Shown: in pieces, positions 1 through 64,000 of the stretch | Numbering within the stretch: position 1 is the stretch's first letter | Layout: every line of letters starts with the position of its first letter | From: Clostridia bacterium | GTDB taxonomy: Bacteria; Bacillota; Clostridia; Oscillospirales; SIG627 | Assembly: GCA_017439965.1 (NCBI GenBank) | Contig: JAFSID010000102.1 | Span: forward strand, 26,472 to 90,471 | Direction of reading: 5' to 3' | DNA: 64,000 nt | The notes under the pieces: model-generated | Databases searched by the model: none | What the model was told of the DNA's origin: nothing | The model's input: the letters and a program-made list of their open reading frames with translations, nothing else | Program-made: the position numbers and the translations under genes

Positions 1-921
1 TTTTTCTGCAAACCTGAGTCTTGCACTTCTCGAACGGTTGTTCTCGTCAAGCTCCCTCTTTCCTGCCGTTAACGCCTTGAACACCTTAAGCGTCGGCTTG
101 AAGCCGCACACACAGACGGGAAAGCTCGGAGGACAGGTACACCCCTTGGTCCTTTCGGCAAATACCTCCTTAACGGCTCTGTCCTCAAGTGAATGGAAGG
201 TGATGATAGCCACTCTTCCGCCCTCGCTTACACAGTCAACCATATCCGACACGGCGTCACGGAGTGCGCCTATCTCGTCGTTGACCTCAATTCTGATAGC
301 CTGGAAGGTACGGCGTGCGGGATGCTTCTCCTTGAGATAGGAGGAGGGCACGCTCGCCTTGATTATATCCACCAGCTCAAAGGTGGTAGTGATTCTTTTT
401 GTCTCTCTTGCCTGCACGATTCCCTTTGCGATTCGCGCAGCCCATTTTTCCTCGCCCCAGTCGAAAAGTATCCGACGAAGCTCTGACTCGGGATACTCGT
501 TGACCACCTGCTCGGCGTCAAGAGAATCCTCTCTATTCATCCTCATATCAAGAAAAGCATTGTGATGGAAGGAAAATCCACGCTCTGCGGTATCCAATTG
601 ATAGGATGACACGCCGAGATCCGCCGTGACTCCTTCCACCGAAACAATGCCAAGGGAGGAAAGAATTTGCTTAATGTTTTTGTAATTGTCGTGTACGAAG
701 GTAATTTTATCAAGATAAGGCTCAAGGCGTTTCTTCGACGCTTCAATCGCATCGGTATCGCGGTCGATACAAATAAGTCTGCCCGTCGTCAGCCTTTTGA
801 CTATCTCAAGGGAATGTCCGCCACCGCCGAGAGTACAGTCAACGTAGGTACCCGTCGGGTCAATGGCAAGTGCGTCAAGCGTTTCTTCAAGTAAAACTGA
901 ATAATGGTTGAACTCGCTCAT
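1..921 (-). CDS. rsmH: 16S rRNA (cytosine1402-N4)-methyltransferase RsmH, 3' end cut by window edge
   Basis: Absent from the ORF track because it is open at the window edge. My minus-strand translation from the ATG at 921-919 reads MSEFNHYSVLLEETLDAL..DCTLGGGGHS..ADLGVSSYQLD..ITFHSLEDR.. with no stop down to base 1. The start overlaps the mraZ stop (TGATG). The mraZ-rsmH order is canonical. Confidence 0.9.
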   Translation of the reverse strand, partial: MSEFNHYSVLLEETLDALAIDPTGTYVDCTLGGGGHSLEIVKRLTTGRLICIDRDTDAIEASKKRLEPYLDKITFVHDNYKNIKQILSSLGIVSVEGVTADLGVSSYQLDTAERGFSFHHNAFLDMRMNREDSLDAEQVVNEYPESELRRILFDWGEEKWAARIAKGIVQARETKRITTTFELVDIIKASVPSSYLKEKHPARRTFQAIRIEVNDEIGALRDAVSDMVDCVSEGGRVAIITFHSLEDRAVKEVFAERTKGCTCPPSFPVCVCGFKPTLKVFKALTAGKRELDENNRSRSARLRFAEK

Positions 922-1340
922 CAGAAATCAAGCTCCTCAAGAGCTGCAAGAACGGATGCCTCGCTGAGACTTTCGTTATAAGCATTCCAGTTTTCAACGC
1001 TCCATATCTCGCCTCTGTTCTCAATACCTATAATCATAACCTCTTTTTCAAGTCCTGCAAATTCGCGAAGCTCCTGAGGTACGACTACTCGTCCCTGAGA
1101 ATCACAGGTAACCTCTGCGGCGCTTGAGCAAAGATATCTCATAATATCGTCGGTCTTAAGCTTGGGAAGGGTCTTGAGCTTGCTCATATATTCCTCCCAC
1201 TCGTGAGGAGAGAATACATTTATGCATTTATGCTTAACGTTTTTGATGAGAATAAACTCCTCACCCTGCTTTTCACGGAATTTGGAGGGGATAAAAACTC
1301 TGCCCTTGGCATCAATGCTGTACGGAAAATTGCCAAGCAT
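921..1340 (-). CDS. mraZ: transcriptional regulator MraZ
   Basis: 139-aa ORF starting MLGNFPYSIDAKGRVFIPSKFR, with a duplicated SpoVT/AbrB-like half. It sits directly upstream of rsmH. Confidence 0.92.
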   Translation of the reverse strand: MLGNFPYSIDAKGRVFIPSKFREKQGEEFILIKNVKHKCINVFSPHEWEEYMSKLKTLPKLKTDDIMRYLCSSAAEVTCDSQGRVVVPQELREFAGLEKEVMIIGIENRGEIWSVENWNAYNESLSEASVLAALEELDF

Positions 1341-1429
1341 AACGTATCCTCCCTTCCAAAATTTAACTTTTGTGGGAAAATTACGGTGAAATTAATCATT
1401 TTTAACCATTTCCCACCACCGTTGGTTAT

Positions 1430-1458
1430 AGTATAACGCAGGAAAAGGAAAAATGCAA
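1430..1458 (-). promoter_or_regulatory. candidate sigma-A promoter of mraZ (TTGCAT-17-TATACT)
   Basis: On the minus strand, TTGCAT (1458-1453), a 17-nt spacer, then TATACT (1435-1430). GTGGG-containing boxes lie just downstream at 1372-1416. Confidence 0.45.
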
Positions 1459-1488
1459 GAGTTTTTTACTCATTAAATAAAATTTTTT

Positions 1489-1971
1489 TCATTTTCCTGC
1501 GTAAAATTTTTCGACAGTTTTTTGTGCATTTTGCGGTATAAGGGCTTTCCAGTCCCCCGACTGCTCCAAAAGGGCGCGCACCTTGGTAGAGGAGGTATCG
1601 TTTTCGGTGAGCTCTGACGGTAAAAGAAGAGTTTCGACTCCGCTTTTATCAAAATTAAAATACGCCATATCACGCTCGTAGGTAAAATCCCTCTCATTGC
1701 GTACTCCCTTGACGAGTACGCAGGGCTTATGAGCGTTAAGATACTCGTAAAGCCAGCCCGAATGAATTTCGGCTGTAACGTTAGGTATATCCGAAAACGC
1801 CGCCCTGACTATCTCAAGCCTCTCCTCCGAGGTGAAGGTATATGATTTTTCAAAGTTCTGACAGACCAGCACTGTCACTCGGTCAAAGAGCCTTGACGCT
1901 CGGAGAACGAGTGAATAATGACCCGTGGTCAATGGGTCAAAGCTTCCGGGGATTATCGCAACACGGCTCAT
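1489..1971 (-). CDS. coaD: pantetheine-phosphate adenylyltransferase
   Basis: 160 aa. MSRVAIIPGSFDPLTTGHYSLV contains the T/HxGH nucleotidyltransferase motif. It overlaps the rsmD stop by 4 nt. Confidence 0.92.
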   Translation of the reverse strand: MSRVAIIPGSFDPLTTGHYSLVLRASRLFDRVTVLVCQNFEKSYTFTSEERLEIVRAAFSDIPNVTAEIHSGWLYEYLNAHKPCVLVKGVRNERDFTYERDMAYFNFDKSGVETLLLPSELTENDTSSTKVRALLEQSGDWKALIPQNAQKTVEKFYAGK

Positions 1972-2516
1972 TTTTTACCCACCGCGTGTATATACGTCTT
2001 ACCGTATTTGTATCTCTTCTTGACCTCAGCACCCACAGCGTCAAGCGCCTCGGTGTCAAGCTCGGGCTTATCGTTTTCACAAAGGATAACGCCGTCCTCG
2101 GCAAGCGCTCCGTAGCGAAGTATCTTCTTGACTATCTCAGGCATTATGTCCATATGATAGGGCGGGTCTACGAAAATAAAATGGAAGGTCTCCTTATTCT
2201 TTTTGAGAAAGTCAGTGTAATCCATACGGGCAACCCTGCACTGTGAAAAGAGCTTCGCTCTCTGTGCGTTACGCTTGACCATCTCAACCGACTTTTCCGA
2301 CTCGTCAATGAACACCGCAAGCTCCGCTCCTCTGCTGAGAGCCTCAAGTCCGAGCTGACCGCTGCCTGCAAAAAGGTCGAGCACACGTCTGCCGTCAAGG
2401 TCAAACTGTATCGAGCTGAAGAGCCCCTCCTTTGCCATTTCGGTGGTGGGTCTTACCGCATCTCCCGCAACGGTGTCAAGATGAGTGCCTCTTGCCTTTC
2501 CCGTGATTATTCTCAT
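1968..2516 (-). CDS. rsmD: 16S rRNA (guanine966-N2)-methyltransferase RsmD
   Basis: 182 aa with VLDLFAGSGQLGLEALSRGA (SAM motif I) and VDPPY (motif IV). The rsmD-coaD pairing is typical. Confidence 0.9.
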   Translation of the reverse strand: MRIITGKARGTHLDTVAGDAVRPTTEMAKEGLFSSIQFDLDGRRVLDLFAGSGQLGLEALSRGAELAVFIDESEKSVEMVKRNAQRAKLFSQCRVARMDYTDFLKKNKETFHFIFVDPPYHMDIMPEIVKKILRYGALAEDGVILCENDKPELDTEALDAVGAEVKKRYKYGKTYIHAVGKK

Positions 2517-2762
2517 TTATGTTAACTCCTCTATATCTCAATTGTTTCAAAAAAACTGTTTTCCTTTAGAAAATATGCTATTTTTCCATATATATCTATC
2601 TTAATATATTAAATTGAAAATGTCAAGTTTTTAACAAAAATATATTTTGAACAATTTTATTCTAAAAATCACCGACATCCTCGTTGTTTACGATAAATAT
2701 TTCTCGTTTAACCGTTTTTCGCCAAAATATATACGAAAGTGTTCACCGCCTTCCGAAAATTA

Positions 2763-2791
2763 TTGACTTATATTATCTTATGTGGTAAACT
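2763..2791 (+). promoter_or_regulatory. candidate sigma-A promoter (TTGACT-17-TAAACT) for the aminotransferase gene
   Basis: TTGACT at 2763-2768, a 17-nt spacer, TAAACT at 2786-2791. An AGGAG SD precedes the ATG at 2825. Confidence 0.45.
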
Positions 2792-2824
2792 TTTATCAAG
2801 TTATTTTTTATTCAGGAGATAGTT

Positions 2825-4039
2825 ATGATAGAAACCAAGCGTTCAGATAAGCTTCAATACGTTCACTCGGATATAAGAGGTCCCGTTTTTGTTGAGGCTC
2901 TCAAAATGGAAAAGGAGGGCACGAAGGTTTTAAAGCTTAACACGGGTAACCCTGCAACCTTCGGCTTCAAAATGCCCGACAGCGTTAAGACCGCGCTCCT
3001 CGAAAATGCAGACAAGGCAGTTGCCTACTGCGACCTCAGAGGTATGCCCGCTGCAAGAGACGCGATTTACGAATATCACAAAAAGAAGGGTATCGAAAAG
3101 CTCGACCGTGACAATATCTTTATCGGCAACGGTGTAAGCGAGCTTGTGTCGATGGTTACCACCGCACTCGTCAACTACGGTGACGAGGTGCTCGTCCCCT
3201 GCCCCTGCTACTCTCTCTGGACAAACACAGTAAGAATTGCAGGCGGTGTACCCGTACACTACGTGTGCGACGAGTCGTCGGATTGGTATCCCGACCTTAA
3301 CGATATCAGAAGCAAGATAACCCCCAAGACACGTGCAATAGTTATCATCAACCCCAACAACCCCACGGGTGCGCTTTATCCCGATGAGGTACTCCTTGAG
3401 ATAATCAAGATTGCAAAGGAGCACAACCTCATCATCTGCGCGGACGAGATTTACGACAGACTTCTGCTTGACGGCAAGAAGCATACCGCTCTCGCCTCGC
3501 TCTCGGGTGACCTTCCCGTCATCACCTTCAACGGCCTTTCCAAGTCCCACATTATCTGCGGATTCCGTTGCGGATGGATGTGTGTAAGCGGTGACACCTC
3601 AAAGTGCGAGGACTTCATTCAGGGTCTCGTTGCGCTTGCGGCAATGCGCCTTTGCTCTAACGCTCTTATGCAGCTCGTTATCCCCGCGGCGCTTGAGGAT
3701 AACGCAAGCACTCAGGCGATGATGGTACCGGGCGGACGCCTTTACGATCAGCGTGAGGCTTGTTGCTCGGCTATGGACAAGATAGACGATATCAGCTATG
3801 TCAAGAACTCGGGCGCTTTCTACATCTTCCCGAAATTTGACGCAAAGAAGCACAATATCACCGACGACAGAAAATTTGCCTTTGACCTTCTAAAAGCAAA
3901 GCATATACTCATCGTACCCGGCAGCGGCTTCGATTGGCCCGACCCCGACCATTTCCGCGTTGTTATGCTTCCCGAGGCCGAAAAGCTTCACAACGCTATG
4001 CTCGAAATAGGCGATTTTCTCGAAACCTATCATCAGTGA
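2825..4039 (+). CDS. alaA: PLP-dependent aminotransferase, AlaA-type (glutamate-pyruvate aminotransferase family)
   Basis: 404 aa. From memory it is collinear with E. coli AlaA (DIRGP..KVLKLNTGNPA.FGF..VHYVCDESSDWYPDL..IVIINPNNPTGA..FNGLSKSHIICGFRCGW). Confidence 0.8.
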   Translation: MIETKRSDKLQYVHSDIRGPVFVEALKMEKEGTKVLKLNTGNPATFGFKMPDSVKTALLENADKAVAYCDLRGMPAARDAIYEYHKKKGIEKLDRDNIFIGNGVSELVSMVTTALVNYGDEVLVPCPCYSLWTNTVRIAGGVPVHYVCDESSDWYPDLNDIRSKITPKTRAIVIINPNNPTGALYPDEVLLEIIKIAKEHNLIICADEIYDRLLLDGKKHTALASLSGDLPVITFNGLSKSHIICGFRCGWMCVSGDTSKCEDFIQGLVALAAMRLCSNALMQLVIPAALEDNASTQAMMVPGGRLYDQREACCSAMDKIDDISYVKNSGAFYIFPKFDAKKHNITDDRKFAFDLLKAKHILIVPGSGFDWPDPDHFRVVMLPEAEKLHNAMLEIGDFLETYHQ

Positions 4040-4134
4040 TACGAAATGTGTTAAAAGCTTTGATTTTAACGAGGTTTTTATCACAAAAAACTTGACTTTT
4101 TTTGATTTATCCCGACTTTTATGTTTGTTTTGTG

Positions 4135-4164
4135 TTGACTTTATATGCTTTTATGGTGTATAAT
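4135..4164 (+). promoter_or_regulatory. candidate sigma-A promoter of fba (TTGACT-18-TATAAT)
   Basis: TTGACT at 4135-4140 and TATAAT at 4159-4164, with an 18-nt spacer. Confidence 0.45.
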
Positions 4165-4242
4165 ATCATTGGAAACAAATGTAGCCGAGAGAGGTATATC
4201 CGCATACCGCTCACGGCAAGTGATAAAACGGAGGAAAATATT

Positions 4243-5178
4243 ATGTTAGTTAACATGAACGAGGTACTCTACCCTGCTAAAAAGAATAAGTACGGCGTAG
4301 GTCTTTTCAATGCAGTAAGCATGGAGCTTGCAAGAGGTATCATTCAGGCGGCTGAGCAGACAGGCTCTCCCGTTATTATGGGTACCGCAGAGGTGCTTCT
4401 TCCCTACTGTCCTCTTGAGGAGGTTTCCTACTATCTTATTCCTATGGCTAAGAAGGCAAGAGTTCCGATCGTTGCTCACCTTGACCACGGTCTTAAGAAG
4501 GAGACCTGCATCAAGGCTCTTGAGCTTGGCTTTACGTCCATTATGTACGACTGCTCGACCGATTCCTACGAGGACAACGTAAGAAAGGTTCGTGAGATGG
4601 CAGACATCGCACACTCCTACGGAGCTACCATTGAGGGTGAGCTCGGACACGTAGGCGGTGTTGAGGGTGGCACGGGTGCAGATCAGGAAGAGGATCCCAC
4701 CAAGTACTACACCGATCCCGAGCAGGCATACGATTTCGTCACAAGAACTAAGGTTGACGCGCTTGCAATTGCAGTAGGCACCGCACACGGCGCTTACAAG
4801 CTTCCCCCCAAGCTCGACTTCAACAGAATTGAGACTATCGCAAACACCGTTGACGTGCCCCTCGTACTTCACGGCGGCTCAGGTCTTACCGACAACGATT
4901 TCAGAACTGCAATAGAAAAGGGTATTTCTAAGGTAAATATCTTTACCGATATCAATATCGCGGCAGTTGAGGCTGAATTCCGTGCGTTCACAGATATGAA
5001 CAAGGGTATCACCGACCTCATCCCTGCGGCAGTTGAAGCTATCCGCAAGGCAGTTGTAGAAAAGCTCGAGCTCTTCAACAGCTGTGGCAGAGGCTTACAG
5101 CAGACTCCCGGCGAGATTGACATCAACGACCTCGTTGCAAAGGTTACCGCTGAGGTCCTCAAGCATATGGGCAAATAA
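4243..5178 (+). CDS. fba: class II fructose-/ketose-bisphosphate aldolase with a C-terminal extension of about 27 aa
   Basis: The ORF track starts at 4102, but a GGAGG SD (4231-4235 region) precedes the in-frame ATG at 4243 (MLVNMNEVLYPAKKNKYGVGLFN..). Class II motifs are present: AHLDHG, HGGSG. The tail LQQTPGEIDINDLVAKVTAEVLKHMGK lies beyond the usual ..LF.S.G. end. Confidence 0.88.
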   Translation: MLVNMNEVLYPAKKNKYGVGLFNAVSMELARGIIQAAEQTGSPVIMGTAEVLLPYCPLEEVSYYLIPMAKKARVPIVAHLDHGLKKETCIKALELGFTSIMYDCSTDSYEDNVRKVREMADIAHSYGATIEGELGHVGGVEGGTGADQEEDPTKYYTDPEQAYDFVTRTKVDALAIAVGTAHGAYKLPPKLDFNRIETIANTVDVPLVLHGGSGLTDNDFRTAIEKGISKVNIFTDINIAAVEAEFRAFTDMNKGITDLIPAAVEAIRKAVVEKLELFNSCGRGLQQTPGEIDINDLVAKVTAEVLKHMGK

Positions 5179-5183
5179 TCAAA
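5134..5183. repeat. direct repeat copy 1 (50 bp, att-like): last 14 codons, stop and 5 nt of fba
   Basis: GTTGCAAAGGTTACCGCTGAGGTCCTCAAGCATATGGGCAAATAATCAAA is identical at 5819-5868. Identity ends abruptly on both sides. Confidence 0.95.
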
Positions 5184-5192
5184 TAATTATTT

Positions 5193-5227
5193 AAGGAAGG
5201 CTTAACCGCCTTCCTTATTTTTTATTT
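5193..5227 (+). terminator. rho-independent terminator after fba (inside the insert)
   Basis: AAGGAAGGC (5193-5201) pairs with GCCTTCCTT (5208-5216) around a 6-nt loop, followed by ATTTTTTATTT. Confidence 0.8.
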
Positions 5228-5304
5228 CAAAATAGTCCTTGACAAACATATATTCAGGAGCAATTCCCCAAGCCTTCCCGATTTGTGTTACCAAACATAT
5301 AATA

Positions 5305-5340
5305 GCACAAATCTGTGCGATTGTCAGCACAAATTTGTGT
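5305..5340. promoter_or_regulatory. two operator-like palindromes GCACAAAT(C/T)TGTG, 22 bp apart
   Basis: GCACAAATCTGTGC at 5305-5318. GCACAAATTTGTGT at 5327-5340, whose core CACAAATTTGTG is a perfect 12-bp palindrome. A half-site ATTTGTGT lies at 5281-5288. Confidence 0.5.
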
Positions 5341-5365
5341 TATTGATTATAATTATAACGATATT

Positions 5366-5543
5366 CGAAAGTCGAAATTCAAGAATTTCGACAGCAAAGC
5401 TTTGTTTTGCTAACAGTTTTCTTTGAGAAAACTGTCGATTTTCGTTCAAATGAATGTAGTCCAAAAAGCAATATGCTTTTTGGGGAGGCTGATATATCAG
5501 CTTCGAAAAGGCTTTTTGCCTTTTCGACATCCTACATTCATTA
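5366..5543 (+). other. hairpin cluster folding as two tandem four-way junctions (candidate structured RNA or ssDNA element)
   Basis: Module 1 (5366-5444): closing pair CGAAA/TTTCG and hairpins 5371-5392, 5393-5411, 5413-5435. Module 2 (5449-5543): an 11-bp closing stem AATGAATGTAG/CTACATTCATT and hairpins 5461-5483, 5485-5504, 5504-5526. All were paired by hand. Confidence 0.35.
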
Positions 5544-5558
5544 TTCTGAGGTGAAGTT

Positions 5559-5780
5559 ATGAAAAAATATCAAAACAGACTTAGAGACTTACGTCAGGAT
5601 AAGGATTTAACTCAAGAAGAAATTGCAAAAGTGTTCTTCCTGCAAACCACACAATACAGACGTTACGAAAACGGAGAAACCGATTTGCCGCTCGAATGGG
5701 CGAAAAAATTTGCCGTATACTATAACGTGTCAATTGATTACATAGCAGGACTTACCGATACTCCTAAAAGCTACAAATAG
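5559..5780 (+). CDS. XRE-family helix-turn-helix transcriptional regulator
   Basis: 73 aa. LRQDKDLTQEEIAKVFFLQTTQYRRYENGETDLPLEWAKKFAVYYNVSIDYIAG is a typical HTH_3 (Cro/C1) pattern. GAGGTG SD at 5548-5553. Confidence 0.85.
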   Translation: MKKYQNRLRDLRQDKDLTQEEIAKVFFLQTTQYRRYENGETDLPLEWAKKFAVYYNVSIDYIAGLTDTPKSYK

Positions 5781-5818
5781 ATTTAAAGCATATATTCAAG
5801 CAGAAGACGAAGCACGTT

Positions 5819-5868
5819 GTTGCAAAGGTTACCGCTGAGGTCCTCAAGCATATGGGCAAATAATCAAA
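5819..5868. repeat. direct repeat copy 2 (50 bp), a non-coding duplicate of the fba 3' end
   Basis: Identical to 5134-5183. The upstream in-frame sequence hits a stop codon 18 codons upstream (TAA at 5765-5767), so this copy is not part of a gene. Confidence 0.95.
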
Positions 5869-5874
5869 CACAAC

Positions 5875-5925
5875 AAAAAGGCTGAGCCTAAACACTCTAA
5901 AAAGTGAAGCTCAGCTTTTTTCTTT
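5875..5925. terminator. bidirectional rho-independent terminator (probable native fba terminator; also serves the nuclease gene)
   Basis: GCTGAGC (5881-5887) pairs with GCTCAGC (5909-5915). An A-run lies upstream and TTTTTTCTTTTTT downstream. Confidence 0.65.
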
Positions 5926-5927
5926 TT

Positions 5928-7067
5928 TCAAAAATCAGATTTCTTTAGGTTATGCATACGACAGAGCATTTGCCCGTTATCAAGCGTAGTATGTCCGCCT
6001 TTGCTCCACGGGATAATATGGTCTGCTTGCATATTCTGATAATTCCAAGGCTCACAGAAGCCCTCTGCGGCACACATCGGGCATATGCCCTTTTGCCTTT
6101 CAAAAAGTATCCGCTTTTCATTATCCGTAAACGTGCGTATCGACAAAAGACGCTCACGGCTTCTACCGCTCAGCATATACTCATAAACTCCTTTTTGATT
6201 GGTTACGTCATCATCCTGAAGCAATAAGCTTATGCTTTTTTCCAACTCAGTCGGATCGTAGACCTCACCATTGAACTCATTGAACAAAATCCCCCAATTA
6301 AGTCCCTTCATAAGCTTCCCTCTATACTTGGGGAAGGTAAGCTCTACCCAATCAATCACAGCCTTATAATACTGCTTTAAGGGAGTAGCGTGAGTATCGT
6401 GCTGATGCTCTGCCATATATTCTTCAATGCTTTTTCCCTCCTTGCACGAAATCCAATGTAGAACAGTCTGTAAGTAATCTTGTCGAATGGGCGAGCCCGC
6501 CATATAACGTTCACCTATTTTATATGCAATACACTGATTTTTACTGAAATATTTTTTTGCATCACTCAGCCATTCTCCTGAGTAAACAGCATTTCTGAGC
6601 TCCTGTTCAGTAAGCTTTTCTCCTGCTATATTTATTATTTTAAACCAGTCAAGCTTTTCTGTATCAGTACCCTTGCAAATATATATCATCAATTTATAGT
6701 CAAGTACTTTCCGAGTTATTTCGTTTGACGTATGTGCATAATACCTCGTAGTCGGAACGTTCGGATCAGCCGCCACCGAAAATCCGTTGTCAAGCCAATC
6801 ACAAATACTTATCGTCCGCTGTTGACCGTCAAGCATTTCATACGTTCCATCCTCATTTTCAGACCAATACATAACGTTAAGCGGATAATTGTGTAAAATA
6901 GAATTTATAACTGCAATCTTCTTTTTATCATCATACACAAATTCTCTTTGATATGCGGGACGGACGTTAAGTCTTCCTCCGTAAGCAACAACTCTGCCAC
7001 TATCTTCATCGTCGTCAAAGCCGTCAAACAAATCTCTTACAGTGATTTCTTTAAGTTCAATTTCCAT
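5928..7067 (-). CDS. DUF262 (ParB/GmrS-like) plus C-terminal HNH nuclease
   Basis: 379 aa. N-terminal part: RPAYQREFVY and MLDGQQRTISI (the DGQQR signature of DUF262). C-terminal part: CPMC...ADHIIPWSKGGHTTLDNGQMLCRMHN (HNH finger). The start overlaps the methyltransferase 3' end by 11 nt, with an AGGAG SD inside it. Confidence 0.85.
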   Translation of the reverse strand: MEIELKEITVRDLFDGFDDDEDSGRVVAYGGRLNVRPAYQREFVYDDKKKIAVINSILHNYPLNVMYWSENEDGTYEMLDGQQRTISICDWLDNGFSVAADPNVPTTRYYAHTSNEITRKVLDYKLMIYICKGTDTEKLDWFKIINIAGEKLTEQELRNAVYSGEWLSDAKKYFSKNQCIAYKIGERYMAGSPIRQDYLQTVLHWISCKEGKSIEEYMAEHQHDTHATPLKQYYKAVIDWVELTFPKYRGKLMKGLNWGILFNEFNGEVYDPTELEKSISLLLQDDDVTNQKGVYEYMLSGRSRERLLSIRTFTDNEKRILFERQKGICPMCAAEGFCEPWNYQNMQADHIIPWSKGGHTTLDNGQMLCRMHNLKKSDF

Positions 7068-8130
7068 TGTTTTTTCTCCTAATAATTATTCTTGCGTATT
7101 TAGGTTTACCATTTATTTCCGTTAAATATTTTCCTTTAGTTTGAGGTGTGGGTCCATCTATCATACTGTATCGTCCTATACCATCCAAAATTTCAAACTG
7201 CTGAGGATTATATTTATCAAGGAACGTAATAGGAACTCCCATTGCGCCATAATAATCCTCCGGAATATTTGATGTTGAATCGACATTTATAGCATCATAG
7301 TTATCGTACTTGGGATATTCTTCAGGATTATATTTCTTCCAAAGCTCCAAATCCGTATGACGTTCTACATAATCCATATTCGTAAACCATCGCACTCCTT
7401 TCACCCTTATATATTTATTACCTTTTTCATCAACTCTGCACCCCGATGCCTCCATAGGATAATCAGTCGGCACTCTAAACTCCCTATCTCCGCTATGTAT
7501 AGAGTAGCCAAGCCACAGTTTATTTTCCTTGATTAAGGAAAAAATATCTCTATATGAAGTAGCATTAACATTACCAATTATCAAAAATTGTTTTTTATGC
7601 TCTATTAACTGAGAAACATATTCACGAAAAAGAGAAAATGGAGGATTGGTCACGACGATTTCCGCTTCATTTAATATCTCAACACATTCATTAGAACGAA
7701 AATCCCCATCTCCTTTTAACAAAGAAAGTGTATTTTTCTTATTTCGCAGTAAATATTCAACATCAACAAGGTCAATGGCACCATCACCGTTTATATCGTC
7801 AACATCCGTAATATCAATTCTGTAAGCACTTTTTTCATTTTTGGTTTCTATACACTCCTCGAAAAGACTCATTTGATCAAACTCAGTACCCGCAACGGAT
7901 GACCCTTTATAGCAAGAGGCAATCAGTCTTTTTAGTCCTAAGTATTTAAAATTCATAGCGAAGTATTTAAAAAAATTACTTTCATAAGGATCATCACAAT
8001 TACAAAACACCGTTTTATCTTTAAAATGATGTTTGTAGTGCTTTAACTCCGTCTCAATATCAACAAGTTGCGTGTAAAACTCATCCTTCTTATTTTTATT
8101 GGCCTTACGCAAATCACTATTACCCGACAT
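7057..8130 (-). CDS. N6-adenine DNA methyltransferase, EcoRI-methylase-like family
   Basis: 357 aa. DEFYTQ near the N-terminus, FCNCDDP, and the catalytic VVTNPPFS (NPPF) motif. It contains the EF-hand-like insert DINGDGAIDLVD. Confidence 0.8.
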   Translation of the reverse strand: MSGNSDLRKANKNKKDEFYTQLVDIETELKHYKHHFKDKTVFCNCDDPYESNFFKYFAMNFKYLGLKRLIASCYKGSSVAGTEFDQMSLFEECIETKNEKSAYRIDITDVDDINGDGAIDLVDVEYLLRNKKNTLSLLKGDGDFRSNECVEILNEAEIVVTNPPFSLFREYVSQLIEHKKQFLIIGNVNATSYRDIFSLIKENKLWLGYSIHSGDREFRVPTDYPMEASGCRVDEKGNKYIRVKGVRWFTNMDYVERHTDLELWKKYNPEEYPKYDNYDAINVDSTSNIPEDYYGAMGVPITFLDKYNPQQFEILDGIGRYSMIDGPTPQTKGKYLTEINGKPKYARIIIRRKNNGN

Positions 8131-8165
8131 AATTTTTCTCCTATAATTTTAAAATTTTATATATT

Positions 8166-8200
8166 TATATAAGTATATACATATATAAGTATATATTCAA
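8166..8200 (-). promoter_or_regulatory. candidate M-R operon promoter (TTGAAT-17-TATACT) overlapped by two tandem TATATAAGTATATA boxes
   Basis: Boxes at 8166-8179 and 8182-8195 (16-bp period). On the minus strand, -35 at 8200-8195 and -10 at 8177-8172. Confidence 0.45.
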
Positions 8201-8209
8201 TTAAACGAA

Positions 8210-8238
8210 TTGTCAATAAGATATATATTTAATAAAAT
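8210..8238 (+). promoter_or_regulatory. candidate promoter of the small HTH gene (TTGTCA-17-TAAAAT)
   Basis: TTGTCA at 8210-8215, a 17-nt spacer, TAAAAT at 8233-8238. Confidence 0.45.
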
Positions 8239-8258
8239 ATATATTGGAGGAAAACATT

Positions 8259-8468
8259 ATGGTTAGATTAAAATTAAAAGAGTATCTTGACCTGATTGGG
8301 ACTACAAGATACGACCTTTCTGTAAAAAGCGGAATACAATATCAAATAATTGACAAATATTATAAAAACAAGGTGGTACGGTATGACAGCTATGTGCTTG
8401 ACAGAATTTGCTACACCTTGGATTGCGATATATCTGACATAATCGAATATAAAAAAGATAAAGCGTGA
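8259..8468 (+). CDS. small HTH protein (Cro/C1-type), candidate controller of the divergent M-R operon
   Basis: GGAGG at 8246-8250 sits 8 nt before the ATG at 8259 (MVRLKLKEYLDLIGTTRYDLSVKSGIQYQIIDKYY...). The track start at 8244 is a TTG inside the SD region. Confidence 0.75.
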   Translation: MVRLKLKEYLDLIGTTRYDLSVKSGIQYQIIDKYYKNKVVRYDSYVLDRICYTLDCDISDIIEYKKDKA

Positions 8469-8498
8469 TGTTTGAAAACATCACGCTTTGCGTTTTTA
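8461..8498 (+). terminator. rho-independent terminator after the HTH gene
   Basis: 12-bp stem AAGCGTGATGTT / AACATCACGCTT with loop TGAA, then TGCGTTTTTA. Confidence 0.8.
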
Positions 8499-8504
8499 TT
8501 ATAA

Positions 8505-10454
8505 TTATTTAGTAAGCATCCACACTGCCATTTTTGACTCGTCGTTCCATCCCTTACCTGCCGAGGAATAGTCGGTAACCGTCATAAAGCTACCGTCACA
8601 AAGAGGAATCTCAAGAGCCACTATCGACTCATACGGAGAGGTGCTCTCCTTTACGTCAACCGTGCCGTCCGCATTGACGAGAACGTCGATGGGGTCATCA
8701 ACACTGTAACCGAGACCGTTCTCCTGAGCAAGCATCAAAGGTCCTCTTTGAAGGGCGATATGCTTGATGGCGAGAGGGTCCTGCTTGTCGTATACGGGAA
8801 TTACCGCAAGGTTGCCTCCTCGGTCGAGCACCGTACCCGTCATAAGCACCTGCTCTCCGTACACCTCGGGATAAATGGCAACGGTCGGCATATCAAGTGA
8901 GATTTCAACCGTATCACCGCTTTTCCATTCGCGGTTGATTGAAACGTAGCCGTCACTTACCTGAACAGACTGACCGTTAACCTTAACGGAGGTATTCTTG
9001 CTCCATTCGGGATTTCTGACGAAGAGCGTAAAGCGCTCGGGCTTGTCAAGAGTTAATTTTACCGAGACGTCACTTCCCTTGGGATAGTCGGTAGCCGTTT
9101 CAAGAATAAGCTTCTCACCGCTCGGTGTCAGGGTTTCTGCCTTTCCGTCAACGAAGAGGTTGAGCGCAATTCCGTCGGGGGTGGTCATAAGTTGCATTTT
9201 CGACACGAGACCGATACCCGCAGAGCCGATGCAGGCACAACAGCCGTAATAGTGATTGTCGGACATAAAGCGGAGTCCTCCGACGCCCTTTCCTCTGCGG
9301 TCTGCGGTAAGAGGGCTGTAGCTGTCAAAGGGCATAGGCTCTTTCACACATTCGGGCGTAAGCACCTCGTAGCAAACCTTCTTGTTGGTGTTTACCGCAC
9401 CGAGATAAGCGTTATAAAGTGAGCGCTCAAAGGCATCCACGTATTTAGGGTCTCCCGTCACGAGATGCACCTGATACATAAACTTCATCATAGTTACGGT
9501 AACGCAGGTCTCCTGAGCAATGTTACCGTTGGTGGTATTAGCCTGACGCACGGTGGAATGGTCGAAAAGCTCGTGAGTACATCCACCGCTTCCTATTACG
9601 GTAAAGTCGGTCTCAAGCATCTTGTCGGCAAAATTAACGACAGCCCTCTTGTGCTTTTCATCCCCCGTAAGTCTGTAATACTCAAGAAGTCCTTCAAAGC
9701 AGGATATCATTTCATAAGCCTTTGTAACGGGATACTGATAAGGATAAAGGCCGTCCGCAAGCGCATACTCAAAGACGTTTCCGATATCAATACAGCCGTG
9801 TCTTATGATGTGCTCGGCGAGTGAAAGATAGGTCTTGTTTTCGGTGAGCATATAGAGTCGGACGACGGGCTCAAGAATGGAGGAGGCATTGAGACCTCTC
9901 CAGAAATTAGAGGTGTGAGTAATCTTGGTTTGACCCTCTCCGTCACCGATTTTGGAGGCGATGTAATCAACCTGTGTACACATTGAAGCAATAACGCGCT
10001 TTTCAAGTGACTCGTCACGGCAAATTTCAAGAAAATACTGCATACCTAAAAGCACGTACTTTCTGCACCACATATCCCAGCCTCTGAACTCATTGTCCGC
10101 GGGATAGGAGCTGATACGTCCGAGAGAGTCAACGCTCTCAATCATATCCTCAACGGTCTGCGAGAGCATTGAGTAAAGCTCCCCGTCACGAGTGTAGGAA
10201 TACACGAAGGTTGCACCGCGCATCATCTTGCCCCAGTACTCACCTCTCCAGCCCCCGTCATTGTCGGAGGACTCACGGAATTGCTGAACGAAGCGACGCC
10301 AAAGAGTAGGACTCTTGAGCTGAAATTCCTCTATAAATTTATAGGTCTTGTCAATTATTCCGTTGTAGGAATAACGGTTTTCAGTGTCAACGAAAAGCTT
10401 GTCGGTTGACATACGGTAGCTGTTTACACTTTTTTCTTTATACAAATTTCTCAT
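8505..10454 (-). CDS. glycoside hydrolase family 127 (DUF1680, beta-L-arabinofuranosidase-like)
   Basis: 649 aa. It has the E-x-C (IAQETCVT) and CC (YYGCCACIG) motifs, which match the Zn/Cys catalytic site I recall for HypBA1-type enzymes. Confidence 0.7.
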   Translation of the reverse strand: MRNLYKEKSVNSYRMSTDKLFVDTENRYSYNGIIDKTYKFIEEFQLKSPTLWRRFVQQFRESSDNDGGWRGEYWGKMMRGATFVYSYTRDGELYSMLSQTVEDMIESVDSLGRISSYPADNEFRGWDMWCRKYVLLGMQYFLEICRDESLEKRVIASMCTQVDYIASKIGDGEGQTKITHTSNFWRGLNASSILEPVVRLYMLTENKTYLSLAEHIIRHGCIDIGNVFEYALADGLYPYQYPVTKAYEMISCFEGLLEYYRLTGDEKHKRAVVNFADKMLETDFTVIGSGGCTHELFDHSTVRQANTTNGNIAQETCVTVTMMKFMYQVHLVTGDPKYVDAFERSLYNAYLGAVNTNKKVCYEVLTPECVKEPMPFDSYSPLTADRRGKGVGGLRFMSDNHYYGCCACIGSAGIGLVSKMQLMTTPDGIALNLFVDGKAETLTPSGEKLILETATDYPKGSDVSVKLTLDKPERFTLFVRNPEWSKNTSVKVNGQSVQVSDGYVSINREWKSGDTVEISLDMPTVAIYPEVYGEQVLMTGTVLDRGGNLAVIPVYDKQDPLAIKHIALQRGPLMLAQENGLGYSVDDPIDVLVNADGTVDVKESTSPYESIVALEIPLCDGSFMTVTDYSSAGKGWNDESKMAVWMLTK

Positions 10455-10458
10455 AATA

Positions 10459-11718
10459 TTACCCCAATATCTTCAAAATAAATGCGCCGACCGTTTTGGT
10501 ATAATCAACGAGGCTGTCACATTCGATAAACTCGTTAGGCTGATGTGCTCCACCTTCAACGCTGAAATCACGCCCTGCGCCAAAGCCGTATGCGGAGCTT
10601 GAGCCGAATTTCGATATAACCGAAAGATCTGAAAGACAAGAGCCGCAAACGAGAAGCTCGTTGCCCGTAGCCTCACGGGAAGCCTCAAGCATCGTCATAA
10701 CGTCCTCGCTGTCAGGCTCACAGAATACGTAATGGAAAAACCTTGTATTAGGCGCAAAACCGTCGGAAATTATACCGAGAGGAGCAAGACGCTCACTCAT
10801 TTTTTCATTAAAGCCATCAAGCTCAGCGTATATTTCATCCTTCGTTTTGTCTGTATAGAATACGAAAAGCACCTCACCGACTCCCATATCCATACCGTTG
10901 TTGCCTGCCTTTACCTCAAGCACACGGAGAGAGGTCTCGGGAATAATCGTTCCCTTGTAGAAGCGGTTTTCCTCAAGCTCTCGACGGCGGTTATCTGCAA
11001 ATTCACGGATTACGTCAAGCACCGTCGGAATTGCCGTTGCGGTGGTCATAGCGCTGTCAACCGTCTTGTCAACGTGCCACTTAAAGCGGATTTCCTGACC
11101 GCCCGAGCCACAGTGCCAAATCTGTCCTTCCCGTCCGTCAAGGCTGACGATACGCTTGGCAGGATATTTCAAAACGCTTGCAAGAGCGCCGTGAGAGCCG
11201 CCGTACTCCTCGTCGGAATATGCGGAAAATATAAGATTTTTGGACGGAACAAAGCCCTTTTCCTGAAGAAGCTTTATAAGAAAGAGCACCGTCGCAATTG
11301 CGTACTTGTCGTCACACGCACCTCTGCCGAAAATCTTGCCGTCACAAATTTCACCCGACAAAGCGTCTCTGTCCCAGTTTGACGGATTTCCGATACCGAC
11401 AGTGTCGGTATGAGCCATAAGCATAAGCTCGTCGGTGTTTTCCAAGCCCTTAAAGCGCGCGGTCACGTTGTAGCGGTTTTCAAGATTGCGACCGGGTAAA
11501 TAGTCCGAATGCTCCTCAAAGCCCTCTATATCAAGCGGTGAATAAAGCTCGGTCTCAAGCCCAAGCTCACGGCAGAGGGAGTAAACGTACCTCGCACACT
11601 CCTCCTCGTTTCCGTGAGAGCCAAAGCTCTCGGAATTTATCTTGATAAGGCTTGACAAAAGAGCGAAAAGCTCGTCCTTTCTTGCCTCAATTAATTCACA
11701 TAGCTCTTTTACTTTCAT
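10459..11718 (-). CDS. M20 family metallopeptidase/deacylase (ArgE/DapE-like)
   Basis: 419 aa with MAHTDTV (HxD) and GRGACDDK motifs. Its stop lies 4 nt before the GH127 start. Confidence 0.8.
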   Translation of the reverse strand: MKVKELCELIEARKDELFALLSSLIKINSESFGSHGNEEECARYVYSLCRELGLETELYSPLDIEGFEEHSDYLPGRNLENRYNVTARFKGLENTDELMLMAHTDTVGIGNPSNWDRDALSGEICDGKIFGRGACDDKYAIATVLFLIKLLQEKGFVPSKNLIFSAYSDEEYGGSHGALASVLKYPAKRIVSLDGREGQIWHCGSGGQEIRFKWHVDKTVDSAMTTATAIPTVLDVIREFADNRRRELEENRFYKGTIIPETSLRVLEVKAGNNGMDMGVGEVLFVFYTDKTKDEIYAELDGFNEKMSERLAPLGIISDGFAPNTRFFHYVFCEPDSEDVMTMLEASREATGNELLVCGSCLSDLSVISKFGSSSAYGFGAGRDFSVEGGAHQPNEFIECDSLVDYTKTVGAFILKILG

Positions 11719-11799
11719 ATAAATTACCTCTCATAAAATTATGCACTTTCATTTTATCACACCTCTACCGCAATTTCAATGCTTTTTTCATCATTTTAT

Positions 11800-11847
11800 T
11801 AAACACAGATGGGAGTACCTCGGCTTACGGAAAGTCGGTACTCCCAT
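11800..11847 (-). terminator. possible terminator hairpin after hisIE
   Basis: 11-bp stem ATGGGAGTACC / GGTACTCCCAT (11809-11819 / 11837-11847) with a large loop. The U-tract on the minus strand is weak. Confidence 0.3.
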
Positions 11848-11887
11848 ATTGTTAACGATGTATTGGACGAATTTATGACGCAAAAAT

Positions 11888-12532
11888 TTAGGTCATTTTC
11901 TCTTGCTTAACCTTTTTATCTATTACGTGACGGCTCGCAAGCTCCGTTCTTATATCCTCAAGGGAAATGCCCATTTCAATCATAAGAACCATAAGGTGAT
12001 AGGTGAGGTCGGCAATTTCGTATATCGTTTCACGCTTATCGTCGGCTTTGCCTGCGATTATTACCTCGGTGGATTCCTCACCGACCTTTTTGAGAATTTT
12101 GTCGATTCCCTTTTCAAAGAGGTAGGTGGTGTAGGAGCCCTCCTTTTTCTCGGTCTTGCGACGGGAGATGAGGTCCATAAGTGCTTCGAGGCTGAAGGGA
12201 TGCTCGTCATCGTTTTCGTAGACGGTGTTTTCAAAGCAGGAAACGGTGCCCGTATGACAGGCGGGTCCGTCGGGACGAACGAGGATAACGAGGGCATCGT
12301 TGTCACAGTCTGCGGTGATGGAAACGATGTGCTGATAGTTTCCGCTGGTCTCACCCTTGAGCCAAAGCTCTCCTCTGGAGCGACTCCAGAAGCAAGTGAG
12401 CTTCTTTTCCATGGTAACCTTGAGGCTTTCCTCGTTCATATAGGCGAGGGTCAGAACCTCCTTGGTCTCAGCATCCTGCACGATGGCGGGAATGAGTCCG
12501 TTTGAGTCAAATTTAAGTGCTTTTATATCCAT
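11888..12532 (-). CDS. hisIE: bifunctional phosphoribosyl-AMP cyclohydrolase / phosphoribosyl-ATP pyrophosphatase
   Basis: 214 aa. N-terminal HisI ([22 protein letters not shown]) and C-terminal HisE (EEStEVIIA..YHLMVL). It is the last gene of the his operon. Confidence 0.93.
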
Positions 12533-12544
12533 AATTGTTCCTTT

Positions 12545-13300
12545 CTATCTTACGAGAATACCGTTTTGAGCAAGCTCTTTTTTGAGGTCGGATATCTGTA
12601 CCTCTCCGAAATGGAAGATTGAAGCGGCAAGACCTGCGTCAACCTTGGGAAGAGCTTTGAAGAGGGTTACGAAATCCTGAATACAGCCTGCTCCGCCCGA
12701 TGCAATTACGGGGACGGATACGGCGTCGGATACTGCCTTGAGCATTTCAAGGTCGAAGCCCTTTTTTACGCCGTCGGTATCAATGGAGTTGAGGACTATT
12801 TCACCTGCGCCGTTATCAACGCCACGCTTTATCCACTCAATTGCCTCAAGACCCGTGTTTTCACGACCTCCCTTGGCAAAAACCCGAAATACGCCGTCTA
12901 CTCGGGCAACGTCAACCGAGAGGACAACGCACTGGTCACCGTAACGCTTTGCAGCCTCGGAAATGAGCGAGGGGTTACGGATAGCTCCCGAGTTTACGCT
13001 GACCTTATCGGCACCGCATTTAAGCACGCGGTCGAAATCGTCAACGGTGTTGATGCCTCCGCCGACGGTCAAGGGAATAAAAATCGTACGGGCTACGTCA
13101 CGCAGTATATCGGTAAAGAGCTTTCTGCCCTCGGCAGATGCGGTGATATCGTAAAAGACGAGCTCGTCGGCACCGTTATCGCTGTAAAATTTCGCAAGGT
13201 CAACGGGGGATGATACGTCGTTGAGATTCTTGAAATTCGTTCCCTTGACGACTCTGCCGTCACGCACGTCAAGGCAAGGGATAATTCTTTTGGTTATCAT
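12545..13300 (-). CDS. hisF: imidazole glycerol phosphate synthase cyclase subunit
   Basis: 251 aa starting MITKRIIPCLDVRDGRVVKG, with ..ASGGAG... Confidence 0.95.
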   Translation of the reverse strand: MITKRIIPCLDVRDGRVVKGTNFKNLNDVSSPVDLAKFYSDNGADELVFYDITASAEGRKLFTDILRDVARTIFIPLTVGGGINTVDDFDRVLKCGADKVSVNSGAIRNPSLISEAAKRYGDQCVVLSVDVARVDGVFRVFAKGGRENTGLEAIEWIKRGVDNGAGEIVLNSIDTDGVKKGFDLEMLKAVSDAVSVPVIASGGAGCIQDFVTLFKALPKVDAGLAASIFHFGEVQISDLKKELAQNGILVR

Positions 13301-14010
13301 TTTGCCACCTCCACCGCTTCACGAATTGAGATAGCGCCCGTGTAATACGCCTTACCGATTATAGCGCCGTAAAGTTTGAGTGAGGCAAGACGCTTGACGT
13401 CGTCAAGGCTTGACACTCCGCCCGATGCGGTGATGTTGAGAGAAAAGCGTTCGGAAAGCTCACGGTAAAGCTCGTGTGCCGCGCCCTTCATTGCACCGTC
13501 ACGGGAAATGTCGGTACAGATGACGTTGGAAACGCCGAGTGCCTGAAGCTTCTCGCAGAAATCGAAGGCATCAACCTCAGAGCGTTCAACCCAGCCCTTT
13601 ATGGCAACGTTGCCATCCTTGATATCAACGCCGACGGCAATCTTATCACCGTGCTTTTCAAGGGCTTTTTTGAGGAACGCCTCATCGGTGAGGGCGGCTG
13701 TGCCGAGAATTACTCGGTCAACGCCTATTTCAAGATATTTGTCAACCGTCTCAATTGAGCGGATGCCTCCGCCGATTTCGACGAAAAGGTCGGTGTTTTC
13801 AACTATTTTACGAACGACGTCTATGTTAGGCGTGTTGCCGTCACGGGCACCCTCAAGGTCAACGAGGTGGATGTACTCCGCTCCGCTTTCCTCAAAATCA
13901 AGGGCAACCGACAAGGGATCGTCGCTGTAAACGGTCATCTCGTCATAGCGTCCCTTATAAAGACGGACAGCCTTTTTTTCATATAAATCTATTGCGGGAA
14001 AAATCTTCAT
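13297..14010 (-). CDS. hisA: ProFAR isomerase
   Basis: 237 aa starting MKIFPAIDLYEKKAVRLYKG. Operon context supports the call. Confidence 0.93.
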   Translation of the reverse strand: MKIFPAIDLYEKKAVRLYKGRYDEMTVYSDDPLSVALDFEESGAEYIHLVDLEGARDGNTPNIDVVRKIVENTDLFVEIGGGIRSIETVDKYLEIGVDRVILGTAALTDEAFLKKALEKHGDKIAVGVDIKDGNVAIKGWVERSEVDAFDFCEKLQALGVSNVICTDISRDGAMKGAAHELYRELSERFSLNITASGGVSSLDDVKRLASLKLYGAIIGKAYYTGAISIREAVEVAK

Positions 14011-14013
14011 AGT

Positions 14014-14625
14014 CTACTCCTTTTCGCAGAATGCCTTGAGTATCGCAAGACCGACGCGTCCGCTCTTTTCGGGATGGAACTGACAGCCGTGTATATTCCC
14101 GAGGGATACGGCGGCGGTAACCTCCCGTCCGTATTCCGCGGTCGAGCATACAGAATCGTCACAGCCTACTGCGTGATAGGAATGAACGAAGTAAACGGCG
14201 TCGCCGTCGTTTATGTATTTAAAAATTGGAGTATCCTTCTTGAATATAAGCTTGTTCCAGCCCATATGAGGAATTTTTAATTCACTCGGTACAAAGTCCT
14301 TTAAGGGTATTATCTCCCCCTTTAAAAGTCCGAGTCCCTCCCACTCTCCGTACTCAAAGCTTTTTTCAAAAAGCATCTGCATACCGAGACAGATTCCCAT
14401 AAGCTCCTTGCCGTTTTGTGCCTCCTCAACAACTACTCGGTCGAGTCCGCTTTCACGAAGCTTGGTGATGGCATCACGGAATGCTCCGACACCCGGGAGA
14501 ATGATTTTATCAGCTGAACGCAGGACACTTTCGTCAGAGGTTACACAAGCGTCAACGCCTATGGCATCAAGGGAGCTTTTAAGAGAAAAGAGATTTCCGA
14601 CTCCGTAATCAACTATTGCTATCAT
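14014..14625 (-). CDS. hisH: imidazole glycerol phosphate synthase glutaminase subunit
   Basis: 203 aa. MIAIVDYGVGNLFS..GICLGMQ..FHPEKS is the class I GATase triad. Confidence 0.95.
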   Translation of the reverse strand: MIAIVDYGVGNLFSLKSSLDAIGVDACVTSDESVLRSADKIILPGVGAFRDAITKLRESGLDRVVVEEAQNGKELMGICLGMQMLFEKSFEYGEWEGLGLLKGEIIPLKDFVPSELKIPHMGWNKLIFKKDTPIFKYINDGDAVYFVHSYHAVGCDDSVCSTAEYGREVTAAVSLGNIHGCQFHPEKSGRVGLAILKAFCEKE

Positions 14626-15200
14626 TAAAGTACTCCTTTGGTTGAGGGCACTCTGCCCTCCTCGTCGGGATCAAGCCTTACCGCCTGACGAAGCGCTCTG
14701 CCTACCGCCTTGAATATACCCTCGATTATATGATGAGTATTTCTGCCTGCAAGCTTCTTTATATGAAGAGTGATTCCCGACTCCCTTGCAAGTGCGATGA
14801 AAAATTCCTCGCAAAGCTCGGTATCGAAATCCCCTACCTTTTCGGCAAGTCCGTCAACGTCGTAGTAAAGACCGCCTCTGCCCGAGATATCAACGGCGGC
14901 AAGAATGAGCGACTCGTCCATCGGAAGAGTGATACTACCGTAACGGGCAATGCCCTTTTTGTCACCGAGCGCCTTGACGAGCGCCTGACCGAGACAGATT
15001 CCTATATCCTCGGTCGTGTGATGAGCGTCAACCTCAACGTCTCCTATGCACTTGACGGCAAGCGGAATATTCGAGTGACGGGAGAAAAGAGTGAGCATAT
15101 GGTCAAGAAAGCCCACTCCCGTTGAAATATCCGTTTTATCTCCAAGAATAAGGACTATATCGGTTTCAGCGGTTTTACGCTTTATTTCTGCTGTCTGCAT
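14625..15200 (-). CDS. hisB: imidazoleglycerol-phosphate dehydratase (monofunctional)
   Basis: 191 aa with RKTAETDI..GFLDHML..DAHHTTEDIGI. No histidinol-phosphatase domain is present. Confidence 0.95.
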   Translation of the reverse strand: MQTAEIKRKTAETDIVLILGDKTDISTGVGFLDHMLTLFSRHSNIPLAVKCIGDVEVDAHHTTEDIGICLGQALVKALGDKKGIARYGSITLPMDESLILAAVDISGRGGLYYDVDGLAEKVGDFDTELCEEFFIALARESGITLHIKKLAGRNTHHIIEGIFKAVGRALRQAVRLDPDEEGRVPSTKGVL

Positions 15201-16261
15201 TATTTTTCCTCCAGTATTTCTTCAAGAGCTTTTATAAGTGTTTCCATCTGCTCCCGTGAGCCTACTGTAATGCGGTTGTATTCGCATATTCTCTCGGCGG
15301 TAAAGTGGCGTACAAGCACGCCCTTTTCACGAAGCCTTGTGTAAATATCACCGCCCGATATTTCGGGATGACGGGCAAAGATGAAGTTTGCCTTTGAAGG
15401 AGTAAAGGTAAATCCGAGACGGGCAAGCTCGCCCTTCGTCCACTCGCGGTTATCCGCAATCACCTGACAGCGCTCAGCGGTAATCTCGTCATTTTCAAGC
15501 ACCGCCTTGCCCATAGCAAGAGTGAGGGAATTTACGTTGTAGGGATTGGTTGAATAGCGGAGTGTGTTAAGGTCGGCAATAAGCTCCTTCTGTGCAATGC
15601 CGAAGCCGAGTCTTGCGCCTGCCATAGAGCGTGACTTTGAGAAGGTCTGAGTCACGAGAAGATTGGAATACTTTTTAACGAGAGGCACTGCGCTCTGTGT
15701 TCCGAAATCAACGTAAGCCTCGTCAACGATAACTACTCTGTCGGGGTTTGAAGCAACTATCTCCTCAATCTCTTCAAGAGAAAGAGCGATGCCCGTAGGT
15801 GCGGTGGGATTGGCTATAACGACCGTACCCCAGGTATTCTTGTAAGGCTCAATATCAACCGTGAAATCCTCTCTCAAGGGAAATGTCTTATAAGGAATGT
15901 GTGAGAGATTTGCAAAGACGGGATAAAAGCCGTAGGAAATGTCGGGAAAGAGTGCGGGGCAATTATCGTCACAAAACGCCATAAAGGCAAAATTGAGTAT
16001 TTCGTCCGAGCCGTTAACGGCAATCGTCATATCGTAATCAACGTCAAAGCGACGGGCAAGCGCCTGACGGAAGTAGGTGCATTCAGGGTCGGAGTAAAGC
16101 TGTGCATTTTCTGCCGCCGCCTTAGCCGCTTCAACGGCACACTCGGGAGTTGCAAAGGGAGACTCGTTGGTATTAAGCTTTACGAATTTTCTGTCCTTGG
16201 GCTGTTCACCCGGTGTGTAGGGAATAAGATTTGAATATTTTGAGGTAAAAAATCTGCTCAT
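15200..16261 (-). CDS. hisC: histidinol-phosphate aminotransferase
   Basis: 353 aa. Class II aminotransferase with TFSKSRSMAGARLG (PLP lysine). Operon context supports the call. Confidence 0.93.
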   Translation of the reverse strand: MSRFFTSKYSNLIPYTPGEQPKDRKFVKLNTNESPFATPECAVEAAKAAAENAQLYSDPECTYFRQALARRFDVDYDMTIAVNGSDEILNFAFMAFCDDNCPALFPDISYGFYPVFANLSHIPYKTFPLREDFTVDIEPYKNTWGTVVIANPTAPTGIALSLEEIEEIVASNPDRVVIVDEAYVDFGTQSAVPLVKKYSNLLVTQTFSKSRSMAGARLGFGIAQKELIADLNTLRYSTNPYNVNSLTLAMGKAVLENDEITAERCQVIADNREWTKGELARLGFTFTPSKANFIFARHPEISGGDIYTRLREKGVLVRHFTAERICEYNRITVGSREQMETLIKALEEILEEK

Positions 16262-17535
16262 TTTTCCTCCTTGCGTGCGACGGCTGATTTAGCGTGTGCG
16301 GTAAGTCCCTCCTCGGTTGCGAAGAGCGCAACGTCGTCGGCAACCTTTGAGAGAGCGTCCTTGGTATAATAAGTAAACTGCATCGTCTTTACGAAATCGT
16401 CAACAGACAGAGGACTTGAAAACTTAGCCGTACCGCCCGTGGGAAGAGTATGGTTGGGTCCTGCAAAATAGTCACCGAGTGCCTCGGGACAGTATCTGCC
16501 CATAAATACCGAGCCTGCGTGTCTGACCTCACCCAGCCACTCAAACGGGTCTGCTACCGACAGTTCGAGATGCTCGGGAGCAAGCTCGTTGGATATTTCG
16601 ATTGCAGTCTTGATATTCGGCGCGATAATTATCATACCGTTCGTGTCGATAGACTCACGGGCAATGTCACAGCGCGACAGCTCGGGAATCTGTCTTTCAA
16701 GCTCGTCGGAAACCTTGAGAGCAAGCTCCTCGGAATCGGTAACGAGCACAGCACTTGCCATACGGTCGTGCTCAGCCTGAGAGAGAAGGTCTGCGGCAAG
16801 GTGACGGGGGTTTGAGCCACCGTCCGAAACGATGAGAATCTCACTCGGCCCTGCAATCATATCAATTGAAACTCTGCCAAAAACCTGCTTCTTTGCCTCG
16901 GCAACGAAGGCGTTACCGGGACCTACTATCTTGTCAACCTTCGGCACGGTCTCGGTGCCGTAAGCCAGAGCGGCAATTGCCTGCGCTCCGCCCACCTTGA
17001 AGATACGGTCGATACCCGCAACGCTTGCGGCGGCAAGAATAACGGGATTGACCTTGCCGTCCTTTGCGGGAGGAGTGGTCATAACGACCTCACGACAGCC
17101 TGCAAGCTTGGCGGGAATTGCATCCATCAATACGGTTGAGGGATATGCGGCAGTGCCTCCGGGGACGTAAAGACCCGCGCGGTCAACGGGAATGACCTTC
17201 TGACCGATGACGATGCCGTTTTCCTCGTTTATAACGTAGCCGTGTCTTATCTGCTTTTCGTGGAAACGGCGGATATTTGCCGCCGCTCTTTCAAGCACGT
17301 CGAGAAATTCGGGAGAGACCGAGGCTCTTGCCTCTGCAATCTCCTCGGGAGTGACCGTAAGGCTGTCAAGCCTTACCTTATCGAATTTTTCCGCAAAGGC
17401 GTAAAGTGCGCTGTCACCGTTTTTTACAACCTCTGCGATTATCTCGGCTACCGCTCCCTCTACCCTTTGAGTAGGAAGGGTTCTGTCAAATATTTCTGAA
17501 GGAGAAACCTCTCCGTATTTTAAAATTCTAATCAT
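16258..17535 (-). CDS. hisD: histidinol dehydrogenase
   Basis: 425 aa with ..LYVPGGTAAYPSTVLM.. and SQAEHD motifs. Confidence 0.95.
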   Translation of the reverse strand: MIRILKYGEVSPSEIFDRTLPTQRVEGAVAEIIAEVVKNGDSALYAFAEKFDKVRLDSLTVTPEEIAEARASVSPEFLDVLERAAANIRRFHEKQIRHGYVINEENGIVIGQKVIPVDRAGLYVPGGTAAYPSTVLMDAIPAKLAGCREVVMTTPPAKDGKVNPVILAAASVAGIDRIFKVGGAQAIAALAYGTETVPKVDKIVGPGNAFVAEAKKQVFGRVSIDMIAGPSEILIVSDGGSNPRHLAADLLSQAEHDRMASAVLVTDSEELALKVSDELERQIPELSRCDIARESIDTNGMIIIAPNIKTAIEISNELAPEHLELSVADPFEWLGEVRHAGSVFMGRYCPEALGDYFAGPNHTLPTGGTAKFSSPLSVDDFVKTMQFTYYTKDALSKVADDVALFATEEGLTAHAKSAVARKEEK

Positions 17536-18173
17536 TTTGAAACCTCTGCTATTTGCTCTGCAATGCTTTGCGCTACCCTTTCAATAAGCTCGTTTTTAAA
17601 TCTGAAGCTCGACTTGTTCGAGATAAGCCTTGCGCTTATCGGAACTACCTCCTCGAATACCTCAAGGTTATTTTCACGGAGAGTCGTGCCCGTTTCGACT
17701 ATATCGACGATAACGTCGGAGAGTCCTAAAATCGGCGCAAGCTCGATTGAGCCGTTAAGCTTGATAATATCAATATCGCGTCCGAGTCCTGCGTAATAGC
17801 GCTTGGTTATATTTACAAACTTCGTGGCAACGCGGAGAGTCCTCTGCGGATTGTCACGGAAGTCACGGGGAGCGGCAACCGCCATTCTGCATTTACCCGT
17901 GTCAAGATCGAGAAGCTCGTATACGTCGGGGCTGTATTCAAGGAGTATGTCCTTTCCCGCAACGCCCACGTCTGCCGCTCCTCTCTCAACATATATTGCG
18001 ACGTCGGAGGGCTTTACCCAAAAATAGCGTACCTGCTTTTCGGGATTTTCAAATATGAGCTTTCGGTTATTTTCGTGTATTGCGGGACATTCAAAGCCCG
18101 CTCTTTCAAACATTGCATACACCTTTTCTCCAAGTCTGCCCTTGGGAAGTGCAACGTTCAGCATATTGTCCAT
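17532..18173 (-). CDS. hisG: ATP phosphoribosyltransferase, short form
   Basis: 213 aa starting LNVALPKGRL, with ..DIVETGTTL... It is paired with hisZ. Confidence 0.95.
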   Translation of the reverse strand: MDNMLNVALPKGRLGEKVYAMFERAGFECPAIHENNRKLIFENPEKQVRYFWVKPSDVAIYVERGAADVGVAGKDILLEYSPDVYELLDLDTGKCRMAVAAPRDFRDNPQRTLRVATKFVNITKRYYAGLGRDIDIIKLNGSIELAPILGLSDVIVDIVETGTTLRENNLEVFEEVVPISARLISNKSSFRFKNELIERVAQSIAEQIAEVSK

Positions 18174-18175
18174 TT

Positions 18176-19255
18176 TTATTCCTCTGTCAATTCAACAAGT
18201 GTTTTATATTTAAGCTTTTCGGGTATGCTTCTCTCGGCGCGTACCGATTCTCCCTTCGCAATACGCTCTCTTACCGTGTCGGCGACGAGTCGCGCAGGAG
18301 TTCCCTCTCCGTATATAACGAGAGTGTCAACGTCATACTCGGGCACGCTTGAAAAATCCTCAAGCAAATCAAGATACACCGCAAAGCCTATTGCTCCGCT
18401 GGTACGTCCGAAGCGCTTCATAAGCTCGTCGTATTCACCGCCCGACAAAACTGCCGAGGGAATACCGTTGACAAAGCCCTTGAAAACGATTCCGTTGTAA
18501 TAGCTTATATCTCCGACTACCGAGAAGTCAAGACGGATTCTATCGCTCGAAGCAAGCTCAAGCACGGTTTCAAGTCCGTTGAGTGCCTCGGCAAATTCCT
18601 CCTCAACGAGAATTGCACGAAGCTTTTTTATTACCTCGCTCGGCTTTCCGTAGCATTTAACGAGAGCCTTGATACGCTCGGTATCCCCGTCACTCACTCC
18701 TGCCTCACGGCATATAGCCGTAATTCCGTGAAGATTTTTCTCACCCATACAATCGAGAATACGCTTGATATAGCTCGGCTCGGCACCCGTAAGCCTCAGA
18801 AGTGTCAGGGTTATACCGAGGTGTGACACGTCAAGCAGATAATCGTCGGAAATTGCGCCGAGGCTCTCAACCGCAAGAGTCAAAACCTCCGAGAGCGCGT
18901 AAAGGTCGATAGTGCCGATACGCTCAAGACCCGTCTGCATTATCTCCTTGTAAGAGTGGCTGCCCTCGGATACTCGGTAGACGTTTTCGTTATAGTAAAC
19001 CTTTCTCGTCTCCCCTTCACGTGTGTTCTTTACGATAGAAAGAGTAACGTCGGGCTTGAGTGCCATAAGCTTGCCGTCGGTATCCGTAAAGGTAATAACG
19101 TTATCGGAAACAAGAAAGCTCTTGTTCCTGACGTATAGGTCGTATTCCTCAAATTTGCTCATCTTATAAGGCTCGTAGCCTCGCTGACGGTAAAGTGAAC
19201 GAAGGCGGAATATCGCCTTCTCTTCATTTTTCAGTATTGCTTCGGGAAAATTCAT
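18176..19255 (-). CDS. hisZ: ATP phosphoribosyltransferase regulatory subunit
   Basis: 359 aa. HisRS-like paralog directly upstream of short-form hisG. Confidence 0.9.
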   Translation of the reverse strand: MNFPEAILKNEEKAIFRLRSLYRQRGYEPYKMSKFEEYDLYVRNKSFLVSDNVITFTDTDGKLMALKPDVTLSIVKNTREGETRKVYYNENVYRVSEGSHSYKEIMQTGLERIGTIDLYALSEVLTLAVESLGAISDDYLLDVSHLGITLTLLRLTGAEPSYIKRILDCMGEKNLHGITAICREAGVSDGDTERIKALVKCYGKPSEVIKKLRAILVEEEFAEALNGLETVLELASSDRIRLDFSVVGDISYYNGIVFKGFVNGIPSAVLSGGEYDELMKRFGRTSGAIGFAVYLDLLEDFSSVPEYDVDTLVIYGEGTPARLVADTVRERIAKGESVRAERSIPEKLKYKTLVELTEE

Positions 19256-19545
19256 TTTTTCTCACCGTTTTCCCTTTCAAGCACCTTGCGATAACCGTCA
19301 CTGCCGTAATTTATGCATTTATTAACTCGGCAGATAGTTGCGGTGGAAGCACCCGTCAGGCGTGACACCTCCTGATAGTTCTTGCCCTCCCAGAGCATAC
19401 AGGCAACCTCAAAGCGCTGAGTCAGGTCCTGAAGCTCACGAATGGTGCAAAGATCCTCAAAAAATGCCTTACATTCTTCGATATTTTCAAGTTTTAATAC
19501 TGCGTCAAAAAGCTTGTCGCTTACCGTAATAGGCTTTTTTTCCAT
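19252..19545 (-). CDS. YerC/YecD family TrpR-like DNA-binding protein, first gene of the his operon
   Basis: GGAGG 7 nt before the internal ATG (MEKKPITV..). LCTIRELQDLTQRFEVACML..GKNYQEVSRLTGASTATICRVNKCLNYG-like signature of the YerC family. It overlaps hisZ by 4 nt. Confidence 0.85.
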   Translation of the reverse strand: MEKKPITVSDKLFDAVLKLENIEECKAFFEDLCTIRELQDLTQRFEVACMLWEGKNYQEVSRLTGASTATICRVNKCINYGSDGYRKVLERENGEKK

Positions 19546-19579
19546 TTCATTCCTCCGCAATTTGCTTTATTTCTTTAGT

Positions 19580-19608
19580 ATTTTAGCACACTAAAGTGTA
19601 AAAGTCAA
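19580..19608 (-). promoter_or_regulatory. candidate his-operon promoter (TTGACT-17-TAAAAT) with a palindrome in the spacer
   Basis: On the minus strand, -35 at 19608-19603 and -10 at 19585-19580. The palindrome ACACT-TT-AGTGT (plus-strand 19588-19599) lies in the spacer. Confidence 0.5.
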
Positions 19609-19649
19609 TAGATTATTGAAAAAAAGAACGTATTTCGTCTCAATTTGTA

Positions 19650-19678
19650 TTGACTTTTCGGTTAAATAAAGTTAAAAT
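19650..19678 (+). promoter_or_regulatory. candidate promoter of the glycosidase gene (TTGACT-17-TAAAAT)
   Basis: TTGACT at 19650-19655, a 17-nt spacer, TAAAAT at 19673-19678. Confidence 0.5.
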
Positions 19679-19697
19679 CAAGCTGAGGTGATAGCTT

Positions 19698-21005
19698 ATG
19701 AGTAACGTAAAAATCAACACCGAAAAAATTCTCGGTGATTTCAAGCCACTCAACTGTGTCAACAACGGTCCCAGCTGCAAGAGACACGCAGTAGACCAGC
19801 CGAGGTCAAACTTTGAGTCCTACAAGGCGGCACGTATCCCCTTTGCAAGAAACCACGATGCAGCCTTTGCCGCTATATACGGCGGAGAGCACACGGTCGA
19901 TATATCGGCGGTATTTCCCGACTTCAACGCAAACCCTTACGACCCCGATTCATACGACTTTACCTGCACCGACGAGTACATACTCATAACCCTTGACGCA
20001 GGCACGAAAACCTTCTACCGTCTCGGTCAGAAGATAGAGCATTACATCAAAAAATACCACATATATCCGCCTGCCGATTTTCACAAGTGGGCGGTGGTAT
20101 GCGAGCATATAATCCGTCACTACACTAAGGGCTGGGCAAACGGCTTTACTCACGATATGCCCTACTGGGAGATATGGAACGAACCCGACCTCGACCTTGA
20201 GGAAGACTCCTACAAGCGAACCTGGGCAGGAACTAAGGCGCAGTTCTTCGACCTTTTCGAGATTACCGCAAAGCATCTGAAAAAATGCTTCCCTGAGCTT
20301 AAGATAGGCGGTCCCGCGCTTGCAGGCAGAAGCTGGTGGGCAAAGGAATTTCTCGAGGAAATGTCAAAAAGAGAGGTGCCGATGGACTTCTTCTCCTGGC
20401 ACATCTACTGCAACGAGCCGTCGGCTATGACGGAGGATGCAAAAACCTTCAGAAAAATGATGGACGACAACGGATATACAAGTGCCGCGTCAATTCTCAA
20501 CGAATGGAACTATATCGAAAACTGGGCAGACAAGTATCCTTATTCTCTTGAAATGATTCACGGAGCAAAGGGCGCCGCGTTCACGATGGCTTGTATGTCG
20601 GCGGCACAGCGCTCAAGCATTGATATGCTTATGTATTACGATGCGAGAATAGGCGCCTTCAACGGTATTTGGGACTTTTATACCTACAAGGAGCTTAAGG
20701 GCTATTATCCGTTCAAGTGGTACGGAGAGCTTTACGATTGCAAGGAGGTTGAATCTACCTCTGACGACGGACAGATATACGTCCTTTCGGGAATTGACGA
20801 AAACGGAAAGGTAAAGGCGATTATCACCTATTACTCGGACGATGATTCCTCTCCCAACAAGACGGTGTCTCTTGACCTCGGAAGAAAAGCAAAGCTTGAC
20901 GTTTACGAGGTTAGCCACGAGCATCAAGCAGAGCTTGTCGAGACCACCGATGACCCGACCTTTGATATGAAGGTACACACGATTTTATTAATTTGCGAAA
21001 AATGA
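19698..21005 (+). CDS. clan GH-A glycoside hydrolase (GH39-like)
   Basis: 435 aa. WEIWNEPDL is the acid/base motif of clan A (beta/alpha)8 glycosidases. No signal peptide is evident. Confidence 0.5.
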   Translation: MSNVKINTEKILGDFKPLNCVNNGPSCKRHAVDQPRSNFESYKAARIPFARNHDAAFAAIYGGEHTVDISAVFPDFNANPYDPDSYDFTCTDEYILITLDAGTKTFYRLGQKIEHYIKKYHIYPPADFHKWAVVCEHIIRHYTKGWANGFTHDMPYWEIWNEPDLDLEEDSYKRTWAGTKAQFFDLFEITAKHLKKCFPELKIGGPALAGRSWWAKEFLEEMSKREVPMDFFSWHIYCNEPSAMTEDAKTFRKMMDDNGYTSAASILNEWNYIENWADKYPYSLEMIHGAKGAAFTMACMSAAQRSSIDMLMYYDARIGAFNGIWDFYTYKELKGYYPFKWYGELYDCKEVESTSDDGQIYVLSGIDENGKVKAIITYYSDDDSSPNKTVSLDLGRKAKLDVYEVSHEHQAELVETTDDPTFDMKVHTILLICEK

Positions 21006-21015
21006 GGAAAAGATT

Positions 21016-22035
21016 TTGAAAAAGCTTTTATTACCCGAAACTAATTCATACAAGGCAAATCTTCATTGTCACTCAACGATTTCCGACGGCGAATGGACTC
21101 CCGAGCAAATCAAAGAAGAATATTCCAAGAGAGGATATTCCATCGTAGCTTATACCGACCATTCAATGATGATAGACCACTCGTATCTTAACGATGACAA
21201 GTTTCTTGCCCTTCGTGGATATGAGGCAGGCATGGCGCAGGCGGCAAAGGATAAGACAACCAAAACAATCCGCACCTGCCACATCTGTGTCATTGCGCTC
21301 GACCCCGACAATCTCGTTCAACCCTGCTACAACCAGAAGGGCATCGACCATTGGAAGCACTACAACAAGCCTGCGGTGGATTGGGTAATCTATGATAAGG
21401 AAAAGCCGGAATTCGATTTCTTCTATTCCCCCGAGGTTATAAGCAAGTTCATGGAGGAATGCCGTGAGCTTGGATTCTTCGTTACCTACAACCATCCGTC
21501 ATGGTCTATGGAAACCTCCGAGCAGTTCCTCAACTATCACGGAATGCACGCCGTTGAAATGTGTAACTACGGATGCTACGTCGAAGGCTATGAGGACTAC
21601 AATCCCTATATCTACGACCAGATTCTCCGAGGCGGTGAGAGAATATTCTGCATAGGCGCAGATGACAACCATAACAGAGGTGAAAGCCCCGAGCGTGATT
21701 CCTTCGGTGCTTTCACGGTCATAAAGGCTGATAAGCTTGACTACAAGACGGTAACCGACGCTATGGTGAGAGGTGATATGTACGCATCTCAAGGACCTGA
21801 AATCCACTCGTTGTACGTTGAGGACGGCAAGGTATATATAACCTCCTCTCCTGCAAAGAGAATTTACATCGGCACGGAATTGAGACATTCACGCTGTATA
21901 TGGGCAGATGGTGAGCCTATCACCGAGGCTTGCTTTGATATTCCCGAAAACTGCGGATATATCCGCCTCACCGTTGAGGATATGCAGGGCAGACACGCAA
22001 ATACAAGAGCATATTTCGAGGATGAATTGAATTAA
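21016..22035 (+). CDS. PHP-domain metal-dependent phosphoesterase
   Basis: 339 aa, TTG start preceded by GAGGA. ANLHCHSTISDG...VAYTDH is the PHP HxH..D signature. Confidence 0.7.
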   Translation: MKKLLLPETNSYKANLHCHSTISDGEWTPEQIKEEYSKRGYSIVAYTDHSMMIDHSYLNDDKFLALRGYEAGMAQAAKDKTTKTIRTCHICVIALDPDNLVQPCYNQKGIDHWKHYNKPAVDWVIYDKEKPEFDFFYSPEVISKFMEECRELGFFVTYNHPSWSMETSEQFLNYHGMHAVEMCNYGCYVEGYEDYNPYIYDQILRGGERIFCIGADDNHNRGESPERDSFGAFTVIKADKLDYKTVTDAMVRGDMYASQGPEIHSLYVEDGKVYITSSPAKRIYIGTELRHSRCIWADGEPITEACFDIPENCGYIRLTVEDMQGRHANTRAYFEDELN

Positions 22036-22103
22036 TTCTCGCCCATATTAATCTATATATACGCTCAAGCAAGGTAAAACGGCGAGGTTTTATTAACGTA
22101 TTT

Positions 22104-22145
22104 AAAAAAATCAGGAAAACCGAAATCGGTTTTCCTGTTTTTTTA
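22104..22145. terminator. bidirectional rho-independent terminator
   Basis: CAGGAAAACCG / CGGTTTTCCTG (22112-22122 / 22127-22137), flanked by an A7 run upstream and a T8 run downstream. Confidence 0.85.
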
Positions 22146-23630
22146 TCTGTTATGATATAGCTTTTTGGTCTGATATTTGGGCTCGCAGGTAATATTGACG
22201 CCAAGCTTCTGGAATACGTTTTCGTCAACTCGGGAAAGAATGACGGTGGAATGAGCCTCACAGAGACGAAGCTTTTCAATCTGCTTCATTGCAAGAGCGG
22301 CGGTAGGACTTGTAACTGCCGAAATTGACAGAGCGATAAGTATCTCATCGGTATGGAGTCTCGGATTGTGGTTGCCCATAACCTTTGTTTTAAGCTCCTG
22401 AATAGGCTCAATTACGGCGGGAGAGATAAGAGTCACGTCGTCGGCAATACCTGCAAGGTGCTTAAGCGCGTTGAGAATTGCGGCTGCGGAGGCACCGAGA
22501 AGAGAGGAGGTCTTACCCGTTATGATTGCGCCGTCGGGCATTTGAATTGCCACTGCGGGAGCACCCGTTTCCTCAGCCTTTGCAACAGCCCTGTCAACAA
22601 CGGGGCGTTCCTCCTTGGTGATACCGAGCTTGTTCATAATAAGCTCAAGCTTGGTGACCTCGGATTGCTCGCTCATTCCCTGACGGAGTGAACAGGAGGC
22701 ACGGTAATAACGGCGGATGATCTCCTGACGCGCGGCATCGCAAACGGCTTCGTCGTCAAAGATGCAATTGCCTACCATATTAACGCCCATATCGGTCGGG
22801 CTCTTGTACGGGCAGGTACCCGAAATCTTTTCAAACATTGCACGAAGCACGGGGAATATCTCAACGTCTCGGTTATAATTTACGGTGGTCTCACCGTACG
22901 CCTCAAGGTGATAGGGGTCTATCATATTAACGTCGTCAAGGTCGGCGGTTGCCGCCTCGTAGGCGAGGTTTACGGGATGGCTGAGCGGTATGTTCCATAT
23001 CGGGAAGGTCTCGAATTTTGCATAGCCTGCGCTGATACCTCTCTTATGGTCGTGGTAAAGCTGTGAGAGGCAGGTTGCCATTTTTCCACTGCCAGGACCA
23101 GGGGCTGTAACGACGACGAGGCTTCTTTCGGTCTCGATATAATCGTTTGCTCCAAAGCCCTCGTCGGACACGATATAGGGAATGTTGGCAGGATAATCGG
23201 GAATTATGTAATGGCGGTAGGTCTTGATTCCGAGGGTGGCAAGGCGCTTTTCAAAGGCGATTGCCGTGGGCTGTGAACGGAAGTGAGATATTACCACACT
23301 GCCGACGTAAAGACCGATTCCGCGGAAGGCGTCAATGAGTCTGAGGGCGTCAAGGTCATAGGTTATGCCAAGGTCTCCGCGACGCTTATTTTTTTCGATA
23401 GCATCGGCGCTGATAACGATGACGATTTCGGCAGAGTCACGAAGCTCAAGAAGCATCTTGACCTTACTGTCAGGCTCAAAGCCGGGAAGAACGCGAGACG
23501 CGTGAAAATCGTCAAAGAGCTTTCCTCCGAACTCGAGATAAAGCTTTCCTCCGAAGGCGTTAATTCTGTCTCGAATCTTTTGAGATTGAAGTGATATATA
23601 TTTGTCGTTATCAAAGCCTTGTCTGTACAT
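22143..23630 (-). CDS. DUF1846 (UPF0371) family protein
   Basis: 495 aa. The N-terminus GFDNDKYISLQSQKIRDRI..GKLYLEFGGKLFDD.HASRVLPGF matches the UPF0371 family as I remember it. Confidence 0.8.
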   Translation of the reverse strand: MYRQGFDNDKYISLQSQKIRDRINAFGGKLYLEFGGKLFDDFHASRVLPGFEPDSKVKMLLELRDSAEIVIVISADAIEKNKRRGDLGITYDLDALRLIDAFRGIGLYVGSVVISHFRSQPTAIAFEKRLATLGIKTYRHYIIPDYPANIPYIVSDEGFGANDYIETERSLVVVTAPGPGSGKMATCLSQLYHDHKRGISAGYAKFETFPIWNIPLSHPVNLAYEAATADLDDVNMIDPYHLEAYGETTVNYNRDVEIFPVLRAMFEKISGTCPYKSPTDMGVNMVGNCIFDDEAVCDAARQEIIRRYYRASCSLRQGMSEQSEVTKLELIMNKLGITKEERPVVDRAVAKAEETGAPAVAIQMPDGAIITGKTSSLLGASAAAILNALKHLAGIADDVTLISPAVIEPIQELKTKVMGNHNPRLHTDEILIALSISAVTSPTAALAMKQIEKLRLCEAHSTVILSRVDENVFQKLGVNITCEPKYQTKKLYHNR

Positions 23631-23648
23631 GGTTTTATGACCTTCCTT

Positions 23649-23685
23649 AAAAAAATCAAAAGCCTCCCCGTTTGGAGACGCTTTT
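23649..23685 (-). terminator. terminator-like hairpin plus U7 inside the DUF1846 leader, abutting the SD
   Basis: Minus-strand RNA reads AAAAGCGUCUCC-AAAC-GGGGAGGCUUUU followed by GAUUUUUUU, then AAGGAAGG (SD). One pair is G.U only on the minus strand (C.A on the plus strand), which favours minus-strand RNA. Confidence 0.45.
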
Positions 23686-23785
23686 CTGTGCCCTATGTAT
23701 ATTATACCACCTTAAATAAAAAAATCAATACAAAAAAGGATTTTTTTGAAAAATTGTGAATTATTTAGTTTTTTGTGTCATTTTA

Positions 23786-23814
23786 TTGTAAATATTGCCG
23801 TATTGTGATAAAAT
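23786..23814 (+). promoter_or_regulatory. candidate promoter (TTGTAA-17-TGaTAAAAT, extended -10)
   Basis: TTGTAA at 23786-23791, a 17-nt spacer ending in TGA, TAAAAT at 23809-23814. Confidence 0.45.
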
Positions 23815-23846
23815 AATTTCAAAGAAAAACAAAGGAGCAAACTGTT

Positions 23847-25073
23847 ATGGCAAGCATTTTTATGAAGGACGATGCAAGACTTCGTGCCGAAAAAGGAATA
23901 TTGTACGATTTTCTTGCCCCCGACGGAAGTGAATCGCGTGAGGCGGCTGAAATAATAAACGCACGGAATATTGAGTTCTGCAAAAGCATTCCGTCAAGTG
24001 ATTGCTGGGAGGATTTCAAGCTTGCGGTCGAGCATTTGTCGGGTGGCACCAACACGGTAATTCTCGACGATATAGGACTCCCGTCGGTAATGGTGCTTAT
24101 ACCGAGGATGAATTCTCAAGACCTCTCAAACGGTCTTGAAGCACGAACTCATCCTGCATTTATCGTTAACGGACGGGAATACGAAACCGTTGCCGTCGGA
24201 AAATATATAAGCTGTATAAAATTCGGAAGAGCATACAGTCTGCCCAACCGTGACCCTGCGACCTGCTTTACCTTTGACGATTCGGCAAGGCTTTGCTCGA
24301 TAAAGGGGCGCGGATGGGGCATCACTCCCTATTCTCTGTGGGGAGCTCTTGCGCTCTGGTGCAAGAAAAACGGCACTATTCCCGAGGGTAACACCTATTA
24401 CGGACAGTACGGAGAGAACGCCGAAAGCCACGGTGCTCCCGCTACGATGACGACCCTTGACGGAAAGAGCGTGCCGGGTCATACGCTTACCGGCTCAGGA
24501 CCTCTTACCTGGTATCACAATCACCGAGCGGATGGCATTGCCGACCTTTGCGGAAACGTGTTTGAATGGTGCTCGGGCTTCCGTTGGTGTGACGGTGAGC
24601 TTCAGATAATCCCAAACGCCGACACTATGCAAAACGGCTGTGATATGTCCTATACCTCTCCCCTTTGGCGTGCAATTCTTCCCGACGGAAGCCTTACATC
24701 CCCCGGAGACAAGGACTCGCTCAAGCTTGACTTTGTAGATAACCGCTGGGTAGTGTCAACGAAAATAACCTCTCACTCCGAGGAAAAGCGTTGCTGTCCT
24801 GTGCGCGAGATAGGACTCGGAGAGGGTGTTTCGGTAATGCCTCAGATACTTATCGAGCTTGGCATCTGTCCCGAGCGTGAGCCTACGGGTGCGCCTTACG
24901 GCAACGACGTATTCTGGGGACCCAACAAGGCGACCGAGCAATTCCCCTGCCGAGGCGGTAACTGGTACGACCATCGGTACGCCTGCGGAGGTATGTTCCG
25001 CACGAGCGTGTATTACGGCAGAGATATTATCGGCAATACGATTGGTATGAGACTTGCGTATTACAAGCCTTGA
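23847..25073 (+). CDS. FGE-sulfatase/SUMF1-like domain protein (function unknown)
   Basis: 408 aa with no signal peptide. GIADLCGNVFEWC and ..CRGGNW.. resemble the GNVWEW / GGSW motifs of the formylglycine-generating-enzyme fold. Confidence 0.45.
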   Translation: MASIFMKDDARLRAEKGILYDFLAPDGSESREAAEIINARNIEFCKSIPSSDCWEDFKLAVEHLSGGTNTVILDDIGLPSVMVLIPRMNSQDLSNGLEARTHPAFIVNGREYETVAVGKYISCIKFGRAYSLPNRDPATCFTFDDSARLCSIKGRGWGITPYSLWGALALWCKKNGTIPEGNTYYGQYGENAESHGAPATMTTLDGKSVPGHTLTGSGPLTWYHNHRADGIADLCGNVFEWCSGFRWCDGELQIIPNADTMQNGCDMSYTSPLWRAILPDGSLTSPGDKDSLKLDFVDNRWVVSTKITSHSEEKRCCPVREIGLGEGVSVMPQILIELGICPEREPTGAPYGNDVFWGPNKATEQFPCRGGNWYDHRYACGGMFRTSVYYGRDIIGNTIGMRLAYYKP

Positions 25074-25096
25074 TTGAAGCGGTCAAAATAAAAAGC

Positions 25097-25130
25097 AGGC
25101 ACTCCGACAAGGAGTGCCTATCTTGTTTTT
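25097..25130 (+). terminator. rho-independent terminator
   Basis: AGGCACTCC / GGAGTGCCT (25097-25105 / 25111-25119) followed by ATCTTGTTTTT. Confidence 0.8.
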
Positions 25131-25139
25131 AACGCAGTA

Positions 25140-25288
25140 GTGCGATGCTTATCTGCAATGATGTAATTACAAAGAGAAGCGAGCAATACAAGGCAAAAAT
25201 AAGTAGGCACTTCGACGGAATACTTACGTATTTCGAGGAGTGCCTATCTTGTTTTTAACGCAGTAGTGCGAAGCTTATCTGAAGTAAT
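25140..25288. repeat. intergenic repeat copy A (149 bp, near-identical to 27191-27339)
   Basis: Collinear with copy B at a constant offset of 2051 bp, with only a few mismatches. It contains the long hairpin 25205-25245 plus a T-tract, and the motif AACGCAGTAGTGCGA. Confidence 0.9.
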
Positions 25289-26890
25289 TTAGTATGCGGT
25301 ATAAAGTCTTAATATAGTCAGTACAGACTGTTCCTTTGTATAAAGTTCTGAGGGTGCAAACTTATTGTTTTCCTTACCGCCCATTACACGCATACCGTTT
25401 TTGTCAACGGATGCCGAAACAAAGGCAATTGCATCGCGTCCCCAATCAGCGAAGGTGTCTGCATCGGAAAACTCAACCGAGGAGGAATTAGCCTTTGTCA
25501 CGCCAAGCACGTTAACGGCGGCGCGCTGAAGCATTGCGGCTGCCTCCTGGCGCTTGATCGTTCCGCCTGGGTCAAATCTGCCCTCCTCCTTACCGTTAAC
25601 GATACCGAGAGCGTTTGCGGCAAGAATATTATAGTAGGTAGTATCAACGAAAGCCTTTCGGTTTACGGTAAGCTCCTTGGAGGCGAGGATATCCTCAACG
25701 CTCTTGCCAAGCTTTACGGAAAGCATCTTCATAAGAAGGTCGCAAAACTCAAGACGGTTTATGGATTCAGGCATAGCCTTGATACAATCGGAGGTTATGA
25801 GACCGTAGCGATACGCCTCAATTGACTCGGGAAGCGCCCAAGCGGAGATGCCCTTGTCACCGAATACGTTGGGTCTGTCAATCAAATAATGCGTTCTCGA
25901 CAAAACCTCGGGAGCTATATCAAAGAAGCGGAAAAAGTCAACCTGATAAGAAATTTTCTTTCCGTTTTCAAGGGTGTTCTTACTGTCCCAGGTGGGATCC
26001 ATTACTATCCATCTGCCGTCAACGTAAGCCTCAACCCAAGCGTGATTTGCCGTTTTGAAATTGGTTTCTTCAAGCTCTGAAAGAGTGTTTCCCACACCGA
26101 TTGCATAGCCCTCAATAAGCACTGCGGGAATACCGACCGAGCGCAAGAGCGCAACGGTGAGGTTTGCATAGCCCTCGCAAACGGCAATGCCCTTATCGTA
26201 TACCTCCTCTGCGGTAACGTTGGTAGCTTTTGTAATCTTGTTTGCGTAATCGAGGTCATAGTACAGAGTGTTAGCAACGTATTTGTGAATTGCACGCGCC
26301 TTGTCGTAATCGGTTTCAAGGCTTGCCGTTATGTTTTCCGCGGCACGCTTGATGCGGTCGGGAGCATCCGTCTTGATCTGCTCGGTCTCGTCAATCCAGC
26401 CCGACATCATAGCCTTATTGCTCTCGTAAACGTCGCGGTCAACGAGTATTCCCCATTTACCGTTCTGCTTTTCAAGAACTATATCACGCTCATAAAAAGC
26501 GCTGGACATTTCCTTTTCACCCGGTGTTGCAAAATAGACGTGAAGCTCGTATTCGTCTGCACTGTTTTCGGGAATCTCAAATGGCGGTATTGTAAAATCT
26601 GCACCCGCAATGACGAGAGAGGAATACCAATTCTCATTGTAACGGATGTATATATACTTCTTGTCCTCAAAATCAACTCTGCCCGAAACGGTGAAGGCTT
26701 CTCCGTCAACCTCTATCTGCAAATAGTTGATCGGGTCATAGCAGGTCTTGAAGGTTGTAAGAAGCAGATTTTCCTCTTCAACGGGCTTTGCATTTGGATT
26801 AGGTGCTATAAGCAAGCCGTTTGCAAATACGGTAATAATGCTCGATACAAGGACTGCCACAAGCAAGAGCACTGCAATAAATCTTTTCAT
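25289..26890 (-). CDS. secreted transglutaminase-like cysteine protease-fold protein with C-terminal SLH repeats (paralog 1)
   Basis: 533 aa. Signal peptide MKRFIAVLLLVAVLVSSIITVFA. Transglutaminase core AVCEGYANL..NHAWVEAYVDG..MDPTWD (Cys-His-Asp). SLH-like repeats occupy the last ~170 aa. Confidence 0.75.
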   Translation of the reverse strand: MKRFIAVLLLVAVLVSSIITVFANGLLIAPNPNAKPVEEENLLLTTFKTCYDPINYLQIEVDGEAFTVSGRVDFEDKKYIYIRYNENWYSSLVIAGADFTIPPFEIPENSADEYELHVYFATPGEKEMSSAFYERDIVLEKQNGKWGILVDRDVYESNKAMMSGWIDETEQIKTDAPDRIKRAAENITASLETDYDKARAIHKYVANTLYYDLDYANKITKATNVTAEEVYDKGIAVCEGYANLTVALLRSVGIPAVLIEGYAIGVGNTLSELEETNFKTANHAWVEAYVDGRWIVMDPTWDSKNTLENGKKISYQVDFFRFFDIAPEVLSRTHYLIDRPNVFGDKGISAWALPESIEAYRYGLITSDCIKAMPESINRLEFCDLLMKMLSVKLGKSVEDILASKELTVNRKAFVDTTYYNILAANALGIVNGKEEGRFDPGGTIKRQEAAAMLQRAAVNVLGVTKANSSSVEFSDADTFADWGRDAIAFVSASVDKNGMRVMGGKENNKFAPSELYTKEQSVLTILRLYTAY

Positions 26891-27136
26891 TCTGTTTCTC
26901 TCCTTAATATTATATTTATCTCCGTTAAACGATATTTTTGCATAACGGATATCAGCCCTGATGATTTGTTAACTCTATTGTATCACACTTTGTGGCTTTT
27001 TGCAATGACCAGATAGAAGGATATGAGCATTTTTATTCCATTTTTTCAGCTTTATTTTTTAAACTTTTATTAATTTTTCGTTTTTTGATTTGAAGCTGAT
27101 AAGTATTGGCAAACATAAACGAAAATAGAATGGCAA

Positions 27137-27181
27137 TAAAAAACGGGAGCACTTACGAAAAGTGCTCCCATTTTGTTTTTT
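27137..27181. terminator. bidirectional rho-independent terminator
   Basis: GGGAGCACTT / AAGTGCTCCC (27145-27154 / 27160-27169), with an A-run upstream and TTTTGTTTTTT downstream. Confidence 0.8.
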
Positions 27182-27190
27182 AATCCGATG

Positions 27191-27339
27191 GTGCGATGCT
27201 TATCTGCAGTGATGTAATTACAAAGAGAAGCGAGCAATACAAGGCAAAAATAAGTAGGCACTTCGACGGAATACTTACGTATTTCGAGGAGTGCCTATCT
27301 TGTTTTTAACGCAGTAGTGCGATGCTTATCTGCAGTAAT
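27191..27339. repeat. intergenic repeat copy B
   Basis: See copy A. The hairpin lies at 27256-27296, followed by a T-tract. Confidence 0.9.
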
Positions 27340-28947
27340 TTAATATGCGGTATAAAGTCTTAATATAGTCAGTACAGACTGCTCCTTTGTATAAAGGTCG
27401 TCAGGTGCGAAGCGACCGCCTTCCTTTCCGCCCATAACGGAACGGCCGTTTTTATCGACCGACGCGGATACGAAGGCTATGGCGTCCTGTCCCCATGAAG
27501 CGAAGGCTTTATCGTCGGTGAACTTAACGGGCTTGGAATTTGCCTTTTTTACACCGAGAACGTTAACGGCGGCGCGCTGAAGCATTGCGGCTGCCTCCTG
27601 GCGCTTGATAGTACCCTCGGGGTCAAATTTGCCTTCTCCCTTGCCGTTTACAAGTCCGAGTGCGTTTGCGGCAAGCACGTTATAGTAGGTGGTATCGGTA
27701 AAGGCTTTTTCGTTTATGGAAACGCCCTTATCGGAAAGAATTCTTTCAACGCTCTTGTCAAGCTTTACGGAAAGCATATTCATAAGAAGGTCGCAAAACT
27801 CGAGACGGGTTATAGCATCGGGCATTGATTCACGGCAAGCCTTGGTAACCAGACCGTAGGAGTAGGCCTCCTTTGCCTCGGGAAGTGCCCAGCTTGATGC
27901 ACCGCGCTTTCCGAAGGAGTTGGGACGGGAAATTATGTAATGAGAGAGCGAAAAGGTCTCAACGGAGGAATCAAAGTAACGGAAGAACTCGGTTCGGAAC
28001 TCGTTTTTCACGCCGTTCTGATATACGTTCTTACTGTCCCATGTGGTATCCATTATAATCCATTTACCGTCAACGTAGGCTTCGACCCACGCGTGATTGG
28101 AGCTGGTAAGGTCTGCCTGCTCCCATCTTGTATCACTGCCTACACCGAGTGCGTAGCCCTCGACGTATGCCGCAGGGATATCAACCGAGCGGAGAAGAGC
28201 TACGGTAAGGTTGGTATATCCCTCACAAACGGCAATTCTCTTGTCAAAAACCTCTTCTGCCGTAACGAAGGTAGAGGGACGGATATGCATTGCATAGTCC
28301 ATATCGTAATAAAGATAATTTGCAACGTACTCGTGAATAGCACGCGCCTTATCGTAAGCGGTCTTATAGCCTGCGGTGATTTTCATGGCAACGTCGCGTA
28401 TACGCTGAGGAATTTCAATGGAAAGCTCTTCCTTATCCCACATCCAGCCCTGCATATACTCGAGGTTGGTATCGTATACCATTTTATTAATAACGATACC
28501 CCAGGTCTTGCCACGCTTTTCAAGGACGATGTCACGTCCGTAAAAGGCGCTTACAAGATTACCGTCAGCACCGCCGACGAAAATGGAAAGCTCAAGCTCC
28601 TTTTCCTTAAACTTGGAAAGGTCTATCGTCTCCTTGAACACCTTTCCGCGCTCGTTTTCAATCGTGGCGTGTGGAGTTACAAGGTCGAAGGAAACGCAAA
28701 TATACTTAAGCGCAGGGTTCATAAGCTGTCCCGAGAGGGTAAGCTTTTCGCCCGTTATATCAATCTGCAAATAATCCTCGGGGTCATTTGCGGTTTTAAA
28801 ATGCTGAACGAAAACGTCAGCCTTTGAATTTTTTGCTGCGTTGGGATTGGGGGCTGTGATAAAGCCCTCTTTAGCGTATGCGGGAAGAACAAGCGCAGAA
28901 ATCAAAAGTGTCACAAATAAAAATGCGGCAATAAATCTTTTCATCAA
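27340..28947 (-). CDS. secreted transglutaminase-like protein with SLH repeats (paralog 2)
   Basis: 535 aa with the same architecture as paralog 1. The C-terminal 17 aa are identical, and the N-terminal ~150 aa are strongly diverged. Confidence 0.75.
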   Translation of the reverse strand: MMKRFIAAFLFVTLLISALVLPAYAKEGFITAPNPNAAKNSKADVFVQHFKTANDPEDYLQIDITGEKLTLSGQLMNPALKYICVSFDLVTPHATIENERGKVFKETIDLSKFKEKELELSIFVGGADGNLVSAFYGRDIVLEKRGKTWGIVINKMVYDTNLEYMQGWMWDKEELSIEIPQRIRDVAMKITAGYKTAYDKARAIHEYVANYLYYDMDYAMHIRPSTFVTAEEVFDKRIAVCEGYTNLTVALLRSVDIPAAYVEGYALGVGSDTRWEQADLTSSNHAWVEAYVDGKWIIMDTTWDSKNVYQNGVKNEFRTEFFRYFDSSVETFSLSHYIISRPNSFGKRGASSWALPEAKEAYSYGLVTKACRESMPDAITRLEFCDLLMNMLSVKLDKSVERILSDKGVSINEKAFTDTTYYNVLAANALGLVNGKGEGKFDPEGTIKRQEAAAMLQRAAVNVLGVKKANSKPVKFTDDKAFASWGQDAIAFVSASVDKNGRSVMGGKEGGRFAPDDLYTKEQSVLTILRLYTAY

Positions 28948-28958
28948 TTTCTCCTTTT

Positions 28959-30191
28959 TTACACGTCAAACGCCCAATTACCGTTACGGAAAATCTCGAC
29001 CTCACGGCCGTCTCTTGTGTGCGCAGTTATCGAAAGGTCACGGGTACCTATCATAAAGTCCTCGTGAACCATCGACTCGTTGATACCGAGTCTACGGCAA
29101 TCATCGAGCGTAAGCGTTTCGTAATTCTCAAGTGTGTTTGTGAAGCCTTCTCCAAGGGCTAAGTGACAGGAGGCATTTTCATCAAACAGGGTGTTGTAAA
29201 AAAGTAAACCCGTGTCAGATATGGGGGAATCGTAGGGGACAAGTGCGCATTCTCCGAGGTATGAGGCTCCCTCGTCCATTGAGACGAGTATCTTCAAAAG
29301 CTCCTCATTTTTCTCGGCGTGTACTTCTACAACTCTTCCCTTCTCAAACCGAAGAGAAAAGTTTTCGATAAGCTCTCCTCTGTAAGAGAGTGGCTTTGAG
29401 GAATAAACTATTCCTTCTGCCTCACCCTTTTTGGGAGAAATAAAAACCTCTTCCGAGGGAATATTGGGGTTAAATACCTGTCCTGAAAGAGTGGCTTCGG
29501 CGCCTGCACAAAAGCGCGCCTCGGGTATCATTCCGACGGTTAAGTCGGTCCCGTTGGATGAAACGTAATGAAGCGTCTCAATCCCCAGAGAATTAAGATA
29601 CCTACACCTTTCGGATAGGCTTCTGTTATGCTCCTGCCAAGCCTTGACAGGATTGTCGCCGTCGGCACGCGAAGTGTACAAAATGGCCTCCCACAGCCTT
29701 TCGACAGCTTTTATCGGAGTTAATTCAGGGAACATTTTTTTAGCCCAAGCCTTGCCGGGTACTGCGGCAATACACCACGGATATTTATTATCCATCGCAT
29801 CGCGGTAGGGCTTGATGACCTTATAACGCTCCTGAGTTGAACGTCCGTACTTTTCCTGATCGATTCCCACAAGTCCATCAGGGTCTTCTGATAAAAGATA
29901 AATTGTCGCAGGAAGCTTTTCAAGGCGGTATTTCAGCCTCTCCTCTTCCCAATTCTCAACTGTTGCAAGAATTTTTTCTTCTCTGTATTCTATGTGAAGT
30001 CTCGAAAGTTCCTGACTTTCAAAGAGCACCTCGACCTTTTCGGCTCCGAGCTTATAGCATTCCTCAACGACAAAATAGGCGAAATCCGCCACCTCGGGCT
30101 CACATCGAAGCTCGACGCGCTGACCCTTGGAAACGTTGATACCCATTCTTGCAATAAGGTGTGCATACCCCTTTAAAAGTGATTTTTTCAT
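28959..30191 (-). CDS. M29 family aminopeptidase (PepS/AmpS-like)
   Basis: GGAGG 5 nt before the internal ATG (MKKSLLKGYAHLIARMGINVSKGQ..), which is typical of the aminopeptidase II family. The track start at 30251 lacks an SD. Confidence 0.8.
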   Translation of the reverse strand: MKKSLLKGYAHLIARMGINVSKGQRVELRCEPEVADFAYFVVEECYKLGAEKVEVLFESQELSRLHIEYREEKILATVENWEEERLKYRLEKLPATIYLLSEDPDGLVGIDQEKYGRSTQERYKVIKPYRDAMDNKYPWCIAAVPGKAWAKKMFPELTPIKAVERLWEAILYTSRADGDNPVKAWQEHNRSLSERCRYLNSLGIETLHYVSSNGTDLTVGMIPEARFCAGAEATLSGQVFNPNIPSEEVFISPKKGEAEGIVYSSKPLSYRGELIENFSLRFEKGRVVEVHAEKNEELLKILVSMDEGASYLGECALVPYDSPISDTGLLFYNTLFDENASCHLALGEGFTNTLENYETLTLDDCRRLGINESMVHEDFMIGTRDLSITAHTRDGREVEIFRNGNWAFDV

Positions 30192-30312
30192 ACTACCTCC
30201 GAGCATAAAATACAGTGCGAGTATTTTAACACATTTGTTTACTATAATCAATAGAATTATTTCCCAAATTTGTAATTCTATACGATATCCGATTCAACAA
30301 TATATACAAAAA

Positions 30313-30879
30313 TCAATTCACCAGATATTTTATGGCTTCAAGATAATATTCGGTTATCGTTTCGGGAGATTCCTTCATATTATGTGACAGCCACCAATCA
30401 ACCGTTTCAACGAAGGAGGAGGTTATATGATTGACGAGATAATCCTCGGGAAGAGAAGAGCTTTTCAAAAGTCCCTTGTCGGCGTACTGAGTTATTATAA
30501 GCCTCTTTAAATTAGACTTGAAATAACGCAAAAATATCTCGTTATTCTGCGAGGACAAAAGCTCTAAAATATTTCTGTCATTCTCCTGAAGATGACGGAG
30601 CAGATGCAAAAACACCGAGTCGTCCGCACTTGCGCAGGTGCAATGATAATGTCCGTGAGGAAGTCCCATTGCGGTCTCGATTATATGTCCGAAAAGCTCC
30701 TCGCATAAATCCTTAAGCAAAAAGTCCTTGGTTTCAAAGTGAGTATAAAAGGTCGTTCTTCCGATATCGGCGGTGTCGATTATATCCTGAACCGATATCT
30801 GATTGTAATTCTTTTCCGAGAGCAAGGTCGTAAACGCCGTAAAAATTGCCTCTCTCGTTTTCTTCTGCCGTCTGTCCAT
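30313..30879 (-). CDS. TetR/AcrR family transcriptional regulator
   Basis: 188 aa. KKTREAIFTAFTTLL..ISVQDIIDTADIGRTTFYTHF is the TetR N-terminal HTH. Confidence 0.9.
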   Translation of the reverse strand: MDRRQKKTREAIFTAFTTLLSEKNYNQISVQDIIDTADIGRTTFYTHFETKDFLLKDLCEELFGHIIETAMGLPHGHYHCTCASADDSVFLHLLRHLQENDRNILELLSSQNNEIFLRYFKSNLKRLIITQYADKGLLKSSSLPEDYLVNHITSSFVETVDWWLSHNMKESPETITEYYLEAIKYLVN

Positions 30880-30939
30880 TTTTTCCTCCGTACATTTTTT
30901 GATTTTTGTTCAGTATCGAACACACAGGCTCTTTTGATT

Positions 30940-30963
30940 ATTGCAAAAGAACGCTTTTGTAAT
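30940..30963. promoter_or_regulatory. candidate TetR operator (24-bp imperfect palindrome) overlapping a TATAAT box
   Basis: In ATTGCAAAAGAACGCTTTTGTAAT, the half-sites TTGCAAAAG / CTTTTGTAA have one mismatch. TATAAT lies at 30963-30968, facing the ATPase gene. Confidence 0.5.
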
Positions 30964-31042
30964 ATAATAGATACAGAACAATGTGTTTAATATATTACAA
31001 ATTATACGCAAACAAAACAAAAAGTCAACAGGAGTTTTTTCA

Positions 31043-32890
31043 ATGATTTCAAGAATTTGCAAGCTTTTTACAAGCATACCGATGACGGCACTCAGCGGTG
31101 TATTTCTCTTTTTAAGCCTTGTAAGGCTACCGTTTTTTGACCTTTTGGCGTGGGTAACGGTAATTATCAGCGGTCTTCCGCTTATTAACTCAGCCATACG
31201 CAAGCTTATTATCAAAAAGGGTATTTCAAAAATATCCTCGGCACTTCTTATTTCAATAGCAATGATTGCCTCAATAATAATCGGTGACCTCTTTGCCGCA
31301 GGCGAGGTTGCGTTTATTATGGCAATCGGTGAAATACTTGAGGACGTAACGACCGACAGGGCAAAGAGGGGGCTTAAGAGACTTATTGAGCTTGCTCCTG
31401 CTACCGCTCGAAGAATCGTCAACGGAGCTGAAGAGAGAATCCCCGCTGAAAGCATCAAGCTTGGGGATATCATCAGAATACTTCCGGGTGAGACCGTAAC
31501 GGTTGACGGAATAATTATCAGCGGTGAGACCTCTATTGACGGATCGGTTATGACGGGAGAATCCGTACCCGTTGACAAGGGAGTCGGTGACGGGGTCTTC
31601 TGCGGTACGCTCAACTGCTTCGGCGCAATTGACGTGAGGGCAACGGCAGTCGGCAAGAGCACGTCACTTCAAAGGCTTATAAAAACGGTCAAGGAGGCTG
31701 AGGAGAAAAAGTCTCCTACCGAAAGGATTGCTGACAGATGGGCAAGCGTACTCGTGCCCGTGGCACTTCTCGTTGCGATAATCGCGGGGCTTGCAACGTC
31801 TGATATTACGCGTGCAGTAACGGTGCTCGTCGTATTCTGTCCGTGTGCACTGGTGCTTGCAACTCCTACCGCAATTATGGCGGCAATAGGTCAAGCAACC
31901 AAGCGCGGAGTTATCATAAAATCGGGTGAAGCGCTTGAAAAAATGGGTAAGGTCAACACGGTTGCCTTTGACAAAACGGGTACTCTTACCGAGGGAAAGC
32001 TTCACGTGTGTGACGCTGTAAGCCTTGCAGACGGGATTGATAGTGAAATGCTCTTAAGGCTCACGGCGTCGGTTGAGGCAAAAAGTGAGCATCCGCTTGG
32101 ACGCGCAATAGCAGAGCACGCCGAGGGGCTTGAGCTTCTTCCAACAACGGATTTTAAAATGCAGGCAGGAAAGGGTGTCAGCGCCGTTGTAGGTGGCACT
32201 CGGGTATTCTGCGGAAGCGAAGCGTTTCTTTCGGAAAACGGAATTGCTGTCGACGGATATGCAGCCGAGCAGATAAACGGACTCAGACGTCAGGGCAAGG
32301 CGTTGATACTCGTGGGTATCGGAGGTGAATGCATAGGCGTTATAGCTCTGTCGGACACTCTTCGTAAAGAAAGTGTGCAAACCGTTAACGCTTTACGGAA
32401 TATGGGGGTTGAAGCAGTGCTTCTCACAGGTGATAACCGTTTGACCGCAGACTTTTTCGCAGAGCTTGTCAACATTGGCACCGTTAAATCCGAATTACTT
32501 CCCGAGGACAAGGTTAAAAGCATTAAGGAGCTTCAGGAGTCCGGCAAAGCGGTATGTATGATTGGAGACGGCGTAAACGATGCTCCCGCTCTCAAGACCG
32601 CCGACGTCGGAGTCGCAATGGGAGGTGTCGGAAGTGATATTGCCGTTGACAGCGCAGACATAGCGCTGATGAGTGACGGTATTTCCTCTCTCCCCTATCT
32701 CAAGCGCCTTGCAAGAGCAACCGTCAATACGATACGCTTCAGCATTTCACTTTCAATGCTTATCAATATTTTAGCCGTGTTCCTATCGGTTATAGGCGCA
32801 CTTACTCCTACTACGGGAGCGTTGGTACATAACGCAGGCTCGGTATTCGTAATACTCATTGCGGCACTGCTTTATGACAGAAAATTCTAA
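31043..32890 (+). CDS. heavy-metal-translocating P1B-type ATPase without an N-terminal HMA domain
   Basis: AGGAG SD before the ATG at 31043 (MISRICKLF..). Motifs: CPC (VFCPCALVLATP), DKTGTLT, GDGVNDAPAL. Confidence 0.88.
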   Translation: MISRICKLFTSIPMTALSGVFLFLSLVRLPFFDLLAWVTVIISGLPLINSAIRKLIIKKGISKISSALLISIAMIASIIIGDLFAAGEVAFIMAIGEILEDVTTDRAKRGLKRLIELAPATARRIVNGAEERIPAESIKLGDIIRILPGETVTVDGIIISGETSIDGSVMTGESVPVDKGVGDGVFCGTLNCFGAIDVRATAVGKSTSLQRLIKTVKEAEEKKSPTERIADRWASVLVPVALLVAIIAGLATSDITRAVTVLVVFCPCALVLATPTAIMAAIGQATKRGVIIKSGEALEKMGKVNTVAFDKTGTLTEGKLHVCDAVSLADGIDSEMLLRLTASVEAKSEHPLGRAIAEHAEGLELLPTTDFKMQAGKGVSAVVGGTRVFCGSEAFLSENGIAVDGYAAEQINGLRRQGKALILVGIGGECIGVIALSDTLRKESVQTVNALRNMGVEAVLLTGDNRLTADFFAELVNIGTVKSELLPEDKVKSIKELQESGKAVCMIGDGVNDAPALKTADVGVAMGGVGSDIAVDSADIALMSDGISSLPYLKRLARATVNTIRFSISLSMLINILAVFLSVIGALTPTTGALVHNAGSVFVILIAALLYDRKF

Positions 32891-32925
32891 AAAAAGAGAG
32901 ACCCGAAAACTCGGGTCTCTCTTTT
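32891..32925 (+). terminator. rho-independent terminator after the ATPase gene
   Basis: GAGAGACCCGA / TCGGGTCTCTC with loop AAAC, then TTTT. Confidence 0.8.
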
Positions 32926-32967
32926 AAGATATATGGCTTATACAATGTAAAATTTCTAAGTAAATTT

Positions 32968-33060
32968 GTGCAGGACAAGGCGTTGAGGGTGAAAGCTCCG
33001 ACGGAATATTTTCATATTTCGAGGGGCTTGAAGCCCGAAAACAACGCAGTAATGTGCAAA
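32968..33060. repeat. divergent third copy of the intergenic hairpin element
   Basis: Order and spacing match copies A and B: ACAAGGC (32975-32981), hairpin 32993-33029 and AACGCAGTAATG (33043-33054). The hairpin keeps its pairing through compensatory changes. Confidence 0.6.
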
Positions 33061-33076
33061 TTTACGACGGAATTTT

Positions 33077-35140
33077 TTAGTCTTCTACGTCAGCCTTATG
33101 CTCCGCAATAATCTTCTGTGCGATATTACCGGGAACCTCTGCATAGCGAGAAAATTCAAATGTGAAGCTACCGCGACCCTGTGTCATAGCACGGAGCTGG
33201 ATAGCGTAGGTGGTCATTTCGGACTTGGGAACCTCAGCCTCAACGATGGAAATGCTGTGGTCGTGCTCGTCCTGACTTGTGCCGAGAACGATGCCGCGAC
33301 GCTTATTAAGGTCGCCCATAATATCGCCGACGTAATCCATAGGAACGCGTACAGCAAGGTTGCCAACTGGCTCAAGAAGTACGGGTGATGCGTTCTTAAG
33401 ACCTTCCTTGAAGGCGAGGTTAGCCGCAAGCTTGAACGCCATTTCGGAGGAGTCAACGTCGTGATAGGAGCCGTCGTAAAGGTTAGCCTTGAGGTTTACA
33501 ACGGGGAAGCCTGCGAGGACGCCCTTCTGCATAGACTCAAGAAGTCCCTTTTCAACTGCGGGGTGGAAGTTCTTGGGAACGGAGCCGCCGAAGATGGATT
33601 CGGTAAAGGTAAGCCCCTCAGCCTCACCAGGTGCAAATTCAATCTTAACGTGTCCGTACTGTCCGTGACCGCCCGACTGCTTCTTGTGCTTGCCTTCAGC
33701 CTGAACAGACTTCTTTATAGTCTCACGGTAAGCAATCTTTTCCTCGGAAAGCTTAACCGAGGTGCCGAAGCGTGCCTTAAGTTTGGAGGTGAGAACGTCG
33801 AGGTGCATATCACCGAGACCCGAGATAACCATCTGCTTGGTTTCGGCGTTGTTAACGTAACGAAGCGACCAGTCCTCCTCAAGAAGCTTTGAGATACCCT
33901 GGGAAATCTTATCCTCATCGCCCTTTGCAAGAGGCTCGATAGCCATTGAGTAATAGGGAGCGGGGAATACTATCTTGCTGTAACAAATGCTACCCGATAC
34001 CGAAAGAGTATCGTTGGTATTAGCGGAAACGAGCTTTGTGGTAAGACCGATATCACCGCAGACCATTTCGTCGACCTCGGTCTGCTTCTTACCTCTTGCG
34101 CAGATGAGACGGGCAATTTTTTCATCACTGCCGTTGGATGCATTCTTGAGCATCTGGTCCTTCTTCAAAAGGCCGTTCATAACCTTGAAGAAGCTCATCT
34201 TACCAACGAAGGGGTCTGCAACCGTCTTAAAGATAAAGATTGCGGTCTCGCCCTCGGGATCGATTGCGATATCCTCACCGTCAACGCTGAGCTCGTGAGT
34301 TCTTGCAACGGGGCTGGTAAAGGACTTGGAAACCTTGTGGAGAAAATAATCAATACCGTCAAGAGTTACCGCAGAGCCTGAAAATACGGGAACGATGGTA
34401 CCCATCTTAAGACCCGCCTGAAGTGCGTCTGCAATCTCTTCATCGGTGAAGGGCTCATCCTCAAAGTATTTCATCATAAGCTCGTCACTGGTCTGTGCGA
34501 GAGCCTCGAAGAGCATGCTTCTGTACTCGAGAATCCAATCCGCATTGGGATCGGGCACGGGAATTTCCTCAGCCACGCCGTTGTTGTACTTATAAGCCTT
34601 AACGTCGATAATATCAACGTAGCCTACGGTTTTATGATTTTCAAAAAGAGGAACGTAAAGAGGACAAATGCTCTGTCCGAAAAGCTCCTTAAGGTTATTG
34701 AGGATAGCGGTAAAGTTTATATTATCCTCGTCCATACGGTTGATAAAGAAAGCGCGTGCAACACCTGCCTGAGCGGCTTCCTTCCATGCAAGCTCGGCAC
34801 CAACCTCAACGCCTGCCTTAGCATCAATGACGATAACTGCGTTTCTCACCACTCTGAGAGCCTGCTTGATTTCCGCATTAAAGTCAAGATAGCCGGGTGT
34901 ATCTATGAAATTAATCTTCTTATTATCGTAAAATACGGGTGCGATGGATGCCGAGATGGACATCTCACGCTTGATTTCCTCGGGATCAAAGTCACATACA
35001 GTGTTTCCTTCAGAAATCTTTCCGAGTCTGTCTGTCTGCTTAGTATAGTAAAGAAGAGCCTCTGCGAGAGAAGTCTTTCCGCTTCCACCGTGTCCCAAGA
35101 GACATACGTTTCTGATTTGTCTTGATAAGATATTCGCCAT
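33077..35140 (-). CDS. elongation factor G family GTPase (EF-G paralog)
   Basis: GGAGG SD before the ATG at 35140 (MANILSRQIRNVCLLGHGGSGKTSL..). The five-domain EF-G layout includes ..DTPGYLDF.. and ..INRMD... Confidence 0.8.
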   Translation of the reverse strand: MANILSRQIRNVCLLGHGGSGKTSLAEALLYYTKQTDRLGKISEGNTVCDFDPEEIKREMSISASIAPVFYDNKKINFIDTPGYLDFNAEIKQALRVVRNAVIVIDAKAGVEVGAELAWKEAAQAGVARAFFINRMDEDNINFTAILNNLKELFGQSICPLYVPLFENHKTVGYVDIIDVKAYKYNNGVAEEIPVPDPNADWILEYRSMLFEALAQTSDELMMKYFEDEPFTDEEIADALQAGLKMGTIVPVFSGSAVTLDGIDYFLHKVSKSFTSPVARTHELSVDGEDIAIDPEGETAIFIFKTVADPFVGKMSFFKVMNGLLKKDQMLKNASNGSDEKIARLICARGKKQTEVDEMVCGDIGLTTKLVSANTNDTLSVSGSICYSKIVFPAPYYSMAIEPLAKGDEDKISQGISKLLEEDWSLRYVNNAETKQMVISGLGDMHLDVLTSKLKARFGTSVKLSEEKIAYRETIKKSVQAEGKHKKQSGGHGQYGHVKIEFAPGEAEGLTFTESIFGGSVPKNFHPAVEKGLLESMQKGVLAGFPVVNLKANLYDGSYHDVDSSEMAFKLAANLAFKEGLKNASPVLLEPVGNLAVRVPMDYVGDIMGDLNKRRGIVLGTSQDEHDHSISIVEAEVPKSEMTTYAIQLRAMTQGRGSFTFEFSRYAEVPGNIAQKIIAEHKADVED

Positions 35141-35262
35141 TTTTGCTTTACCTCCTTCGGTAATATTTGAAAATTTATATACAAATATTATAAAATATTT
35201 GATTATAGATATATTATATAAGAAAATCCTCAACTATTCAATATCTTATTACACTTCTGATT

Positions 35263-35309
35263 GGAGAAAATAAGACCGCACTTTTGGTAATTTTACACAA
35301 AAGTGCGGT
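35263..35309 (-). terminator. rho-independent terminator after the ABC operon
   Basis: 12-bp stem ACCGCACTTTTG / CAAAAGTGCGGT (35275-35286 / 35298-35309). On the minus strand it is followed by CTTATTTTC. Confidence 0.7.
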
Positions 35310-35345
35310 TTAAATGTAACTTTTTTTGTTAGAAATGTTTACGGG

Positions 35346-37619
35346 TTATGATTTTTTGGCAATGGTTGACATAGTTCTTTGAGCAAGAACGAGCGAGGCG
35401 TAGATGCCGTTTTTCCGCATAAGCTCCTCGTGAGTGCCGAATTCGGCAATTTTGCCCTTGTCAAGTACGATAAGCTTGGTGGCATTTCTGAGGGTGGAAA
35501 GGCGGTGTGCAATCGCAAAGGTGGTACGGTCCTTGACGAGAGCGGCAATTGAGTTCTGGATTATCTGCTCGGTCTCGGTATCAAGGGCGCTGGTAGCCTC
35601 GTCGAGTATAAGTATCTTGGGATTGCGGAGAATTGCGCGGGCAATGGCGATCCTCTGTCTTTCACCGCCCGAAAGAGTGTAGCCTCTGTCTCCGACGTAG
35701 GTATGATAGCCGTCGGGTAGCTTCATAATGAATTTATGCGCTCCCGCAAGGCGTGCCGCTCTTATTATATCCTCACGGCTGGCATTCTGGTCGGCATAGG
35801 CAATATTGTCAAGCACGGTTCCCGAAAAAAGAAAGGTCTCCTGAAGCACGACGCCTATCTGACTTCTCAGGCAATGCTGAGAAATATTTTTAATATCAAC
35901 GCCGTCAATCTTAATGCTTCCCTCTCGCACCTCGTAAAGCCTCATAATGAGGTTTATGAGCGTGCTCTTTCCGACTCCCGAGCGTCCGACGATGCCTATC
36001 ATTTCTCCCTTCTTAACGCTGAAGGAAATACGGCGGAGCACGTCCTCTGCCTCCTCGTAGCCGAAGGATACGTTCGAAAACTCGACGTTTCCGTCAATCT
36101 CGAAATCCTCTATCGCGTCCTCGCTGTCCTTGACGTCAACCTCCTCGTCAACTATATCAAAGATATGGCTTACGGCAGTCGAGGTCATCTGAAGTCGGCG
36201 AGGCAGACGTGAAAGCCAGTCAAACGCGTAATAAATCTGTCCCGTGAAGGCGGTAAACATAGTGAGGTCACCGACCGTCATCTCACCGCCGATTATACGG
36301 GTGCCGACAAACGCCATTACGATATAGTTTCCGATGCCTATAATATAGGTCATATAGGGAATTATTTTAGCCCAGGTTATCTCGTTTTTCTCAGAGACCT
36401 CGGCTACCTTCTTTATAGCCTTGTCGTACTTCTTTATCTCCTCTTCCTCCATACCGAAAACCTTTACGACGCGGATTCCCTGAAATACGTCGTGAAGAAT
36501 GGTGTTGGAGTCAGCCTCCATCATCCACTGACGGTGATAAAGCCTATGAGTAAATCTCCATACGCGTCGGGTTATCATCATAATGATGGGCGCGGGAATA
36601 AGGACGAGAAGCGCAAGCCTCCAATTGTAGAGGAACATTGCAACGCCCACGAATAATATTATGAGTGTGTTTTCTATAAGCTGAGGCACGTAGCCCGAGA
36701 AAAACTCGGAAATGTGCATAGTATCACGGATCATTCGGTTGATAAGCTCGCCCGAGGTACGACGTGAGACCGCGGAAATTGACAAAAGCTGAATCTTGTC
36801 AAACAGAAGCGTGCGGAGCTTCTTTACAAGCCTCGTGCTTACAAGCACCAGAATATTTGAACGGATAACCTCAATTACACGGTATACGAGCTGAAGCAGG
36901 GCAAGAAGAATAACGACCGTAATTATGCCCTTGAATATATCCTCCTGTGCTCCGACGTATTCCGACGGCATAAGATATCCGTCAACAAGCACCTTCTGGA
37001 GCGCTGGGTTTGCAATCTTTATAAGGCTTAACACAAAGAACATGGAAAAGGCAACGATTATAAGCGGTATATCCTTTTTGACGATTGCCATAAGCCTTTT
37101 AAAGTTGGATGCGGGCTTGGTGCAGTTATGACAAACGGTAACGCCCTTGTCGTAGGGGGTATGACAGATGGGGCATATACGTCTGTCGGGCTCGTATACG
37201 ATATCGGGAGTGCCCTCTCCGTCATATTCGAGAAGCGCCGAAAGACACCTTGCGGCATCGGTAACGTAAGGGGAGAGAGTCATATCGGTACGGCAAAACT
37301 CAATCCATTCTCCGTCCCTCTCTCCCTCAAGAGAGACGGTGCCGATATTGACACGCGCCTTAAATTCGGTGTAGTCGGCTATTCTGTGCGCCGTAACGCT
37401 CGTTGCATCACCGTTTTTCTCTCCCTCGGTGGCAACGAAAAGCATATCACGGGTAACTCCTACCGCGCCGACGGTATCACGGTTTTCACAATCGAGGTTG
37501 AAGGCAAATTTGAAGAGAAGCTCATCGCTTGAGCTCTGTGCCACCCTGTCAAAAAGGCGTTGGCTCTCGTTGTGCAGTTTTTCACGCTGTCTGCGGCGTG
37601 CTTTTTCAATTTCTTTCAT
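35346..37619 (-). CDS. ABC exporter, fused permease/ATPase, with an N-terminal extension of about 170 aa containing a zinc ribbon
   Basis: 757 aa. Walker A GRSGVGKST, signature LSGGERQR, Walker B ILILDEATS. The N-terminal part has CPICH..14..CHNC (37122-37175). Confidence 0.85.
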   Translation of the reverse strand: MKEIEKARRRQREKLHNESQRLFDRVAQSSSDELLFKFAFNLDCENRDTVGAVGVTRDMLFVATEGEKNGDATSVTAHRIADYTEFKARVNIGTVSLEGERDGEWIEFCRTDMTLSPYVTDAARCLSALLEYDGEGTPDIVYEPDRRICPICHTPYDKGVTVCHNCTKPASNFKRLMAIVKKDIPLIIVAFSMFFVLSLIKIANPALQKVLVDGYLMPSEYVGAQEDIFKGIITVVILLALLQLVYRVIEVIRSNILVLVSTRLVKKLRTLLFDKIQLLSISAVSRRTSGELINRMIRDTMHISEFFSGYVPQLIENTLIILFVGVAMFLYNWRLALLVLIPAPIIMMITRRVWRFTHRLYHRQWMMEADSNTILHDVFQGIRVVKVFGMEEEEIKKYDKAIKKVAEVSEKNEITWAKIIPYMTYIIGIGNYIVMAFVGTRIIGGEMTVGDLTMFTAFTGQIYYAFDWLSRLPRRLQMTSTAVSHIFDIVDEEVDVKDSEDAIEDFEIDGNVEFSNVSFGYEEAEDVLRRISFSVKKGEMIGIVGRSGVGKSTLINLIMRLYEVREGSIKIDGVDIKNISQHCLRSQIGVVLQETFLFSGTVLDNIAYADQNASREDIIRAARLAGAHKFIMKLPDGYHTYVGDRGYTLSGGERQRIAIARAILRNPKILILDEATSALDTETEQIIQNSIAALVKDRTTFAIAHRLSTLRNATKLIVLDKGKIAEFGTHEELMRKNGIYASLVLAQRTMSTIAKKS

Positions 37620-38128
37620 AAGAACAACTCGATTCTTCGATAGCTTTTTCTGTCAAGAGCCTCAAGACTCACTATCTCGTAGCGGTTTCCGTCCTCGTCG
37701 GATACGATGGCACGGTCCTCTCCTATACGGATAATGCTCTTGAAGGTATCTCTTACGGTTATGGTTCTTTCACCGATATCGGTTTTTATATTCCAATAGG
37801 AATTTCCGAACTTTTCCTCAAGCGCCGTTATTGCAAGTATTTTGGGTATAAAATAGCGTCGGTTAAGGTCGTCGTTGATAACCCTTGCAATATCCTCGCC
37901 AAACTCGGCAATATCACGAATCATACCCAGCTCGGTCTTGTCGGAGTCGGTGACGGATATATACTTATCGGTCATATCGTGAGGAAATACGCGGTAAAGA
38001 TATACTCGTATCGGCTCTGCGCCGTCAACACTTGCCTTGATAAAGCCGTTTTCGTTTTTTGTAAATATACAGTTCTCGGGGGTTAAAAATTTTATATCCC
38101 CTACACCGTCAAACACTTTTCTTTCCAT
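37616..38128 (-). CDS. DUF1854 domain protein
   Basis: 170 aa. ..LTPENCIFTKNENGFIKASVDGAEPIRVYLYRVFP.. and its position between two ABC exporter genes match my memory of DUF1854. Its stop shares an ATGA overlap with the downstream gene's start. Confidence 0.7.
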   Translation of the reverse strand: MERKVFDGVGDIKFLTPENCIFTKNENGFIKASVDGAEPIRVYLYRVFPHDMTDKYISVTDSDKTELGMIRDIAEFGEDIARVINDDLNRRYFIPKILAITALEEKFGNSYWNIKTDIGERTITVRDTFKSIIRIGEDRAIVSDEDGNRYEIVSLEALDRKSYRRIELFL

Positions 38129-38130
38129 TG

Positions 38131-40506
38131 TTATTCCTCCACACCGATGACCTTGAGTGCGTCAAGCTGCATCTTATAAAGCTTATAATAGCTTCCCTTT
38201 TTACGTACAAGCTCCTCGTGAGTTCCGCTTTCGGTCATACGGCCGTCCTCAATTACGATAAGGCGGTCTGCATCACGGAGAGTGGAAAGTCGGTGAGCGA
38301 TTATTATGGTTGTTTTATCACGGGTAATTTCGGTAATAGCCTTCTGTATGCGAAGCTCGGTTGCGGTATCCATTGCCGCCGTTGCCTCGTCAAGAATGAG
38401 AATGGTCGGATTCTTGAGTATCGCACGGGCAATGGAAACTCGCTGAAGCTCGCCTCCCGAAAGACTGCGGTAGCCCGTTCCTATCTTGGTATTATAGCCG
38501 TCGGGATACTTGATAATAAAGTCGTGAGCGCCTGCCGCCTTTGCCGCCGCAATTACCTCCTCCATAGAGGCGTCGGGTACGGCGTAGCGTATGTTATCGG
38601 CAATCGTTCCGCAGAAAACGTAGGTCTCCTGAGACACTATTGCAATGCGGTCACGGATGTATTTCGACGGAAGACTTTTTACGTTTACTCCGTCAACGAG
38701 CACCTCTCCGTCCACTGCGTCGTAAAGTCGCATAACGAGATTTACAAGGGTTGATTTGCCCGCGCCCGTATGACCTACGATACCGATGGTCTCTCCGTTT
38801 GAAACCTTGAAGGATACGTTGTCGATAACACGGCGGTTTGGAACGTATTCAAAGCACACGTTACGAAATTCCACCTCGCCCGTCTCCTTCTCGGGAAGTA
38901 TCGGATTTTCGGGCTCGGGTACGTCGGAATGCTTTTCGAGTATTTCAAAGAGACGGCTCATAGCGTTGAGGCACTCGGAAAGCTGATTGGTAAAGCGGTT
39001 GAAAAAGTCGAGTGGGCTGTAAGCCATTGAAAGCATTGAAATATAGGTAACGAGCATACCGTAGGTAAAGGCACCTGAGCCGTCCATCGAGTATTTTACG
39101 ACGAGTATACCGCCAAGTCCCCAAGCCGTCCAGGTGCCAAGCTCAAGCACCGAGGGAATAATGTTGGACAGCCAATGCATCTTTTGTCTGTTCTGACGAA
39201 GAGTATCCGACAGTGAATAGTTCTTATAATTAAATTTCTCCGCCTCAAGCTCCTCCTGAGAAAAAGCCTTGACGACTCTCGTTCCCGTAAGTATATCCGA
39301 AACGAAGGAATTGAAGCTGCGGCGCTTTGAGTAATCGCGTGCGTGAAGCTTTCTCATAATTCTCATAAACGCCCGTCTTACAATAAGAAACACGGGAACG
39401 GGTATCATCGCAACGAGAGATATCTGCCAGTTAGTCGTAAAGAGGATTATAACGACCGCGACCATCTGCACGATATTTATTATGAAATACGGGATACCGT
39501 CAACGAAAAACCAATAAATTGACGTGGCATCCTGATTTATCTGAGTCATTATACCGCCCGACTGTCTCATATTGAAATAAGATAGGGACAGCTTCTGAAT
39601 TGCCGTGAAAATCGTCTTTTTCAAATCGTAGGTAACGTTAGCCGAAATCTTTGCGGTAACGATGGAATGCACCATTGTAAATACCACGGATATAAGCTTC
39701 GTGCCTGCGATAAGTAATATTGCAAAGGCAATGCGTCCGTAAAACTCACCGCCGATATCGAGCACCTCGTCGTAAAAGAAGCGACCGCTTATAAACGGTG
39801 AGAGTATTGACAAAAGAGTTGAAAGCACGACCATTAAAAGAACGGTTGCCGTCTGCTTCTTGTAGCGGTTGAAGAAGGGCATCATCTTACGGAAAAGCGC
39901 CTTGGTATCGAGGTCGCGGAGCTTTTTCAGCTCGTCTCTGCCACCCGGTCCACCCGGACCGAAGCCACCCGGACCTCCGCGGTGTCCACCCTCGGAGTGC
40001 TCACGGGGAGGCTTATCACCGAAGGGCTTGTCTGTTACAGGCTCACCCGCCGTCGCCTTACAAAATGCAAAGGCATCGTTCTTTGCAGAGTTGGTGAAAT
40101 TGGCAACTACGGCATCCTCGCCACTCTCCTTGCCCGTGGCAATAATACGTCCGCCCGAAACCAGCTCCTCAACTCTGAAGGAGTCCCATTCCTCAAGAGA
40201 CCATACCCTTGAGAAGCGCTCGGCAAGTCCTACCTCGCTTCTCTGCTTGGTGAGTGAGGGCTTTTCCTTTTCAAAAATACCGCCGAGCACCTCAAGCACG
40301 GCTACCTCGTCCTCGGTAAGCACAAGCCAGGTATCGCAATATTCAAGCGCGTGACCCATATCGAGTCTTACGGCGGTCTTGACACTTGACGGAAGTATAC
40401 CCTTGCGTTCAAATATTTCCGCTATTTGAGGCGGAAGCATTTCCTTATTCTCTCCCCTCTTATCGCCGTGAGGCTCGGGAGAAAATTTTTCATCGTGTTT
40501 TTTCAT
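38131..40506 (-). CDS. ABC exporter, fused permease/ATPase, with an N-terminal extension of about 210 aa and a Gly/Pro-rich linker
   Basis: AAGGTG SD before the ATG at 40506 (MKKHDEKF..). Walker A GHTGAGKST, signature LSGGELQR. The linker GGHRGGPGGFGPGGPGG is encoded at 39940-39990. Confidence 0.85.
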   Translation of the reverse strand: MKKHDEKFSPEPHGDKRGENKEMLPPQIAEIFERKGILPSSVKTAVRLDMGHALEYCDTWLVLTEDEVAVLEVLGGIFEKEKPSLTKQRSEVGLAERFSRVWSLEEWDSFRVEELVSGGRIIATGKESGEDAVVANFTNSAKNDAFAFCKATAGEPVTDKPFGDKPPREHSEGGHRGGPGGFGPGGPGGRDELKKLRDLDTKALFRKMMPFFNRYKKQTATVLLMVVLSTLLSILSPFISGRFFYDEVLDIGGEFYGRIAFAILLIAGTKLISVVFTMVHSIVTAKISANVTYDLKKTIFTAIQKLSLSYFNMRQSGGIMTQINQDATSIYWFFVDGIPYFIINIVQMVAVVIILFTTNWQISLVAMIPVPVFLIVRRAFMRIMRKLHARDYSKRRSFNSFVSDILTGTRVVKAFSQEELEAEKFNYKNYSLSDTLRQNRQKMHWLSNIIPSVLELGTWTAWGLGGILVVKYSMDGSGAFTYGMLVTYISMLSMAYSPLDFFNRFTNQLSECLNAMSRLFEILEKHSDVPEPENPILPEKETGEVEFRNVCFEYVPNRRVIDNVSFKVSNGETIGIVGHTGAGKSTLVNLVMRLYDAVDGEVLVDGVNVKSLPSKYIRDRIAIVSQETYVFCGTIADNIRYAVPDASMEEVIAAAKAAGAHDFIIKYPDGYNTKIGTGYRSLSGGELQRVSIARAILKNPTILILDEATAAMDTATELRIQKAITEITRDKTTIIIAHRLSTLRDADRLIVIEDGRMTESGTHEELVRKKGSYYKLYKMQLDALKVIGVEE

Positions 40507-40705
40507 AAAATACACCTTAATCACGGTTGTTTCGACATACTTTTCTAAGATAAAGTATACTATTTATATATGTACATTTCAAGAACTTTTGAAAATTTTT
40601 TAAAAAATATTTTTTATTTTCTCAGCTCAGCTATTGCCAAGGCTGAAAAAATATGATAAACTATTTAAGTTATATTGTAAATAAAGCAAAAGGAGTATAT
40701 AGATT

Positions 40706-42313
40706 ATGCTGGAAAAACTTAATTCAAAGCCCACACAAGGCCCCTTAACGCTTATCGTTATGGACGGTGTAGGACTTGGAAAGAAAAATGACGCAAACGC
40801 AATTTACAGAGCCAACACCCCTAACCTTGACAGACTTATGGCAAATTATCCTACCCTCTCTCTCAAGGCTCACGGTACGGCAGTAGGTCTTCCCAGTGAC
40901 GACGATATGGGTAACTCCGAGGTAGGTCACAACGCTATCGGCGCGGGACAGATTTACGCTCAGGGCGCAAAGCTCGTTACCTCCTCCATTGAGTCGGGTA
41001 AGATTTTTGAGTCGGAAACCTGGAAGACTCTTATCGCAGACTGCAAGACGCTTCACTTCCTCGGTCTTTTCTCCGACGGTAACGTACACTCACACATCGA
41101 TCACCTCAAGGCTCTCGTTGAAAGAGCAAAGGCTGACGGCGTTGCAAGAGTAAGAATACACGTGCTTCTTGACGGACGTGACGTTGGTGAAACCTCGGCG
41201 CTTGAGTACGTTGATCCCTTTGAGGAATTTATCGCAGGACTCCGTTCTCCCGATTTTGACGTTATGATCGCATCGGGTGGCGGACGTATGAACATCACCA
41301 TGGACCGCTACGAAGCAAACTGGGATATGGTAAAGCGCGGCTGGGAAACCCACGTTTTAGGTGAGGGACGTCAGTTTGCATCCGCTCACGAGGCAATAGT
41401 TACCTATCGTGAGGAGGGCGGATACAGTGACCAGGATCTCCCCGCATTCGTAATTGCGGAAAACGGCAAGCCCGTAGGTACCGTTGAGGACGGAGACAGC
41501 GTCGTATTCTTCAACTTCCGCGGTGACCGTTCAATTGAAATTTCCAAGGCGTTTGAGGATGAGTCCTTTGACAAGTTTGACCGAGTACGCTTCCCCAAGA
41601 CCGTTTACGCAGGTATGCTCGAGTATGACGGAGACCTTCATATTCCTTCCCGTTATCTCGTATCTCCTCCCGAAATCACCGATACTCTTGGTGAGAAGCT
41701 TGCCGCAGAAAAGATTACTCAGCTTGCACTCTCCGAAACTCAGAAGTACGGTCACGTAACTTATTTCTGGAACGGCAACAAGTCGGGTAAGTACGACGAG
41801 GAAACCGAGACCTATATTGAAATTCCCTCCGACGTCGTTCCCTTTGAGCAGCGTCCCTGGATGAAGTGCGCTGAGATTACCGACACTCTTATCGAGGCAA
41901 TGGAAAGCGGTAAGTACGGCTTTATCCGTGTTAACTTCCCCAACGGAGATATGGTAGGTCATACGGGCAGCATGGAGGCGACCATCGTTTCCATGGAGGC
42001 TCTCGACCTCTGTATCGGCAGAATACTCGAGACCGCCGACAAGCTCGGTGTTGCAGTTCTCTTCACCGCAGACCACGGCAACACAGACGAGTGCCTTGAG
42101 ATAAACAAGAAGACGGGTGAGGTTACGAGCAAGCCTAAGACGAGCCACACTCTCAACCCCGTTCCCTTCATTTTCTACGACAACAATTTCAAGGACAACT
42201 ACACGGTGCTTGACGGCGAGTACGGACTCTCCAACATTGCCTCCACCGTTGTAAACCTCCTCGGCTATAAGGCTCCCGAAAAGTGGGACGCTTCTATGAT
42301 TGAGGTTAAATAA
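40706..42313 (+). CDS. gpmI: 2,3-bisphosphoglycerate-independent phosphoglycerate mutase
   Basis: 535 aa with DGVGLG.., MGNSEVGHNAIGAG, ..DGRD.. and ..ADHGN.. motifs. Confidence 0.93.
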   Translation: MLEKLNSKPTQGPLTLIVMDGVGLGKKNDANAIYRANTPNLDRLMANYPTLSLKAHGTAVGLPSDDDMGNSEVGHNAIGAGQIYAQGAKLVTSSIESGKIFESETWKTLIADCKTLHFLGLFSDGNVHSHIDHLKALVERAKADGVARVRIHVLLDGRDVGETSALEYVDPFEEFIAGLRSPDFDVMIASGGGRMNITMDRYEANWDMVKRGWETHVLGEGRQFASAHEAIVTYREEGGYSDQDLPAFVIAENGKPVGTVEDGDSVVFFNFRGDRSIEISKAFEDESFDKFDRVRFPKTVYAGMLEYDGDLHIPSRYLVSPPEITDTLGEKLAAEKITQLALSETQKYGHVTYFWNGNKSGKYDEETETYIEIPSDVVPFEQRPWMKCAEITDTLIEAMESGKYGFIRVNFPNGDMVGHTGSMEATIVSMEALDLCIGRILETADKLGVAVLFTADHGNTDECLEINKKTGEVTSKPKTSHTLNPVPFIFYDNNFKDNYTVLDGEYGLSNIASTVVNLLGYKAPEKWDASMIEVK

Positions 42314-42335
42314 TTAAAAATCGAATATTAACGCT

Positions 42336-42370
42336 GAAAGCCTCCCACTTTTTGTGGGAGGCTTTCTTCA
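42336..42370 (+). terminator. terminator hairpin between the convergent gpmI and SBP genes
   Basis: 13-bp stem GAAAGCCTCCCAC / GTGGGAGGCTTTC with loop TTTTT. The T-tract (TTCATT) is weak. Confidence 0.6.
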
Positions 42371-42383
42371 TTACAATATATAT

Positions 42384-43857
42384 TTAAGTTCTGTCAAACG
42401 CCTTGATGACCGTTCTTATCTGGTAACGGGCGTGAGTAAAGCGCTGAGTATAATAGGACTGGAAGTTGTTATTTCCGTCCCTCATCATAAACTCAAGCAT
42501 AAACGCAAAGCCCTTCCAGTTATCGTACACCGTACCGAAGTCGAACTGAGTGCCGTCGATTACCATATCCATAATCTCCTTGGACTCGGAGTCGCGGAGG
42601 TATCTCGTCTTAAGAGCAATCTCGTAAAGGGTAGGAGTTACGGTCTTCCAGCTTTCTGCCGAGAGCGCCTCGACGATTCGTCCTACAAACTCGGTATCCT
42701 TACAGGTCTTGGGTATTGCGAGAGCGGTATGATGACCGCCTACCATAGTCTTGTAATTTGCCTGATTTTCATCGTACTTGGGAAGAGGAATAAGTCCGTA
42801 CTCGTCCTCAAAGTTACGCATTTTCTCGTTCGTTGCGGTAGCAAGAGAGCCCATAACGAATATTGACTTCTTCTGATGGAAAAGAGAGCCCGCCTTACTT
42901 TCGCCGTTTGCCTTGTCGCCCTCGAAGAATACTCCGTTGTTATTATAACAGAAATCGTAGAAGTCGTTGATTATCGAGTCTATCTTATCGGTCTTGACGG
43001 TTATCTGAGGCACGCCGTCGGCATCCTTGGAGCAAACGGGATTGTCAAACGCCCAGAGGAACGAGTTAAGGCAGGTGCCCTGGTCGAGACCGAAGCCGTA
43101 AAAGTCGTTTAAGTCACGCTCGTCGTTACCGTCGTCAACATAGATATCCTTAATCATTTCGGAAAGCTTATCAAAGGTCCACTTGCCGTCAAGAACGAGC
43201 TTGTACAAATCGCCAAGCTCATAGGAGGAGGCAAGATTCTTGTTGAAATAGAGACAGTAAGCACCGCTGACCGCAGAATAATCGAGGTGAGAAATTGCGA
43301 TAAGGCACTTGCCGTTATAGGTAAGGTCGGTGGAATTTGATTCATACCACCAGGGCTTAGAAAAGTCGATATGCTCGATATCGTACCAGTTCATAAAGAG
43401 CTTCTTGGTAACCATACCGCCCATAGACATAACCATTCCCATAAACAGATCGAACTCGTCGTTACCCGAGAGCACGGTCTTGGAAACGTAATCGTTTTCC
43501 TCGGCATAGGTACCGTGGAAAACTACCTCAAAGTCAACGTTGAAGCGGTTAGCAACGGTCTCGTTACGGGCAAAGCGGGCATCCTTGAGAAGATCGCCCT
43601 TGTTGCGCTCGTCCTCCTCTATGTAGATCTCGCTGAGATTATGTGCTACCACACGAAGCACTCGTCCGCCGTAATCCATCTCTCCGAGTCCGTCGTCAAC
43701 AAGGCTTTCTCTCATAGAATATCGAGTCCTCCTCATAGGTTTTGGCCTCGGTCTTTTTCTCGCCGTCGTCCTCTTCCTTATCCTTGCAGGCAAAAAGAAC
43801 GGTCGCAGAAGAAAGAAGCATCAGAATTGCGAGAGTCAGGGCTAAAATTCTTTTCAT
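42384..43857 (-). pseudogene. ABC transporter solute-binding lipoprotein (family 1), frameshifted near codon 50
   Basis: The ATG at 43857 has a GGAGG SD 7 nt upstream and encodes MKRILALTLAILMLLSSATVLFAC-KDKEEDDGEKKTEAKTYEEDSIFYERK, which stops at 43696. The long SBP-like ORF (42384-43793) is in another frame, and its first ~25 codons are an unnatural Arg-rich string. Confidence 0.6.
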
Positions 43858-43964
43858 AATAAAACCTCCTTATATTTTACTATTGTATTTTTGACGCTGT
43901 TTAAATCAATTATATTCGTAAATTACGGCTTATACAATGTACAATGAGATTGTATTTTTGTATT

Positions 43965-44432
43965 TTACAACTTTTTATTTTTTTCGCAAAGGCGGAGCTT
44001 CTTAAAGAAATCCTTCAAGACCTCCGAGCATTCATCCTCAAGAATGCCTCCCTCAACCGTCGGATGATGGTTGAAGGCGTGGTCGTTTAAGTTGATAAGA
44101 CTGCCGAAGCAACCCGCCTTCGAATCATACGCACCGAAATACAGATTTCGTATACGGGCATTTATTATAGCCCCCGCACACATCACGCAGGGCTCAAGAG
44201 TGACGTACATATCGCACTCCCAAAGCCTCCAACCGCCAAGCTTACGGCAGGCGCGGTCAATGGCAACGAGCTCGGCGTGCTTCAAGGCGTTTTTGTGAGT
44301 CTGTCGGGCGTTTGAGCCGTAGGAGACTATCTCTCCGTTTCTCACGATAACGCATCCGACGGGTATCTCTCCACGCTCTCCGCACAGCCTTGCGTAATGC
44401 AGGGCTTTTCTCATATAATCCTCGTGTGTCAT
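43965..44432 (-). CDS. tadA: tRNA adenosine(34) deaminase
   Basis: HAELVAI..TLEPCVMCAGA is the CDA zinc motif. I prefer the ATG at 44432, which forms an ATGA overlap with the upstream stop, over the ATG at 44447. Confidence 0.88.
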   Translation of the reverse strand: MTHEDYMRKALHYARLCGERGEIPVGCVIVRNGEIVSYGSNARQTHKNALKHAELVAIDRACRKLGGWRLWECDMYVTLEPCVMCAGAIINARIRNLYFGAYDSKAGCFGSLINLNDHAFNHHPTVEGGILEDECSEVLKDFFKKLRLCEKNKKL

Positions 44433-45319
44433 AATCTCTCCAGCCATACAAGAAACAAATAAATAAGATATCCCGCAATAAAATACAGCGCTATTCTCGG
44501 TAGTGCCTGCATAACCATACGGCTCTTGTATTTTTCTCTTTTTTCAACCTTCTTCATTTCGTTCTCGATTGCCGTTTCCTTTTCGGCTGAGCTTTCGGTT
44601 GCGGTACGGGCAAGAGTATGCTCGACGCGTTTAGCTCTTTGAACGAAGGAGTAGGGGTCGGAGTCAAACTCGGAGGCGGTGTTCATCGTCACCATTTTTT
44701 CAAGGTCAGCCTTAAGCCTTCCGCAACGCTTACAGATATCAAGGTCGGGAGTGTTTTTTTGAGAGCAGGTGCATATCCAAGCGCCCTCGGAAAATTGAGG
44801 CATAATAACGGCAGGGTGCTTCTCGCTCTTATGAGACGGAGTTATTGCCGAATCCATTTCGGCAACGTGTGCCTCGCGCACGGCTGAGCGCTTATCAACG
44901 GTTGAGCAGGAAAGTGCTTCAACCGTTCCGTCCTCGTAGGTCACCTCGTCGATAAAAATCTCATAACGCTTGAAATAGGTCTCGGGAATGGGTATGTAAT
45001 CGTCTGCTCCCAAAAGCCTTTCGCTCATTTTCTTTTTATTTACGTTATAAATATATGAAAGCTTTTTGTACGGGAGCGGTGAATCAAGATATAGAAAGAG
45101 TCTTATTTTAAACGAGCGAATAAGCTTATTCGTTATACGGGCAAAGCGAATCGAGAGAAAATACTCAAGGCTCTCGATATCGTAAACCTCAACCGCCTCC
45201 TCAAGCTCGAGAGGAGAGGTATCAAAGAGAAAGTGAAATTCCTTTTTGTCAATCTGCTTGAAATATCTTTTTTTGCCGAAAATACGCTTGGTAAAATCGT
45301 GCTGTGAAATACTATCCAT
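44429..45319 (-). CDS. hypothetical protein with a CxC..CxxC zinc-ribbon-like motif and a C-terminal TM anchor
   Basis: 296 aa. WICTCSQKNTPDLDICKRCGR, and a C-terminal hydrophobic helix ALPRIALYFIAGYLIYLFLVWL. I recognise no family. Confidence 0.5.
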   Translation of the reverse strand: MDSISQHDFTKRIFGKKRYFKQIDKKEFHFLFDTSPLELEEAVEVYDIESLEYFLSIRFARITNKLIRSFKIRLFLYLDSPLPYKKLSYIYNVNKKKMSERLLGADDYIPIPETYFKRYEIFIDEVTYEDGTVEALSCSTVDKRSAVREAHVAEMDSAITPSHKSEKHPAVIMPQFSEGAWICTCSQKNTPDLDICKRCGRLKADLEKMVTMNTASEFDSDPYSFVQRAKRVEHTLARTATESSAEKETAIENEMKKVEKREKYKSRMVMQALPRIALYFIAGYLIYLFLVWLERL

Positions 45320-45947
45320 TTTGGGAAAAATCCTTTCTTATTAAAACGAATATACCGACTCCGACAAAAAACGATAAGACTGTAATCAAAGTGCTCGGTG
45401 CAAAGTGCAGCACGGCAAGAAGGTTATTTACAGCGTGACAGAGTATGGGAAGCCATACGCTTCCCGTCCTTCTGTAAACGAATGCTAAAAGCACTCCGAG
45501 AATAAAAGACAGAATAATTGCGGGAGGGCTTGAATGTGAAAGTGAAAAGAGCAGAGCAGACAGGACGGTTGCCCAACCTGAGCCGATAAAACTATTAATG
45601 CTTTTAAAAAGCGTGGCTCTGAAAAACAGCTCCTCGGCTATCGGCACTGCAATAACCGACATTAGTGCTCTCGGCAAGGGAATATCAACGGGTGTCGGCT
45701 CAAATACCAAGCCGAGCAGAGCCGATGACGTAATGCTGACGCTTAAAAAAAATACAAGCATCAATAATCCCCTACCGAGCGTAACGGACTTACGCTCGGC
45801 GCTTTTTGGGGAGAAAATAACGTAAAGCAGAATATATAGGGCACACGCCGTAACGCTCGTAAGGGTGGCGTCAAGAAAAGCGTCGGTCACAAGAAGTACG
45901 GCTCTGACTCCTATAAGAGAGAGAAGAAGCGCTAAGAGCTTATTCAT
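45312..45947 (-). CDS. CPBP family intramembrane glutamic endopeptidase (CAAX/Abi-like)
   Basis: PIAEELFFRATLF, ..FSLSH.. and ..CHAVNN.. motifs. I prefer the start MNKLLALLL at 45947, which overlaps the PBP stop by 8 nt. Confidence 0.8.
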   Translation of the reverse strand: MNKLLALLLSLIGVRAVLLVTDAFLDATLTSVTACALYILLYVIFSPKSAERKSVTLGRGLLMLVFFLSVSITSSALLGLVFEPTPVDIPLPRALMSVIAVPIAEELFFRATLFKSINSFIGSGWATVLSALLFSLSHSSPPAIILSFILGVLLAFVYRRTGSVWLPILCHAVNNLLAVLHFAPSTLITVLSFFVGVGIFVLIRKDFSQNG

Positions 45948-48477
45948 TCTCTTCCTTATCCTCGTCCGCTTCCTCAAGCTCCTCGGGATGAGCAAGGCGG
46001 TATTCCTCGCAAAGCTTTTGCCAGGAGGTAGTATTTTCCTTATTATGCTCAACGCAATAGCTGTTTACGGGACGGTTAACGCCCGAGGTGAAGCCCGGAT
46101 AGGTGCCGTCGAGATAAAGATTCATAAAGAAGGGCAGGCTCGTATCGTCGGGGTAAACGTAATCGTGAGGCACCTGCATATAGGTATACTGAGCGTCGGT
46201 AACCGCAACGTTCTTTTCGATTTTTCTGTTTTCGTTTCTGACAAGGGCAATGGTGATGACCTTATCCTCGGGACATCCGACGTCGGCAACGCTACGCGTC
46301 TCGGTACACCACTGCACCTCAACGTGAGCGTTACACTCGGAGGTAGGCACGGTGTCACGGGTATAATAGCCTGTTGCGGTACGGTTTCCTCTTGGGTCAA
46401 GCGAGCAATATTCACCTGCAAGCAGACCCGAGTCCTTACAGTAGACTCTCTCAACGAGCTCGGAAAAATCAAACTCCTCAACGCTTCCGCGGTCAATATA
46501 CTTTTGGTGTACCTTCTTCATAACCTCGTCCCAAACGGTAAGCGCAGGGCTGGGAACGAAATTCTGCATATAACGGGGCTGGTCATAGCCAAACCATACA
46601 GCTCCCGAGAAATAAGGCGTATACGCCGCAAAGTAAAGGTCCTTGTTATCGTTGGTGGTACCCGTCTTTGCCGCAACGTCAACGTCCTTGGTAACGGTAA
46701 GACGGCGTGCAGTACCGTAGCCCGCAGGGTCGGCAACCTCGGATAAAATCTTGGTCATAACAAGGGCGGTATCGTGACTTAAAATAACCTCGCTCTTTTC
46801 CTCGTTTGACAGAATTACGTGTCCCTGAGCATCGCACACCTTGACGTAGGTACGGGACTTGTTGAAAATACCGTCGTTGGCAAAGGTTGCGTATGCGGAA
46901 GCCATATCACGAAGGGTTACACCGTAGGTGAAGCCGCCGAGTGCAAGAGGCGAAAGTGACATATCGCTGTGAGTTCCGCCCACGTTTTCATAAAGAGTTG
47001 AAAGGCGGTACTTATTGCGAAGAAAATTGAAAACGTTTTCTGTGCCGAGCTTATCAACGATTCTTACGGCAACGGTATTGACCGAGCGTATTACCGCGTC
47101 GGCAACCGTCGTATAGCCTCTGTACTGCGCAGGTGAGTTAGACGGCCATGCGTTACCCGTTGCGGGATTAATATTAAACGGGAAATCGTCAATGGCGGTT
47201 GAATAGGTGATGATACCCTCCTCGATTCCCTGTGAGTATGCCGAGAGGGGCTTGATTGACGAGCCTGGCTGACGGGTGGTCATAGTCGCTCTGTTCCAGC
47301 CTCGGTTTTCCTTCTTCTCTCCCCTTCCGCCCACTATTCCGAGGACGTTTCCGTTATAGGGGTTTACGACGACCATTGCCGATTCGGGCTGAACGCCCTC
47401 TACGTCGGGGAAATACTCGTCATTCTCAAAGACCTCCTCCATGGCGTTCTGTACCTCGAGGTCCATAGTGGTAAATATCTGAAGTCCGCCCGAGTAAACG
47501 AGCTGAGTCGCACTCGCCTCGTCCATTCCCTTCTGCTCCATAAGGTCGGCAATAACGTCGTCCATTACGGTATCAACAAACCAGGAATGTATACGGACGT
47601 TGCTGTCATCCTCCTCTTCGACGTCACCGTTGAAAAGCACGATATCCTGATCGTAAACCTCGTCAAAGGTCTCCTTGTCGATAAGCTTTTGGTCAAGAAG
47701 CTCCTCGAAAATTACCTGACGGCGATACTTATTGTTTTCGGGATTCTGTATCGGGTCGTAATAGGTCGGACGGTTGGTGATACCTACGAGGCAGGCGCAT
47801 TCAACGAGTGTCAGCTCGGATACGTCCTTGTGGAAATAATAATTCGCCGCAGCCTGAACTCCTCCGCAGCCCTGAGAAAGATAGATGGTATTGAGATACA
47901 TTTCGAGTATCTCCTCCTTACTCTTCTTTTTCTCAAGGGACAGCGCGCGGAATATCTCTTGAATCTTACGCTGAATCTTTACGTCATCCTCACCCGTTAC
48001 GTTTTTAATAAGCTGCTGAGTGATGGTTGAGCCTCCGTAGCCGAAGGAGCCGCTCTTAAAGACGTGAAGCACCGCGCCTATCGTTCTTCTCCAGTCAACA
48101 CCTGGGTGATCCCAGAAGCGCTTATCCTCGATAGCAACGACGCAGTCGATAAGCTCATCGGGCATTTCATCGTAGGATACCCAGAGTCTGTTCTCACTTC
48201 CGTGAAGCCTTTCCTCCTCAAGCTCGACCCACTTACCCTCGGTATGATGGTCGTCGGTATATTCCATATAGTAAATGGAGGTGGTCTGGTTCAGGTCCAT
48301 TTTAAGATTTTCAATATCGTATTCGGTGTCGATATTTTCCTTAATGTAAACGGCAAGAAACGCCGCCATTATAGAGCCCGAAATAATTCCGATGAGAATA
48401 AGAGTGAGAAATACACTGATTATTCCCTTGAAAATACTTCCGCCGATTCTTCTTTTTTTCATACCCTTCTCCTTCAT
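45940..48477 (-). CDS. class A penicillin-binding protein (PBP1A-type transglycosylase/transpeptidase)
   Basis: 845 aa. GT51 motifs (..AIEDKRFWDHPGVD.., GGSTITQQL). Transpeptidase motifs (SSIKP, ..KTGTT..). Confidence 0.9.
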   Translation of the reverse strand: MKEKGMKKRRIGGSIFKGIISVFLTLILIGIISGSIMAAFLAVYIKENIDTEYDIENLKMDLNQTTSIYYMEYTDDHHTEGKWVELEEERLHGSENRLWVSYDEMPDELIDCVVAIEDKRFWDHPGVDWRRTIGAVLHVFKSGSFGYGGSTITQQLIKNVTGEDDVKIQRKIQEIFRALSLEKKKSKEEILEMYLNTIYLSQGCGGVQAAANYYFHKDVSELTLVECACLVGITNRPTYYDPIQNPENNKYRRQVIFEELLDQKLIDKETFDEVYDQDIVLFNGDVEEEDDSNVRIHSWFVDTVMDDVIADLMEQKGMDEASATQLVYSGGLQIFTTMDLEVQNAMEEVFENDEYFPDVEGVQPESAMVVVNPYNGNVLGIVGGRGEKKENRGWNRATMTTRQPGSSIKPLSAYSQGIEEGIITYSTAIDDFPFNINPATGNAWPSNSPAQYRGYTTVADAVIRSVNTVAVRIVDKLGTENVFNFLRNKYRLSTLYENVGGTHSDMSLSPLALGGFTYGVTLRDMASAYATFANDGIFNKSRTYVKVCDAQGHVILSNEEKSEVILSHDTALVMTKILSEVADPAGYGTARRLTVTKDVDVAAKTGTTNDNKDLYFAAYTPYFSGAVWFGYDQPRYMQNFVPSPALTVWDEVMKKVHQKYIDRGSVEEFDFSELVERVYCKDSGLLAGEYCSLDPRGNRTATGYYTRDTVPTSECNAHVEVQWCTETRSVADVGCPEDKVITIALVRNENRKIEKNVAVTDAQYTYMQVPHDYVYPDDTSLPFFMNLYLDGTYPGFTSGVNRPVNSYCVEHNKENTTSWQKLCEEYRLAHPEELEEADEDKEENE

Positions 48478-51400
48478 TTCAATACAACGTTATCGTCACC
48501 GAGCATCCTCTTGAGTACCCTTACCATTTCATCGGACGGCTCGATTTTTAAGCTTGCGCGGAACGCCTTATTATCCTTCTTTGAGAAAAAGACGAGCGTG
48601 CTGTCACCCTGACACAAATCAAGCAGATTGTAAACCTTGCGCACGCTTGGGTCATCCATTGACTCAACGCGCAGATACATAGTCTTAAGATTTGCGAATT
48701 TTTCGTCGGTTATTGCCCTCTCAACGCTTTGTGCGATAAGCTTAAGCTCGTCGTCCTTGGTGGTTATCTCGCACTTGATATGCAATACGTTTTCAGGCTC
48801 AAGCACCTTTTCGCACTCGTCAAACGCCTTGGGGAATATTACCACCTCGGCAAAGGAGGTAATATCCGCAACCTTTATAAACGCCATAAACTCGCCTTTT
48901 TTAGTACGGGTTATACGCTTTGAGGTCATATTGCAAAGAATCTCAACCACCTGCTTTTCACGGTATTCGCCCGTGCCTGCATCGAGAGAATTTTTGATAT
49001 CCTCAATTCTCGCGCACCTCTTGACGAGTCTCTTGTAATCGTCAAGCGGATGACCCGAAAGATACACTCCCGTGACCGTTTTTTCCATATCGAGCCTCTC
49101 GGCAAGAGTCTCCTTGCCGACGTCACGAAACTCTATCTGCAAGGGTCTTGTAGTATCTCCGTTTGAAAAGAGGTCTATCTGTCCCGCGACGTTATGCCTC
49201 TTTATATCTGCCACCGTCTCAAGAGCAAGAGGCAGAGTCGAAAGCATCTCGCACCGTCCGTCGTGCAGACAGTCGAGTGCGCCCGCCATTATAAGACTCT
49301 CGGTCATCTTGCGGTTGGAGTCCCTTCCCGACATTCGCATAACGTAATCCTCAAAGCTTACGAAGGGAGATATTCGTCTTTCAGCAAAGACCTCCTGAAG
49401 CGCACCGAGTCCGACGTTCTTTATGGCAAGAAGTCCGAAGCGTATACCGTCGGGCGTGATGGTAAACTCCGCATCGCTCAGATTTATATCGGGCGGTAAA
49501 ACGGGAATCGACAACGCCCGACATTCAGCAACGTAGGCGTTTATCTTATTCTCGTCACCGAGTGAGCAGGTAATAAGAGACGCCATATATTCCGCGGGAT
49601 AATGATACTTGAGATACGCCGTGCGGTAGGTAAGATAGCTGTACGCACAGGCGTGCGACTTGTTGAAGGCGTACTTTGCAAATTCCGCCATCTCGTCGAA
49701 TATTTTTTCGGCAACCTCTTTTTTGACTCCGCGCGCTATCGCTCCCTCAATGCTCTTGTCGGGAGTGCCGTACAAAAACACCTGACGCTCGTTTTCCATA
49801 ACGTCCAGCTTCTTTTTGCTCATGGCACGGCGGACGATATCCGCTCTGCCGAAGGTGTAGCCTGCAAGAGCGCGGAATATCTGCATAACCTGCTCCTGAT
49901 AGACGATACACCCGTGAGTCACCGACAGTATCTCACGAAGTCTCGGGTCGGGATATTCAATTCCTCCCCTTCGGCTGTTTTCGATATATTTGGGAATCGA
50001 GTCCATCGGACCCGGTCGGTATAAGGCTATCGCCGCCGTTATATCCTCTATCGAGCGAGGCTCCAGCCTCATCATAAGGCTTCTCATTCCCTGAGACTCA
50101 ATCTGAAACATTCCAAGAGTCGAGCCCTCGGAAATATATTTGTAGACCTCTTCATCCTCAAGGTCGATTTTTTCAATGTCAAAATCGGGATTTTTCTCGG
50201 TAATTCTGTCAACCGCGCCGTCGATTATGGTAAGAAAGCGCAGACCGAGAAAGTCAATCTTCAAAAGTCCGAGGTCGGCAACCGTATTCATCGGATACTG
50301 AGTTGCGACAACCTCTCCGAGTGTGCAAAGAGGCACGTAATCCTGTACGGGTCTGTCGGTGATAACGACGCCTGCCGCGTGAAGAGACGGATGCCTCGGC
50401 ATACCCTCAAGTGACTCGGATATGTCAAGAAGTCTCTTTACGGCATTCGACGACTCGTAAAGGTCAAGAAGCTCACGGCTTTCCTTCTTTGCTCGCTGAA
50501 TGGTCATATCAAGGCTTCTCGGAATAAGCCTTGCAACCTCGTCCACCTCGTCGTAGCCCATACCCAGCACTCTGCCGACGTCACGCACGGCAGCCCTTGC
50601 GGCAAGGGTGTTAAAGGTGACTATCTGTGAAACGCGGTCAACTCCGTAACGGCTTATAACGTAGTCGATGACCTCGCGCCGACGCTCGTTACAGAAGTCA
50701 ATATCAAAATCGGGCATACTGACACGCTCGGGGTTTAAAAAACGCTCAAACAGAAGTCTGTGCTTTATCGGGTCAACTCCCGTAATTCCGAGAGCATACG
50801 CCGCAAGGCTTCCCGCACCCGAGCCTCTGCCAAGCCCCACGGAAATACCTCTCCTTTTTGCAAAGGATACGAAATCGTCAACTATCAGATAGTATTCCGC
50901 AAAGCCCATCTCGATAACCACCGACAGCTCGTAGTCAAGTCTTTCGACGTATTCCTTCTGCTCGTCGGGTGAAATGGAATGCTTGCGGAAAATCTCACCA
51001 AGCCCCCTTCTGCACCTTTCTCTCAGATACTCCTCGTTGGGAATATTTTGAGGATTATTAAAGGCAGGGAGATAAAGGCTTGAAAAATCAAAATCGAAAT
51101 TGCACTTTTCGGCAATTTTCACGGTATTTGCAAGTGCTTCGGGATAGCGTGCGAAGATGACCGACATTTCACTTGCAGACTTCAGATAAAGCTCGTCGGT
51201 CTCAAAGCCCTTCGGACGCCCCTCACTCAAGGTGGTGGCGGTCTGTATACACATAAGCACCGCCTGACTGCCCGCGTCCTCGCGCCTTAAATAATGCACG
51301 TCGTTGGTTGCAACGAGAGGTATATTGTATTCACGCCCTATTCTCGCAAGCCCCGTTATAACCGTCTTTTGCTCGGCAATGCCGTGATCCTGAAGCTCAA

Positions 51401-51914
51401 GATAAAAATCCTCACCGAAAAGAGCCTTCATTTCAAGTGCGTGCTCAACGGCGCCCTTGTAATCCCCCGACAGAAGCATCTGAGGTATCCGTCCCGAAAG
51501 ACAGCCTGACAGAGCAATAAGTCCCTCTCGGTGCTCACGCAATACCCTCATATCTATTCTCGGCTTATTGTAAAAGCCCTCGGTATAGGCAATGGAGTTA
51601 AGCTTTATAAGATTCTTATAGCCCGTCTCGTTTTTTGCAAGAAGCACGAGGTGATAGGTGTCGGTATCAAGGTTGTATACCCTACCCTCCATGCTTCTCG
51701 GAGCAAGGTACATCTCACATCCGATTATGGGCTTGATATTGTGTTTTTTCGCACTCTTATAAAACTCGACCGCGCCGTACATTGCGCCGTGGTCGGTCAT
51801 AGCGACCGCAGTCTGTCCAAGCTCCGCCGCACGCTCGAAAAGCCTGTCTATACGACAGGCGCCGTCAAGCAGACTGTATTCGGTGTGCAAATGGAGATGG
51901 ACAAACTCAGCCAT
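48474..51914 (-). CDS. dnaE: DNA polymerase III alpha subunit
   Basis: 1146 aa. The N-terminal PHP domain starts FVHLHLHTEYSLLDGA. Pol III alpha core and OB-fold regions follow. Confidence 0.93.
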   Translation of the reverse strand: MAEFVHLHLHTEYSLLDGACRIDRLFERAAELGQTAVAMTDHGAMYGAVEFYKSAKKHNIKPIIGCEMYLAPRSMEGRVYNLDTDTYHLVLLAKNETGYKNLIKLNSIAYTEGFYNKPRIDMRVLREHREGLIALSGCLSGRIPQMLLSGDYKGAVEHALEMKALFGEDFYLELQDHGIAEQKTVITGLARIGREYNIPLVATNDVHYLRREDAGSQAVLMCIQTATTLSEGRPKGFETDELYLKSASEMSVIFARYPEALANTVKIAEKCNFDFDFSSLYLPAFNNPQNIPNEEYLRERCRRGLGEIFRKHSISPDEQKEYVERLDYELSVVIEMGFAEYYLIVDDFVSFAKRRGISVGLGRGSGAGSLAAYALGITGVDPIKHRLLFERFLNPERVSMPDFDIDFCNERRREVIDYVISRYGVDRVSQIVTFNTLAARAAVRDVGRVLGMGYDEVDEVARLIPRSLDMTIQRAKKESRELLDLYESSNAVKRLLDISESLEGMPRHPSLHAAGVVITDRPVQDYVPLCTLGEVVATQYPMNTVADLGLLKIDFLGLRFLTIIDGAVDRITEKNPDFDIEKIDLEDEEVYKYISEGSTLGMFQIESQGMRSLMMRLEPRSIEDITAAIALYRPGPMDSIPKYIENSRRGGIEYPDPRLREILSVTHGCIVYQEQVMQIFRALAGYTFGRADIVRRAMSKKKLDVMENERQVFLYGTPDKSIEGAIARGVKKEVAEKIFDEMAEFAKYAFNKSHACAYSYLTYRTAYLKYHYPAEYMASLITCSLGDENKINAYVAECRALSIPVLPPDINLSDAEFTITPDGIRFGLLAIKNVGLGALQEVFAERRISPFVSFEDYVMRMSGRDSNRKMTESLIMAGALDCLHDGRCEMLSTLPLALETVADIKRHNVAGQIDLFSNGDTTRPLQIEFRDVGKETLAERLDMEKTVTGVYLSGHPLDDYKRLVKRCARIEDIKNSLDAGTGEYREKQVVEILCNMTSKRITRTKKGEFMAFIKVADITSFAEVVIFPKAFDECEKVLEPENVLHIKCEITTKDDELKLIAQSVERAITDEKFANLKTMYLRVESMDDPSVRKVYNLLDLCQGDSTLVFFSKKDNKAFRASLKIEPSDEMVRVLKRMLGDDNVVLK

Positions 51915-52846
51915 TAATCGTTTTCCTTTGCTATTTCAATAATTTTCTTCAGGCGGTGGTTAAGTCCCGAGCGAGAAATCGTTCCCGCCTCGGAGTAAAG
52001 ACAAAGCTCGGAAAGGGATGCGTCGGGATAAGCAAGCCTTAGCTCAGCCGCCTCGCGAAGCTCCTTTGACAGAGCGTTCCACTCGCCTCTGCCCTTTATT
52101 TTTTCAACCGCCATTTTAAATTCCAGAAACGCCGAAACCGTTCGTTTGGTATTCGCATTCTCACAGTTACAGCTACGGTTGATGTTGTTTCTCGTTTCCT
52201 TTTCAATGCTCTTTTCAATAACGTCAAAGGCGTAGGGAGTTGCGCCGATTTCGGTAAAAAGGTCGGAAAGCCTCTCGCTTCCCTTGATATAAACGATGTG
52301 GTTATTACGCCTTTTTATAAGCCTTGCCTCCCGCCCCTCAACGAGAAAATAGGAATACAGCGCCCCTGCAAGCTCCTCGCTCGGAGCGATAAATTCGGCG
52401 TGATAGCTTATATCGGGAGAGGTCACCGTTCCGCAGGCAAGGAAAACACCCCTGAGAAAATACTGGGCACATTCCTCGCAGGTAATAAGGTCGGACAGGT
52501 CAAAGCTCTCCGCGAATCTTGAAAAGAATTTTTCCGCCTCGCGTCCCTCGACCCTGACCTCGAAAAGCTCACGGCTTCGGTAGGTTTTTTGAGTGACGGA
52601 GGTTACAAAATGCATATTGTTTATAAAAATATAAGTGAGAAGCTCGGAAAAGGGAGCTGAATCAACGGTAAGAGTTCTGTCGGCAAGACTGTACTTTTTC
52701 GAAAAAAGCAAGGCTCCCGACAAAAAAGCCTCGATACAGCAACGGCTTATCCTCTTGTCCTTACCGCTTCGGGTAAGACCTGCATCGTTTGAGGTACGCT
52801 CACACAGATATTCCTTTACCTCGGCACACCAGGAGACTTTAGTCAA
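51914..52846 (-). CDS. whiA: DNA-binding protein WhiA
   Basis: 310 aa. Degenerate LAGLIDADG region (FLRGVFLACGTVTSPD..YHAEF) plus a C-terminal HTH. Confidence 0.85.
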   Translation of the reverse strand: MTKVSWCAEVKEYLCERTSNDAGLTRSGKDKRISRCCIEAFLSGALLFSKKYSLADRTLTVDSAPFSELLTYIFINNMHFVTSVTQKTYRSRELFEVRVEGREAEKFFSRFAESFDLSDLITCEECAQYFLRGVFLACGTVTSPDISYHAEFIAPSEELAGALYSYFLVEGREARLIKRRNNHIVYIKGSERLSDLFTEIGATPYAFDVIEKSIEKETRNNINRSCNCENANTKRTVSAFLEFKMAVEKIKGRGEWNALSKELREAAELRLAYPDASLSELCLYSEAGTISRSGLNHRLKKIIEIAKEND

Positions 52847-53757
52847 ATGGCTTCCTCTCCTTTCGGGGAAAGATATCTTACCTCGGGCTCAAGTCTTATT
52901 CCGCTATACTTTTCAACCCTGTCACGAACCTCTCTGAAAAGGGTAAGCATATCACGGCTCGTTGCACCCGAGCGGTTTATAATAAAGCCTGCGTGCTTCT
53001 CGGAGACCTGAGCACCGCCCACGCTGAAGCCCTTAAGCCCCGCCTCGTCAATAAGCTTGGCGGCAAAGCTGCCCTTGGGTCTTTTAAAGGCAGAGCCCGC
53101 ACTCGGATACTCAAGAGGCTGTTTTTCACGGCGGCGGAGAAGAAGCTCCTCTTCGCGACGGCGTATGTCCTCGGGAGAATCCTTTTCAAGACGGAATACA
53201 GCCTCAAGCACGAGGTCGCCGTTTTCAAGAAACGCCGAATGTCTGTATGAAAAATCAGCCTCGGCATTTGAGCAGGTGACGGTCTCTCCGTTTCGCAAAA
53301 CGGTACAGCGCTCAACGACCTGAGAAAGCTCGCCGTTATACGCGCCTGCGTTCATTACGATTCCTCCGCCAACGCTGCCGGGTATACCGCAGGCAAATTC
53401 AAGCCCCGTAAGACCCGATTCACCGACGGTGCGCGAAAGAGGAGTAAGCCCCATTCCTGCCATAGCGTACACACGCTCACCGTCAATTCTGACACCGTTC
53501 ATACGCTCGGTAAAAATAACAGCACCGCGAAAGCCCTCGTCGTCGGCAAGAAGATTGGAGCCTCTGCCCATAACGTAGCTGAGAAGTCCGTTGTGCCGAC
53601 AGATGTCGAGCGCGTCCTTGAGCTCCTCGACGGTTTCGGGAAAAAAGCCTATATCACACGGACCGCCTATCTTGAAGGTGGTCTTTTTTGAAAGGAGAAC
53701 GTCCCTTTCTATCCTTGATTTTGATATTTCCGAAAGCTCACGAAAAAGCTCGGTCAT
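52843..53757 (-). CDS. murB: UDP-N-acetylenolpyruvoylglucosamine reductase
   Basis: 304 aa with TFKIGGP.., ..GRGSNLL.. and ..AGSAFKRP.. motifs. Confidence 0.93.
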   Translation of the reverse strand: MTELFRELSEISKSRIERDVLLSKKTTFKIGGPCDIGFFPETVEELKDALDICRHNGLLSYVMGRGSNLLADDEGFRGAVIFTERMNGVRIDGERVYAMAGMGLTPLSRTVGESGLTGLEFACGIPGSVGGGIVMNAGAYNGELSQVVERCTVLRNGETVTCSNAEADFSYRHSAFLENGDLVLEAVFRLEKDSPEDIRRREEELLLRRREKQPLEYPSAGSAFKRPKGSFAAKLIDEAGLKGFSVGGAQVSEKHAGFIINRSGATSRDMLTLFREVRDRVEKYSGIRLEPEVRYLSPKGEEAI

Positions 53758-54719
53758 GCGTTAACTCCGAGCATTGCGGCACCGATAATGCCTGCGTCGT
53801 TGCGAAGCTGTGCGATAACCACCTTGGTTGCGGGAACGCAATCGGAGAGGGCGGTATAAACCTCCTTGGAAACTATCTCAAGCATAGGAGTGAGAAGAGT
53901 ATCACGCTCGTTGCTGATGCCTCCGCCGATGCTGAGCACCTCAGGCTCAAAGATGTTTATAATATTAGTAATACCGCAAGCGAGATAGGATATGTATTCA
54001 TCAACGACGGCTTTACCCCATTCGTCTCCTGCGCGCATAGCATCAAAGGAGGTTCTTCCGTTAACCTTGTCGATATTCTTACCGCAAAGCTCCCACATCT
54101 TGCTCTCGGGATGCTTACTCATCATTTCCTTGGTCATTCTGACAAGAGCGGTAACCGAAGCGTAAGCCTCAAAGCAGCCCTTTCTTCCGCAGGTACACTG
54201 AACGCCGTCCTTAACGATTACAATGTGACCGAGCTCAGCTCCTGCAAAGTTAAAGCCTGCGTATACCTTATGGTCGATGATAACACCGCCGCCTACACCT
54301 GTTCCGAGGGTTACCATAACGGAGGTCTTGTAGCCCTTTGCGGCACCAACCTCAGCCTCACCCTTTGCAGCAGCGTTAGCGTCGTTTTCGATGCTCATAT
54401 TCTTAATACCCGTAAGCTCGCGGAGCTTGGCAACCACGGGATAAGCGTTGAGAGACGGAATGTTATTTGAGCATTCAACAACACCCTTTTCGTTGTTGCA
54501 AACACCGGGAGATGCAATTCCGCAGAAGTCAACCTCCGAAATGTCGATGCCCGCCTTCTTGCATACCTCAAAGCAGCACTTCGCCATATCTCCGACGATT
54601 TCGTCACCCTGGCGTGATGCATTCGTAGGCACGGATACCTTTTCAATAATTTCACCCTCGCGGGTTACGAGTCCTACGGCGATATTTGTACCGCCAAGAT
54701 CAATTCCTATAAGCTTCAT
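53754..54719 (-). CDS. glcK: ROK family glucokinase
   Basis: 321 aa. MKLIGIDLGGTNIAVG.., and the ROK zinc motif CTCGRKGCFEAY. Confidence 0.85.
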   Translation of the reverse strand: MKLIGIDLGGTNIAVGLVTREGEIIEKVSVPTNASRQGDEIVGDMAKCCFEVCKKAGIDISEVDFCGIASPGVCNNEKGVVECSNNIPSLNAYPVVAKLRELTGIKNMSIENDANAAAKGEAEVGAAKGYKTSVMVTLGTGVGGGVIIDHKVYAGFNFAGAELGHIVIVKDGVQCTCGRKGCFEAYASVTALVRMTKEMMSKHPESKMWELCGKNIDKVNGRTSFDAMRAGDEWGKAVVDEYISYLACGITNIINIFEPEVLSIGGGISNERDTLLTPMLEIVSKEVYTALSDCVPATKVVIAQLRNDAGIIGAAMLGVNA

Positions 54720-54748
54720 AATTTATGTCCTCCAAAAATAATTTTAAT

Positions 54749-55690
54749 TTATCTGTCCGAATCATCAGGGAGGCTCAGACCCATAAGCTTTTTGTTAAAC
54801 TCGACCGCCGTATCGTAGCCCATCTTCTTCTGGCGGTGATTCATTGCGGCAATCTCTATAATGACCGCAAGGTTTCTGCCCGGCTTTACGGGTACGGTTA
54901 TGCTGGGTATCTTAATTCCCATTATATCCGCGTACTCTGTCTCAAGTCCGAAGCGATCGTAAAACTTCTCCTTATCCCACTGTTCGAGATTAATGACCAG
55001 AGAAATCTTTTCGGTGTTCTTTACAGCGCCCATACCGAAGATTCGTCTCACGTCAACTATACCGATGCCTCGAAGCTCGATATAATGGCGTATAAGCTCG
55101 GGAGACGAGCCAACGAGAGTCTTTTCGGATACCTTGCGTATCTCAACCGCGTCGTCGGCAACGAGTCTGTGACCTCTCTTTACAAGCTCGATTGCAGCCT
55201 CGCTCTTACCTATTCCGCTGTCGCCCACGATGAGTATACCCTCACCGTAAACCTCAACGAAAACACCGTGACGGGAAATCATAGGCGCAAGCTTTACGTT
55301 AAGCGAGGAAATGAGATTTGCCATAAGAGCCGTGGTCTTTTCCTCGGTGTAAAGAAGCGGTACGTTGTATTTCTCGGCTATTTCAACAGAGCCGTCAATC
55401 GCACTGTCGGTATGAGAAAACACAAGACATACGGGTCTGTGTGACAAATACTTGTCAAGAAGCTCAAGCCTCTCCTTTTCCTGAAAGCTTTCAACGTAGG
55501 AGCGTTCAAGCTTACCGAGAAGCTGAATACGTTCACCCTCGAAATTTTCGAAAAATCCCGCAAGCTGAAGACCGGGACGGTTTACCTCGGGACGCGTTAT
55601 CCTTATCTCTCTTCCGTTTTCGGGAAGATAGACGGGTATCAGAGAAAACTCATCGATTACCTCTCCGAGTGTGCAATAGGTTTCGTTCAT
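54749..55690 (-). CDS. hprK: HPr kinase/phosphorylase
   Basis: 313 aa. P-loop GDSGIGKSE and ..ELRGIGI... Confidence 0.93.
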   Translation of the reverse strand: MNETYCTLGEVIDEFSLIPVYLPENGREIRITRPEVNRPGLQLAGFFENFEGERIQLLGKLERSYVESFQEKERLELLDKYLSHRPVCLVFSHTDSAIDGSVEIAEKYNVPLLYTEEKTTALMANLISSLNVKLAPMISRHGVFVEVYGEGILIVGDSGIGKSEAAIELVKRGHRLVADDAVEIRKVSEKTLVGSSPELIRHYIELRGIGIVDVRRIFGMGAVKNTEKISLVINLEQWDKEKFYDRFGLETEYADIMGIKIPSITVPVKPGRNLAVIIEIAAMNHRQKKMGYDTAVEFNKKLMGLSLPDDSDR

Positions 55691-55869
55691 AATATCCCCC
55701 CTATTATATATTAATACATCTTATATTATACTATAAATATTTTGAAATTACAATATTATATACGGATTTTTTTGTTAAAAATGACAAATATACTTGCTTT
55801 TTGGGCAATATTATGGCATAATACAGTATATTATAGGATTTTACGCGCGGAAAGGAGGATACCGAAGCG

Positions 55870-56643
55870 ATGAAAAAAAGCAAAGCTCAATTTTCCGACG
55901 AGGAGGATATTGTCCAAATTGATCTTACAAGCGGAAAATTCGACCCCTTTGAGCTTAAGAAGAGCACTGCCTCATCGAGCGTGAATCCTCCGCCCGACGA
56001 TGAGCTGAATCCGCTTGACCTTACCTCCCCGAATCTTGACGAGGAGCAATTTCCGCTAAAAAAAGAGGCTATCGACCCGAAGCACTCTATGGGGAACGAG
56101 GGAGAAATATTTATTTCCTCGCCGCAAAAAAAGAGAGCACGGTCTCCCGTGTATTACACGGTGATAGCCACCGTCGCCGCTCTTCTTCTTTTCTCGGCTT
56201 GGCTGATATTCGGATTTTTATACACCGAGCAATATAACGCAAATCTTTATTCAAAATATCAGAAGGGCATCTCACCTGAAATATACAACTCGGATTTCGA
56301 CTTTTTCATAACCCTCGACGGAGTAACCTCTCCCGTTGTAAGAAGCAAAGAAAAGCGTTACGTCAAGGGCTTTAACGGTATGCCGACGGTACCAGGAACT
56401 CTCACCTCAACAGAGCGAGGAGGAGTATATACCGTAACGGGCTCGTCAAAGCTTCTGCCCGACGTAAACGAGGCTCTCGTCGGCAAGAGTGTAACCCTTG
56501 AGGGCATCGGCTTTATTGAGGAATACACGGTAGTGTCGGTAACGAGAAACTTTTCAAAATCCGCCGACCTTATAATTTACGTCGGCTCATCCTCAAACGA
56601 TATGCTGGTAATAAACGCAGAAAAAAGCACGCAGTCTCAATGA
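55870..56643 (+). CDS. hypothetical single-pass membrane protein
   Basis: 257 aa. Acidic/Pro-rich N-terminal tail, a TM helix VYYTVIATVAALLLFSAWLIFGFLY and an extracytoplasmic C-terminal domain. I recognise no family. Confidence 0.55.
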   Translation: MKKSKAQFSDEEDIVQIDLTSGKFDPFELKKSTASSSVNPPPDDELNPLDLTSPNLDEEQFPLKKEAIDPKHSMGNEGEIFISSPQKKRARSPVYYTVIATVAALLLFSAWLIFGFLYTEQYNANLYSKYQKGISPEIYNSDFDFFITLDGVTSPVVRSKEKRYVKGFNGMPTVPGTLTSTERGGVYTVTGSSKLLPDVNEALVGKSVTLEGIGFIEEYTVVSVTRNFSKSADLIIYVGSSSNDMLVINAEKSTQSQ

Positions 56644-57356
56644 GACGGCGTGCTTTCTGCTGTCTTTTTAGCCATATCAAGCCGAACGAAAATTATTGCG
56701 ATTGCGGTATAAAGCATTGCAAGTGACATCATTTCCATAATGAGCGCAAAAATTACAAGTCCAACATTCGAAAAAAGCGTTGCGGCAAGGCGAATGAGTA
56801 TAAACTCAAGGAGTATGCGGAACGCCTCCATTTTGTGTCCCCGCATCAGCTCACGGCTCTTTTTCAAGGCTTGCCAAACGGTGATTTTTGAATCAAGCAT
56901 AATATAATACGGAGCCATACAAAAGGCGAGAAAAACGGGATAATATCCGACGAAAATTCCGACTGCGGACAAAAGCTGAATCAGTGTGACCGCAAGCGTG
57001 CCCTTAAGCAAGGTGCCGATATTCTCAAAGCCCGATATAAAAACCTTAACGGGACACGGAGTATCCGTCGCCGTACCCGAAAGCGCAAAGAAATACCGCA
57101 TCATACAGTACTGAAACGGCATATTCAGAATGATTACGGCAAGGTATATGAGCATATATATTCCCATATCCTTTTCAAATCTTACAAAGTCAAAGCTCGT
57201 TGAGAGAAAATTGGTGTTTTGAAAAATCTGATAGCTTGCAAAATAGGACGCGATAACGGGCAGAGCGGATGCCAGTGCGACCACGCCAAAGCAGGAAAAC
57301 AGATGGGTATAGACCGAGCCCTTTGCGTGCTCCTTTATATGAAATCGGGAAAGCAT
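56637..57356 (-). CDS. multi-pass membrane protein, DUF975-like
   Basis: 239 aa. The N-terminus (HIKEHAKGSV..) and the TM pattern resemble DUF975. Its stop overlaps the convergent gene by 7 nt. Confidence 0.5.
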   Translation of the reverse strand: MLSRFHIKEHAKGSVYTHLFSCFGVVALASALPVIASYFASYQIFQNTNFLSTSFDFVRFEKDMGIYMLIYLAVIILNMPFQYCMMRYFFALSGTATDTPCPVKVFISGFENIGTLLKGTLAVTLIQLLSAVGIFVGYYPVFLAFCMAPYYIMLDSKITVWQALKKSRELMRGHKMEAFRILLEFILIRLAATLFSNVGLVIFALIMEMMSLAMLYTAIAIIFVRLDMAKKTAESTPSH

Positions 57357-57486
57357 AATTCCTCCGAAGCGTTATATTTTAGTCATTGTAGCATTAAAAA
57401 ATTACTAATTTATGAATTTTGGAATATTTCTTGTAATTATCGCAGCTTTGTGGTATAATTCAGTTAATTTCATTTGGAGGAAAGCT

Positions 57487-59631
57487 ATGGATTTTGCAAA
57501 AGTAATAGCCGAGGAGTTCAAAATAAAGGAGCTCCACGCACAGAACACAGTAAATCTTCTTGAGGACGACAACACCGTCCCCTTTATAGCCCGTTACCGC
57601 AAGGAGATGACGGGAGGTCTTGACGACCAGGTTATCCGTGAGATATCCGAAAGACTCAACTACCTCAAGAACCTCGTTAAGAGAAAGGAGGAGGTGCTCT
57701 CCTCTATTGAGGAGCAGGGCAAGCTTACCGACGAGCTTCGCGCAGAAATCGAGGCAGCGGAAACTCTGACCGCGGTTGAGGATATCTACCGTCCCTACAA
57801 GCCCAAACGTAAGACGAGAGCCTCCGTTGCGCGCGAAAGAGGGCTTGAGCCTCTTGCCGCTCTCATTTTCGCTCAGGAGATTACCGAGGGCACGCCCGAG
57901 GATTACGCCAAGGATTTCGTAAATGCCGAAAAGGAGGTCCCCGACGTTGAGGCGGCTATCGCGGGAGCACTCGACATAATTGCCGAGGACGTATCCGACT
58001 CTGCGGAATACCGAGGAGAATTGCGACGCATCCTCTTTGAATACGGTCAGATAGAGACAAAGGCGGCAAAGGAGGAGGACTCGGTCTACGCAATGTATTA
58101 CGACCGCACCGAGCCTATCTCAAAAATTCCGTCTCACAGAATCCTTGCAATAAACAGAGGTGAGAAGGAGGACTTTCTCAAGGTCTCACTTCTTATAGAC
58201 GAGTACAGTGCAAAGAGCTTTCTCTACAACCGCACGCTCATTTCGGGAAGCATCTTCACAAAGCTCGTTCAGTCTGCGGTAGACGATTCCTACACGAGAC
58301 TTCTCTTCCCCTCCCTTGAACGCGAGGTTCGTACCATGATATTTGACGATGCTTGCGAGAAGGCTATAAAGGTATTCGAGGACAACCTTGAAAACCTGCT
58401 TCTTCAGGCGCCTCTCAAGGGCAAAACGGTCATCGGCTTTGACCCGGGATACCGTACCGGCTGTAAGCTTGCGGTGGTTGACAAGACGGGAAAGGTGCTT
58501 GACACGGCGGTCATCTTCCCCACCAAGCCACAGGAAAAAATTGAGGAAAGTGAAAGAATACTCATTTCCCTTATAAAAAAGCACAAGGCGGACGTTATCT
58601 CCATCGGCAACGGTACGGCATCCAAGGAGAGTGAAATATTCGTATCGAATATGATAAAGAACAATTCTCTCCCCGTAAAATATATAATCACCTCGGAGGC
58701 AGGCGCGTCCGTCTACTCAGCGTCACCTCTTGCGGCAAAGGAATTTCCCGACTTCGACGTTACCCAAAGAAGCGCGGTATCCATCGCACGACGTATTCAG
58801 GACCCTCTCGCAGAGCTTGTAAAGATAGAGCCACGTGCCATCGGCGTAGGTCAGTATCAGCACGATATGAAGCCTGCCCGACTTGACGAGGCACTCGGAG
58901 GAGTGGTTGAAAGCTGTGTTAACCGCGTCGGAGTAAATCTCAACACGGCATCCTTCGCGCTTCTCTCCTACGTTGCGGGAATCAATGCAACGAGCGCTAA
59001 AAACATCGTTAAATACCGTGAGGAAAACGGCGAGTTTGACTCAATCGAAAGCGTTAAAAAGGTGCCTCGCGTCGGTGACAAGGCGTTCGAACAGTGCGCG
59101 GGCTTCTTAAGAATACCCGAGGGTGTTGAGCCTCTTGACAACACGGGGGTCCATCCCGAATCCTACGGCGCGGCAAGAGAGCTTCTCAAGAAGGCGGGAC
59201 ACTCGGCTTCCGATATCGGACGCGAGGGCTTCCCCAAGCTTTCCAAGGAGCTTATAAGCTTCGACAAGGAGGAGCTTGCGCGTGAGCTGGGCATCGGTGT
59301 TCCCACGCTCCTTGACATAATCAAGGAGCTTGAAAAACCGGGTCTTGACCTTCGTGACGATTTTGAAGAGCCGATTCTTCTCTCGGAGGTGCTGGACATT
59401 TCCGATCTCCGCGAGGGTATGACGCTCACGGGAACGGTAAGAAACGTATGCGACTTCGGAGCCTTCGTTGACATCGGAGTTCACCAGGACGGACTCGTTC
59501 ACATATCCGAGCTTTCGGACAAATTCATAAGACATCCCTCCGAGGCGGTAGCCATAGGAGACATCGTAAAGGTGCGCGTTTTGTCCGCCGACCCCGTCAA
59601 AAAGAGAATTTCACTTTCGATGAAAAGCTGA
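57487..59631 (+). CDS. tex: Tex-like transcription accessory protein (YqgF/HhH/S1 domains)
   Basis: GGAGG SD before the ATG at 57487 (MDFAKVIAEEFKIKELHAQNTVNLLEDDNTVPFIARYRKE). C-terminal S1 domain (GTVRNVCDFGAFVDIG..GLVHISEL). Confidence 0.92.
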   Translation: MDFAKVIAEEFKIKELHAQNTVNLLEDDNTVPFIARYRKEMTGGLDDQVIREISERLNYLKNLVKRKEEVLSSIEEQGKLTDELRAEIEAAETLTAVEDIYRPYKPKRKTRASVARERGLEPLAALIFAQEITEGTPEDYAKDFVNAEKEVPDVEAAIAGALDIIAEDVSDSAEYRGELRRILFEYGQIETKAAKEEDSVYAMYYDRTEPISKIPSHRILAINRGEKEDFLKVSLLIDEYSAKSFLYNRTLISGSIFTKLVQSAVDDSYTRLLFPSLEREVRTMIFDDACEKAIKVFEDNLENLLLQAPLKGKTVIGFDPGYRTGCKLAVVDKTGKVLDTAVIFPTKPQEKIEESERILISLIKKHKADVISIGNGTASKESEIFVSNMIKNNSLPVKYIITSEAGASVYSASPLAAKEFPDFDVTQRSAVSIARRIQDPLAELVKIEPRAIGVGQYQHDMKPARLDEALGGVVESCVNRVGVNLNTASFALLSYVAGINATSAKNIVKYREENGEFDSIESVKKVPRVGDKAFEQCAGFLRIPEGVEPLDNTGVHPESYGAARELLKKAGHSASDIGREGFPKLSKELISFDKEELARELGIGVPTLLDIIKELEKPGLDLRDDFEEPILLSEVLDISDLREGMTLTGTVRNVCDFGAFVDIGVHQDGLVHISELSDKFIRHPSEAVAIGDIVKVRVLSADPVKKRISLSMKS

Positions 59632-59832
59632 TTTTAAAAAGCCCCACCCCCTATTTTAAGTGGGTTTTGAACATCGTTTGTTCAAAAATTGTGCAATATT
59701 AACATATGAAGCACTGAATTTTTGGAAAATAAACATCTTCCAAAAATCGAAGTTTTCTGTTATCATTATATAGTCAAAGTAATATGCTCGGTATCGGGCG
59801 ACCGATTCCGAATTTAAACAGGAGGTCATTTC

Positions 59833-60945
59833 ATGGCAAGTGTATCATTGAAACACATATACAAGAAGTATTCCGGCGGCGTTACCGCTGTTTCGGATTT
59901 CTGTCTTGAAATTAAGGACAAGGAGTTTATTATCCTTGTAGGTCCTTCAGGTTGCGGTAAGTCCACCACTCTCCGTATGATTGCAGGACTTGAAGAAATT
60001 TCCGAGGGTGAGCTTTTCATCGGCGACAAGATCGTTAACGACGTAGCACCCAAGGACAGAGACATTGCGATGGTTTTCCAGAACTACGCTCTTTATCCTC
60101 ATATGACCGTTTACGAGAATATGGCGTTCGGTCTTAAGCTTCGTAAGACTCCCAAGGAAGAGATCAAGAGAAAGGTTGAGGAAGCAGCAAGAGTTCTTGA
60201 CATTGCTCACCTTCTCGACAGACGTCCCGTTGCTCTTTCAGGTGGTCAGAGACAGCGTGTTGCTCTCGGTCGTGCTATCGTTCGTCAGCCCAAGGTATTC
60301 CTTCTTGACGAGCCTCTCTCCAACCTCGACGCTAAGCTTCGTGCAGCCATGAGAACCGAGCTCACCAAGCTTCACTCAAGACTCCAGACAACCTTTATCT
60401 ACGTTACTCACGACCAGGTCGAGGCTATGACCATGGCTACCCGTATCGTAGTTATGAAGGACGGTCTTATCCAGCAGGTTGATTCTCCCCAAAACCTTTA
60501 CGATTATCCTGTTAACACCTTCGTTGCAGGCTTTATCGGAACTCCTCAGATGAACTTCATCAACGGCTCCGTTATCAAGCGTGACGGAAACGTTTACTTC
60601 AAGTTCGGCTCCAACGAGCTCAAGCTTCCTGCTGAAAAGGCAAATGACGAGAAGCTTCAGGAGTACATCGGCAAGGAGGTTATCGCAGGTATCCGTCCCG
60701 AGTGTATCCACGACGAGCCTATGTACCTCGAAACACTCTCCGAGTGGGTTATTGATGCGCACGTTGACGTTACCGAGCTTATGGGCTCCTGCATCTACCT
60801 CTACGTAGTTGCTGAAGAGCAGAACCTTATTGCTAACGTTAACGCTCATTCCTCCTCTACCGTTGGAAGCGACATCAAGATTGCTCTTGACGTTAACAGA
60901 CTCCACCTCTTCGACAAGGATACTGAAAAGTGCATCATTCACTAA
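59833..60945 (+). CDS. stand-alone sugar ABC transporter ATPase (MsmX/MalK/UgpC family)
   Basis: 370 aa. GPSGCGKST, LSGGQRQRVALGRA, LLDEPLSNLD, and a C-terminal regulatory TOBE-like domain. No adjacent permease genes. Confidence 0.9.
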   Translation: MASVSLKHIYKKYSGGVTAVSDFCLEIKDKEFIILVGPSGCGKSTTLRMIAGLEEISEGELFIGDKIVNDVAPKDRDIAMVFQNYALYPHMTVYENMAFGLKLRKTPKEEIKRKVEEAARVLDIAHLLDRRPVALSGGQRQRVALGRAIVRQPKVFLLDEPLSNLDAKLRAAMRTELTKLHSRLQTTFIYVTHDQVEAMTMATRIVVMKDGLIQQVDSPQNLYDYPVNTFVAGFIGTPQMNFINGSVIKRDGNVYFKFGSNELKLPAEKANDEKLQEYIGKEVIAGIRPECIHDEPMYLETLSEWVIDAHVDVTELMGSCIYLYVVAEEQNLIANVNAHSSSTVGSDIKIALDVNRLHLFDKDTEKCIIH

Positions 60946-60957
60946 GATGAACAGAAT

Positions 60958-60991
60958 ACGGCAAGGCTTTAACGCCTTGCCGTTATTTTTT
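60958..60991 (+). terminator. rho-independent terminator
   Basis: ACGGCAAGGC / GCCTTGCCGT (60958-60967 / 60974-60983), then TATTTTTT. Confidence 0.8.
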
Positions 60992-62145
60992 CATAAGCCT
61001 TTTGTAATATGTGAAATCGCAGAAAGCACAGCCTGACACTCAGCCTCGGTATTGAAGTGAGAAGCGCTGAGCCTTACCGCACCGTCAGTGTTGAGAAATG
61101 AGTGTGCAAGAGGTGAACAGTGAAAGCCTCCTCTGCTCGCTATGTCAAAGCCGTCAAGCGATACTGCCGTTTCATCGCAGGACATACCGTCTATATTAAA
61201 TAAAACGATAGACACCGAATCCGACTCGGGAGCGTACACTCTGACCCTCGGAATAACGCTCAAGCCCTCCGTAAGTATTTTACGGAGGCTTTTCGTTTTT
61301 TCGGCAATCGTATCACATCCGACGGAGGTGACGTACTCAACTCCCGCACCGAGTGACTCGATACCTACAACGCCGACTGTACCTGCCTCAAGACGCTCGG
61401 GATACCCGTCGGGCATCCCCTTCTCCCTTGACGCTATTCCCGTTCCGCCCCAAAGAAGAGGCTCAAGCTCACGGCGGCATTTCCTCGACAGAGCCATAAA
61501 GCCGCTGCCCGTTATACCGTAAAGTCCCTTGTGACCCGAGGTACAGAGTATATCAATACCACAGACCTCCACATCAATGCGTGACGAGCCGAGACCTTGA
61601 GAGCCGTCAACGATAAAAAATACGTTTTTATCCTTGCATATAGCGCCTATACGCTCTATCGGCAGTCTCAGACCCAAGACATTAGATGTATGTGTCATAA
61701 CCACTGCGGTTGGCTTTTTATCTCCGTCAAGATGCTTCAAGAGGTCATCACACACGACATTTTCGTCATATGTGCTCACCTTGAGAAAATCAAGCGTTAT
61801 CCTCCCTTCACGCTCCATACGGTAGAGAGGGCGTAGCACCGAATTGTGCTCGAAAGGAGTTGTCAGAACCCTGTCCCCTTTTCTCAGCGAGCCAAAGAGA
61901 GCAAGGTTTAAAGCCATCGTTGCGTTATAGGTAAACACCACACGCTCGGGCTCAGTATTAACGAAGTCGGCAAGCCTCTCTCTTACACGGTAAACCGCCA
62001 TAGCAGTACGGCTTGCCTCACGGTGAGAGGATCTGCCCGGATTTGCTACGCATCCGTCAAGAGCCCTCTTTACCGCAAGCGTTACCGTTTCGGGCTTGGG
62101 ATAGCTTGTAGCACTGTTGTCCATATATATCATACTAAACTCCAC
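60991..62145 (-). CDS. class V aminotransferase-fold cysteine desulfurase family protein
   Basis: 384 aa. YMDNSATSYPKP.. and the PLP lysine region SGHKGLYG. It overlaps the DUF3343 gene by 11 nt. Confidence 0.85.
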   Translation of the reverse strand: MEFSMIYMDNSATSYPKPETVTLAVKRALDGCVANPGRSSHREASRTAMAVYRVRERLADFVNTEPERVVFTYNATMALNLALFGSLRKGDRVLTTPFEHNSVLRPLYRMEREGRITLDFLKVSTYDENVVCDDLLKHLDGDKKPTAVVMTHTSNVLGLRLPIERIGAICKDKNVFFIVDGSQGLGSSRIDVEVCGIDILCTSGHKGLYGITGSGFMALSRKCRRELEPLLWGGTGIASREKGMPDGYPERLEAGTVGVVGIESLGAGVEYVTSVGCDTIAEKTKSLRKILTEGLSVIPRVRVYAPESDSVSIVLFNIDGMSCDETAVSLDGFDIASRGGFHCSPLAHSFLNTDGAVRLSASHFNTEAECQAVLSAISHITKGL

Positions 62146-62341
62146 CTATTCCGTTTGCGCGAAGGGTACTCACAACGCTGACGCGCGCTTCACCCTTGAC
62201 GTAAACTCCCCAAACACACCCCGACGCCTCACTTCGCTTAGATACAGTACATTCAATCCCCTTTTCCGTGAGAAGTCTTTCCGCTCTGAGTGCCTGCGTC
62301 ATACCTCCAAGGCTTATAAAAAACGACTCTTTGTTTGCCAT
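62135..62341 (-). CDS. DUF3343-like small protein (putative S/Se carrier partner)
   Basis: GGAGG SD before the ATG at 62341 (MANKESFFISLGGMTQALRAERLLTEKGIE..). Its size and its pairing with a desulfurase fit DUF3343 as I remember it. Confidence 0.6.
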   Translation of the reverse strand: MANKESFFISLGGMTQALRAERLLTEKGIECTVSKRSEASGCVWGVYVKGEARVSVVSTLRANGIGGV

Positions 62342-62541
62342 AACAGTTCCTCCTGATAGGAAAGAACACACTAAAGCTTTGGTGTGCCATTCTCATTTTA
62401 TGTCATCCGCTCTCACCTTGTGCTTCACGCTTGAAAAGTTTTTTTGCAAATTAACGTTTTTATTTGCTCATACCTATTTACAAAACGACATAAGTTATGA
62501 TATATTAAATATATATATTATTTTAAGGAGCAGGGTAAATA

Positions 62542-63399
62542 ATGCAGGGAATATCCAACTTTTTCCGTGACCTCGGCAATTTGTTTTCAGGCTTCGGCTT
62601 TGTTGACGTTATCGACATTGTCGTCGTTGCCTTAGTCCTCTATTATCTGATAATATTCATTTACGACAGACGTGCAGGAAAGCTTGCAGTGGGCGTAGGC
62701 TTACTGTTTTTATCGCTTGCCATAAGCACCGCCTTTGAATTTAAGGTACTGGCGTATATGCTGAAAAACATAGTGCAGGTCGGAATCATCGCTTTATTCA
62801 TTCTATTCCAGCCCGAGCTTCGTACCATGCTTGAAAAAATGGGTAACGAGTCGGTGCGTAACTTCAAGCTTCGTGATAACAGCGAGGATACAGAGACGAT
62901 CAAGATGATTGAAACTCTCGCGACGGCTGCCGAGGAGCTTTCGGCATCGGGCACGGGCGCGCTCATTGTAATCGAACGCGGAACAAAGCTCGGTGACACC
63001 ATCAAGACGGGTATCGTCATCGACGCCGACGTCAACCTCTATCTCATCAAGAACATATTTTTCAACAAAGCGCCTCTTCACGACGGCGCGATGATAATCC
63101 GAGGCAACAGAATACACGCCTGCGGATGCTTCCTTCCCCTCTCCTACAACACCGACATCATCCGAAACGTCGGCACGCGTCACAGAGCCGCCATCGGTAT
63201 GAGTGAAAACAGCGACGCGCTCGTCGTTGCGGTATCCGAGGAAAACGGAATTATTTCAATAGCTCAGGGCGGTAAGCTTACCCGTAACTTTGACAAGGCG
63301 GGTCTTATCAAGGAGCTTTCCGCAAACCTCCTTGAGCCTCAGCGCACTAAGAAGAGACTTATTCCCAAGAGACCGAGAAAGGAGACGAAGGATGAATAA
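62542..63399 (+). CDS. cdaA: diadenylate cyclase CdaA
   Basis: 285 aa. N-terminal TM helices, DAC domain motifs ..PLHDGAMII.. and GTRHRAA. Confidence 0.93.
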   Translation: MQGISNFFRDLGNLFSGFGFVDVIDIVVVALVLYYLIIFIYDRRAGKLAVGVGLLFLSLAISTAFEFKVLAYMLKNIVQVGIIALFILFQPELRTMLEKMGNESVRNFKLRDNSEDTETIKMIETLATAAEELSASGTGALIVIERGTKLGDTIKTGIVIDADVNLYLIKNIFFNKAPLHDGAMIIRGNRIHACGCFLPLSYNTDIIRNVGTRHRAAIGMSENSDALVVAVSEENGIISIAQGGKLTRNFDKAGLIKELSANLLEPQRTKKRLIPKRPRKETKDE

Positions 63400-64000
63400 C
63401 GTCAAGACTGAATGGAACAGCACCAAAACCAAAAAGCTCATAATATTTATCTGCTCGGTCGTATGCTCGGTGTTTCTCTGGATGTACGTTACGAGCGTCG
63501 AAAGTCCCACCTACGAGGCATCCTTCACCAACGTTTCGGTCACCTATGAAAACCGCGACGTTTTACGCCGCGACTACGAATTATCCCTTCTTACCACTGC
63601 CGAATACACAACGGACATAAAGCTTTCGGGAAAGAAGAGCACCTTCAACAAGATTGACCCCTCGGACATCAAGGCGTATATCGACCTTTCGGCAATAACC
63701 GAGGCCGGCACCTATGAGCTTCCCATAACCGTTTCCGCTCCCGACGGCACCTCCGTCAAGGAATACGAGCCCCATCTTGCAACCGTAGTTGTTGACAAAA
63801 CCGTTACGGTTGAATTTCCGATTGAAGCAAGCGTTACCTACTCAAATCTTCCCTCGGCGTATTCGGTGGGAGATTACATCATCACCGATTCCTCCTCCAA
63901 GGAGATAAAGAAGGTCTACGTCAGCGGTCCCAAGAGTGAAATTGATTCAATTGCAAGAATCGTTGCAACCGTTGACTTCGGTCCCGTCGATTCAAGCGTC
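63392..64000 (+). CDS. cdaR: CdaA regulatory protein CdaR (YbbR-like domains), 3' end cut by window edge
   Basis: Not in the track because it is open-ended. The ATG at 63392 overlaps the cdaA stop. My translation MNNVKTEWNSTKTKKLIIFICSVVCSVFLWMYVTSVESPTY... runs 203 codons with no stop to base 64000. Position after cdaA is canonical. Confidence 0.85.
   Translation, partial: MNNVKTEWNSTKTKKLIIFICSVVCSVFLWMYVTSVESPTYEASFTNVSVTYENRDVLRRDYELSLLTTAEYTTDIKLSGKKSTFNKIDPSDIKAYIDLSAITEAGTYELPITVSAPDGTSVKEYEPHLATVVVDKTVTVEFPIEASVTYSNLPSAYSVGDYIITDSSSKEIKKVYVSGPKSEIDSIARIVATVDFGPVDSSV

Follow-up and report, generated by a model that had tools for sequence, protein, structure and literature searches.

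A low-GC XRE regulator cassette between direct repeats of an aldolase gene 3' end in a Clostridia genome

A 622-bp cassette with one small regulator gene lies downstream of a class II aldolase gene in the stretch of Clostridia DNA analysed here (64,000 nucleotides, referred to as the window), and the 3' end of the aldolase gene is repeated on its far side. The best reading of this arrangement, to which we give a probability of about 0.5, is insertion of the cassette with a long duplication of its target, followed by spread through homologous recombination. If so, the locus would be a well-resolved natural example of insertion with a duplication of 30 to more than 100 bp and no recombinase, a question open since 2000. 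The example comprises two allelic contexts, each found occupied and empty, together with an independent parallel that has an outgroup, and a single tiny regulator gene as cargo.

The repeat pair, the cassette and the adjacent R-M islet

In the 64-kb window the repeated 50-mer, GTTGCAAAGGTTACCGCTGAGGTCCTCAAGCATATGGGCAAATAATCAAA, has exactly two copies, identical to each other, where no exact pair of this length is expected by chance. No further copy was found in the window when up to three mismatches were allowed. Identity stops sharply at either side of both copies, and the 5 bases to the left match at 3 positions. The first-pass annotation had described a perfect 50-bp repeat with abrupt ends, a first copy consisting of the last 14 codons, stop and 5 nt of fba, and a second copy outside any ORF. 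All of this is reproduced here, the last point for forward-strand ORFs of at least 40 aa. Feature coordinates are collected in Table 1.

Table 1. Features of the aldolase locus (window coordinates).
Feature	Position	Strand	Details
Class II ketose-bisphosphate aldolase gene ("fba"), 311 aa	4243-5178	+	PF01116, E 1.8e-88
Direct repeat, copy 1	5134-5183	+	42 nt coding (last 14 codons, VAKVTAEVLKHMGK), stop and 5 nt of the aldolase gene
TAATTATTTAAGG	5184-5196	+	Last 13 nt of the 63-bp target as first duplicated; in the window 3' of copy 1 only
Terminator hairpin, left end of cassette	5192-5217		-16 kcal/mol, z = -4.9
Inserted cassette, 622 bp, low GC	5197-5818	+	Absent from L001 and L012; present in L002, L004, L006 and L026
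Two predicted palindromic operators (GCACAAAnnTGTGC) overlapping promoter	5305-5354	+	-35 TTGTCA at 5321-5326, -10 at ~5345-5354
Structured leader, 191 nt	5355-5545	+	Three hairpins and a three-hairpin junction domain, between -10 box and XRE ribosome-binding site
XRE/Cro-CI type HTH regulator, 73 aa	5559-5780	+	PF01381 (HTH_3), E 5.4e-10, 39.6 bits against a cut-off of 23
Direct repeat, copy 2	5819-5868	+	Non-coding; right edge is the start of the R-M allele
Bidirectional terminator	5875-5921		z = -4.2 and -3.4; U-runs on both strands
Type II restriction endonuclease (GmrSD_N/DUF262 + HNH)	5928-7067	-	PF03235, PF01844; PADLOC REase_II PDLC03418, full length, E 4e-126
EcoRI-family adenine methyltransferase	7057-8130	-	PF13651, E 1.9e-147; PADLOC MTase_II
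HTH_26 protein, 69 aa, divergent from methylase	8259-8468	+	PF13443; resembles an R-M controller protein

While 50 bp is the exact length in the window, it is not the length of the primary duplication, which has a different downstream context. The 13 nt at 5184-5196 follow both copies in a related locus, L026, and follow the single copy in an empty allele, L001. These 13 nt are duplicated target and not insert, and the repeat in its original context is 63 bp, not 50; the 50 bp of the window are the portion common to the R-M allele, left from the 63-bp duplication. At position 5157 both window copies have C and both L026 copies have A, so that in each case the two copies match the local aldolase allele. 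This match requires gene conversion or a suitably matched donor, and position 5157 was therefore set aside as a discriminator between models.

The segment 5197-5818 is a foreign cassette (35.7% GC, compared to ~49% in the flanks) with its own terminator, operator/promoter region, structured leader and XRE repressor gene. The 73-aa HTH gene is the only intact gene between the repeats. No recombinase ORF lies between the copies, and no mobility gene was found in or beside the cassette, whose neighbours are the aldolase, R-M and GH127 genes. Terminal inverted repeats were not found either, the cassette ends being no more complementary than shuffled sequence. The first reading had listed a terminator for fba, XRE-type operators, a hairpin cluster and a 73-aa XRE gene without recombinase between the copies, and this inventory stands. 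The aldolase itself passed the NCBIfam cut-off for the cbbA subfamily only, and its gene is now predicted to be terminated by the hairpin at the left end of the cassette.

The predicted operators (5305-5318 and 5327-5340) are the sole matches to their motif in the window, and they overlap a promoter located by promoter scan at 5321-5354. Homology to 5283-5355 is found upstream of XRE relatives in every other context. More than 400 such relatives exist, with 75-100% identity among the matches listed, and the 73-aa protein keeps all invariant residues of the family alignment. The cassette product is probably an autoregulated repressor. The leader is predicted to fold at -82 kcal/mol (z = -9.07) and is missing from other family members; three of the L026 substitutions in its stems keep pairing as G-U on the forward strand. 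No Rfam family came near its gathering score in 5100-6000.

To the right of copy 2 lies a low-GC R-M islet, which ends at ~8504 by GC profile and has AT-rich repeats (8150-8243) upstream of the 69-aa HTH_26 gene. In L012, a single 50-mer runs directly into the 5875-5921 terminator and the R-M genes; the terminator is therefore native to the L012-type allele, and the earlier proposal that it is the native fba terminator holds for that allele. The islet was considered as the origin of the duplication and rejected, as L026 has the 63-bp duplication without any R-M genes. We retain the explanation that the right half of copy 2 reflects an R-M allele arriving with its donor fba end. It had also been suggested that the islet is a second accreted segment with an eroded outer att site. 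The search for a degenerate third copy at the right end of the islet was negative (local alignment score 23, compared to a shuffle maximum of 28), which speaks against this. No tyrosine integrase/excisionase or conjugation module was found among the ORFs of 5184-8504, nor any Xer-like match in the window.

Occupied and empty alleles of the aldolase site

Related loci carry the site in several forms. In L026, the aldolase gene is followed by the 63-bp repeat, the cassette (97-98% identical), a second 63-bp repeat and then the L001-type downstream sequence, with no R-M genes; the spacing of the repeats is 685 bp, as in the window. L001 is the matching single-copy empty site. L012 is a single-copy empty site of the window type, in which the aldolase 3' end and one 50-mer are followed by CACAACAAAAA... 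and the terminator; when it is aligned to each window copy in turn, the two alignments share exactly 50 bp. The segment 5184-5818 thus behaves as the inserted unit with empty/occupied polymorphism that the first-pass annotation had proposed, and the predicted empty form, with fba directly followed by the 5875-5925 terminator, is found in L012. No outgroup sets the direction of change at the aldolase site, and the empty alleles L001 and L012 could also be secondary losses by repeat-by-repeat deletion.

L026 and the window agree exactly at both cassette junctions, AAGG/AAGGCTT and ACGTT/GTTGCAAAGG, which suggests a single primary insertion from which the 13 nt were carried into the R-M context. 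Three further assemblies (L002, L004 and L006) hold the entire two-copy structure at ~100% identity, L026 being a fourth at 97-98%. In these three, the upstream context is BMC-DeoR, and their aldolase gene is ~70% identical to the window over 4239-4542 and 99.9-100% identical from 4543 through the cassette into the R-M genes. Between L012 and the window, the restriction gene is 83% identical and the methylase 99.8%. The sharp identity breakpoints in fba and the restriction gene show that homologous exchange is frequent at the locus. At least three different sequences are found joined to the aldolase 3' end as alternatives, namely the L001-type and L012/R-M-type downstream sequences and the cassette. 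This end is a recombination junction, where homologous exchange has moved the repressor cassette and the Type II R-M islet between chromosomal contexts.

It should also be noted that on L003, one possibly chimeric metagenomic contig, the copy 2 50-mer accompanies XRE and R-M genes at a place with no aldolase gene nearby.

Origin of the repeats

A related cassette in another species provides an independent parallel. In L051 and L209, a 619-bp cassette (41.7% GC, compared to 62.5% and 53% in the flanks) consists of a DUF6809 gene, the same type of operator and an XRE gene with 76% protein identity. Its neighbours are a P-type ATPase gene on one side and an AraC gene on the other, a site unrelated to the aldolase site, and it is bracketed by an exact 64-bp repeat made of the intergenic terminator and the final 23 nt of the AraC gene. 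In L208 (flanks 99.3% identical) and in L210, which is more distant (86%), this sequence is single-copy and the cassette is absent, which makes the empty state ancestral at this site. The two cassettes have only the operator-XRE half in common, the left half being unrelated and the ends unshared, while the two sites are nearly equal in duplication (63 and 64 bp), spacing (685 and 683 bp) and insert (622 and 619 bp). This parallel fits a generic long target duplication better than it fits a dedicated fba att system.

L051 is the only fully documented parallel. The 44-47 bp repeat of L056 may not be a target duplication, as the repeated terminator is homologous to the one after XRE in L016; the repeat of L048, likewise only a possible target duplication, is REP-like. 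Seven repeat pairs of at least 35 bp were counted in 768 kb of XRE-centred loci, three of them bracketing XRE, and one of five did so at more distant XRE loci; these loci were chosen through XRE and the outcome is suggestive only.

Under the preferred reading, an ancestral aldolase gene would have been followed by TAATTATTTAAGG and a different terminator. The cassette, which the observed structure places 18 nt 3' of the aldolase stop, would have inserted there with duplication of 63 bp (the final 42 nt of coding sequence, the stop codon and the next 18 nt); we infer the polarity of this step at the aldolase site. The allele structure further suggests that the right copy later recombined within the 50 bp common to another aldolase-downstream allele, on a chromosome carrying aldolase, terminator and Type II R-M islet. 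This could have occurred by allelic exchange or by Campbell-type integration of a 685-bp circle produced by repeat-by-repeat excision. Either route leads to the order aldolase, 50-mer plus 13 nt, cassette, 50-mer, terminator and R-M, with only 50 bp still repeated. A circular junction is predicted to read ...GAAGCACGTT + core + TAATTATTTAAGGAAGG, or GAAGCACGTT + 63-mer + AAGGCTTAACC with the full 63-mer.

Furuta et al. (2010; PMC2853133) defined long target duplications by a duplication of >30 bp, an insert of <20 kb, a repeat that is single-copy in a related genome and the absence of mobility genes, and searched for inserts containing both R and M genes. At the aldolase site, 63 bp (50 bp in the window) surround 622 bp, there are single copies in L001 and L012, and mobility genes are absent from the locus; at the L051 site, 64 bp surround 619 bp, with single copies in L208 and L210. 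The repeats bracket the XRE cassette only, and the R-M genes lie to the right of copy 2, outside them. The class is descriptive and recombinase-independent, and probably arises when a staggered break captures a DNA fragment and is then filled in. For the insertion step proposed here, it supplies a name rather than a mechanism. Duplications that reconstitute a gene 3' end are also the classic signature of site-specific integration.

That signature leads to a tentative alternative, in which the cassette is a CIME-like, att-flanked element without integrase. attL and attR would share the 50/63-bp repeat as their identity segment, integration and excision would depend on a tyrosine or serine integrase supplied in trans by a related ICE, IME or prophage, and the window and L026 types would be two independent integrations into two attB alleles. 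The precedent offered by the first-pass annotation is correct: ICESt1 and ICESt3 of Streptococcus thermophilus use the 3' end of fda as their integration site, and a CIME is by definition a decayed element in which attL and attR are retained (PMC3234194, PMC5704250). Consistent with this, the repeats (50 bp in the window, 63 bp in L026) include the aldolase 3' end as copy 1 and leave the gene intact, a lone HTH gene remains between them, and one inferred attP (...ACGTT + 63 bp + AAGGCTT...) explains the occupied and empty alleles of both attB variants. The cargo is a phage-type repressor by its PHROG families (transcriptional regulator/repressor; the NCBIfam RstR-like match is below cut-off), and some XRE relatives adjoin terminase, portal and capsid genes. 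However, the XRE protein has no relative above ~53-55% identity in phage or viral collections (best viral relative 47%, best in the phage collection ~53%), and the cassette DNA matched nothing in the phage and viral collections searched. A phage origin of XRE was rejected on these grounds.

The integrase-bearing element with the same core that the earlier note had proposed to look for was not found, nor was one with the same cassette ends. A 26-mer from the core gave no matches in genome, metagenome and viral collections, a weak negative because the collections appear to lack this lineage. A tyrosine recombinase upstream of XRE in L003 was considered as the missing integrase and rejected. It is a syntenic chromosomal gene, the order TrkH-TrkA-Xer-GntR being conserved in L014 and L015 without the island, and homologues of the GntR gene in this block fall off smoothly in identity, as for a core gene. 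Furthermore, the L051 cassette is nearly equal in size, yet its repeat and left half are unrelated and its ends are not conserved; att-flanked elements would therefore require a separate integrase and attP there. The close match in size (622/619 bp) does not resemble what random decay would leave of large elements, the L051 genes lie just 4 nt and 16 nt of non-coding sequence from their repeats, and the R-M islet lacks a third att copy. Typical att identity segments are shorter than this 63-bp repeat. Of the original CIME reading, the inserted unit with empty and occupied forms survives, while the att-flanked element itself gained no positive support. A perfect repeat of a gene 3' end is insufficient evidence for an att site or a decayed ICE.

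It is also conceivable, but unlikely, that homology alone accounts for the repeats. A small circle or fragment with the XRE module, already bearing the aldolase 3' end through aberrant excision or an illegitimate join elsewhere, would have entered every aldolase site, the first one included, by Campbell-type recombination, the repeat being the shared homology. Exchange is abundant at the locus, the copies always match the local allele, and L003 offers a copy 2 50-mer with XRE and R-M genes apart from aldolase, although that support comes from a single, possibly chimeric, metagenomic contig. This account leaves the origin of the first XRE-plus-target molecule unexplained and would have to recur with an unrelated 64-bp target in L051. 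Moreover, 50-63 bp is short for efficient RecA-dependent integration.

We also raise, as an outside chance, that the 73-aa XRE modules of these gut Clostridia are cargo of a non-autonomous mobile cassette class, with host or helper machinery making staggered cuts ~45-65 bp apart in targets next to terminators or gene 3' ends. Such machinery would constitute a transposition-like route with duplications several-fold longer than any known transposase makes, and the near-equal values of 63/64 bp and 685/683 bp would reflect its geometry.

An assembly artefact, with one real copy of the 50-mer and a mis-joined insert, is very improbable: the source is a MAG and related contigs break at 4765/4769, 5490/5491 and 6063, as expected of assembly-graph ambiguity, but L002, L004 and L006 assemble copy 1, cassette and copy 2 identically and L026 does so with strain-level differences, from different samples and genome accessions, the 5490/5491 break falls inside a short palindrome (GCTGATATATCAGC, 5488-5501), and the 50-bp repeat is shorter than the k of 141 implied by k141-named, MEGAHIT-style contigs such as L004, where both junctions should therefore be read-supported. 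The earlier caveat that one copy might not be real is rejected accordingly.

Comparison with known systems

An IS or MITE would show terminal inverted repeats and a duplication under ~15 bp; here there are no such repeats and the duplication is 63 bp. Compared to Cro/CI-type (XRE) phage repressor modules, the cassette likewise has a small HTH_3 protein (73 aa) and two predicted palindromic operators overlapping its own promoter. Relatives L016, L027 and L056 also have the divergent second small HTH gene of such modules, whereas the window cassette has no divergent partner and places a 191-nt leader between promoter and ribosome-binding site. No phage genes lie nearby, and the nearest phage homologues are below ~55% identity.

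As in CIMEs and the ICESt1/ICESt3 family (PMC5704250, PMC3234194), a class II aldolase gene contributes its 3' end to the repeats, integrase and transfer genes are missing from the segment in between, and the site is variable and island-prone. Unlike in these systems, neither a cognate integrase-bearing element nor homology to an ICE or IME module was found in collections that appear to lack this lineage, the insert measures just 0.6 kb, and an unrelated target is occupied by a related cassette of about the same size.

The long target duplications of Furuta, Abe & Kobayashi (2010; PMC2853133) are R-M inserts, mostly in naturally competent Proteobacteria, whereas here uncultured ruminant-gut Clostridia carry an XRE regulator as the inserted cargo, with the R-M islet outside the repeats. 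The likeness to that class consists of a small insert of foreign base composition without a mobility gene, repeats of >30 bp that are single-copy in a close relative, and an R-M system immediately adjacent.

The duplicated aldolase end and its alleles

The last 14 codons, the stop codon and the following 5 nt of the aldolase gene (5134–5183, copy 1) recur exactly at 5819–5868 (copy 2). No other copy of this 50-mer is present in the window with up to 3 mismatches allowed, and none is expected by chance. The name fba is approximate because the NCBIfam match of the gene is limited to the ketose-bisphosphate aldolase subfamily. GC content is ~35% throughout 5184–8504, compared to a background of ~49%, and neither a tRNA gene nor a recombinase was found at the locus.

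Features of the aldolase locus, in window coordinates
Feature	Position	Remarks
Class II aldolase gene	4243–5178	PF01116
Terminator	5192–5217	between copies
Two palindromic operators overlapping promoter	5305–5354	between copies
Hairpin cluster (leader)	5355–5545	exceptionally stable; -82 kcal/mol, z = -9.07
73-aa HTH_3 (XRE) gene	5559–5780	between copies
Bidirectional terminator	5875–5921	after copy 2
DUF262/GmrSD_N-HNH endonuclease gene	5928–7067	Type II R-M pair
EcoRI-family methylase gene	7057–8130	Type II R-M pair
Small HTH_26 gene	8259–8468	followed by GH127 gene and his operon

Two other sets of repeats were seen in the window. In the divergent region between the methylase and HTH_26 genes (8150–8243) there is an inverted pair as well as AT-rich repeats of TATATA type, phased at 8 bp; they may be controller-protein operators. 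A conserved 48-nt 3′ element occurs three times with 0–2 mismatches (25110–25157, 25236–25283 and 27287–27334), just 3′ of two tandem transglutaminase-like/SLH paralogues that share only 57% protein identity.

Exact-protein look-ups yielded contigs of the same clade, made up of ruminant-gut ‘Clostridia bacterium’ MAGs; all comparative material is metagenomic. When all core copies are tabulated with their flanks, four allele types are seen. In the window type, also present in contigs L002, L004 and L006 and partly covered by L005 and L009, the order is aldolase, 50-mer, TAATTATTTAAGG, cassette (5197–5818), 50-mer, CACAAC..., terminator and R-M genes. In contig L012, the aldolase gene ends in one 50-mer followed by CACAAC..., the terminator and R-M genes, without the cassette, and the alignments of L012 to copy 1 and to copy 2 share exactly 50 bp. 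Contig L026 has the aminotransferase-aldolase context of the window and the same cassette (97–98% identical), bracketed by a 63-bp repeat in which TAATTATTTAAGG extends the 50-mer; the repeats are spaced as in the window, at 685 bp. Beyond the L026 repeat, R-M genes are absent; a different terminator comes first, then SLH and other genes. Contig L001, with the aldolase gene, one 63-mer and then the L026 terminator, represents the L026 type in its empty state.

L012 thus provides the empty site anticipated by the first-pass annotation, in which the aldolase gene leads straight into the terminator, and the occupied and empty alleles together confirm that the insert is real and polymorphic for presence and absence. 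The exact 50-bp repeat of the aldolase 3′ end, reported in the same annotation, also stands, now as what is left of a duplication of 63 bp.

In L002, L004 and L006, the aldolase gene lies behind BMC (shell protein) and DeoR (regulator) genes rather than an aminotransferase gene. Compared to the window, these contigs are only ~70% identical over the first ~300 bp of the aldolase gene (4239–4543), but 99.9–100% identical over all that follows, beginning at 4543 and continuing past the cassette into the R-M genes, which marks a sharp recombination breakpoint inside the aldolase gene. Between L012 and the window (5928–8130), the endonuclease gene is 83% identical and the adjoining methylase gene 99.8%; the R gene either has been exchanged or has diverged independently of its M partner. 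Judging from these alignments, homologous exchange is frequent at the aldolase locus. The first-pass interpretation is thus borne out in part: the insert is real and polymorphic, and its site is prone to recombination.

The XRE family and its leader

The XRE protein is one of >400 in a large and tightly conserved family (75–100% identity among those listed). In other species, the family genes occupy varied chromosomal sites, mostly with another small HTH gene in divergent orientation beside them. The operator-promoter layout of the window is also found in the intergenic region between the XRE and divergent HTH genes of other species; the partner HTH gene is missing in the window. In the window, an intercalated 191-nt structured leader (5355–5545) separates the -10 box of the XRE gene from its ribosome-binding site. 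This leader is absent from all other XRE family members compared and matches no Rfam family. Three of the L026 substitutions in the leader stems retain pairing as G-U on the + strand.

A 21-nt inverted match (20/21) links the leader (5437–5457) with the methylase coding region (7684–7704; codons DFRSNEC), and is kept in the L026 cassette, which is without R-M genes. A minus-strand cassette transcript would be antisense to the methylase mRNA; the match could also be due to chance (BLAST E ~0.003). In two further loci (L027 and L028; XRE 86% identical), the XRE and divergent HTH genes border a terminase-portal-capsid-adaptor cluster, and a 524-aa sigma-70-like gene comes after them. This neighbourhood suggests that XRE family members regulate phage-like islands.

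Cassettes at other sites and candidate mobility functions

Among species-representative genomes, several XRE family members are bracketed by long direct repeats; one parallel, in L051 and L209, is fully documented. Here, a 619-bp cassette with 41.7% GC, between flanks of 62.5% and 53% GC, carries a DUF6809 gene, operators and an XRE gene. In L051, the cassette and its repeats (5553–6299) have a P-type ATPase gene on one side and an AraC gene on the other. The repeat is an exact 64 bp that spans the bidirectional terminator and also takes in the final 23 nt of the AraC gene. Both L208, with an identical AraC protein and 99.3% identical flanks, and L210, an 86% identical relative, have a single repeat copy and no cassette. 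Therefore, the empty state is ancestral at the L051 site. The window and L051 cassettes have only the operator-XRE half in common and share no ends.

Two cases are less clear, and no empty alleles were found for either. In L056 (5604–6259), an XRE cassette is bracketed by 44–47 bp direct repeats of a palindromic terminator, homologous to the terminator after XRE in L016. In L048 (383–2384), the brackets are 77-bp REP-like direct repeats that are 96% identical.

Contig L003 joins window 5353–8024 (99.9% identical) to a GntR gene, with a tyrosine recombinase gene upstream of GntR. The homology begins at 5353, exactly the left edge of the leader, and L003 1–1660 is joined to the window-like segment directly after the terminator of the GntR gene. 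Either this contig is chimeric, or leader, XRE, 50-mer, terminator and R-M genes are also present at another chromosomal site. The recombinase was rejected as the integrase of the element since TrkH-TrkA-Xer-GntR-DUF711 is conserved in island-free relatives; it is a chromosomal Xer-like gene.

A 26-mer of the core had no match in genome, metagenome or viral collections, in which this lineage appears to be absent, and the collections searched held no close viral or phage relative of the XRE protein and no phage match to the cassette DNA. The cassette has no terminal inverted repeats. No degenerate third repeat copy was found flanking the R-M islet. The proposal that this islet is an accreted segment is not supported.

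Origin of the arrangement

Of four models considered, insertion with long duplication of the target followed by homologous spread ranks first, with a probability of about one half. A single primary insertion would have duplicated 63 bp in a putatively ancestral L001-type locus, because both cassette junctions are identical between L026 and the window and the 13 nt after window copy 1 are part of the L001/L026 downstream allele, not of the L012 allele. The window arrangement would be secondary, its right-hand copy having recombined, within the 50 bp common to both, with an L012-type, R-M-bearing aldolase end, either by exchange between alleles or by way of a 685-bp circle that integrated there. 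At position 5157, both window copies and L012 have C, and both L026 copies and L001 have A; copies follow the local allele, a pattern that fits every model and does not discriminate.

The second model is the att/CIME mechanism of the first-pass annotation, in which an integrase acts in trans on an att-flanked element (PMC5704250, PMC3234194). We consider it unlikely but worth retaining, because site-specific integration also yields a duplication that preserves the 3′ end of a gene. However, it has no positive support and must account for L051, where a similar-sized cassette at an unrelated site has neither its repeat nor its ends related to those of the window. A purely homologous route, ranked third, is improbable, and an assembly artefact, ranked last, extremely so.

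Small inserts bracketed by direct repeats of >30 bp, single-copy in a related genome and without mobility genes, form the long-target-duplication class (Furuta et al. 2010). This class was established for R-M genes, and its mechanism is unknown (PMC2853133). Under the favored model, the aldolase locus would be a new instance of this known, poorly understood kind of insertion.

Follow-up and report, generated by a model that had tools for sequence, protein, structure and literature searches.

A dispersed, gene-less hairpin repeat, probably of the IS200/IS605 (PATE-like) type, interrupts the leader of an XRE-family gene in an uncultured member of the Clostridia

Within the window (i.e., the whole 64,000-nt stretch of DNA analysed here), a class II fructose-bisphosphate aldolase gene with its terminator and a small XRE-family gene with its promoter lie side by side, with a 188-nt hairpin-forming block located between the promoter and the ribosome-binding site of the latter. 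The features of this locus are as follows.

5178: end of the class II fructose-bisphosphate aldolase gene, whose terminator lies at 5192-5222
5301..5353, + strand: native XRE promoter/operator region (inverted and direct repeats, promoter scan, colinearity with homologous loci L006-L011)
5305-5318: palindromic operator GCACAAATCTGTGC, 14 bp
5321-5326: TTGTCA
5327-5340: palindromic operator GCACAAATTTGTGT, 14 bp
5348-5353: TATAAT, the -10 hexamer
5353..5356, + strand: TTAT target motif, a TAM-like flank whose first base is also the final one of the XRE -10 hexamer
5357..5544, + strand: complete 188-nt copy of the element, subfamily A, starting AACGATATTCG and ending CTACATTCATTAT (full-length match to covariance model R1, 207 bits)
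5548-5553, + strand: Shine-Dalgarno sequence (SD) GAGGTG
5559-5780, + strand: XRE/HTH_3 gene of 73 aa with an ATG start codon at 5559 (Pfam HTH_3, E 5e-10)

The SD and the XRE gene (5548..5780) constitute the interrupted transcription unit and lie outside the element; an earlier note on this DNA had placed this SD just after the second group of hairpins, where it is indeed located. The two operator palindromes (GCACAAATNTGTGC), spaced 22 bp apart, overlap the promoter and are kept upstream of XRE homologues in six MAGs, in which the homologue is usually accompanied by a divergent second small HTH gene; judged from its sequence, the operator pair looks like a typical autoregulatory arrangement. 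Downstream of XRE, on the other strand, a low-GC island (5928-8468, about 35% GC within a genome of roughly 50% GC) encodes a GmrSD_N(DUF262)-HNH protein, an EcoRI-type adenine methyltransferase and a divergent HTH_26 regulator, with the start of the GmrSD_N-HNH gene overlapping the end of the methyltransferase gene. DUF262-HNH architectures are usually found in modification-dependent enzymes, and pairing with a methyltransferase is unusual.

Around the element, 50 bp of the aldolase 3' end are also perfectly repeated in direct orientation (5134-5183 = 5819-5868). The 685-bp block of 5184-5868 holds the terminator, the XRE promoter, the element, the XRE gene and the aldolase 3'-end copy, whereas on the related contig L031 the aldolase gene, its terminator and the restriction-modification genes follow one another directly; this arrangement argues that the 685-bp block is itself an insertion. 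By sequence, it resembles the remnant of an att-flanked integrative element or a Campbell-type insertion, but no integrase is present. Another contig (L002, positions 1400-1870) matches the window at 99.9% identity across the element, the XRE gene, the aldolase fragment and the restriction-modification genes; there, the element is a subfamily-consensus copy that is joined, exactly at its left end, to a GntR/FCD gene and the terminator of that gene. The simplest explanations for this junction are recombination or an assembly chimera between two near-identical copies. We also considered that the hairpins might mark one terminus of a larger transposon with XRE and the restriction-modification genes as its cargo; this is not supported, with the L002 junction more simply attributed to recombination or chimerism.

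Comparison with homologous XRE loci bears on how the hairpin block came to lie in the leader. Twelve loci encoding XRE relatives were fetched, the six closest of which (L006-L011, 79-86% identity) keep the operator palindromes, TTGTCA, TATAAT and the SD, with leaders of 20-45 nt; none of these six leaders contains a hairpin array, and model R1 detected no copy in any of the 12 loci. Once 5357-5544 is removed, the window reads ...GATTATAATTAT|TCTGAGGTGAAGTTATG and is colinear with the homologue promoters (e.g., ...GTGTATAATTATTTTAAGAGGTGAGTTATATG in L011). Because close homologues lack the block and align once the 188 nt are taken out, the block is, on this comparison, an insertion between the XRE -10 box and the SD. 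The SD has been pushed 188 nt away from the XRE promoter, and the element would belong to the XRE 5' UTR merely through its landing site. A dedicated XRE leader was accordingly rejected, given the short, element-free leaders of homologues that share the operators, -10 box and SD. These homologues, which share the operators and promoter, do not support the earlier note's suggestion of a structured leader or ncRNA of the inserted element; the block is a leader neither of the XRE gene nor of the 685-bp block.

The 188-nt unit is predicted to fold as two modules (5357-5544), each consisting of three hairpins inside a closing stem, as listed below.

5357..5446, + strand: left-end module (P1, H1, H2, H3; predicted folds and compensatory changes)
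5357-5360/5443-5446 (AACG/CGTT) plus 5363-5368/5435-5440 ((A)TTCGA/TCGA(TT)): P1, closing stem of module 1
5371-5380/5383-5392: H1, module 1
5394-5400/5404-5410: H2, module 1
5414-5421/5427-5434: H3, module 1
5449..5544, + strand: right-end module (P2, H4, H5, H6 and the terminal TTAT at 5541-5544; predicted folds)
5449-5459/5532-5542: P2, closing stem of module 2, 11 bp, perfect
5461-5470/5474-5483: H4, module 2
5485-5492/5497-5504: H5, module 2, with one G.T pair
5505-5512/5518-5525: H6, module 2

Folded as RNA, the + strand of 5360-5550 has a minimum free energy of -76.8 kcal/mol, compared to -38.1 +/- 4.4 kcal/mol in 200 dinucleotide shuffles (z -8.85; 0/200 shuffles as low), and the - strand reaches -72.2 kcal/mol (z -9.7); with DNA parameters, the two strands of the hairpin block give z values of -12.2 and -12.3. 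The nested stems that the earlier note had paired by hand within 5366-5543 are all present where it put them, and both strands fold far beyond chance in the shuffle comparison that it had proposed (z about -9 as RNA and -12 as DNA). Its two-module architecture stands, with the true unit (5357-5544, 188 nt) being slightly larger than the extent it gave; a closing stem of module 1 likewise exists, but the AACG/CGTT plus (A)TTCGA/TCGA(TT) pairing of P1 is better than the proposed CGAAA/TTTCG and is conserved in relatives. Searches with Rfam 15 on the window copy yielded best overlapping scores of 12-21 bits against gathering thresholds of 48-100, and permissive E-values on this and eight other copies yielded noise only; the IS605-orfB and HEARO models gave no match to the element, and ARAGORN finds neither tRNA nor tmRNA in the hairpin block. 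This agrees with the same note's view that the structure is no tRNA and belongs to no named RNA family. The region was also rightly taken as non-coding, the antisense open reading frame (5324-5530, - strand) being judged spurious.

A transcript from the native promoter would be predicted to carry a very stable 5' structure, in which the XRE SD itself would not be sequestered; in the promoter/terminator scan, H3 and its T-rich tract score as weakly terminator-like. Beyond the hairpins, both termini of the element pair with a single contiguous 25-nt internal segment (5435-5459), which approximates the reverse complement of the joined ends (5532-5544 + 5357-5368; ~21/25 nt), and all five further complete copies examined (L041, L023, L024, L025 and L027) show this complementarity as well. 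As a separate observation, 20 of 21 nt at the P1/P2 junction (5437-5457, + strand) are identical to a stretch of the methyltransferase gene (7684-7704, - strand, encoding DFRSNEC). We do not favour a regulatory link via this 21-mer, which is probably a chance match: it is sense to sense and also occurs in the L031 methyltransferase gene, where the element and XRE are absent.

The element is not confined to this locus. Two screens were carried out, (i) a scan of metagenomes anchored on the H1 palindrome, which returned 8 whole-length relatives (75-80% identical) on unrelated short contigs, and (ii) since gene callers sometimes translate the antisense strand of the element, a search of a protein collection with the corresponding pseudo-ORF, which returned 16 protein clusters (P0001-P0016). 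Contigs of five of these clusters provided 6 further sites (L034 to L039, which represent one site, L040, L041, L042, L043 and L044). Covariance model R1, derived from the first ten copies, gives every copy a score of 136-211 bits and finds no second copy in the whole 64-kb window. Altogether, copies occupy 17 distinct insertion sites, all intergenic, in gut and rumen Clostridia metagenomes and MAGs. Assemblies with copies include GCA_054266655.1 and GCA_017409565.1, and copies also lie on 239-kb and 98-kb contigs of JGI 3300031555. The copies are about 70-99% identical and form several subfamilies: members of subfamily A (window, L002, L041, L042 and L043) are 95-99% identical at five different sites, those of subfamily B are 93-99% identical, and the window copy is 69-80% identical to copies of other subfamilies. 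Such identity between sites (95-99% in A, 93-99% in B) suggests recent mobility.

Neighbouring genes are unrelated, and include those for an aminotransferase, IleRS/BPL, a pyruvate-formate-lyase (radical-SAM) activase, Fic, a microcompartment (BMC) operon and Apyc1, among others; by hand count, about 9 neighbours lie on the same strand as the element and 14 on the opposite strand, with no clear bias. With 17 different flanks, the copies cannot be orthologous positions of one locus. To judge from these contexts, the element is an independent mobile non-coding repeat and not a leader belonging to the XRE gene or the 685-bp block, and the family of miniature elements to which it belongs appears to be undescribed so far. 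The check named in the earlier note, whether such structures always sit next to small XRE genes, comes out negative: the element adjoins unrelated genes in both orientations across the 17 sites. BLAST searches of phages and plasmids with the 685-bp block and a subfamily B copy returned nothing relevant, and four scans of viral contigs (H1, H6, left end and right end) returned only one chance match, inside a coding region.

Several side observations accompany this survey. The antisense strand of the element (5324-5530, - strand, in the window) is often open and has been deposited as 'hypothetical proteins' of 44-108 aa (e.g., NCBI MAG locus IJP16_01015). Three unrelated environmental contigs (L018:4872-4893, L019:613-634 and L022:868-889) contain the 22-nt palindrome GTCGAAATTCATGAATTTCGAC by itself, with no other part of the element; there, it may be an independent operator or terminator.

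The predicted architecture is conserved throughout the family, with all complete copies folding as two modules of three hairpins plus a closing stem. Standard pairs occupy 94.2% of the pair cells in an alignment of 15 copies, and both sides have changed in 22/72 pairs compared to 11.2 +/- 1.7 in shuffles (0/500 reach 22) and 3-7 in slid controls; this alignment was fitted to the model, and the copies represent only about 4-5 lineages. Both-side changes affect 8/10 pairs of H4, 4/8 of H5 and 5/11 of P2, and compensatory changes are also found in P1 (A:T to G:C) and H3 (G:C/A:T and T:A/A:T). A helix table made by hand, without the model, contains 648 Watson-Crick pairs, 16 G.T pairs and 8 mismatches among 672 cells. 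Copy L027 is the extreme case, with module 2 made up of three hairpins of unrelated sequence and its architecture unchanged. H1 never varies among copies, an invariance that is partly due to ascertainment, since H1 served as the anchor of the DNA scan and its region is covered by the protein query. Homologues and covariation, named as a check in the earlier note, are thus both in evidence, with copies at 17 sites and compensatory changes between them. There are 16 G.T pairs against 5 A.C mismatches, and the predicted fold of the top strand is usually the slightly more stable one; together, this gives only a mild hint that the top strand may be the functional one.

The ends of the element are sharply defined. 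Copies are 186-194 bp in length, begin with AACGA(C/T)A(A/T)TCG and end, in all complete copies except L027 (TCACTAT), with TCATTAT. The four nucleotides preceding the left end (-4 to -1) at the 17 sites are TTAT (10), TAAT (3), CCAT (2), ATAT (1) and CTAT (1), such that A at -2 and T at -1 are invariant (17/17). Terminal inverted repeats (TIR) are absent, with the reverse complement of the right end being unlike the left end, and there is no target-site duplication (TSD). The five left flanks of subfamily A are TTAT (three times), TAAT and ATAT, against an unvarying TTAT at the 3' end of the element; the TCA before TTAT is a feature of every complete copy's right end versus 3/17 left flanks. 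That near-identical copies have different left flanks argues that the flank is a preferred target which is not duplicated. Insertion is of a single polarity at all 17 sites, 3' of a TTAT-like tetranucleotide.

At one site (L044), two different copies (89% identical) are arranged head to tail with the junction TCATTAT|AACGAC, and at another (L024), where the junction reads likewise, a copy is directly followed by a different element sharing its first 14 nt. Such head-to-tail junctions argue that the element's own 3' end serves as a target. The second element at L024 (positions 1617-1758), which follows the terminal TTAT, shares these first 14 nt (AACGACAATCGGAG) and the P1 partner GCCGATTG and differs in its interior; the contig stops 142 nt into this stretch, which may represent a related or parent element's left end. 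Inside the termini, H1 begins 14 nt from the left end and H6 stops 17-19 nt from the right end, with the feet of both being alike (CGAAA...TTTCGAC). The 4 nt before the hairpin feet are GAAA/AAAG at H1 and GCCG or GCTT at H6; the latter two have no evident relation to TTAT, and no covariation of guide and flank was seen.

Elements of the IS200/IS605 family lack TIR and TSD, insert 3' of a tetra- or pentanucleotide and have a hairpin at each end (PMC7290912). Their flanking motif (TAM) is nearly the same as the element-encoded end motif (TEM), and gene-less derivatives, termed PATEs, exist (PMC10055086); in a reference set of 39 IS605-family elements, left-end cleavage occurs most often at TTAT (PMC9956272). 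On the grounds that the window element has neither TIR nor TSD and combines a fixed polarity with a target-like 3' end, tandem insertion and subterminal hairpins, we consider it likely to be a non-autonomous MITE of IS200/IS605 (PATE-like) type, consisting of left and right ends only. It is thus a new family of a known kind of element, for which the type of transposase and the single-strand mechanism would follow by analogy. Of the DNA-level alternatives raised in the earlier note, a structure belonging to a mobile element came closest, while nothing points to the single-strand origin or att site it named. We rejected a TIR-type MITE derived from a DDE transposon, there being neither TIR nor target-site duplication.

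Under this assignment, the left- and right-end modules would fold on the top strand, allowing a Y1 HUH transposase supplied in trans to bind the subterminal hairpins H1 and H6. Cleavage would take place on the 3' side of two motifs, the flanking (T/A)(T/A)AT and the TTAT that ends the element itself; the top strand would then move as single-stranded DNA ('peel and paste') before being pasted 3' of another TTAT-like site without duplication of the target. Precise excision of the window copy would leave the donor joint ...TATAATTAT|TCTGAGG and close the excised circle at TCATTAT|AACGA; within such a single-stranded circle, the internal segment 5435-5459 and the joined ends would pair as one long helix. 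The window copy would thus have landed after the TTAT abutting the -10 box of an autoregulated XRE gene, where it would become a highly structured 5' UTR if the XRE promoter fires and may affect XRE expression.

Not all features of the element are accounted for by this scheme. IS200/IS605 ends normally need one hairpin each, with a guide of 4 nt on the 5' side of the hairpin foot that pairs with the cleavage site; IS608, for instance, uses AAAG for TTAC. Here, four extra hairpins and two closing stems are conserved, which TnpA binding alone does not explain, and we know of no described IS200/IS605 member with an internal segment complementary to its joined ends. An autonomous element with the same ends, a Y1 transposase or TnpB was found neither in the fetched loci nor in the viral, phage and plasmid searches, and the ten plausible ORFs of the window include no transposase (they encode a glycosidase, a peptidase, an ABC ATPase, an aminotransferase, a deaminase and others). 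GC skew is weakly negative on the + strand and, as a single weak data point, suggests that the element's top strand lies on the leading-strand template in the window, which is the less favoured orientation for the IS200/IS605 family.

Similarities to other small repeats can be weighed against these differences. Several classical families (RUP, BOX, Correia/NEMIS and ERIC) have TIR and target duplications, REPINs have a GTAG-tagged hairpin pair, and such structured repeats can end up in 5' UTRs and alter the expression of neighbours; bcr repeats of the Bacillus cereus group have a predicted stable folding and occur inside transcripts. The window element is, like RUP, BOX, Correia/NEMIS, ERIC and REP/REPIN, small, non-coding, hairpin-forming and intergenic; unlike classical TIR-MITEs, it has neither TIR nor TSD and keeps a fixed polarity next to TTAT. 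With bcr1-bcr3, it shares a Firmicute intergenic location, a size within 100-400 bp, mobile behaviour and a T-rich border motif ending in AT (PMC6542083), although its hosts are uncultured gut and rumen Clostridia and the comparison is one of descriptions rather than sequences. In bcr1, TTTAT is repeated at the borders (PMC6542083 and references therein), whereas the left flank of the window element varies and is not duplicated.

The closest likeness is to PATEs, gene-less IS200/IS605 derivatives of Haloquadratum, Halanaerobium and Geobacillus stearothermophilus (PMC3119063, PMC7290912, PMC10055086). As in PATEs, the element is short and non-coding, lacks TIR and TSD, lies 3' of a fixed tetranucleotide (TTAT) and has a 3' end resembling its target; it also has subterminal hairpins at both ends on one strand and multiple near-identical copies, and is presumably mobilised in trans. 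It differs from them in that (i) no cognate IS or TnpA was found for it, (ii) its ends are three-hairpin multiloops with a closing stem that sequesters the very terminus, a PATE end being a single hairpin, and (iii) a candidate guide tetranucleotide precedes H1, with nothing comparable before H6.

Of the other readings weighed, the first holds that the element is a PATE encoding a guide-RNA scaffold (omega-RNA/reRNA-like) used in trans by TnpB or IscB, with the RNA running out of the right end such that the window copy would have the XRE SD and start region as its guide. According to Meers et al. (PMC10055086), it is common for PATEs to encode omega-RNAs that work together with TnpB from other elements; the parts of the structure not needed by TnpA (H2-H5, P1 and P2) are kept by compensatory changes, and this reading can also draw on the 16 to 5 excess of G.T over A.C and on the usually somewhat better fold of the top strand. 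However, no Rfam model matches (including IS605-orfB and HEARO), no TnpB or IscB was found nearby, and the wholesale replacement of module 2 in L027 is hard to fit with one protein-binding scaffold; we thus regard this reading as rather unlikely. A related proposition, that the double-cloverleaf architecture exceeds what transposase-binding ends require and would be either a guide-RNA scaffold for TnpB/IscB or a built-in splint for the excised circle, is put forward only tentatively, as a minor possibility. If the splint version were true, the 25-nt segment would stabilise or regulate the excised single-stranded circle; if the scaffold version were true, the guide of the window copy would read into the XRE ribosome-binding site.

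Movement by another recombination system, e.g., an IS110-like or other site-specific recombinase acting on the TTAT-containing junction, or the 'site-specific recombination-like' mechanism put forward for the bcr repeats, would sit well with the lack of any parent element found, with termini that pair with an internal 25-nt segment in a manner not described for IS200/IS605 ends, and with the bcr repeats of another Firmicute group, which are linked to TTTAT through a mechanism that remains unresolved (PMC6542083). Against it, all end features tested (TIR, TSD, TTAT, end motif and hairpin feet) fit IS200/IS605, for which TTAT is a common left cleavage site in the IS605 family (PMC9956272), making this reading distinctly unlikely. 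Lastly, a dedicated cis-regulatory leader (riboswitch, thermosensor or attenuator) or ncRNA gene of the XRE/restriction-modification module could draw on the sense-strand position of the block, precisely where the XRE promoter ends and before the SD, on its extremely stable fold and on the terminator-like H3 with its T-rich tract, but is highly improbable given XRE homologues without the element, copies adjoining unrelated genes in both orientations and the lack of any Rfam match, any regulatory effect being a side effect of insertion.

Ultimately, reading the hairpin block as a mobile element, probably of IS200/IS605 type, accounts in a simple way for a striking structure, keeps it from being annotated as a riboswitch or ncRNA of the XRE/restriction-modification module, and reveals a MITE family of uncultured gut and rumen Clostridia that had not been catalogued before and for which exact ends, a target motif and a covariance model are now defined. 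Translations of the element have entered databases as spurious 'hypothetical proteins' (P0001-P0016), and the repeat may also give rise to contig breaks or chimeras (as at L002). Since its TTAT targets are situated within or beside -10 boxes, insertion of the element parts promoters from their genes. Should the extra hairpins prove to be an RNA scaffold or a circle splint, this family would provide a compact model for how gene-less IS200/IS605 derivatives persist.
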